Shown here one piece after another: positions 1 to 32,000 of a stretch of 32,000 bases of DNA (positions within the stretch are counted from its first letter, which is position 1; every line of letters starts with the position of its first letter). The DNA is from Halomicronema hongdechloris C2206. GTDB taxonomy: Bacteria; Cyanobacteriota; Cyanobacteriia; Phormidesmidales; Phormidesmidaceae. The notes under the pieces are model-generated. The model was not told the origin of the DNA. It saw nothing but the letters and a program-made list of their open reading frames with translations, and did not search any database. The position numbers were made by a program, and so were the translations under genes. The stretch spans positions 4,770,001 to 4,802,000 of the forward strand of contig NZ_CP021983.2 in the NCBI RefSeq assembly GCF_002075285.3, in the 5' to 3' direction.

Positions 1-1
1 G

Positions 2-538
2 CTGCGGGACGGCAACTTCGATGTGCTGGTGGGGGTCAACCTGCTGCGAGAGGGGCTAGACCTGCCGGAGGTATCCTTGGTGGCGATTCTAGATGCGGAC
101 AAAGAAGGTTTCTTGCGGGCAGAGCGGTCATTGATTCAGACCATGGGCCGCGCCGCTCGCCATGTTCGGGGCCAAGCCATTCTCTATGCCGATACCCTCA
201 CCGAGAGTATGGCTCGAGCCATTGAAGAGACAGAGCGTCGCCGTCATATCCAGCAAGAGTATAACCAGACCCATGGCATCACCCCTCAGCCCATTGCCAG
301 CAAGAAGAGCAATGCTATTCTCTCGTTCCTGGAGATCTCCCGCCGGGTCAATCTGCAGACCTTAGAAGAGGTCTATGAGCACAAGGATGACCTGCCCTTG
401 GAGGATATCCCCGAACTCATCGGTCAGCTGGAGAAGCAAATGAAGGAGGCGGCCAAGAATCTGGAGTTTGAAGCGGCGGCCCAATATCGCGATCGCATCA
501 AGACCCTACGGGATCGCCTGCTGGGGAAACGGGTCTAG
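2..538 (+). CDS. uvrB: Excinuclease ABC subunit B (UvrB), C-terminal part; 5' end lies outside the window
   Basis: The frame is open from the window edge. [30 protein letters not shown]... gives the helicase C-terminal motifs. The terminal UVR motif [20 protein letters not shown] is diagnostic of UvrB. Confidence 0.93.
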
Positions 539-621
539 GGCTTGGGGCTGTGAGTCTTGGCGCTAGGGCGGGCACCCTGGACCTAGATGCACCCGCCAGC
601 GCTCAGCAGGATATAGTTAAG

Positions 622-1725
622 ATGACTCATGTCAGCACCGCCATGGGATTGCGTTCGTGGCAACGGCATTCTACGTCGTCTCCAGACTCCAAGGTTCAGG
701 CCCAAAATCCTATCCCGACAGGGCTGCGTCATCTCTTCAGTCGCCTATTTCCAGATCGGGTCCTGCTAGACTTTACCGTCGCCATTTGCACCTACAACGG
801 CGAATACCGCCTGGGAGATGTTCTAGCGTGTCTGCCCTGGCAAATCAATACTGAAGATCTAGTCTGGGAAGTCCTGGTCATCGATAACAACAGCTGCGAT
901 GGCACCGCCCAAGTAGTGGCAGCCTTTCGGCAGACCTGGCCCCGCCACATTCCCCTGCGATATGGCTTTGAACCTAAACAGGGGGCGAGTTTTGCCCGGC
1001 AACGAGCGATTGAGATGGCCCGCAGTCCCTTGGTGGGCTTCCTCGATGATGACAACATTCCCTCCATGACCTGGGTGGCCGCCGCCCACCAGTTTAGCCA
1101 GCAGTATCCCCAGGCCGGGGCCTATGGCAGTCGCATTCGCGGTGACTTTGAGATAAATCCACCCGAACACTTCGAGCGCATCGCCGCCCTGTTGGCATTG
1201 ACCGAGCGCGGTCCCCACCCCCTACCCTACCCCCGTACTCAAAAGGTGCTGCCTCCCGGAGCTGGCCTCGTCGTTCGTCGCCAGGCCTGGCTGCAGACCG
1301 TTCCTAGGACCCTGGCCCTAGCCGGTCACATCGGCAGTCGCGAAACCGGCGAGGACTTAGAGGTAGTGCTGTATATCCAGAAGGCCGGTTGGGAGATCTG
1401 GTATAACCCGGCCATGCGGCTGTATCATCGCATTCCCGGCAACCGCCTCAAGCGTGAGTACTTGCTGCTGCTCTGTCGCAATATTGGCCTCAGTCGCTAT
1501 GGCACCCGCATGTTAAGCCTGCCTGCCTGGAAACGCCCTCTGATGATTCCCTTGTATGCTGGCAACGATCTACGTAAGATCGCTCGCCACCTGTGGACCT
1601 ACCGCACCACTGCTTTCACCGACACCGTCGCCGCCTGTGAACTGACCCTCTACAGCTACAGTTTGCTCAGCCCCTTCTATATGCTCTGGCGCCGCCTGAG
1701 GCAGAAGACCTCTTGCACGAATTGA
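622..1725 (+). CDS. Family 2 glycosyltransferase, resembling cyanobacterial hormogonium-polysaccharide (HpsE-type) enzymes
   Basis: GT-A signatures FTVAICTYNG, VLVIDNNSCDGT and GFLDDDN (DxD), plus the conserved AGWEIWYNPAM block. The ORF track opens at GTG 550; the first ATG (622) is used here, so the start is uncertain. Confidence 0.8.
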   Translation: MTHVSTAMGLRSWQRHSTSSPDSKVQAQNPIPTGLRHLFSRLFPDRVLLDFTVAICTYNGEYRLGDVLACLPWQINTEDLVWEVLVIDNNSCDGTAQVVAAFRQTWPRHIPLRYGFEPKQGASFARQRAIEMARSPLVGFLDDDNIPSMTWVAAAHQFSQQYPQAGAYGSRIRGDFEINPPEHFERIAALLALTERGPHPLPYPRTQKVLPPGAGLVVRRQAWLQTVPRTLALAGHIGSRETGEDLEVVLYIQKAGWEIWYNPAMRLYHRIPGNRLKREYLLLLCRNIGLSRYGTRMLSLPAWKRPLMIPLYAGNDLRKIARHLWTYRTTAFTDTVAACELTLYSYSLLSPFYMLWRRLRQKTSCTN

Positions 1726-1984
1726 GACAGTAGTCTCCAAATCTTTGCCGAACGCTATCGCAATCGACGGCGGCGATTTGGCCTCAGACTTCATTTGCTG
1801 GCTGGCATTCTTAACTACGAGATGGGACTGTCAATTTGATTTATGCAAGAGGTCTAATGTTTAACTCGAAGGAACCTGCGATCGCATCGTCATAGATACC
1901 CAAGAACCCATGCGATCGCATCCCCTGACACTCTCGAGGCAACCCCATGCATGTCAGCTTCAGTAGAAGCGATTGCTATGTCTG

Positions 1985-2614
1985 CTACTTCCCAGAATCA
2001 GTGGCTGGACCAGGATAGCGTACGATCATATCGATGACGCTGTCGATCAGGACATCCTGTTGCATAGGAATAATTGACTGGCCATGCAATAACTTCTGGG
2101 TCATGACGTAAGTAATTAGGCTGCCCACGAAGATGCGAGCGGCGGCCTCTGGGTCAGTGAACTTGAGTTCAGGATGGGCCTGAAAGTATCGAGTCAGCAC
2201 CCGCAACACCTTCTTCGGCAAGACCTGAATGAACCGTTGGGCGATGGCCGGAAACCGCCCCGACTCACCGATGATCAGCCGCAAAAAGGCGATGTACTCC
2301 TCATCCACCGCCAGCATGTCTAGCAGCCGGGTGGCTACCCGACGCAGGACTACCTCAGGAGGATCTTCCAGGGATAGGGCCCCAAACACGATTTGAAACC
2401 GTTGAGTGGTGACCCAGTCAATCAGGGCGGTAAATAGCCCTTCTTTGTCCTGAAAGTGCTTATAAATAGTGATCTTCGAGACCCCAGCCGCACTGGCCAC
2501 TCGATCCATGCTGGTGCCTTCGTAGCCCTGTTGCAGAAAGATGGTTAACGCCCCCTGCAGAATCTGTTCCTGTTTGAGCTGGGTGGCGGTGGACGGGGTC
2601 GGCAGTGTGCCCAT
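1985..2614 (-). CDS. TetR/AcrR family transcriptional regulator
   Basis: N-terminal HTH GYEGTSMDRVASAAGVSKITIYKHFQDKEGLF. The gene is divergent from the efflux operon that starts at 2724. Confidence 0.9.
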   Translation of the reverse strand: MGTLPTPSTATQLKQEQILQGALTIFLQQGYEGTSMDRVASAAGVSKITIYKHFQDKEGLFTALIDWVTTQRFQIVFGALSLEDPPEVVLRRVATRLLDMLAVDEEYIAFLRLIIGESGRFPAIAQRFIQVLPKKVLRVLTRYFQAHPELKFTDPEAAARIFVGSLITYVMTQKLLHGQSIIPMQQDVLIDSVIDMIVRYPGPATDSGK

Positions 2615-2702
2615 GATCGGTGGCGGCCTCTGAGATGACGAAAAACCTGCAGACGAAACGAGATCTATCTTAATGACTGCTTAATGGCTGTTTGCAATTC
2701 AA

Positions 2703-2717
2703 ACTATACCGTATAGT
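2703..2717. promoter_or_regulatory. Perfect 7-1-7 inverted repeat ACTATAC-C-GTATAGT, candidate TetR operator
   Basis: A palindrome read directly in the 109-bp divergent tetR/hlyD intergenic region, ending 7 nt before the ATG at 2724. Confidence 0.45.
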
Positions 2718-2723
2718 ATAGCC

Positions 2724-4019
2724 ATGACCCGGTATGGGACGTTCACCATGACTCAGTTTGCATCGACCCAGTCAGCCCCAGCTCCCCATCAGGCGCAGCC
2801 TGACCGGAAAGCCCGCCTGAAGCGGATCCTGCCAGTACTAATTCCCTTGGTGCTGTTGGTGGTGGCCACCGGTGTTGGGTTGCGATATTGGTGGAGTCGG
2901 CCTGACGACAGCACTGTTGAACTCAGTGGGCGCATCGAGGGCTATGAGACCGATCTGGGGGCCAAGGTCGGCGGGCGAGTGGCCGCCATCGCCGTGCGGG
3001 AGGGCAGTGTGGTGCGCCAAGGCCAAGTGATTGCCCGCTTGGATGATGCCGAGGTGCGGGCCCAGTTGCAGGCTGCCGGAGCCAGAGTGACGGCGGCGCA
3101 ACAACAGGTGACTCAGGCCCGGCTGCAATTGGATGTGTTGGCCAGTCAGGTGGTGGAAGCAGAGCTGGCCCTGCAACAATCCCAGGGCGATACGGCGGGG
3201 CAGGTGCGTCAGTCCCAGGCTGCCGTTGCCGCCGCCGCGGCCCAATTGACCGAGGCCCGGGCTCAGGTACAGCAGGCAGAGTCGGCCCTAGCCCTGGCCC
3301 GAGCCGATCGAGAGCGCTTCGCCAGCCTGTTGGCCCAGGGCGCCATTCCCCAGCAGCAGTTTGATCAGATCCAAACGACCTTTGAGACGGCTCGGGATAC
3401 CTTGGCGGCCCGACAAGCGGCAGTGGCAGCGGCGCAACAGCAGGTGAGTGCGGCCCAAGGCGTGTTAACCCAGGCCCAGACCAGCCAACTGAATCCAGAC
3501 ATTCGCAGGGCTCAGGTGGAGCGACTGCGGAAACAGCAAGAGCAGGCCAAGGCCCAGCTGGCGGCAGCCGAGGCCGACCTGGAACAGGCCCAGGCAGACT
3601 ATACCGAGATCGAGGCCCGCCTACAGGATCTAGAGATTAAAAGCCCCATCGATGGCGTTGTGGTCAGCCGCATGGTGGAGCCGGGGGAGGTAATTGCCGC
3701 CGGCACGCCGGTGATCACGGTGGTGGATTTGGAGGAGGTCTACCTGCGCGGCTATATTCCCGAGGGGGAGGTGGGACTGGTACGGGTGGGGCAGCCAGCC
3801 CAGGTATTTCTCGACTCGGCCCCGGAGCAGCCCCTGCAGGCTACGGTGTCGGCGGTGGATACGGAGGCGTCCTTTACGCCGGAAAATATTTACTTTCAAG
3901 AAGACCGGGTGGACCAGGTGTTTGGCTTACGGCTCGGCATCGAGAACCCGGGCGGCTTTGCCAAACCAGGGATGCCGGCCGATGGCACCATTCTGCTAGA
4001 GCAGTCGGGGGCGGAGTGA
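2724..4019 (+). CDS. HlyD-family membrane fusion (periplasmic adaptor) protein, YbhG-like
   Basis: N-terminal TM helix (ILPVLIPLVLLVVATGVGL), a lipoyl/barrel-sandwich segment (GRIEGYETDLGAKVGGRV...GQVIARLDD), a long Ala/Gln coiled coil and a C-terminal beta-barrel. Its stop overlaps the next start. Confidence 0.9.
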   Translation: MTRYGTFTMTQFASTQSAPAPHQAQPDRKARLKRILPVLIPLVLLVVATGVGLRYWWSRPDDSTVELSGRIEGYETDLGAKVGGRVAAIAVREGSVVRQGQVIARLDDAEVRAQLQAAGARVTAAQQQVTQARLQLDVLASQVVEAELALQQSQGDTAGQVRQSQAAVAAAAAQLTEARAQVQQAESALALARADRERFASLLAQGAIPQQQFDQIQTTFETARDTLAARQAAVAAAQQQVSAAQGVLTQAQTSQLNPDIRRAQVERLRKQQEQAKAQLAAAEADLEQAQADYTEIEARLQDLEIKSPIDGVVVSRMVEPGEVIAAGTPVITVVDLEEVYLRGYIPEGEVGLVRVGQPAQVFLDSAPEQPLQATVSAVDTEASFTPENIYFQEDRVDQVFGLRLGIENPGGFAKPGMPADGTILLEQSGAE

Positions 4020-5902
4020 TGGCACCATTGCCTTCCCACGCAGCGGCGGCCAGGGGGAAAACGGCCCCCGTGACGACGGAGCCAGTGATTGCGGTGCGGC
4101 AGCTGCGCAAATCCTACGGTGCCTTAGAGGCCCTCAAGGGCATCGAGTTTGCGGTGACTCGGGGAGAGATCTTCGGCCTCATCGGCCCGGATGGGGCTGG
4201 CAAGACCACCACCTTTCAGATTCTGGCTGGGGTGATGGCGGCCACGGCGGGGGAGGTGGCGGTGTTGGGCACAACGCCTCAACAGGCGCGGCTGCAGTTG
4301 GGCTATGTCACCCAGCGGTTTTCCCTCTACAGCGATTTGAGCATTGCCGAGAACCTGCGCTATAGTGCCGGGCTGCGGCGCATTCCAGCGGCAGAGGCGG
4401 CGATGCGATCGCACACCCTATTGCGGCGCGTCGATCTGCATCGCTTTACTGACCGGCTGGCGGGACAGCTCTCGGGCGGGATGAAGCAGAAGCTGGCCCT
4501 CTGCTGCGCCCTGATTACCCAGCCCCAGGTGCTGCTGCTGGATGAGCCCACCACCGGCGTGGACCCGGTATCGCGGCGAGAATTTTGGGATCTGCTGGCG
4601 GCGGTGGCGACGGAGGGGGTAACGGTGGTGGCGGCTACCCCCTATTTGGATGAAGCGGAGCGCTGCAGCCGCATCGCCCTGATCTACGGCGGTGAGATTC
4701 AGCAGATGGGCACCCCCGATCAACTGCGGCACAGCCTCGGCTTTAGCCGTATCGAGCTCCGGGCCGAGAATCTGGTCAGGGCAGAAACGGTGCTGCACCA
4801 GAGCGGCGGTACCATCGTCGACATTCAGACCTTCGGCGATCGCCTGGATGTCATGGTCCAGGACACCGATCAGGGAGAGCAGCAGATCCGCACGGTGCTG
4901 CAGGACCATGACCTGGCCCTGACCGATCTGCGGCGGGATGTCCCCACCCTGGAGAATGTCTTCGTCCATCGCCTGCGCCAGCAGGGAGAAGACCCGCCCT
5001 ACATCGAGTTTCCCGCCTACCGCAGTGGCAAAGAGCCGGGAGGCATCGCCATGGCCACCGAGGCCCTAACCAAGACCTTCGGCGACTTTCAGGCGGTGAA
5101 GGGGGTGGACATCACCGTGCGCTATGGCGAGATCTTCGGCCTATTGGGGGCCAATGGGGCCGGCAAGACCACCACCATCAAGATGCTCTGCGGCCTGTTG
5201 CCCGCCAGCGGCGGCACCATGGAGCTGGCGGGAGAAACTGAGCATCTGCATCGGGCCCAGGTGCGATCGCGTCTGGGCTACATGAGCCAGAAATTTACCC
5301 TCTATGACGACCTCACCATCTTGCAAAACCTGGACTTCTACTGCGGCGTCTACGGCGTCCCCCGGCAGCTGCGGCGGGAGAAGATCGATTGGGTGTTGCA
5401 AACCTGTGGCCTGGTGGGCCGCGAGCACATCCTCACTGGTAGCCTGCCTGGGGGCTGGAAGCAGAGGGTGGCCTTCGGGGCCTCCGTCATGCATGAACCC
5501 GATATTTTGTTCCTGGACGAACCTACCTCCGGCGTCGACCCCCTGGCCCGACGGCAGTTCTGGCAACTGATTCGCGACTTTGCCCGCCGCGGCACCGCCA
5601 TTCTCGTCACTACTCATTACCTGGAAGAAGCCGAGAACTGCCACCACATGGCCTTCATGGTAGCTGGAGAGATCGTGGCCCAGGGCTCCCCCAGTGAGAT
5701 CAAATACAACCAGCCGGGGCATCTGGTGGAGGTGATTTCACCCCAAACCCAGGCCGCCTCCGATCTGTTGAAGCAGCAGCTGGAAGGCTGGCGGGTCTCT
5801 ATCTTCGGCGATCGGCTGCACCTGGTGGTAGACGATGCCGACCGGGACCTAGAGCAAGTCCACGAATGGTTGCAGGCGGAGCAGATTTCCCATCCACTCT
5901 AG
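4016..5902 (+). CDS. ABC transporter ATP-binding protein with two fused ATPase domains, YbhF-like
   Basis: Two Walker A motifs (GPDGAGKTT, GANGAGKTT), two signature motifs (LSGGMKQK, LPGGWKQR) and two Walker B motifs (LLLDEPT, LFLDEPT). Confidence 0.95.
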   Translation: MMAPLPSHAAAARGKTAPVTTEPVIAVRQLRKSYGALEALKGIEFAVTRGEIFGLIGPDGAGKTTTFQILAGVMAATAGEVAVLGTTPQQARLQLGYVTQRFSLYSDLSIAENLRYSAGLRRIPAAEAAMRSHTLLRRVDLHRFTDRLAGQLSGGMKQKLALCCALITQPQVLLLDEPTTGVDPVSRREFWDLLAAVATEGVTVVAATPYLDEAERCSRIALIYGGEIQQMGTPDQLRHSLGFSRIELRAENLVRAETVLHQSGGTIVDIQTFGDRLDVMVQDTDQGEQQIRTVLQDHDLALTDLRRDVPTLENVFVHRLRQQGEDPPYIEFPAYRSGKEPGGIAMATEALTKTFGDFQAVKGVDITVRYGEIFGLLGANGAGKTTTIKMLCGLLPASGGTMELAGETEHLHRAQVRSRLGYMSQKFTLYDDLTILQNLDFYCGVYGVPRQLRREKIDWVLQTCGLVGREHILTGSLPGGWKQRVAFGASVMHEPDILFLDEPTSGVDPLARRQFWQLIRDFARRGTAILVTTHYLEEAENCHHMAFMVAGEIVAQGSPSEIKYNQPGHLVEVISPQTQAASDLLKQQLEGWRVSIFGDRLHLVVDDADRDLEQVHEWLQAEQISHPL

Positions 5903-5965
5903 CCGCGTCATTCCCTTTTCCTTAGAAGACGCCTTTATCGGTATTGTGCAACGGGCAAACCAACT

Positions 5966-7072
5966 ATGAACCGCGTCCTCTCCCAATGTGTCAAAGAGCT
6001 CAACCAATTCCGCCGCGACCGCCTCACCGTGGCCCTGGCCTTCTTATTGCCCCTGGCGGTGCTGCTGATTCTCGGCTATGCCATTCGCCTGGAAGCCGAC
6101 AACATTCCCCTCAGCGTGCAGGACTTCGACAACAGTGCCCTCAGCCGCAGCTATACGGCCCGGTTGCTGGCCACCAATCAGTTTGTCCCCACTCCCCTAC
6201 AAGCCAATGAGTCCCTGGCGGCCATCGATGCCGGGCAAGCCAAGGCCACGGTGGTGATTCCCCCCGATTTTAGCCAGCGGATTCGGGCCGGCAAACCCAC
6301 CACGATACAGGCGCTGGTGGATGGCACCGACGTCAACAACGCCCGCATCATTCAAAATAGCCTGGGCGGCACCACCCGCTTCTTTCTCCGAGCCCAGGGC
6401 ATTATCCCTGACGTTCTATCTCCGGTGATTCCCCAGATTCGCCTCTGGTTCAACCCCGGTCGGCAGGAGTCGCTATTCATCGTCCCCGGCATCTTCGGCC
6501 TAGTGCTGTGGGTGTTTCCCTCGATGTTGGCGGGTATGGCCATGGTGCGGGAGAAGGAGCAGGGCACCATCGTCCAGGTCTACGCCTCGGATCTCAGCGC
6601 TCGGGAGTGGCTGTTGGGCAAGGAATTGGCCTATGTCATCGTCGGCTTGGGGGAAGCCCTGATCGTGATGACGATGGCGGTGATCTTATTCCGCCTCAGC
6701 TTTCGCGGCGATCCTTCGCCCCTGCTGCTGGGTACCTTGCTTTATCTGTTTGCCAGTGTCGCCTTCGGTCTGTTGGTGGGAGCCCGGGCCAGTAATCAAA
6801 CGGCGGCTCTGCAGGGCACGGCCATCGTCGGATTTCTCACGGCTCTGTTGCTCTCTGGCTTCATCTACCGCCTCGAGAATATTCCCTTTCCCCTGTCGTT
6901 GCTGCCCAATATCATCCCGGCTCGCTATTACATGGAGATCGCCCGGGATGCTTTTGTCCGGGGTACCGGCTGGGGCGGCATTTGGTATGGTCCCCTGATG
7001 ATTGCTCTGATTGGGGGCCTTTGTTTTGTCGTTGCCAGCCAGGTGTTGCGAGCCATGCAGTTTTCGGAGTGA
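5966..7072 (+). CDS. ABC-2 type transporter permease, YbhS/YbhR-like
   Basis: Conserved N-terminus KELNQFRRDRL followed by a TM helix, a large extracytoplasmic loop, REKEQGT and five C-terminal TM helices. Confidence 0.9.
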   Translation: MNRVLSQCVKELNQFRRDRLTVALAFLLPLAVLLILGYAIRLEADNIPLSVQDFDNSALSRSYTARLLATNQFVPTPLQANESLAAIDAGQAKATVVIPPDFSQRIRAGKPTTIQALVDGTDVNNARIIQNSLGGTTRFFLRAQGIIPDVLSPVIPQIRLWFNPGRQESLFIVPGIFGLVLWVFPSMLAGMAMVREKEQGTIVQVYASDLSAREWLLGKELAYVIVGLGEALIVMTMAVILFRLSFRGDPSPLLLGTLLYLFASVAFGLLVGARASNQTAALQGTAIVGFLTALLLSGFIYRLENIPFPLSLLPNIIPARYYMEIARDAFVRGTGWGGIWYGPLMIALIGGLCFVVASQVLRAMQFSE

Positions 7073-7135
7073 TGTTAGCTGCCTACCCTACTCTTTCTTT
7101 TCTGGCCTCCTGGCCGTTTTTCCGTCGTCCTCGCC

Positions 7136-7315
7136 CCTGCGGACGGGCTGGTCGGCAGTGCTGTACCTCGATAAGACCGCACTTAGTTTTCCAAACCAGA
7201 GAGCTCACCCGAGGGGATTTCGCTCCCCTCGGACTCCGACGACCAGGGCAAACCGCTGCCCTGGACCTGCGGACGGGCTGGTCGGTTGGTTGTTATTGAT
7301 CGCGTTGCATCGGCA
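7136..7315 (+). repeat. Dispersed structured repeat, copy A, inside the efflux operon between the two permease genes
   Basis: Collinear with the reverse complement of 12988-13165. Shared blocks are ACCTCGATAAGACC, CTCACCCG, ACGACCAGGGC, AACCGCT, TGCCCTGGACC, CTGCGGA, GTCGGTTGGT, GATCGCGT and GCATCGGC. Hairpins lie at 7209-7232 and 7243-7264. A 20-bp perfect direct repeat CCTGCGGACGGGCTGGTCGG occurs at 7136-7155 and 7266-7285. Confidence 0.7.
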
Positions 7316-7336
7316 GAGTAGCGATGGACTTTCCTG

Positions 7337-7426
7337 CCTTCTACCTTCTGCCTTCTGCCTCTGCCTTCTGCCTTCTGCCTTCTGCCTTCTGCCTTCTGCC
7401 TTCTGCCTTCTGCCTTCTACCTTCTG
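7337..7426 (+). repeat. STRR-like tandem heptamer array, (CCTTCTG) x13 with two CCTTCTA variants and one 6-mer unit
   Basis: Counted directly in the sequence. The array ends 4 nt before the ATG at 7431. Confidence 0.95.
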
Positions 7427-7430
7427 CCCC

Positions 7431-8555
7431 ATGACTGTCCTACGCTCTCTACTCACCGCCCGCCTCTGGTCTTTAATCCTGAAGGAAGTCCGTCAGATTC
7501 TGCGCAATCGGCAGATCATTTTTCTGCTGTTGTTTCCGCCCACCATCCAGCTGTTGATCTTTGGCCTGGCCCTGGATCCGGAGGTGACGGGGCTGAGTCT
7601 GGGGGTGGTGGATTACAACAACAGCGCCGCCAGCCGGGAGTTGGTCTCGACTCTGGTGGCCAATGATGTCTTCATCGTGGAGTCTTACCAGCTGCAGCAA
7701 GCCGACCTGGCCCAACAGGTGCGCACTGGCCGGGTGACGGCGGGGCTGGTGATTCCTCCCGACTTTGATCAGGCCCTGGCGGCGGGCAAGGCGGTGGAGG
7801 TGCAGGGGTTGATCGATGGGGTGGATGCCAACACCGCCGGCATTGCCCGGGGTTATCTGCAGCAGTTGATTACCCACTACGGGCAGATGCTGCAGTCGCC
7901 TCAGCCCCAGGAGCCGGTGCAGACGGCCGTGCGCTTTCTCTACAATCCCGGGTTGCTCAGTAGCTGGTTTTTTGTGCCGGGGGTGATGGGGGTGGTGGTG
8001 ACCCTGACCGGCACCCTAGTGTCGTCGTCGACGGTAATTCGCGAGAAGGATGTCGGTACCCTGGAGCAGTTGCTGATGACGCCGGCGGCGGGCTGGGAGA
8101 TTCTGGCGGCTAAGATTGCGCCCCTGTTTGTGCTACTGATGGGGGATGTGTTGCTGGCGTCGGCCCTGGCCCGTGGGGTGTTTAATCTGCCTTTTCGCGG
8201 TCATTTCGGGCTGTTTTTGCTGCTTTCGGCCATCTATGTGTTTGTGGCCATCGGCATTGGCATTTTGTTGGCTACCCTGGCCCGCAATCAGCAACAGGTG
8301 ATCCTGACGTCGTTCTTTTTCAATGTGCCCTTGATTCAGCTGTCGGGTGCGATCGCACCCATCGAGAGCATGCCCCCCTTCTTTCGGGTGCTCTCTGGGT
8401 TAAACCCCCTGCGTCACTACGTCACCATCGCCCGCAGCCTCATCCTCAAGGGCGTTGGCCTAGAGGTGCTGCTACCAGAGATCATGGCCTTGCTGCTCTT
8501 TGCCGTGCTACTGCTGGGGGTCAGCATCCATCGCTTCCGCTCTCAGCTAACCTGA
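7431..8555 (+). CDS. ABC-2 type transporter permease, paralogue of the 5966-7072 gene (YbhR/YbhS-like)
   Basis: [28 protein letters not shown] aligns with the N-terminus of the upstream permease, and REKDVGT and the TM helices follow. The track ORF from 7011 is an artefactual extension through the repeats. Confidence 0.9.
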
Positions 8556-8761
8556 GCAGAACTAAGGGATGGTCACGTCAGGGCATCCAGGGCCGTCTGA
8601 TTGACAATGCCCTTTTCTGTGGCTAGGAACTGGAAAAACTTTTTCAGCGCTACCCGCAGGTCACTCTCGCGGGTTGAATCAATCACCTTGCACCGATACC
8701 ACTAATGCTTACTAGCACTGTTTCTGGAGTCACCGCGTCCCCCTTAAAAACCTTGCCCCCC

Positions 8762-8968
8762 TCACATTGTCCTGGTTTTGGCGCCAGCACGAGGAGACGG
8801 AGGAGCGGCAGAAGCATTTTGTGGTAGCGACTCAAGCATTGAGTGGGGCCTATCTGGTGCGATTAGGCACCCCATCACGATGAAGACCAAAATAATCCGT
8901 AACGGATGGCGTTTCCCGCGAGCACTGCGATAATCGGGAACGGTCTGTCAGGCTTCTATCAGGGTCAT
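8762..8968 (-). pseudogene. Remnant of an ISAs1-family (H-repeat/DDE_Tnp_1-associated) transposase N-terminus with an in-frame stop
   Basis: The minus-strand translation MTLIEA*QTVPDYRSARGKRHPLRIILVFIVMGCL matches the hallmark (V/I)PD(Y/P)R..RGKRH.L...L N-terminal motif. It then degenerates, and no DDE domain follows. Confidence 0.55.
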
Positions 8969-9046
8969 GGCAACACCAGCAATAGAGATTGCCTTACAGC
9001 TTAATTTTTATCTCGTCACTTTGAATCAGCCCTGCCAGTCAGTTCT

Positions 9047-9448
9047 TCACTCCATTTTGAGACGCGTCTTCACGTCAGCGTATGCAGCATCAATCAACGC
9101 TGACAAGGCTGTAGGGTCTACTTCCGCATCCGGTCTGAGCTTGACATGTCTCATAAACTTTCCCGAGCCCTCCAGCATGCCCTCCGGGTCAGGCAGCTCT
9201 GCTCCCTGGAAGAAACCGACATTTACATGAGACGTGAATGCATCTACGTAAGCAAATGCCGCGCCGTCCACGCATGCAGTGGGTTGGCCGTCATGCAGGG
9301 TTTCCTCGACGTCCGGCCCGCAAGATCGGAGTGCCTCGAACCAACGCTGCGCAATGGCACCAAGTGGATCCTGGTGAGCCCCAAACCACCAGACTACCGA
9401 TGGATGGCACTTTGCCGTGTTGTCGAGTCGAAACAATTTCCTCATCAT
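9047..9448 (-). CDS. DUF1801 (YdhG-like) domain protein
   Basis: The pattern WFEALR...VEETLHDGQPT...FAYVDAFTSHVNVGFFQGAELPDPEGMLEGSGKFMRHVKL is typical of DUF1801. The start is set at the Met-Met preceding RKLF. Confidence 0.6.
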   Translation of the reverse strand: MMRKLFRLDNTAKCHPSVVWWFGAHQDPLGAIAQRWFEALRSCGPDVEETLHDGQPTACVDGAAFAYVDAFTSHVNVGFFQGAELPDPEGMLEGSGKFMRHVKLRPDAEVDPTALSALIDAAYADVKTRLKME

Positions 9449-9747
9449 CGCCTCACCAAAGCAGCTCATTAAACTCAGCGAGGCTGTCACCAGCCTTGCT
9501 GGTCTCCAAAACCGACGTGAATCGTTTCGATGGTGCCCACATGAATCCGGCAGTCACCTTGGCTTTACCCGGCTGGGCAAACTGGCTCCCTGGGATGCTC
9601 TGTAACCAGAGTGCATCCCAGTTTTGTAGACCTAAGCTGAGAGCCTGCCGTCGAGGTAGGCGCAGCGATGCAAAGCCTAACCATTGAGGGCCAAGTCATC
9701 GAGGACAATCCAAGCTAAGCTGATCCTATGGTCACCCCTGCAATGCC

Positions 9748-10185
9748 ATGGTTGAGACGGCATCTACCCTTTCCTCCCTACTCCGCATTGGTGAACTCAG
9801 TCGCGCCAGTGGAGTCCCGGTCAAAACCATTCGCTATTACGAGGACCTAAATCTAATTCAGGCCACTCGCCGTACCTCGGGAGGATTTCGCCTATTCTCT
9901 CCCCAGACCCAGACCCGGCTGCACTTCATCAAACGGGCCCAGACCCTCGGCCTCAGCCTGCAGGAAATTCACGATATCTTAGCTATTCACGACCGAGGTG
10001 ACATGCCCTGCCAGGAAGTGCGGCAGACCCTGCAGAAAAAAATTACGGTCATTGAGCAACGCATCGACGAACTATCCTTACTCCGGCGGCAACTCATAGC
10101 CCTGATGCGTAATGCCGATGACCTAGAGATGGCTGAGGCGGACATTTGTCCCATCATCGAACGGGGGACATCCCCCGGCAGTTAA
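9748..10185 (+). CDS. MerR family transcriptional regulator, possibly metal-responsive
   Basis: HTH LRIGELSRASGVPVKTIRYYEDLNLI, the RTSGGFRLF wing, a dimerisation coiled coil, and Cys residues in MPCQEV and DICPIIE. Confidence 0.85.
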   Translation: MVETASTLSSLLRIGELSRASGVPVKTIRYYEDLNLIQATRRTSGGFRLFSPQTQTRLHFIKRAQTLGLSLQEIHDILAIHDRGDMPCQEVRQTLQKKITVIEQRIDELSLLRRQLIALMRNADDLEMAEADICPIIERGTSPGS

Positions 10186-10297
10186 GTGTTTCATTAGGTC
10201 ACAGGCTGGCCTCACTCCCCGCCCCTTTGAGCTATTACAAAGAAAACAGGCGCGCCGAGATCGCAACGGGGTGTCGAGCTTAGAGTGGTAGCGAACC

Positions 10298-10792
10298 ATG
10301 GTTTTTCACGTGATTCAGTCACCCTCGCCCATTAATTACCGCGGCCACAACCTGAGTGGCCTCGATCTTCATCGCATTTATCTAGCCCATGCAGATCTGC
10401 GCCAGGCAGATCTGCACCACACCAACCTGACCCAGAGTAATTTGTCCAGTGTAAATGCCTATCGGGCTAACTTGGCCCATGCCGATCTAAGGGGTACCTT
10501 CCTTAATCAGGCGATCCTGAGTCAGGCCAATTTACACAGCATCAACGGCCATCGGGCCACCCTCGTCAACGCCGACCTGAGCAACGCCAATTTGCGTGAC
10601 GCCAACCTGCGCCATGCCAATTTAGAAGGCGCAGACCTGCGCCACGCCGACCTACGGGGGGCCTGCCTCTACTGGGCCAACTTACGTCACGCCGACCTAT
10701 CCCAGGCATTGATTAACGGTGCCGATCTGAAGAACGCTAAATTTTGCCAGACCGTTTTACCCGACGGCAGTCTTTGCAATAGCCATTGCTAG
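10298..10792 (+). CDS. Pentapeptide repeat protein
   Basis: Continuous A(D/N)Lxx repeats (ADLRQADLHHTNLTQSNLSSVNAYRANLAHADLRG...). Confidence 0.9.
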   Translation: MVFHVIQSPSPINYRGHNLSGLDLHRIYLAHADLRQADLHHTNLTQSNLSSVNAYRANLAHADLRGTFLNQAILSQANLHSINGHRATLVNADLSNANLRDANLRHANLEGADLRHADLRGACLYWANLRHADLSQALINGADLKNAKFCQTVLPDGSLCNSHC

Positions 10793-10844
10793 CGAGAGTG
10801 GGCAAATCAGGGAGTGGGGGAGTGATGGGGTGGGAAGGTACGGA

Positions 10845-11903
<1,059 letters not shown>

Positions 11904-11996
11904 TTAATCCTTCTGGGTAAGGTGTACTCACTCCATATGTAAATGGGAATTGCCAATCTATCAGAGGATTTACCCTTTTCTTTCAAGGTTTAGTTA

Positions 11997-12632
11997 TCAA
12001 TCTGTGAAGTTCTCGGGAGACTGCCGGTGAATACAACGAAAGGTCAGATTGATGCGAGGAGCTACCGGCTTGGTGGTTTTTGGCACCCGGTGCTGCCAGT
12101 GATGTTGGGTGGCAGCCGCCATGATCAGCAGACTGCCGGAAGCCAGGGTGAGGTCGAGTTTCGCTAGCTGGGGTTTGCTCTTGTGGCGCAGTACAAATCG
12201 CCGCGATCCCCCTAGGCTGAGAGAGGCAATCACTGGGTTGGGGCCGAGTTCTGGCTCATCGTCGCTATGCCAGCCCATGCTGTCGCGACCATGACGATAG
12301 TAGTTGAGCAACACGCTGTTGAAGGGGACTCCGGCCACGGATTCCAGGGCGGCTTTCAGGCGGGCCAGCGTCGGCGTCCAGGGCTGGGGGGCCATGGCGA
12401 TGCCGGAGTAAGTGTAGGCGGCTCCTGGGTCTCCATACCAAGCGGTCAGTCGCGGCAGGGGATGGCGCTTACCGTAGAGGCTAATCCAATCCTGTCGCCA
12501 GGGGATGGTCTGCTGTAGATGCTCGAAGAGGCTGGGAGGATCAGATACCCACTGGGGATAGTAGAACAACTCTCCGTCGGGAAGCTGATGGCGTTGGCAG
12601 GGCTCGCTGTTGAGCATTAGGAGACTGGACAT
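11997..12632 (-). CDS. alkB: Alpha-ketoglutarate/Fe(II)-dependent dioxygenase, AlkB family
   Basis: NYYRHGRDSMGWHSDDEPELG (HxD), IASLSLGGSRRFVLRH, and the second His and Arg in QHHWQHRVPK...RINLTFR. Confidence 0.85.
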   Translation of the reverse strand: MSSLLMLNSEPCQRHQLPDGELFYYPQWVSDPPSLFEHLQQTIPWRQDWISLYGKRHPLPRLTAWYGDPGAAYTYSGIAMAPQPWTPTLARLKAALESVAGVPFNSVLLNYYRHGRDSMGWHSDDEPELGPNPVIASLSLGGSRRFVLRHKSKPQLAKLDLTLASGSLLIMAAATQHHWQHRVPKTTKPVAPRINLTFRCIHRQSPENFTD

Positions 12633-12661
12633 GGAACATGATGGGGTGAGCGGAGGACGGA

Positions 12662-12700
12662 GAGTGAAGAGTGAAGAGTGAAGAGTGAAGAGTGAAGAGT
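12662..12700. repeat. Tandem heptamer array (GAGTGAA) x5 plus a partial unit; CTCTTCA-type on the minus (sense) strand
   Basis: Counted directly. It lies 30 nt upstream of the alkB start codon on the minus strand. Confidence 0.9.
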
Positions 12701-12760
12701 TCGTCCCGTTCGCGTCAGCGGCTCCGTAGGAGCAACGAAGTCGAGGGGTGGATAGGTGAT

Positions 12761-12785
12761 GGGGAGAGGGGGAGAGGGGGAAGAA
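12761..12785. repeat. G-rich GGGGAGA-type short tandem repeat
   Basis: GGGGAGAGGGGGAGAGGGGGAAGA read directly. Confidence 0.7.
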
Positions 12786-12857
12786 AGTAGGTAGCGTGGG
12801 TCGTTTTACTTAAGCGAGGGACGTTATGAGGGGTCAGGGAAGGACCCGCGGGGCGAT

Positions 12858-12885
12858 GAGTTTTAAGTTTTGAGTTTTGAGTTCT
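12858..12885. repeat. Tandem heptamer array (GAGTTTT/AAGTTTT) x4
   Basis: GAGTTTTAAGTTTTGAGTTTTGAGTTCT read directly. The 14-bp palindrome GGTTGAATTCAACC follows at 12895-12908. Confidence 0.8.
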
Positions 12886-12987
12886 CCCAGTGATGGTTGA
12901 ATTCAACCCTCAACAGGCCAACGGTCAAAATTCCCTTTCCTGGCTCTGCTTTGGTCTACTCGTCAGGTAGAGGAGCCCCTTGCGTCC

Positions 12988-13165
12988 CCGCCGATGCGAC
13001 GCGATCTTGAACGACCAACCGACAGGCCTTTCCGCAGGGTCCAGGGCAGTAGTTCGACTGCGCTCATTACAAGCGGTTCGCCCTGGTCGTAGGGGCTCCG
13101 GGGGGATCTCGTTCCCCCCGGGTGAGATCCTGGCTTGGAGCGATTAAGCGTGGTCTTATCGAGGT
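12988..13165 (-). repeat. Dispersed structured repeat, copy B, in the 3' region of dnaE-c and upstream of alkB
   Basis: Its reverse complement is collinear with 7165-7315. Hairpin 1 is at 13098-13121 (CCGGGGGGA/TCCCCCCGG) and hairpin 2 at 13041-13086, which has the same CCAGGGC/GCCCTGG stem but a loop 24 nt longer. Confidence 0.7.
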
Positions 13166-13228
13166 CTATCATTCCTGGTCGAGGAAGGCGATCTTTAACT
13201 GCTAATCGACAATCCCGATAGCGTGGCT

Positions 13229-14578
13229 CTAGCGCGGCAGCAAGGGGGTGGCGTGGGCTTTGAAGTTGGCTTTTACCAGGGCATTCACAGTGGCCTCCGG
13301 ATCGTCGACACGGAATTGGGCGCCCAGGCGTACGAGTTGACGATTTTCATTTTGACCAATCATGGCTACCACTGGCACCCGGGCAAAGGCCGAGTCGGTA
13401 CCTTGGTGGCTGCGGATGACGTTGCGCAGGCGATGTTGTTGCTCGATATCGGCGGCCGTCCGGGGTTCCATCTCTACCATCACTAGGCGCACAGTCTCGA
13501 TGGGTTCGGCATCGTCGACGATGAGCTGCACCCGATCGTCACGGCGATCTACCTTGCCCCAGATCATCAGGCGGGCATCGGCAATGATGTGCTGGCCGAT
13601 GCGCTCGAAGGAGCGGGGGAAGACAACTCCTTCGACCTGACCGGAGAGGTCTTCTAGTTGCACGATGGCCATGCGATCGCCTTTCTTAGTTACGACGGGT
13701 TTGACACTGGCCAACATGGCGATGGCACTGATGGTGGTGTTATCGGGTTGGGCCTCCAGATCGGCCAGGTTAATCGGGGCTAGCATCCGGGCCGGACGTT
13801 GCACTGTCTTGAGGGGATGGTCGGAGACGTAAAAGCCCAGGAGTTCTTTTTCCTGGCGCAGTTTTTCCTGGGGGTCGAAGTCAGGTACTAGGGGAGCACT
13901 GGGAGCAGTCTCATAGCCCCCCGGCGCCGCAATGCCCTCGTCACTGCCACCGCTGAACATGTCGAACAGATTGCCCTGCCCTACTTCTCGATCCCGGGCT
14001 CGTCCTTGGGCCCACTCCACCACGAACGGTAGGTCTTGCATGAGCTGGTTGCGATTGGCATTGAAGACATCCAACGCTCCAGAGAGAATCAAGGCTTCTA
14101 GGGCGCGGCGGTTGACGGCATGGAGGGAGATGCGATCGCATAACTCTGCTAGAGATTGAAAGGGACCATTCTCGTCCCGCTCCTGCAGAATGCACTCGAT
14201 CGCCCCCAGTCCCACATTACGCACTGCCGAGAGGCCAAAGAGAATCTGCTGCCCTTCTGGGGTAAAGTCCACCCGCGATTTGTTGATATCCGGCGGCAAC
14301 ACCTCAATGCCCATGGCGACGCAGTTGGCGATGTGCATCTGCACCTTGTCCTGGTCACCGCTGTTGGCCGTCAACAGCGCCGCCATGTATTCCACCGGAT
14401 AGTTGGCCTTCAGATAGGCGGTTTGGAAGGTAACGAAACCGTAGGCGGTGGAGTGGGATTTGTTAAAGCAATTGGAGGCCACCTGACCATTGGCCAGCAA
14501 GAAGTTGTGGTCTGGTTCAACGCCAATGTCATAGACCGGCTGTATCCCCAATGATTTTCGACGAATAATTTTGACCAT
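13229..14578 (-). CDS. dnaE: DNA polymerase III alpha subunit, C-terminal half: IntC split-intein fragment plus C-extein
   Basis: MVKIIRRKSLGIQPVYDIGVEPDHNFLLANGQVASN|CFNKSHSTAYGFVTFQTAYLKANYP... The start is taken at ATG 14578 (GGAG upstream). The track ORF begins three codons earlier at TTG. Confidence 0.95.
   Translation of the reverse strand: MVKIIRRKSLGIQPVYDIGVEPDHNFLLANGQVASNCFNKSHSTAYGFVTFQTAYLKANYPVEYMAALLTANSGDQDKVQMHIANCVAMGIEVLPPDINKSRVDFTPEGQQILFGLSAVRNVGLGAIECILQERDENGPFQSLAELCDRISLHAVNRRALEALILSGALDVFNANRNQLMQDLPFVVEWAQGRARDREVGQGNLFDMFSGGSDEGIAAPGGYETAPSAPLVPDFDPQEKLRQEKELLGFYVSDHPLKTVQRPARMLAPINLADLEAQPDNTTISAIAMLASVKPVVTKKGDRMAIVQLEDLSGQVEGVVFPRSFERIGQHIIADARLMIWGKVDRRDDRVQLIVDDAEPIETVRLVMVEMEPRTAADIEQQHRLRNVIRSHQGTDSAFARVPVVAMIGQNENRQLVRLGAQFRVDDPEATVNALVKANFKAHATPLLPR
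14471..14578 (-). mobile_element. DnaE split intein, C-terminal fragment (IntC, 36 aa)
   Basis: Close match to known DnaE IntC sequences (Npu: MIKIATRKYLGKQNVYDIGVERDHNFALKNGFIASN). The terminal Asn is followed by Cys+1 of CFN. Confidence 0.95.
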
Positions 14579-14587
14579 TCTCTCCAA

Positions 14588-14655
14588 CTCCTAAATCCGA
14601 TTAACAATGCGTTAACTGTTAACGGTGAAACGCCTACATCCGCCAAGAATCTCAC
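14588..14655 (-). pseudogene. Truncated DUF5615 (PIN-like toxin) gene; only about 22 N-terminal codons remain
   Basis: A GTG start overlaps the DUF433 stop in GTGA. MRFLADVGVSPLTVNALLIGF resembles the DUF5615 N-terminus (M.FL.DE..SP.....L...G). The frame then runs out of register into the dnaE-c start and IntC coding sequence. Confidence 0.5.
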
Positions 14656-14897
14656 GCTGCGCTCTCCGTCAGGCTATGGACTTCCTCGCTAGCAAGGAAA
14701 GCGGCATATTCTAAGCACGCTGAAATATCCTCCACTTCAAGATAGGGATAAGCTTCTAGAACTTCTGTGGTTGACATGCCATTCGCTAATAAGCTCAATA
14801 CTAGAGACACAGAAATACGCATGCCACGAATGCAGGCCCTTCCCCCCATAATTTCTGGATCAAAAGTTATTCGTTCAAACATCTTGAATTTTTCCAC
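14652..14897 (-). CDS. DUF433 domain protein (antitoxin-like partner of DUF5615)
   Basis: ITFDPEIMGGRACIRGMRISVSLVLSLLANGMSTTEVLEAYPYLEVEDISACLEYAA matches the DUF433 consensus. The start is GTG 14897 or ATG 14882. Confidence 0.85.
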   Translation of the reverse strand: MEKFKMFERITFDPEIMGGRACIRGMRISVSLVLSLLANGMSTTEVLEAYPYLEVEDISACLEYAAFLASEEVHSLTESAA

Positions 14898-15002
14898 TTA
14901 TATGAACGCCACTGTTTATCTTTTCGATCTAATCTTTGTTACGCCAATGCCATGAACTTGCCGAAACTGATTGATGTTTGTTTAACAATTCTCAACCATG
15001 GA

Positions 15003-15680
15003 TCAAGCAGCCGTACTCAATGCCTCTAACTTCTCCGTGACTATTTGTTTCAAGATCTTCAAAATCGTTTCGGCCTCTAGCTTTTCGCTGTATTCCCGGG
15101 AGGGTTCCAGTTTCAGTGCTGGGCGATCGCTCTCCATTTCCATTACCTCAGCCCGCACAAATGTCCACACATCGGCAACGGTATAGCAGCCAAATGCCAC
15201 TTGTGGATCGCGCTGATCTAGTTCCCAGTTCATGCGAGCAGCAGCTAAAAGCTGACCATAGAGTTGGTATTGAGGGTTTTGGGCTCCGATGCCGCGTTTA
15301 GCTTCAACCACTACCAAATAGGGCGCTTCAATCTCACCCGACAGCCCTTTTCCCAACACCCCATCAACTAAACCGGAAAGCTCGAAAGTTTTATAGGTTC
15401 CCTTTAAGGCGACTTCCGTCCAAGCCTGAACAAAATCTCGCTCTGCCAATACCAAAATCGGATAGATAGCCCGTGCCCAAACGGTGGCTTCATTCACAAG
15501 CTGAGTGCGATAGTTGACCAGCCGCGCCTGCACATCTTGTACCTGCCGCCGCTCATTGTCGCCCAGCTCTATTCCATCTACGTTCTTCATCCAAGAATCA
15601 CTACTAATACCTTGTTCATCAATCCCGACAAGGGGTTTGAGGTCAGTCAGGGTGAGATTCGAAAATAGAAGCTGTTTCAT
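15003..15680 (-). CDS. PD-(D/E)xK nuclease-like protein (HsdR-N / restriction-endonuclease-like fold), 225 aa
   Basis: ATG 15680 with AGGAGA 7 nt upstream, 19 nt after the dnaE-n stop. The ordered motifs are E65 (NEATVW), D106 (GLVDGVL), E126-A-K128 (YLVVVEAKRG) and QYQLY. The track ORF starts nine codons earlier, inside the dnaE-n 3' end. Confidence 0.7.
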   Translation of the reverse strand: MKQLLFSNLTLTDLKPLVGIDEQGISSDSWMKNVDGIELGDNERRQVQDVQARLVNYRTQLVNEATVWARAIYPILVLAERDFVQAWTEVALKGTYKTFELSGLVDGVLGKGLSGEIEAPYLVVVEAKRGIGAQNPQYQLYGQLLAAARMNWELDQRDPQVAFGCYTVADVWTFVRAEVMEMESDRPALKLEPSREYSEKLEAETILKILKQIVTEKLEALSTAA

Positions 15681-15699
15681 AGCACGTCTCCTGAAAGAG

Positions 15700-18288
15700 T
15701 TATGCAATCGCAGGTGACGGCACGTCCACCTGCTTTAACTCTAGCCCCTGTTCAAAGATGTCGTTGATGGGCCGCATCTCCCCAGCGACAGTCATAAATT
15801 TGTGATCTGCCGTGGCTCGAATCGTAGTGCCATTGTCGAGCTGGTAGGCAAAAATTTCCTGATAGCCACGACGATGCCACTGGGCGATGGGCTGAGTATA
15901 GACAAAGCCATTGGCATCCACGCTGTAAACCTGGCATTCAATTTGCTGCTCAACGATTTTGCCGATCGCCAGCGGGCCGTACTCCACCGTCATCACCTCG
16001 GTGTCGTAGCTGAGGCAATACTCGGCAAACTTGACCATCTGATCCCAGAGTACCTCCACTGTCTTCTTGGGCACGCCATTATTGACTGCGCCCTCAATGA
16101 AGTGGCCCTTGTGCTTCTCCATCTCGGCCACTTTCTTCTTACCCATGGCCCGTCGCAGCAGATCCGCCTGCCCCAGGGAATAGCCCGCCATGTCCTGGGC
16201 AATTCTCATGATCTGCTCCTGGTAGACCATGATGCCGTAGGTCTCTTTTAAAATCGGCTGCAAAATCTCATGGGCATAGTCGATGGATTCCCGCCCGTGC
16301 TTGCGGTTGATGAACTTGGGAATCAACCCCGCATCCAAAGGTCCTGGGCGATACAGGGCCAAGACCGAGGAAATATCCTCCAGGCCCGAGGGCTTTAGGT
16401 CTCGCACGATCTGGCGCATGCCCGACGACTCCAGCTGGAAGATGCCCCCCAGATCCCCCTTCTCCAGTAACTTAAAGGCCTTGGGATCATCCATGGGCAA
16501 GTCATCGGGATCCACCTGTTGACCATGACTTTGCTCGATCAAGTCAACGGTCTTCTGAATCATGGTCAGGTTTTTTAGCCCCAGGAAGTCCATCTTCAGC
16601 AGGCCGATGGCCTCCACATCCTCCATGTAGTACTGGGTGATCACCTGACCGTCGTTGTTGCGCTGCAACGGCACAATCTCATCCAAGGGTTCCTTCGAAA
16701 TTACTACCCCGGCCGCATGTACCCCAAAGGTCTTATTGGTGCCCTCGATCCGCATGGCCATATCGATCCAGCGGTGCACCTGGGGATCACTGTCATACTT
16801 CTGCTTAAATTCTGGGGCCGGTGTCTCATCCGAGATCATCACCTTCAGCTTCGCCGGTTTGCCCCGAGCCACCGGAATCAGCTTGGCCATGCGGTCGGCC
16901 TCACCGTAGGGAATATCCAGCACCCGGGCCACGTCCTTCAGCACCGCCTTCGAGGTCATGCGGTTGAAGGTGATGATTTGGGCAACCCGCTCTTCTCCGT
17001 AACGCTCGGTGACATACTTGATTACCTCATCCCGGCGCTCGATGCAGAAGTCGGTGTCAATATCCGGCATGGACTTGCGCTCTGGGTTCAAGAAGCGCTC
17101 AAATAGCAGCCCGTGGTGCACCGGATCGATGTTGGTAATGCCCATGGCATAGGCCACCAGGGAGCCTGCCGCCGAGCCCCGGCCCGGCCCCACCGGAATC
17201 TTATTGTCTCGGGCAAAGCGAATATAGTCCCAGACCACCAAAAAGTAGGTAGGGAAGCCCATCTGGATCATCAGCTGGATCTCGTACTCCAGCCGCTCTC
17301 GATAGACTGGGTCCACCTCGCCATAGCGGGAGACCTTCATCCGCTTCACCAGGCCTTCCTTAGCCACGTGAGCCATATAGTCTTCTGCTCCCTCAAACCC
17401 CTCTGGAATTGGGAAGTCAGGAATGCGGGGCTGCCCCAGGATGTCGGTGTACTCCTCCACCTTGTCGGCCACCTCCAGGGTGGTATGAATGGCTTCGTCG
17501 ATCACCTCGTCGCTCAGGTGATCGCGAAACAACTGCCGCATCTCATCGGCGGATTTCAGGTACTCGGTGCCGCTATAGCGCAGCCGCTTATCTTCGGTCA
17601 GCAGCTTGCCCGTCTGGATGCAGAGGAGGGCGTCGTGGGCCTCCACATCGTTGCAAGAGATGTAATGGGAGTCGTTGGTGCAGATGATTTTAATGTCTAA
17701 TTCCCGGGCAATCTTGACCAGTTCCACATTGACGATGCGGTCTTCCGGGGAGCCATGGTCTTGGATTTCTAGGTAATAGTCGTCGCCGCAGCGGTCTTTA
17801 TACCATTGAGCCACCCGCCGGGCTACGTCGGGACGCTTCTGCAGAATCGCCTGGGGCACTTCGCCCCCCAAGCAGGCGCTGGTGACGATCAACCCTTCGT
17901 GGTATTGCTCTAGCAGCTCTTTGTTAATACAGGGGCGGGAGAAGATGCCCTTGCCTTGTACCCCTTGCAGATGGGATATGGTAGTCAGCTTCACTAGGTT
18001 CTTGTAACCCTGGGTATTTTTAGCCAGCACCACCTGGTGATAGCGGGGCCGCCGCTGCTGCTGAGTGATGTCGCCATTGATGATGTACATCTCGTTGCCG
18101 ATGATCGGCTTGATGCCTTTGCCTTTGCACAGCTTCAGGATCTCAATGGCCCCGTACATGACTCCGTGATCGGTGAGGGCAATGGCTGGCATGCCAAGCT
18201 CTACGGCCCGGTCAACCAATTGGGGCAGTTGGCTGGCCCCGTCGAGCAGGCTGTAGTTGCTGTGAATGTGCAGGCCGACAAAGGACAT
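15700..18288 (-). CDS. dnaE: DNA polymerase III alpha subunit, N-terminal half: N-extein (PHP and polymerase core) plus IntN split-intein fragment
   Basis: [19 protein letters not shown] (PHP)...PDIDTDF...[13 protein letters not shown]...KFAEY|[16 protein letters not shown]...stop. Confidence 0.97.
15703..16017 (-). mobile_element. DnaE split intein, N-terminal fragment (IntN, 105 aa)
   Basis: [105 protein letters not shown]. Cys1 and block B TxxH are present. It closely resembles the Npu and Ssp DnaE IntN sequences. Confidence 0.95.
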
Positions 18289-18725
18289 GATGAGGAGTCT
18301 GTCTATAGTTCAAATTTACTAGGCTGACCCAGTTCTCGCCCACCGTAGGTTGCCTGAGCGGACTAGGCTGCTCCTAAGGGTAGCGGATTTGCTCCTCTAT
18401 ATCTAGTCGATTTGTCGACGTTTTGGCGAATAATCCCCCACATATAGGCGATCGCAACTCGGAGTATCTCGTTCCATTTGGGATGCCTGCCCACCAGACT
18501 GGGGCTGACAAGCAAGATGCGATCGCATGGCTCCTACCCCACTCCCGAGTGTTGTCAACAAGCAGGTCTATCTAAAAGCTGAAACAGCAAAGCCCCTGGC
18601 TTGCCAGGGGCAGAGGGAGTTATCAGTCGGACGCATTCGGGGACATATCCATAGTATGCAAAGTCCAGGTAAACAGACGGTAAAGCTTTAGCGGGCGAGG
18701 CTGAGAGGCATATGATAATCCCGCC

Positions 18726-18756
18726 AAAAAAAGCCCTCCGTAGTAAGCGGAGGGCT
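18726..18756 (-). terminator. Rho-independent terminator on the minus strand, after uvrA and the DUF4160 remnant
   Basis: On the minus strand, AGCCCTCCG-cttacta-CGGAGGGCT is followed by TTTTTT. Confidence 0.6.
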
Positions 18757-18825
18757 GTTCTGTTCGTTTAGTAAAGGAGCCATAACCGAGGTCTAGGGTT
18801 AGTATTCCCGAGGTGGCCAAGGTAA

Positions 18826-19066
18826 TCATCGTAGGGCTTTGCGTTGTCTGGCGAGTTTCCAATTATTTATCAGCTCTGATTGATGCAAATCTAACCATTC
18901 CAGCACCATTCTCAGGGCTCGCTTCGACATCTTTCCCTCTACTAACCCGGTCTCTATTGCTACGATAACTTCCTGGTCCTGATAGCGAGCATGGAAGTGA
19001 GGTGGCTGATGGTCATTGTAATTCGATGAAAATGACTATTCCGTAGAACCAGCTGATTGTAGGCAC
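18826..19066 (-). pseudogene. DUF4160 family gene disrupted by a frameshift
   Basis: The minus strand reads (V/M)PTISWFYGIVIFIELQ* and continues in another frame as YNDHQPPHFHARYQDQEVIVAIETGLVEGKMSKRALRMVLEWLDLHQSELINNWKLARQRKALR*. Together they reconstitute a typical DUF4160 protein, with the frame break near 19013-19024. Confidence 0.65.
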
Positions 19067-19098
19067 TATCTTTTTTACTAAAACCATCAGGGGCTTCG

Positions 19099-22098
19099 TC
19101 AAGTCAGAGCAGCTACCGGATGGTCTGCCAGCACCTTAGCCAGGTATTGCCCAGTGTAGGAGTGGGGCTGCTGGGCCAGCTCTTCTGGAGTACCGACGGC
19201 GATGACTTCACCGCCATGCTCACCGCCCTCCGGTCCCAGGTCGATGACCCAGTCGGCACAGCGAATCACATCCAGGTTGTGCTCGATCATCAGCACCGAG
19301 TTGCCCTTATTCACCAGGCGCTGCACCACATCCAACAGCTTGTGCACATCGTAAAAAGACAGGCCGGTGGTGGGTTCGTCGATCAAATAAAGGGTCTTGC
19401 CGGTGGCGCGGCGGGCCAGTTCCGAGGCCAGCTTCATCCGCTGCGCCTCGCCTCCAGAGAGGGTGGGGGCCGTCTGCCCCAGGCGAATATAGCCCAGGCC
19501 CACATCCACCATGGTCTGTAGTCGGCTGGCCGCCTTGGGAATATTCTGGAAAAAGTCCAGGGCTTCTTCTGCCGTCATGTTGAGTACATCGGCAATGGTG
19601 CGGTCCTTATATGTCACCTGCAGGGTCTCCCGGTTATAGCGGGCCCCTTTGCAGACTTCGCACTGCACGTAGACATCCGGCAGGAAGTTCATCTCGATCA
19701 CATTCACGCCCTGGCCGCTGCAGGCTTCGCAGCGTCCCCCCTTGACGTTGAACGAAAACTGCCCCGCCTTGTAGCCGCGGGCCTTAGCCTCGATGGTTTC
19801 GGTGAAGAGGTTGCGGATGACGTCGAACACTCCAGTGTAGGTGGCCGGATTAGAGCGGGGTGTGCGGCCAATGGGGGATTGGTCGATGACGATGACTTTA
19901 TCCAGGGCCTTGAGTCCCGAGAGCTTGTCTAGATCTTTCGGAAAGGGGACTTTGCTGCCGAAGTGGTGCTGCAGGGCCGGGTAGAGCAAGTTGTTCACCA
20001 GGGTAGACTTGCCGGAGCCCGAGACCCCAGTCACACAGACGAACTGCCCCAACGGAATCTCCACGTCGATATGCTTCAGGTTGTTGCGACGGGCCCCGTG
20101 GAGTTTCAGGCTGCGGCGATTGCCGGGCCGCCGCTGGGCTGGGGTGGGAATCACCAAGCGCCGGGCCAGATAGGCCCCAGTCACAGAATCTGCAGCCTGA
20201 GTCAGGTCGTCGATATGGCCTTGGACCACGATGTGGCCGCCGTGGATACCAGCACCGGGACCAATATCCACTAGGTGGTCGGCAGCCCGAATGGTGTCTT
20301 CATCGTGCTCCACCACGATCAGGGTATTGCCCAGATCCCGCAGCCGGGTCAGGGTGCGCAACAGGCGGTCATTGTCACGCTGGTGCAAGCCGATGCTGGG
20401 CTCGTCTAGGACATAGAGGACGCCGGTGAGGCCGGAGCCAATCTGGGTGGCTAGGCGAATACGCTGGGCCTCGCCGCCGGAGAGGGACATGGCGGTGCGG
20501 TGTAGGGTCAGATAGTCGAGGCCTACGTCGATGAGGAATTGTAGCCGGGCCTTGATTTCCTTTAGCACTAGTTCACCGATCTGGCGTTGGCGCCAGGATA
20601 GTAGCGGCGTTCCCTCATCACCGGCCAGGGTCTTGATCCGCTCCAGGCATTTGCGAATGGAGACGTTGGTCAGATCGAGCACATTGTAAGGGCCCATGCG
20701 TACGGCCAGGGATTCGGGCTTGAGCCGGGCTCCCTGACACACGTCACAGGGCTGATCGATCAAGTATTTTTCCAGCTTTTGCTTGTAGAGTTCGGAGCTG
20801 GCATCGCGATACTGGCGCTCTAAGATGGGCAGCACCCCTTCATAGCGCCGTTCATAGCCTTTGCGATCCCGATAGCGGGAGTCGGTTTCGATGTAGATCT
20901 TCTCGTCGCAGCCGTAGAGTACGATCTGCTGCTGCTCCTGGGTCAGCTGTTCCCAGGGGGTTTGAATCTGGAAGCCAAAGGCCTGGCCAACGCTGTAGAG
21001 CAGCGAGAAATAATAGGTGTTGTCCTTTTCCGACCAGGGGGCAATAGCGGCGTAGACCGGCAGTTTGGGATCGGGCACCACTAGATCGGCGGCGAAGGTG
21101 GGTAAGTTGCCCAAGCCATGGCAATGGGGACAGGCGCCGTAGGGGGAGTTGAAGGAGAACAGCCGTGGCGACAGCTCTTCCATGACGGCCCCGTGTTCCG
21201 GGCAAGCGAAGTTCTCCGAGAAGACCAACTCCGGCGGTAGGCCATAGGATGCTTCCCCTTCTGCCGCCTGGGGCAGTGAGTCAGACAGAGATTGAGATCG
21301 CAGCGGCACCACCTTAGACTCGCCAGACTGCCCCGCTTGAGCCCGATTGCGGTCTGGCAAAACGTCGATGACGGCAATGCCACTGGAGCGCTTCAGGCAG
21401 GTGGCCAGGGAGTCAGCCAGCCGCTCTTGCAGCCCTGGCTTTTTCACCAGTCGGTCTACCACTACTTCGATGGTGTGGGCCTGGTTTTTGTCCAGCTCGA
21501 TGGCATCGGTGAGGTCACGGATGTCGCCGTTGACCCGGACTCGCACAAATCCCTCCGAGGCCAGAGCGGACAGCAGCTTCTTGTGGGTGCCCTTCTTGCC
21601 CCGCACCACCGGGGCCAACAGCTGAAACCGGGTGCCGTCTGGCAATTCCAGCACCCGGTCGATCATCTGGTCGATGGTCTGGGGGGCGATGCTGCGATCG
21701 CATCGGGGACAGTGGGGCTCCCCGGCTCGGCCAAACAGCAACCGCAAATAGTCATAGATCTCCGTCACCGTACCCACCGTAGAGCGGGGGTTATGGGAGG
21801 TGGACTTCTGGTCGATGGAAATGGCCGGGCTCAGCCCCTCGATGGCATCGACATCGGGCTTGTCCACCTGGCCCAAAAACTGGCGGGCATAGGCACTGAG
21901 GGACTCCACATAGCGTCGCTGCCCCTCGGCAAAAATCGTATCGAAGGCTAGGGACGACTTGCCGGAGCCTGATACCCCCGTAAACACAATCAGCTGATTC
22001 CGGGGCAGATCCAGGTCAATATCTTTGAGATTGTGTTGTCGCGCCCCCCGTACCCGGATCACATTATCATCATCAGGAGAGGCGGGCCGACCCAGCAC
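19099..22098 (-). CDS. uvrA: Excinuclease ABC subunit A (UvrA)
   Basis: Two ABC ATPase modules (GVSGSGKSSL, GVSGSGKSTL), zinc-finger Cys pairs (CPRCDR, CPHCHGLG, CDVCQGAR, CEACSGQG...CEVCKGARY) and LSGGEAQR twice. Confidence 0.97.
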   Translation of the reverse strand: MLGRPASPDDDNVIRVRGARQHNLKDIDLDLPRNQLIVFTGVSGSGKSSLAFDTIFAEGQRRYVESLSAYARQFLGQVDKPDVDAIEGLSPAISIDQKSTSHNPRSTVGTVTEIYDYLRLLFGRAGEPHCPRCDRSIAPQTIDQMIDRVLELPDGTRFQLLAPVVRGKKGTHKKLLSALASEGFVRVRVNGDIRDLTDAIELDKNQAHTIEVVVDRLVKKPGLQERLADSLATCLKRSSGIAVIDVLPDRNRAQAGQSGESKVVPLRSQSLSDSLPQAAEGEASYGLPPELVFSENFACPEHGAVMEELSPRLFSFNSPYGACPHCHGLGNLPTFAADLVVPDPKLPVYAAIAPWSEKDNTYYFSLLYSVGQAFGFQIQTPWEQLTQEQQQIVLYGCDEKIYIETDSRYRDRKGYERRYEGVLPILERQYRDASSELYKQKLEKYLIDQPCDVCQGARLKPESLAVRMGPYNVLDLTNVSIRKCLERIKTLAGDEGTPLLSWRQRQIGELVLKEIKARLQFLIDVGLDYLTLHRTAMSLSGGEAQRIRLATQIGSGLTGVLYVLDEPSIGLHQRDNDRLLRTLTRLRDLGNTLIVVEHDEDTIRAADHLVDIGPGAGIHGGHIVVQGHIDDLTQAADSVTGAYLARRLVIPTPAQRRPGNRRSLKLHGARRNNLKHIDVEIPLGQFVCVTGVSGSGKSTLVNNLLYPALQHHFGSKVPFPKDLDKLSGLKALDKVIVIDQSPIGRTPRSNPATYTGVFDVIRNLFTETIEAKARGYKAGQFSFNVKGGRCEACSGQGVNVIEMNFLPDVYVQCEVCKGARYNRETLQVTYKDRTIADVLNMTAEEALDFFQNIPKAASRLQTMVDVGLGYIRLGQTAPTLSGGEAQRMKLASELARRATGKTLYLIDEPTTGLSFYDVHKLLDVVQRLVNKGNSVLMIEHNLDVIRCADWVIDLGPEGGEHGGEVIAVGTPEELAQQPHSYTGQYLAKVLADHPVAALT

Positions 22099-22615
22099 TC
22101 GTTGCCGCCACTGCCCTACCGTTGTGGGCCTGGTCTAGAAGAGAATCGCGCTGGGGCATAGCCGCTCAAGGGATGGATCTAGCATCGTAGGCAATACAGT
22201 TCTTAATATAGTAGCCCGCTCACGGAAAGCAAGGGGAATCTGTTCTCCGCAGCAGTAAGTTGGCGCCAGTGCGGAAATGGACAGTCTCCCGTTGAAGATC
22301 CTCTGATGCCTGGCGGCAAAGCGGCTGATTCACAGTCCCTATGGCGATCCTATAGACACGCCACGTCCCTGGGGATCTGGGAAATCCCATGGCCAGCTCC
22401 TTGATGGCCAATGATGGCGCCATCAGCATCTACTGTGTAAGAAAAGTCAGGGGCATCTTCAGGCCCAGGCGGAATGAGTCTCTCCGTCTGCCTGTCTATC
22501 AGTAACCAGTCAGTGTACTAATCCGCCGGTTGGGTAGCGTTTAGCCTAGGCGCGCTTTCCCAGGGTTAACGTTGTCTAACCCAGGCAACCATTTGTGACC
22601 GCCAAGGAGTCTACC

Positions 22616-24229
22616 ATGTCGTCCGGTCGCCATGCTCATCTACCTGGGAGCCGCCGCCAGGGACTACTGATCACAGCCTTGTCCTTGGCCCCCTCCCAGC
22701 TCATCGGCAGTGCGTTCAATATTTGGTACAACCTCAGCCATATTCAACCGCTGCTGACCCCGGTCCAGCATCAGGTGTTTCAAGAGGCGATTGGGGTCTT
22801 TAATCTGACGGTGTATCCCGCCGCCATGGTCTTTTGGTTCTGGCTGTTTTTCTCCCTGCGGCCCGTGGCTAGTCGTCTGCTGGCGGATCAGCCGGTACCG
22901 CCTGCCCGACTGATGGCGGCCCAACGGCGGGTGATCAACCTACCCTGGTTGTCCATGCTGGTGGCTGGGATTGGCTGGCTCTTATGTATCCCGGTGTTTC
23001 TGACGGTGCTAGAGCGGACCGCTGACCCCTTGGCCCCCCAGGTGTGGATTCACCTGCCCATTTCCATCTTGATTTCCACGGTGATTGCCCTCACCCACGG
23101 CAGCTTCACCATCGACCTCCTCAGCCAACGGTTGCTCTATCCCCTCTTTTTTCGCCAGGCCCATCCGGCTGAGATTCCCGGGGCCTATCCCCTCACCCTG
23201 AAAAATCGCATTACCTTCTGGGCGGTCTCCGCCAGCATCTGCCCCATTGCTTCCTTGTTGTTGCTGGAGTTTGTGCCCAATGCCAACAATATGGGGTCGT
23301 TTTCTCTGTTGGTGGGGCTGTTGGGCATGGGGTTTAGCCTGGTCAGTGCCTGGATGCTGTCTCAGCTGGTGGTGGAGCCGGTGGACATGCTGCAGGATGC
23401 GGCTAAACGGGTTGCCCAGGGTGATTTAACGGTGCAAATTACCCAACCCCGGGGGGATGAGTTCGGCACCTTAATCGATGCCTTCAATGCCATGGTGACG
23501 GAACTGCGAGACAAGCAGCATCTGTTGGAAACCTTCGGCCGCCATGTGGGAGAACAGGCGGCCCGGCAGATTCTGCAGCAGGATCCGGGGTTGGGAGGGA
23601 CCGAACAGGTGCTGACGGTGATGTTTGCCGATCTGCGAAACTTTACCGCCCGCTGCAATCACAGTACCCCCCAGGAGATCGTGGCCCTACTCAACCTCTT
23701 CTTGGCTGACATGGTGGAGATCGTGGAGCACCAGCATGGGGGCATGGTGAATAAGTTTCTGGGGGATGGGTTTATGGCCCTATTCGGCGTGGGGGAGCCG
23801 GACGGCGACCATGCTGCCCGTGCGATCGCATCGGGTCAAGCCATGCTGGGCAGTTTAGAACAGCTGAATCGAATCTTGGCCGAGAAAAACATCGCGCCGC
23901 TGGCCATTGGCATCGGCCTGCACACCGGCCCGGCAGTGGTGGGGAGCATTGGCTCCCCCCAGCGGTTAGAATACACCGCCATCGGCAGCACGGTGAATAT
24001 TGCCTCTCGGGTAGAAAGCCTGACCAAGACCGTTGGCTATCCCCTGCTGTTCACCGCCGCCACCCGTGTCGCCCTGCCCGCGGATATACCCCTGCAGGCC
24101 CTGCCCCCCCAGCCAGTGCGGGGGTTAGATCAGCCGCTGCCGGTGTTCTCCCTGACCCAGTCGGTACGCCTGGACAGGAGTGCCCCTGGCACAGCGAAGG
24201 GTAATAGGTCCGGTGAGTCTGGTGCTTAG
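22616..24229 (+). CDS. Membrane-bound class III adenylate/guanylate cyclase with a HAMP domain
   Basis: A multi-TM N-terminal region, HAMP (VEPVDMLQDAAKRVAQGDLTVQI...GDEFGTLIDAFNAMV), then the CHD domain (VLTVMFADLRNFT...VNKFLGDGFMALFG...IGIGLHTGPAVVGSIGS). The start is set at ATG 22616, behind AAGGAG. Confidence 0.9.
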   Translation: MSSGRHAHLPGSRRQGLLITALSLAPSQLIGSAFNIWYNLSHIQPLLTPVQHQVFQEAIGVFNLTVYPAAMVFWFWLFFSLRPVASRLLADQPVPPARLMAAQRRVINLPWLSMLVAGIGWLLCIPVFLTVLERTADPLAPQVWIHLPISILISTVIALTHGSFTIDLLSQRLLYPLFFRQAHPAEIPGAYPLTLKNRITFWAVSASICPIASLLLLEFVPNANNMGSFSLLVGLLGMGFSLVSAWMLSQLVVEPVDMLQDAAKRVAQGDLTVQITQPRGDEFGTLIDAFNAMVTELRDKQHLLETFGRHVGEQAARQILQQDPGLGGTEQVLTVMFADLRNFTARCNHSTPQEIVALLNLFLADMVEIVEHQHGGMVNKFLGDGFMALFGVGEPDGDHAARAIASGQAMLGSLEQLNRILAEKNIAPLAIGIGLHTGPAVVGSIGSPQRLEYTAIGSTVNIASRVESLTKTVGYPLLFTAATRVALPADIPLQALPPQPVRGLDQPLPVFSLTQSVRLDRSAPGTAKGNRSGESGA

Positions 24230-24300
24230 CCCTTAAAGACATCCCGGGTAAATAGCACCAATACGGCTCCGAACACCATAGCGGCAAGTGCAAAATCCAT
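24226..24300 (-). CDS. Candidate 24-aa single-TM micro-protein (MDFALAAMVFGAVLVLFTRDVFKG)
   Basis: Strong SD AAGGAGG 5 nt upstream of the ATG and a hydrophobic core followed by charged residues. It converges on the cyclase gene and overlaps its stop. I recognised no homologue. Confidence 0.3.
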   Translation of the reverse strand: MDFALAAMVFGAVLVLFTRDVFKG

Positions 24301-24600
24301 CGACTCCTCCTTAAATCGCAATCAGTGACAAATAGGTGCATCAACGGTGACGACGGTAGCGCTATATCTAACCAAACCCCTTCCTGAGGTTAAGACTGCC
24401 GCAGCACTCCAGATCAGTGCATCTCAGAGGCCTTAGCAAAGCCTTCGTAGTCCCGCTGCGCTTTCTTTACCCAGGCCGTCATGCACCTAAATTCAGCCTA
24501 GCCGGATCCTCAAGGTTTCTTATGGGGGGCCAAGCCCATCTCCCTATCCCCACCCCCCCCTGGGCATAGAAACCCAGAGCACTTTAGCAGTATGGTCATG

Positions 24601-24646
24601 CTGTCATCCATGACAGACATGACAGATTGAATTCATGACAGATTGA
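24601..24646. promoter_or_regulatory. Palindrome plus direct-repeat cluster upstream of sodB
   Basis: CTGTCAT-CC-ATGACAG, a perfect 7-2-7 inverted repeat, lies at 24601-24616. ATGACAG recurs at 24619-24625 and 24635-24641. CATGACAGATTGA occurs twice (24618-24630 and 24634-24646). The sodB ATG is at 24665. Confidence 0.45.
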
Positions 24647-24664
24647 GAGGAGAGGATCACCACC

Positions 24665-25264
24665 ATGGCTTACCAACTACCGGCCCTGCCCTACGACTAC
24701 AGTGCCTTAGAACCCTACATTTCTAAGACCACCCTAGAGTTCCATCACGACAAACATCACGCCGCCTATGTGACCAAGTTCAACAATGCGGTAGCGGCAA
24801 CAGAATTAGCCAGCCAGCCCATTGAGCAGGTGATTAAAACTGTGGCCAAAGATCCCACCAAGACAGGGATTTTCAATAATGCCGCCCAAGCCTGGAATCA
24901 TACCTTTTACTGGAACAGCATGACCCCCGGTGGCAGTCAGCCCAGTGGCAAATTAGCCGAGAAAATTGAGACTGATTTCGGCAGTTTTGACCAGTGTGTC
25001 GAGGCCTTTAAAACAGCCGCCGCCACCCAATTTGGCAGCGGCTGGGCCTGGCTGGTGCTAGAGGATGGCCAGCTCAAGGTAACCAAAACGGCCAATGCCG
25101 ACAATCCCCTTACCCATAATCAAGTGCCCCTGTTAACCATGGATGTGTGGGAACACGCCTATTATTTGGATTATCAAAACAGACGGCCCGACTACATCCA
25201 GACCTTTCTACAGCATCTGGTCAATTGGGACTTTGCTGCTGAAAATCTGGCAGCGGCCCAATAA
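24665..25264 (+). CDS. sodB: Iron superoxide dismutase
   Basis: AYQLPALPYDYSALEPYISKTTLEFHHDKHH...AQAWNHTFYW...DVWEHAYYLDYQNRRPDY (Fe/Mn SOD signature; the AQAWNH and FYW context is the Fe type). Confidence 0.95.
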   Translation: MAYQLPALPYDYSALEPYISKTTLEFHHDKHHAAYVTKFNNAVAATELASQPIEQVIKTVAKDPTKTGIFNNAAQAWNHTFYWNSMTPGGSQPSGKLAEKIETDFGSFDQCVEAFKTAAATQFGSGWAWLVLEDGQLKVTKTANADNPLTHNQVPLLTMDVWEHAYYLDYQNRRPDYIQTFLQHLVNWDFAAENLAAAQ

Positions 25265-25269
25265 TTACC

Positions 25270-25500
25270 ATGATTCTAGACCCTGACTATCCCCATATTG
25301 TCCTCACCTTCACCTACCGAGGTTGGTGTATTCAGATCGACCAGGGGGAATGGGACGGCGAGGTCACCTATGGTGCCTGGGCTAATCATGACCAGGGCTG
25401 TGCGGTGGCCGTCCCCTATGCCCGCTCCCGCACCGAGGCCGTGCTGCAAGCCAAGCAATGGGTGAATCGCCGCCTGCAGGGGATGCAGTCGTCCCAGTAA
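25270..25500 (+). CDS. Hypothetical 76-aa protein, probably co-transcribed with sodB
   Basis: The ORF starts 5 nt after the sodB stop and its composition looks protein-like. I recognised no family. Confidence 0.45.
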   Translation: MILDPDYPHIVLTFTYRGWCIQIDQGEWDGEVTYGAWANHDQGCAVAVPYARSRTEAVLQAKQWVNRRLQGMQSSQ

Positions 25501-25582
25501 TGTTAGGGGGCTGGTGCCATCGTCAGGACCAGATTCCGGTAGCCCTTGGCGTACAATAGCTTCGCTGCAGGAGGTCACGACT

Positions 25583-26653
25583 ATGGGCTACTTTCGACCT
25601 GCCATTGAGGCCATGACCGGCTATGTGCCAGGGGAACAGCCGCCGCCGGGGACGCCGGTGATCAAGCTCAACACCAATGAAAATCCCTATCCGCCGTCTC
25701 CCCAGGCCATGGCAGTGCTGCACAGCCTGGATAGTGAGTGGTTGCGGCGCTATCCCGATCCCTATGGCCGTGAGGTGCGCCAGGCCGTGAGTCAGGGGCT
25801 GCAGGTACCAGAAGATTGGGTCATTGTTACCAACGGCAGCGATGATCTGCTCAATATTTTGATTCGGGCCTGTGCCGAAGGCCACAGCCGCCCCGTTGCC
25901 TATCCCACCCCCACCTATGTGCTCTACCGCACTCTGGCGGCCCTGCAACCGGCCCAGGTGATCGAGATCCCCTACCCAGAGAACTATCGACTACCGCTCG
26001 ACGAGCTCGTTGCCGCCCAAGCCGCCGTCACCCTGATCGCCAGCCCCAACAGCCCCTCCGGCCACAGTGTTCCTGTGGTTGATCTGGGCCGACTAGCCCA
26101 GCGGTTGTCGGGGATCTTGGCCATTGACGAAGCCTATGTGGACTTCGCCGACACCTCAGCCCTAGAGTTAGTGCAGCAGCATGCCAATGTTCTGCTGCTG
26201 CGCACCCTATCCAAGGGCTATGGCCTAGCCGGGCTGCGGCTGGGGTTCGGCCTGGCTCAACCGGAGTTAATCGCGGGTCTGTTTAAAGTGAAAGACAGCT
26301 ACACCGTCGATGCCGTGGCCATGGCCGTCGGTGCCGCTGCCCTGCGAGACCAAGCTTATAAGGATCAACGAGCCAAGCAGATCAAGGCCAGCCGCACCCG
26401 CCTAATCCGGGAGCTGCGACGCTTGGGCTTCACCGTCCCCGACTCCCAGGGCAATTTTGTCTTGGCCACCGTTCCTATGGGATCTGCCCAGGCCTTGACC
26501 CAGGCCCTGAAGCAGCGGGGCATTCTAGTGCGATACTTTAACCAACCGGGCCTGGATGACAAGCTGCGGATTACCATTGGCACCGAGGCGCAAAATCAAC
26601 AGTTGCTGGAGATCTTGCAGGCATTGTTGGCCAATGCCCATTCCCTCAATTGA
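25583..26653 (+). CDS. hisC: Histidinol-phosphate aminotransferase
   Basis: IKLNTNENPYPPS, the PDP motif, the LRTLSKGYGLAGLRLG PLP-lysine motif and LRITIGT. The start is set at MGYFRPAIE; the track ORF begins 23 codons earlier. Confidence 0.92.
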   Translation: MGYFRPAIEAMTGYVPGEQPPPGTPVIKLNTNENPYPPSPQAMAVLHSLDSEWLRRYPDPYGREVRQAVSQGLQVPEDWVIVTNGSDDLLNILIRACAEGHSRPVAYPTPTYVLYRTLAALQPAQVIEIPYPENYRLPLDELVAAQAAVTLIASPNSPSGHSVPVVDLGRLAQRLSGILAIDEAYVDFADTSALELVQQHANVLLLRTLSKGYGLAGLRLGFGLAQPELIAGLFKVKDSYTVDAVAMAVGAAALRDQAYKDQRAKQIKASRTRLIRELRRLGFTVPDSQGNFVLATVPMGSAQALTQALKQRGILVRYFNQPGLDDKLRITIGTEAQNQQLLEILQALLANAHSLN

Positions 26654-26714
26654 CGCGATTCCCTATTTATAGCGTTGGCCAGTCAGCTGAGGACATAGCT
26701 GATCGCCCAATAGC

Positions 26715-27704
26715 CTAGCCTAGGAAGGCTGACTGGCTCGCCACCGCACACAGCATGATGGCGGTGGCTATAACGACAGGGGCGCGAGCGGCTTCCCATC
26801 CCAGTAGAGCAGCCTTGCGATCTAGGCCCCAGCGGTAGCCTCCCAAGGCCCCCGATTCTCGAATCACCCGATGGCAGGGAATCAAATAGGCAATGGGGTT
26901 GCGACCGATGGCACTGCCCACGGCCTGGCAAGCGGTGGGGCGACCGATGAGGGCGGCCACGGTGCCATAGGTCACTAGCCCTCCCGGCGGAATCTGCAGC
27001 AAGGCTTGCCACACCTGCACTTGGAAGTTGGTGCCCCGTACCAGCAGCGGCAGGGGACGGGGGAGAGACGAATGGTCATCGGGGGGGCGATGGCCCTTCA
27101 GGGCTGCTCCAGCCCCTCTAGGATGGCTTAGCCGACCATCGCCTCCCCAGGGAATCTGGCTCCAGCAGAGCCTGACTGCATCATCGTCTCGAATCAGAGT
27201 TGCCTGGGGCCAAGCCTGGCCCAGACCAGCCACGGCCTGGGTCACCTCATCAGCGAACTGGAGATGGCAAATCCCCCGGTCCGTGATCCCCATCAAGGCT
27301 AAGCCCACAGGCGTGGCATGCATACCGTAGTAAATCTGTAACCCCTGGCCCTTACCCTTGGCCTCACCCGGGGTCATGGCCTGCAGCGTCACAAACAGAT
27401 CGTGGAGTCGGCCTGGCCCCGACAGCCCCACCTCCTGGCTCAGGTGTAACAGGCTCTGGGTGTTAGCCAGGCGAGCCTTAGCGGCTTCCAGGGTGAGGCA
27501 GCGCAGAAACCGCTTGGGACTGAGCCCGACCCAGCGAGTGAAGAGCCGCTGAAAGTGATACTCGCTCAAGTTGACCTGGGCAGCAATGGTGGCTAGATCA
27601 GGCTGTTCATGGCGATGCTCGACCATGAAGTGAATAGCCCGGGCCATGGCAGCATAGGTATCTGAGTGGGTGGCTGTGGAGTCGTCCGTGAGTTCAGTGA
27701 CCAT
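26715..27704 (-). CDS. AraC-type HTH regulator fused to methylated-DNA-protein-cysteine methyltransferase (Ada/Ogt-like)
   Basis: AraC HTH (LATIAAQVNLSEYHFQRLFTRWVGLSPKRFL) followed by an MGMT domain with active site IPCHRV and TYG..A. The start is set at MVTELTDD. Confidence 0.88.
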   Translation of the reverse strand: MVTELTDDSTATHSDTYAAMARAIHFMVEHRHEQPDLATIAAQVNLSEYHFQRLFTRWVGLSPKRFLRCLTLEAAKARLANTQSLLHLSQEVGLSGPGRLHDLFVTLQAMTPGEAKGKGQGLQIYYGMHATPVGLALMGITDRGICHLQFADEVTQAVAGLGQAWPQATLIRDDDAVRLCWSQIPWGGDGRLSHPRGAGAALKGHRPPDDHSSLPRPLPLLVRGTNFQVQVWQALLQIPPGGLVTYGTVAALIGRPTACQAVGSAIGRNPIAYLIPCHRVIRESGALGGYRWGLDRKAALLGWEAARAPVVIATAIMLCAVASQSAFLG

Positions 27705-27864
27705 AAGGGTTGCAAGAACCGATGGCTTTACTTTACCTAGGCCATCACCACGACACCACCCGATTCTTGCCAAGTGTGTTCTCCCCATTTCCCCCTTCAA
27801 CCCCTTCAACTTCTTCCTCTGAGACCACGAGCTTGTGTGTTACACTGATGAATCGTGGATAGGC

Positions 27865-27946
27865 GGGTCGGTGCCCGAGTGGTTAATGGGGGCGGACTGT
27901 AAATCCGCTGGCTATGCCTACGCTGGTTCGAATCCAGCCCGGCCCA
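27865..27946 (+). tRNA. tRNA-Tyr (anticodon GTA), class II with a long variable arm
   Basis: Acceptor GGGTCGG/CCGGCCC, anticodon stem GCGGA/TCCGC with loop CTGTAAA, variable-arm GGC-tat-GCC and T-arm GCTGG-TTCGAAT-CCAGC. CCA is not encoded. Confidence 0.93.
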
Positions 27947-27957
27947 TCCACATCGCT

Positions 27958-28029
27958 GCCCATGTAGCTCAGTGGTAGAGCACACCCTTGGTAAGGGTGA
28001 GGTCACGAGTTCAATCCTCGTCATGGGCT
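27958..28029 (+). tRNA. tRNA-Thr (anticodon GGT)
   Basis: Acceptor GCCCATG/CATGGGC, D-arm GCTC-AGTGGTA-GAGC, anticodon stem CACCC/GGGTG with loop TTGGTAA, and T-arm ACGAG-TTCAATC-CTCGT. Confidence 0.93.
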
Positions 28030-28072
28030 CTGGATTCAACCATCCTCTGAGTCAGATAAACCGGATATCGGA

Positions 28073-29086
28073 TCAGGAGACGGAGGTCATGGCCGGGGAG
28101 TATTGGTAGTACTCGCAGTACCAGCGGACGAATCGCTCGATGCCGGCTTCGATGGGGGTGTTGGGCTGAAAGCCGACGGCTCGCATCAGATCGTCCACAT
28201 CGGCGTAGGTGGTGGGTACATCTCCCGGTTGCATCGGCTTCATGATTTTTTGGGCGGGCTTGCCCATGGCGGCTTCAATCACCTCAATGAAGCGAAGTAG
28301 CTCTACGGGTTGATGATTGCCGATGTTATAGACCTGGTAAGGGGCTCGGCTGTTGAGGCTGTCGGCGGCGATGGGGGGTGGGGGGGTGCCCATGACTCGC
28401 ACCACGCCTTCGACGACGTCGTCGATATAGGTGAAATCCCGCTGCATCTGGCCGTGATTATAAACTTCGATGGGGTGTCCCTTTGCGATCGCATCCACAA
28501 ACTTGAAATAGGCCATATCGGGCCGACCCCAAGGGCCATAGACCGTGAAGAAGCGCAGGCCTGTGGTGGGGATCTGGTAGAGATGACTGTAGGCATGGGC
28601 CATCAGCTCATTGGCCTTTTTGGTAGCGGCATAGAGCGAGACCGGGTGATCTACGGCATCGCTGACGGAGAAGGGCACCTTGCGATTGGCCCCGTAGATG
28701 GAACTGGACGAGGCATAGACCAGGTGCGCCACCTGCCCGTGGCGGCAGCCCTCCAGGATATTCAAAAACCCTGAGAGATTGCTGTCGCCGTAGGCAAAGG
28801 GATTACTGAGGGAATAGCGCACCCCGGCTTGGGCGGCCATGTGCAAGACATAGTCGAAGGACTGGGTCTGGAATAACTGCTGCATGCCTTCGCGGTTGGC
28901 TAGGTCCAGCTTTTCAAAGGTAAAGCCGGGATAGGGGGTGAGCTGGGCGATGCGATCGCGCTTGAGCCGCACATCGTAGTAATCATTGAGATTATCGATG
29001 CCATACACCTGCACTCCATCTGCCAGTAACCGTTGGGCTAAGAAAAATCCGATAAACCCCGCTACCCCAGTCACCAATACTTGCAT
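28073..29086 (-). CDS. NAD-dependent sugar-nucleotide epimerase (UDP-glucuronate 4-epimerase-like SDR)
   Basis: VLVTGVAGFIGFFLAQRLL (GxxGxxG), the IDNLNDYYD motif, the catalytic YAATK motif and an extended-SDR C-terminus. Confidence 0.88.
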   Translation of the reverse strand: MQVLVTGVAGFIGFFLAQRLLADGVQVYGIDNLNDYYDVRLKRDRIAQLTPYPGFTFEKLDLANREGMQQLFQTQSFDYVLHMAAQAGVRYSLSNPFAYGDSNLSGFLNILEGCRHGQVAHLVYASSSSIYGANRKVPFSVSDAVDHPVSLYAATKKANELMAHAYSHLYQIPTTGLRFFTVYGPWGRPDMAYFKFVDAIAKGHPIEVYNHGQMQRDFTYIDDVVEGVVRVMGTPPPPIAADSLNSRAPYQVYNIGNHQPVELLRFIEVIEAAMGKPAQKIMKPMQPGDVPTTYADVDDLMRAVGFQPNTPIEAGIERFVRWYCEYYQYSPAMTSVS

Positions 29087-29552
29087 ATCTGCAGTTGCCC
29101 CTTGTCATGCCAACTTCTACCACAGCTTACTTCCTGAAGCAGTTTCCCCAGGCAGCTCCTGCCTACTATAGGCTAGGCGCTTAGCTCTAAGCTCATCCTG
29201 CCAGTAGCTTCATAAACTCTTGACTCTCAGCATTCAGATTATCAGCCCAGCCACTGACTGAATAAACGGGTGTTCACAAAGTCCTGGTCGTCCTTCCTGG
29301 ACTCAATAGATCACCGTTTTCATGGGGGATTCTTCAACAGTGCGAGGATGCCATAGCCGCATGATTCCTACTACAGAATTCAGCCGTTTGCACAGACATC
29401 TTTCAGATAGGACACGCCTAGATCCTCAGCCGATGAATAATAGCCGAACGTCTGCCGCAGTCTACTAGGATCGCCTTTCAATATCAGTGCTACGATCAAT
29501 GCGACACAAAACGACAAAACGCAAAAAGACGCGAAGAAGGACGTAGCAGTAC

Positions 29553-31715
29553 ATGCAAGAAATTGAGAGGTTGATATCCTTCGATGGGCGGGATATTCGA
29601 CTCACGATTGGTTTACTGGCACCTCAGGCTGGTGGTTCGGTATTAATGCAAGCGGGTGACACCGCCGTTCTAGTCACCGCCACCCGCTCTTCAGGCCGAG
29701 AGGGAATTGATTTTCTACCCCTATTAGTCGACTACGAAGAACGGCTCTATGCCGCTGGTCGGATTCCAGGTGGTTTTCTGCGCCGGGAAGGGCGCCCTCC
29801 CGAGCGGGCGACTTTGGTCAGTCGCCTAATCGATCGTCCCATGCGCCCCCTGTTTCCCCAATGGTTGCGGGACGACATCCAGATCGTGGCGACCACCCTG
29901 TCGATGGATGAACAAGTCCCCCCAGATGTATTGGCCGCCACTGGTGCATCGGTGGCCGTGCTCATGGCCCAGATTCCATTCAATGGTCCTATGGCAGCTG
30001 TGCGGGTGGGCTTGATGGGCGACGACTTCATCATCAACCCCACTTACCATGAGATGGAGAACGGCGATCTTGATCTGGTCATTGCCGGCTCTCCTGATGG
30101 TGTGATCATGGTGGAGGCGGGAGCCAATCAGCTGCCGGAGCAGGACGTCATCGAAGCCATCGACTTTGGTTACGAAGTGGTCCAAGACATCATCAAAACT
30201 CAACAGAGTTGGTTGGATGAGTTGGGCCTCGAGATCGTCAAGGAAGCCCCTCCGGAACCGGCTCCTGAATTAGAGAACTACCTCAGCGAGAAGGCTACGG
30301 CCCCCATCAAAGAGGTGCTGAAACAGTTTGATCTCACCAAGACCGAGCGAGATAACAAACTCGATGCCATTAAGGATGACATTGCCGCCACCATTGAGGA
30401 GCTACCCGAGGATGATCCGGTCCGGGAAGCGGTGACTATCAATGCCAAAGCCCTGGGCAACACCTACAAGACTGTGACCAAGAAGTTGATGCGCCAGCAG
30501 ATTGTCGAAGAAGGGGTGCGGGTTGACGGGCGTAAGTTGGACGAAGTCCGCCCGATCCGTTGCCAGGTAGGGCTGTTACCGCGACGAGTCCATGGCAGCG
30601 GTCTGTTTCAGCGAGGATTAACTCAGGTGTTATCCATTGCCACCCTAGGAACCCCTGGGGATGCCCAGATGATGGATGATTTACACCCCGAGGAAGAAAA
30701 GCGGTATCTGCACCATTACAACTTCCCTCCCTATTCTGTCGGCGAAACCCGCCCCATGCGGTCCCCAGGACGGCGTGAAATCGGCCACGGGGCCTTAGCT
30801 GAGCGGGCGTTGGTGCCTATATTGCCGCCCCAGGAAGATTTCTCCTATGTGATTCGGGTCGTTTCAGAGGTGCTGTCGTCCAATGGCTCGACTTCCATGG
30901 GGTCAGTGTGTGGTTCAACCCTAGCTCTTATGGACGCTGGGGTTCCCATTAGCAAGCCTGTCAGCGGGGCAGCTATGGGCCTGATCAAAGAAGGAGATGA
31001 GGTCCGCATTCTCACCGACATTCAGGGCATCGAAGACTTCTTAGGGGATATGGATTTCAAGGTGGCCGGCACCGACAGCGGCATCACGGCCCTGCAGATG
31101 GATATGAAGATCACCGGACTATCGGTGGATATCATTGCCAATGCCATTCAGCAGGCCCGCCCAGCCCGGCTGCACATCTTAGAGAAGATGTTGGAGGCCA
31201 TCGATAAGCCCCGCACTGAACTATCGCCCTTTGCGCCTCGACTGATCTCCTTCAAGATCGATCCGGAGCAAATTGGGGCGGTGATCGGTCCCGGTGGTAA
31301 GAAAATCAAGGGCATCACCGAAGAGACCGGGGCTAAGGTAGACATTGCCGACGATGGTACGGTTACGGTCTCTGCCCTTGAGTCTGAGAAAGCCTTGAAG
31401 GCGAAAGCCCTGATTGAGGCGATTACCCATCGACCTTCGGCGGGAGATGTCTACGCCGGTAAGGTCACCCGCGTCATTCCCATTGGGGCCTTTGTTGAAT
31501 TTATGCCTGGCCAGGAAGGCATGATTCATATTTCCCAATTGGCTGACTATCGGGTCAAGAAGGTAGAGGACGAGGTGAACGTCGGTGATGATGTCATCGT
31601 CAAAGTACGCGAGATCGATAGCCGTGGTCGCATCAACCTCACTCGCCCCTCAACATCCACCCCGATGAGGCGGCGGCGGCTCGGACGGCTGCCGCTACCC
31701 TGCAGTAGGCAGTAG
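29553..31715 (+). CDS. pnp: Polynucleotide phosphorylase; the 3' end is probably frameshifted
   Basis: Two RNase PH domains (GRDIRLTIG..., [14 protein letters not shown]...), KH ([20 protein letters not shown]) and S1 ([20 protein letters not shown]). The last 22 residues, from the C-run at 31646-31649 onward, look out of frame. Confidence 0.93.
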
Positions 31716-31884
31716 GAGAATCGATGAGTAGGGGGAGGGGGAGAGTAAGGGAGATCAAACGGGAAAAGGCCCATTTCTCCCCTCTACCCCCCATCCACCT
31801 ACCCTTTTCCCGCCAATAATTTCGTAGCACCGCCCATCCTCTGACAGTAGCTCTAAGTCCGCAATTTGCCACTCCGCTGTTTTG

Positions 31885-31998
31885 CTATGGCGTCTGATTT
31901 AGAAGCTCCCTGAGCCAGGCATTATCCTCTGGAGCCATCGCCGGAACAGGGCTTTGTTCATAATCCAGCACCAGGTCTCGCTTATACAAATAAGCATC
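31885..31998 (-). CDS. Possible 3' end of a minus-strand gene that runs out of the window
   Basis: An open frame from the window edge reads DAYLYKRDLVLDYEQSPVPAMAPEDNAWLRELLNQTP*. Only 37 codons are visible and I recognised no family. Confidence 0.2.
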   Translation of the reverse strand, partial: DAYLYKRDLVLDYEQSPVPAMAPEDNAWLRELLNQTP

Positions 31999-32000
31999 AC

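What the first reader, a model, noticed from the sequence alone, without database searches (positions are those of the whole stretch)
15003..15680. PD-(D/E)xK nuclease-like gene sits exactly where an intein homing-endonuclease domain would be
Seen in the sequence: a 225-aa ORF starts at ATG 15680, with AGGAGA 7 nt upstream, only 19 nt after the IntN stop codon. It carries the ordered motif set E65 (NEATVWARAIYPIL), D106 (GLVDGVL), E126-x-K128 (YLVVVEAKRG) and QxxxY (QYQLYGQLL). This is a restriction-endonuclease-like PD-(D/E)xK core, followed by a helical tail. Established knowledge: the PD-(D/E)xK fold includes genuine homing endonucleases. Examples are I-Ssp6803I from a cyanobacterial group I intron, and the Vsr-like EDxHD enzymes such as I-Bth0305I that lie between split-intein halves in fractured genes. 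Inference: this could be a free-standing homing endonuclease serving the split DnaE intein, targeting intein-less dnaE at the AEY/CFN junction. It could also be an unrelated selfish passenger. I recall similar small PD-(D/E)xK proteins being multi-copy in cyanobacterial genomes, which favours the passenger alternative and needs testing.
Basis: partly seen in the sequence, partly recalled or inferred. Interest (0 to 1): 0.75.

Follow-up and report, generated by a model that had tools for sequence, protein, structure and literature searches.

The report
Nuclease gene between split-intein halves
A conserved gene for a predicted DNA-cutting enzyme sits between the two adjacent halves of a cyanobacterial DNA-polymerase gene broken by a split intein, exactly where other cyanobacteria carry a classical homing-endonuclease gene; this makes it a candidate new kind of homing nuclease and shows the split dnaE gene in its predicted "fractured" form.

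Summary
Window 15003-15680 (minus strand) encodes a 225-aa protein (Halomicronema hongdechloris XM38_045480). It starts 19 nt after the DnaE IntN stop codon. Its predicted fold is PD-(D/E)xK, and E64, D106, E126, K128 and Q139 are invariant in all 90 homologues examined.

In this genome dnaE-n and dnaE-c are adjacent, about 1.1 kb apart on the same strand. The ORF therefore lies in the slot between IntN and IntC. A well-supported clade of orthologues occupies that slot in at least 10 related cyanobacteria and is under purifying selection.

In other cyanobacteria the same slot holds a free-standing LAGLIDADG endonuclease, Uma2 or PDDEXK_4 nuclease genes, small cassettes, or nothing.

Between close relatives the ORF differs sharply while its flanks stay similar, or is swapped for another cassette. 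It has therefore moved among dnaE loci.

Most of the wider family (cyanobacteria, giant sulfur bacteria, Chloroflexi) is not intein-linked, is multi-copy, and in one genome forms a ten-copy tandem array.

My best reading is a slot-specialised lineage of a selfish nuclease family acting as a homing-type endonuclease of a fractured dnaE gene. This is unproven. The main rival is a passive passenger. A target in intein-less dnaE is unlikely.

The parts
16018..18288 (-). dnaE-n, N-extein of DNA polymerase III alpha (PHP, DNA_pol3_alpha and finger domains), ending ...KFAEY
   Evidence: ORF 15700..18288. Pfam PHP, DNA_pol3_alpha and DNA_pol3_finger at E 1e-99 to 5e-50.
15700..16017 (-). IntN, the N-terminal half of the split DnaE intein (CLSYDTEV...SPAIA, 105 aa), plus the TAA stop at 15702-15700
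   Evidence: Translation. Weak Pfam Intein_splicing hit. 64-85% identical to IntN in related loci. Cys1 and the T-x-x-H block (TADH) can be read directly in the sequence.
15687..15692 (-). AGGAGA ribosome-binding site of ORF225, 6 nt before the ATG
   Evidence: Sequence.
15003..15680 (-). ORF225 (XM38_045480): stand-alone predicted PD-(D/E)xK nuclease with catalytic candidates E64, D106, E126, K128 and Q139
14652..14897 (-). DUF433 gene (81 aa), an antitoxin-like passenger in the slot
   Evidence: Pfam PF04255 at E=1e-25.
14596..14655 (-). Remnant of a gene overlapping the DUF433 stop codon (GTG; V/MRFLADVGVSPLTVNALL...). After about 20 codons it runs out of frame into the IntC ribosome-binding site. 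It is probably a truncated DUF5615-type toxin partner; that resemblance is recalled from memory and has no profile hit.
   Evidence: Sequence. No Pfam or NCBIfam hit for the 81-aa ORF 14410..14655.
14471..14578 (-). IntC, the C-terminal half of the split DnaE intein ([36 protein letters not shown], 36 aa). The ATG is at 14578 and AGGAG at 14592-14588.
   Evidence: 67-86% identical to IntC in related loci.
13229..14470 (-). dnaE-c, C-extein of DNA polymerase III alpha (CFNKSH...; HHH_6 and OB-fold domains)
   Evidence: Pfam HHH_6 at E=1.6e-31 and tRNA_anti-codon at E=1.1e-10.

Best explanation
The dnaE gene of this cyanobacterium is a 'fractured gene'. dnaE-n with IntN, and IntC with dnaE-c, lie next to each other on one strand and are probably transcribed together. 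The two polymerase halves are made separately and joined by protein trans-splicing; that step is established for cyanobacterial DnaE split inteins.

ORF225 occupies the slot between the intein halves. It is a free-standing PD-(D/E)xK nuclease translated from its own ribosome-binding site, 19 nt after the IntN stop codon. It belongs to a slot-specialised lineage of a small, unnamed family of selfish stand-alone nuclease genes.

The mechanism I think most likely, which is inferred and not shown, is this. The enzyme makes a double-strand break in dnaE alleles whose IntN/IntC slot lacks it, whether the slot is empty or holds another cassette. Repair from an ORF225-bearing allele, using the conserved intein and extein flanks as homology arms, then copies the gene into the slot. 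This is homing of a free-standing endonuclease gene. In this lineage it would have replaced the LAGLIDADG endonuclease gene that still fills the same slot in other cyanobacteria.

Shown here: the gene, its fold and motifs, its position, its conservation, and its lateral exchange. Inferred: nuclease activity, site specificity and homing.
For: (1) Nuclease. The model is confident (pLDDT 91.9). Fold matches are to Cas4, MGME1, RecB-type and restriction-endonuclease-like proteins. The PADLOC PD_DExK profile matches at E=6e-8. E64/D106/E126/K128/Q139 are invariant in 90 of 90 copies.

(2) Slot association. All ten loci with at least 60% identity have the ORF downstream of dnaE-n/IntN and/or upstream of IntC-dnaE-c, usually 14-33 nt after the IntN stop, and overlapping it by 4 nt in L011. 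In Sphaerothrix the layout is IntN, 22 nt, ORF, 18 nt, IntC. These copies form one clade with 92.5% bootstrap support.

(3) The slot is an endonuclease slot. A LAGLIDADG_3 ORF of about 259 aa starts 2 nt after the IntN stop and overlaps the IntC start in many cyanobacteria, including the complete genome of Trichothermofontia sichuanensis and Chroococcidiopsis FACHB-1243. Uma2 and PDDEXK_4 nuclease genes fill it in others, and empty slots of 12-35 nt also exist.

(4) Mobility within the slot. In L011 versus L016 the DnaE-n extein is 95% identical but ORF225 only 60%. DNA identity is 85-90% through dnaE-n and IntN, falls to 34-72% over the ORF, then returns to 70-83%. In L012 versus L158 the flanks are 86-91% identical, but ORF225 and a DUF2513 gene are alternatives between the same boundaries.

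(5) Maintained function. dN/dS is 0.05-0.15, like the exteins.

(6) Further links to dnaE. Copies outside the core clade also sit next to dnaE halves (L024, L070, L053), and a distant homologue lies 27 nt after IntN in L122.

(7) Expression. No promoter-like or terminator-like site lies on the coding strand between dnaE-n and dnaE-c.

(8) Precedent. The arrangement matches the fractured-gene model of Dassa et al. 2009 (PMC2677866).
Against: - No cleavage activity or target site is known.
- Most of the family is not intein-linked. 65 of 78 genome loci have no dnaE nearby, and neighbours span 214 Pfam families with no intein family among the 25 most frequent, which were the only ones listed.
- Copies are multi-copy, and one genome has a ten-gene tandem array (L028). 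That is not typical of homing endonuclease genes.
- The closest folds (Cas4, RecB, MGME1) are mostly end-processing or structure-specific nucleases, not sequence-specific ones.
- The slot also collects toxin-antitoxin modules, DUF2513 cassettes and even a histidine-kinase gene. It may simply tolerate insertions.
- One ancestral insertion followed by vertical descent and losses explains most of the ORF-in-slot pattern. The host DnaE tree places ORF225-bearing loci in one clade plus its sister L024.
- The mosaic pattern could arise from ordinary homologous recombination.
- No relatives were found on viral contigs, and only one partial hit on a plasmid.
Confidence: 0.5

Rival explanations
1. Passive passenger. 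ORF225 is a selfish or cellular PD-(D/E)xK nuclease, for example with a defence, repair or addiction-type role. Its function has nothing to do with the intein. One copy landed in the dispensable spacer of an already fractured dnaE operon in an ancestor of the Halomicronema/Nodosilinea/Leptolyngbyaceae group. It has since been inherited with dnaE, riding on transcription of an essential operon. Swaps between relatives are ordinary homologous recombination.
For: The family is scattered at unrelated loci in cyanobacteria, Thiotrichaceae, Chloroflexi, Desulfobacterales and Poribacteria. It is multi-copy and occurs in tandem arrays. The slot also holds toxin-antitoxin genes, DUF2513 cassettes, Uma2 and other genes. 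ORF225-bearing hosts form one clade in the DnaE tree. ORF225 and Uma2 also alternate in a second, non-intein slot between a hydrolase gene and dnaE-n (L053 versus L167). A PADLOC profile of CRISPR-associated PD-DExK proteins matches, and a distant homologue lies next to a RAMP-like gene, recognised only by reading its translation, in L134.
Against: The dnaE-linked copies form their own clade (92.5% bootstrap), and exchanges stay within that clade. Donors were therefore other dnaE slots, not random paralogues. At least three further family lineages sit beside dnaE halves, far more than the roughly 0.05 expected from random placement of about 60 copies among about 5000 genes. That figure is my own estimate. 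Nuclease genes are greatly over-represented in this one spacer (LAGLIDADG, Uma2, ORF225, PDDEXK_4, EcoO109I). The start of the ORF is tightly coupled to the IntN stop codon in most species.
Confidence: 0.33
2. ORF225 is the homing endonuclease of the split DnaE intein and cuts intein-less dnaE at the AEY|CFN coding junction. This would drive the whole IntN-ORF-IntC unit into uninterrupted dnaE genes.
For: The position matches fractured genes in which a free-standing endonuclease lies between intein halves (PMC2677866). PD-(D/E)xK homing endonucleases exist, for example I-Ssp6803I (listed in PMC3424549).
Against: All 80 metagenomic and 13 genomic cyanobacterial dnaE loci recovered here already carry the intein halves, although the metagenome scan was seeded with IntN and could not have found intein-less genes. 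The variation observed is in the slot content, not in intein presence. The family is not generally intein-associated. The LAGLIDADG gene is the more likely original intein endonuclease.
Confidence: 0.07
3. Domesticated helper. ORF225 has been co-opted by the host and works with the dnaE operon. It might act as a nuclease at the replisome or as a factor needed for expression or trans-splicing of the two DnaE halves.
For: Operon position, translational coupling to dnaE-n and strong purifying selection.
Against: Close relatives with nearly identical dnaE lack the ORF (L158, L114, L102-L104, L106) or have empty slots. Most cyanobacteria with split dnaE lack it. Most family members are nowhere near dnaE.
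Confidence: 0.05

Closest known systems
Fractured genes: split-intein gene halves flanking a free-standing endonuclease gene (Dassa et al. 2009, NAR, PMC2677866)
   Same: Two adjacent, co-oriented gene halves. The first ends with IntN and the second starts with IntC. A free-standing nuclease ORF lies between them, in a DNA-replication gene. That paper's model places this arrangement as the stage before the halves become unlinked, as in cyanobacterial dnaE.
   Different: The published cases were metagenomic, largely phage-like loci. Their dnaE insertion points differ from the cyanobacterial one, and their endonucleases were GIY-YIG or Vsr-like. The paper states that the cyanobacterial dnaE halves lie at separate loci. 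Here the intein is the canonical cyanobacterial DnaE intein site (AEY|CFN), in cellular genomes, and the nuclease is an unnamed PD-(D/E)xK family.
Free-standing LAGLIDADG_3 endonuclease gene in the same IntN/IntC slot of other cyanobacteria
   Same: Same slot, same orientation, and tight coupling to the IntN stop and IntC start.
   Different: An unrelated fold and catalytic mechanism. The LAGLIDADG gene is the usual intein endonuclease type and is probably the original occupant. ORF225 is a PD-(D/E)xK protein whose relatives are mostly outside inteins.
Cas4 / RecB / MGME1-type PD-(D/E)xK nucleases
   Same: Core fold and ordered motifs: E on helix 1, D just after strand 2, ExK at the end of strand 3, and Q...Y on the next helix.
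   Different: No detectable sequence relationship in Pfam, NCBIfam or PDB sequence searches. There is only one conserved Cys, so no four-cysteine Fe-S cluster as in Cas4. There are no helicase or cas partners. The protein is stand-alone, about 220 aa, with a variable N-terminal region of about 60 residues.
I-Ssp6803I (PF11645), the PD-(D/E)xK homing endonuclease of a cyanobacterial group I intron
   Same: The same superfamily, a cyanobacterial host, and an association with a self-splicing element.
   Different: No Pfam hit to PF11645. No PDB sequence hit. It is not among the 50 structural matches listed. I-Ssp6803I is intron-encoded, whereas ORF225 is free-standing between intein halves.
Uma2 (DUF820, PF05685) putative endonucleases, multi-copy in cyanobacteria
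   Same: Small stand-alone PD-(D/E)xK genes that are multi-copy, shared between cyanobacteria and other phyla, and found in the very same dnaE slots.
   Different: There is no profile-profile similarity (hhalign probability 0.3%) and no Pfam Uma2 hit. The ORF225 family is much smaller, with 321 representatives among 1.84 billion.
Collaborative homing of a free-standing endonuclease with an endonuclease-less self-splicing element (F-CphI next to the cyanophage psbA intron; recalled from memory, not checked here)
   Same: A free-standing nuclease gene adjacent to a self-splicing element that lacks its own endonuclease would mobilise both.
   Different: That case involves a group I intron in phage and has demonstrated cleavage. 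Here the element is a split intein in cellular genomes and no activity data exist.

Membership tests
PD-(D/E)xK nuclease superfamily | alpha-beta-beta-beta-alpha-beta core fold | tested here: met
   AlphaFold2 pLDDT 91.9, with elements H64-78, E84-95, E99-105, E116-127, H136-155 and E160-168. Foldseek matches to Cas4, MGME1, AdnAB/DinG nuclease domains, SduA and mitoribosomal restriction-endonuclease-like proteins.
PD-(D/E)xK nuclease superfamily | Conserved acidic residue just after strand 2 and (D/E)xK at the end of strand 3 | tested here: met
   D106, E126 and K128 are invariant in 90 of 90 copies. PADLOC PD_DExK profile at E=6e-8.
PD-(D/E)xK nuclease superfamily | Metal-dependent phosphodiesterase activity | not testable with these tools
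   Needs purified protein.
Fractured gene (Dassa et al. 2009) | Two halves of one gene adjacent and co-oriented, the first ending in IntN and the second starting with IntC | tested here: met
   dnaE-n/IntN at 15700..18288 and IntC/dnaE-c at 13229..14578, both on the minus strand. The same arrangement occurs in the 7 of the ten core loci that contain both halves, in L024, in L166/L167 and in 23 metagenome loci.
Fractured gene (Dassa et al. 2009) | Free-standing endonuclease ORF between the intein halves | tested here: met
   ORF225 is a predicted nuclease with its own ribosome-binding site and start codon. The nuclease family differs from the published GIY-YIG and Vsr-like ones.
Homing endonuclease (functional class) | Site-specific cleavage of the allele that lacks the element | not testable with these tools
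   No biochemical data. Candidate target alleles (empty or differently occupied slots) were identified.
Homing endonuclease (functional class) | Evidence of lateral movement into a fixed genomic site, independent of the host gene | tested here: inconclusive
   L011/L016 discordance (95% versus 60% identity) with mosaic DNA identity. ORF225/DUF2513 swap between identical flanks. Both are compatible with homing and with ordinary recombination.
Homing endonuclease (functional class) | Family-wide association with self-splicing elements or conserved target genes | tested here: not met
   65 of 78 genome loci have no dnaE or intein nearby, and no intein family is among the listed neighbour families.
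I-Ssp6803I family (PF11645) | Sequence or profile match to PF11645 / PDB 2OST | tested here: not met
   No Pfam hit at E<=1. No PDB sequence hit with the single sequence or the profile. Absent from the 50 Foldseek matches listed.
Vsr-like EDxHD endonucleases (I-Bth0305I, DUF559) | EDxHD motif and Vsr/DUF559 profile match | tested here: not met
   No Pfam hit. The motifs are E...D...ExK instead.
Uma2 (PF05685) | Profile match to Uma2 | tested here: not met
   No Pfam hit. hhalign against Uma2 sequences from the same slots gives probability 0.3%.
Cas4 (PF01930) | Four-cysteine Fe-S cluster and cas-operon context | tested here: not met
   Only one conserved Cys (C165). No cas neighbours of the close family. 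No Pfam hit.

The most novel reading that the evidence does not exclude
ORF225 founds a new family of homing endonucleases, with a RecB/Cas4-like PD-(D/E)xK core, that displaced the ancestral LAGLIDADG endonuclease from the DnaE intein slot and still moves among dnaE loci. Together with the LAGLIDADG-occupied and empty slots found here, it would show that the canonical cyanobacterial split DnaE intein arose through a 'fractured gene' stage that survives in many living cyanobacteria. The well-known distant dnaE-n/dnaE-c arrangement would then be a derived state reached several times.
Probability: 0.35. Interest if true: 0.85.

Novelty: new variant of a known kind. Interest (0 to 1): 0.7.

Why it matters
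The cyanobacterial DnaE split intein is the textbook natural split intein and the source of the Npu and Ssp tools used throughout protein engineering. How it arose has been explained only by a model: the intein is fractured around its endonuclease, then the halves become unlinked (PMC2677866). In the literature I could search, the halves are described as lying at separate loci.

This window and its relatives show the halves still adjacent, with a nuclease gene in the endonuclease slot. The slot has interchangeable occupants: LAGLIDADG, ORF225, Uma2, PDDEXK_4 or nothing. This turns the origin question into a comparative and experimental one.

If ORF225 cuts ORF225-less slots, it would add a new structural class of homing endonuclease with a compact 225-aa scaffold. 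It would also be a natural example of endonuclease turnover inside an intein. If it does not, the locus is still a clear case of an essential operon's spacer acting as a sink for selfish nuclease genes.

Tried and rejected
- Profile searches for ORF225 found nothing in Pfam, NCBIfam or PHROGs. PDB sequence searches with the single sequence and the family profile found nothing meaningful. The family is unnamed.
- Mobile-element carriers. No relatives on IMG/VR viral contigs and only one partial (28%) plasmid hit. I dropped the phage-borne and plasmid-borne ideas.
- Conserved partner gene or other split inteins next to non-dnaE copies. Neighbour clustering and an aggregate Pfam scan of 121 neighbours gave heterogeneous housekeeping genes and no intein family among those listed. 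Only the 25 most frequent families are shown, so a single hit could be hidden.
- Terminal repeats or a common flanking motif, as for an IS or MITE. Short-word BLAST of 200-nt flanks showed only orthologous flanks and tandem-array neighbours.
- Kinship with Uma2 was rejected.
- Fusion proteins in the profile search (P0128, P0138, P0141) were checked for IntN fusions. None was found. P0128 is a Clp_N-like fusion with a degenerate motif.
- Paralogue count in the H. hongdechloris genome could not be done. The genome did not appear among the returned genome-contig loci, and only one H. hongdechloris protein was among the 120 listed hits.
- Caspi et al. 2003 (PMC7168405) could not be opened.
- dS is saturated for most species pairs, so dN/dS rests on the less diverged pairs.
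- The trees are neighbour-joining only, and the backbone of the family tree is unresolved. A single ancient dnaE-linked lineage cannot be separated from repeated insertion for L024 and L070.
Full report
**1. The observation**

On the minus strand the window encodes, in order:
- dnaE-n ending in IntN (15700..18288; extein ...KFAEY, then CLSYDTEV...);
- a 19-nt spacer containing AGGAGA;
- a 225-aa ORF (15680..15003);
- a DUF433 gene (14897..14652; Pfam E=1e-25);
- a remnant of about 20 codons of another gene that overlaps the DUF433 stop codon;
- IntC fused to dnaE-c (ATG at 14578; ...[12 protein letters not shown]...; stop at 13229).

The ORF is identical to Halomicronema hongdechloris C2206 XM38_045480. 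The helix motif conserved across the family is Q139-L-Y141 rather than QxxxY.

The two dnaE halves are adjacent, about 1.1 kb apart and co-oriented. No promoter-like or terminator-like site lies on the coding strand between them.

**2. What the protein is**

Pfam, NCBIfam, PHROGs and PDB sequence searches find nothing. An AlphaFold2 model built from 41 homologues is confident (pLDDT 91.9, pTM 0.90). It shows a PD-(D/E)xK core with E64 on the first core helix, D106 just after strand 99-105 and E126-x-K128 at the end of strand 116-127. A helix carrying Q139/Y141 follows, and there is a long C-terminal helix.

Foldseek finds restriction-endonuclease-like mitoribosomal proteins, MGME1, Cas4, AdnAB/DinG nuclease domains and SduA in the PDB. 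It finds Cas4/RecB-type nucleases among viral models. The PADLOC profile 'PD_DExK' matches residues 71-194 at E=6e-8.

All 90 family copies I extracted keep E64, D106, E126, K128 and Q139. The first 60 or so residues and the last 15 are the variable parts. The fold assignment is well supported. Activity is inferred.

**3. The family**

There are 564 homologues at E<=1e-3 in the 90%-clustered collection, and the 120 best listed are 52-82% identical apart from the window's own protein. Only 321 representatives appear among 1.84 billion 50%-clusters. The family is compact and highly conserved, and it has no name.

Members occur in filamentous cyanobacteria, large sulfur bacteria (Thiotrichaceae, Thiomargarita, Thioploca, Beggiatoa relatives), Caldilineaceae/Anaerolineales, Desulfobacterales and Poribacteria. 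Many genomes carry several copies. One Thiotrichaceae contig has ten in tandem (L028).

Outside the dnaE-linked copies the neighbours are heterogeneous. They span 214 Pfam families among 121 neighbours, and the most frequent are ABC transporters, Uma2, DegT and response regulators. No intein family is among the 25 most frequent families, the only ones listed, and there is no constant partner. I found no common flanking repeats, no viral contigs and one partial plasmid hit.

**4. The association with split dnaE**

Of 78 loci from species-representative genomes, 13 have the ORF beside a dnaE half. All ten loci with at least 60% identity have it downstream of IntN and/or upstream of IntC-dnaE-c. 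These ten are Cyanobacteria bacterium P01_A01_bin.123, Sphaerothrix gracilis, Leptolyngbyaceae RM1_1_2, Nodosilinea LEGE 06152 and P-1105, Oscillatoria CS-180, Leptolyngbya RL_3_1 and three further MAGs. The ORF is usually 14-33 nt after the IntN stop codon and overlaps it by 4 nt in L011. In Sphaerothrix the layout is IntN, 22 nt, ORF, 18 nt, IntC.

These copies form one clade with 92.5% neighbour-joining bootstrap support. Where dS is not saturated, they evolve at dN/dS 0.05-0.15, like the DnaE exteins.

Three further copies outside that clade are also dnaE-linked:
- L024 is in the slot, together with two Uma2 genes and an EcoO109I-type restriction endonuclease.
- L070 is directly upstream of IntC-dnaE-c.
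- L053 is directly upstream of dnaE-n.

The closest relatives of each (L073, L018, and L026/L045) are not dnaE-linked. A distant homologue (hhalign probability 88.6%) lies 27 nt after IntN in metagenome locus L122.

**5. The slot in other cyanobacteria**

I scanned metagenome contigs with an IntN profile and obtained 80 loci. IntN is followed by IntC-dnaE-c within 12 nt to 2.1 kb in 23 loci. About 27 loci with at least 3 kb of downstream sequence show the classical separated state.

The slot contents are as follows:
- A free-standing LAGLIDADG_3 ORF of about 259 aa. It starts 2 nt after the IntN stop codon, overlaps the IntC start, and the three genes are in three different frames (L088, L093, L140, L148; also after IntN in L120).
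- One or two Uma2 genes (L110, L155/L159, L161).
- A PDDEXK_4 gene (L106).
- A three-gene cassette of small ORFs that includes DUF2513 (L087, L097, L102-L104, L158).
- Toxin-antitoxin genes and others (L114, L129).
- Nothing, with spacers of 12-35 nt (L139, L153, L156).
- An ORF225 orthologue directly after IntN in L086 and L095, although their contigs end before any IntC.

The LAGLIDADG protein has 198 homologues (the 120 listed are 55-98% identical) in Microcoleus, Chroococcidiopsis, Gloeocapsopsis, Chamaesiphon, Aerosakkonema, Ancylothrix and Trichothermofontia. In the complete genome of Trichothermofontia sichuanensis B231 and in Chroococcidiopsis FACHB-1243 it lies between dnaE-n and dnaE-c.

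In a neighbour-joining tree of DnaE-n exteins, adjacency is scattered over deep branches. ORF225-in-slot is confined to one host clade plus its sister L024. From this I infer three things, none of which is proven:
- Adjacency, the fractured-gene state, is ancestral.
- The LAGLIDADG gene is the original intein endonuclease.
- ORF225 entered the slot once in an ancestor of the Halomicronema/Nodosilinea group.

**6. Evidence that ORF225 moves within the slot**

L011 and L016 have DnaE-n exteins that are 95% identical, yet their ORF225 proteins are only 60% identical. That is as far apart as any two members of the clade. DNA identity in 100-nt windows runs at 77-92% (mostly 83-92%) through dnaE-n and IntN. 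It drops to 34-72% over the ORF and returns to 70-83% in the next gene.

L012 and L158 share 86-91% identical DNA up to a small upstream gene and again from the IntC start codon onward. Between those points one carries ORF225 and the other a DUF2513 gene.

Several close relatives of ORF225-bearing hosts lack the ORF altogether (L102-L104, L106, L114, L158). The ORF therefore has a history separate from that of its host gene. Because the exchanged alleles remain inside the dnaE-linked clade, the donors were other dnaE slots.

**7. Interpretation**

The literature I could search describes fractured genes with GIY-YIG or Vsr-like endonucleases at other insertion points. It states that the cyanobacterial dnaE halves are at separate loci, and it predicts a fractured stage before unlinking (PMC2677866). 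I found no paper reporting adjacent cyanobacterial dnaE halves or a nuclease gene between them. That library is incomplete.

My best explanation (confidence about 0.5) is that ORF225 is a slot-specialised lineage of a selfish PD-(D/E)xK nuclease family. It would behave as a free-standing homing-type endonuclease of the fractured dnaE locus. It would cut slots that lack it and be copied in by repair, using the conserved intein and extein flanks.

The main rival (about 0.33) is a passive passenger in a permissive operon spacer. This is supported by the non-intein distribution of most of the family, the tandem array, and the miscellany of other genes in the slot. ORF225 and Uma2 also alternate in a second slot upstream of dnaE-n (L053 versus L167).

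The polymorphism seen in these genomes is in slot content, not in intein presence. A domesticated replisome or splicing helper is unlikely (about 0.05), because near-identical dnaE operons do without the ORF.

**8. Verdict**

The finding is a new variant of a known kind: a fractured gene at the canonical cyanobacterial DnaE intein site, carrying a previously unnamed PD-(D/E)xK nuclease family in the endonuclease slot.

Interest is high for intein and homing-endonuclease specialists. The finding supplies living examples of the predicted intermediate in the origin of the best-known split intein. It also supplies a concrete, cheaply testable candidate for a new class of homing endonuclease.

Noticed in passing
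window 14596-14897 (minus strand): A DUF433 gene is followed by a remnant of only about 20 codons (V/MRFLADVGVSPLTVNALL...) that overlaps its stop codon and then runs out of frame into the IntC ribosome-binding site. It looks like a toxin-antitoxin pair whose toxin (DUF5615-like, from memory) was deleted, leaving an orphan antitoxin inside the dnaE slot.
   Followed up: partly
L088 5326-6105, L093 5326-6105, L140 3279-4061, L148 445-1230; L166 4001-4759; L167 4001-4780: A free-standing LAGLIDADG_3 endonuclease gene of about 259 aa lies exactly between IntN and IntC of the canonical DnaE split intein. The three genes are in three different frames. The protein has 198 homologues in named cyanobacteria (Microcoleus, Chroococcidiopsis, Chamaesiphon, Trichothermofontia and others). 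I found no paper describing this arrangement.
   Followed up: yes
L139 5318-5331, L153 5321-5357, L156 588-623, L113 5342-5494: 'Empty' fractured dnaE loci have the IntN stop and IntC start only 12-151 nt apart. In L139 the two halves are in the same frame, separated by one stop codon and 12 nt, so it is nearly a contiguous mini-intein.
   Followed up: partly
L028 5254-12650 (Thiotrichaceae bacterium S06.Bin195): Ten tandem, same-strand paralogues of the ORF225 family. They are 48-54% identical to the window protein and all keep intact catalytic residues. The same genome has at least seven further loci. This is unexplained and unusual for homing endonuclease genes.
   Followed up: partly
L053 4896-9383 versus L167 1-3999: The slot between an alpha/beta-hydrolase gene and dnaE-n holds an ORF225-family gene in Spirulina SIO3F2 and a Uma2 gene in Chroococcidiopsis FACHB-1243. 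The two unrelated nuclease families therefore alternate in two different slots around dnaE.
   Followed up: partly
L015 3320-3517; L151 5508-5588 and 5651-5731; L131 2132-2248: Partial duplicated copies of the 3' part of IntN lie downstream of the intact IntN. They suggest past recombination or repair events in the slot.
   Followed up: no
L116, L126, L128, L136, L152, L160 (insert of about 1.3 kb at DnaE residue ~375); L105, L109 (intein-like segment at residue ~716): Some cyanobacterial dnaE-n genes carry additional insertions that interrupt the extein alignment. These are probably further inteins at other sites.
   Followed up: no
L024 2753-5786: In one Synechococcales MAG the dnaE slot has grown to about 4 kb. 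It holds two Uma2 genes, an EcoO109I-type restriction endonuclease gene and the ORF225 homologue.
   Followed up: partly
L134 6129-7461 (minus strand): A distant ORF225-like PD-(D/E)xK gene sits next to a gene with a RAMP-like GGGRSRGLG motif, about 0.8 kb downstream of dnaE-n. This fits the PADLOC 'CRISPR-associated PD_DExK' profile hit.
   Followed up: no
window 10845-12632 and 19099-22098 (minus strand): The flanking genes look like ordinary housekeeping genes, judged only from their translations: a GAPDH-like ORF (10845-11897), a 211-aa ORF resembling AlkB-type 2OG-Fe(II) oxygenases (11997-12632) and a UvrA-like 999-aa ORF (19099-22098). They were not profile-checked.
   Followed up: no
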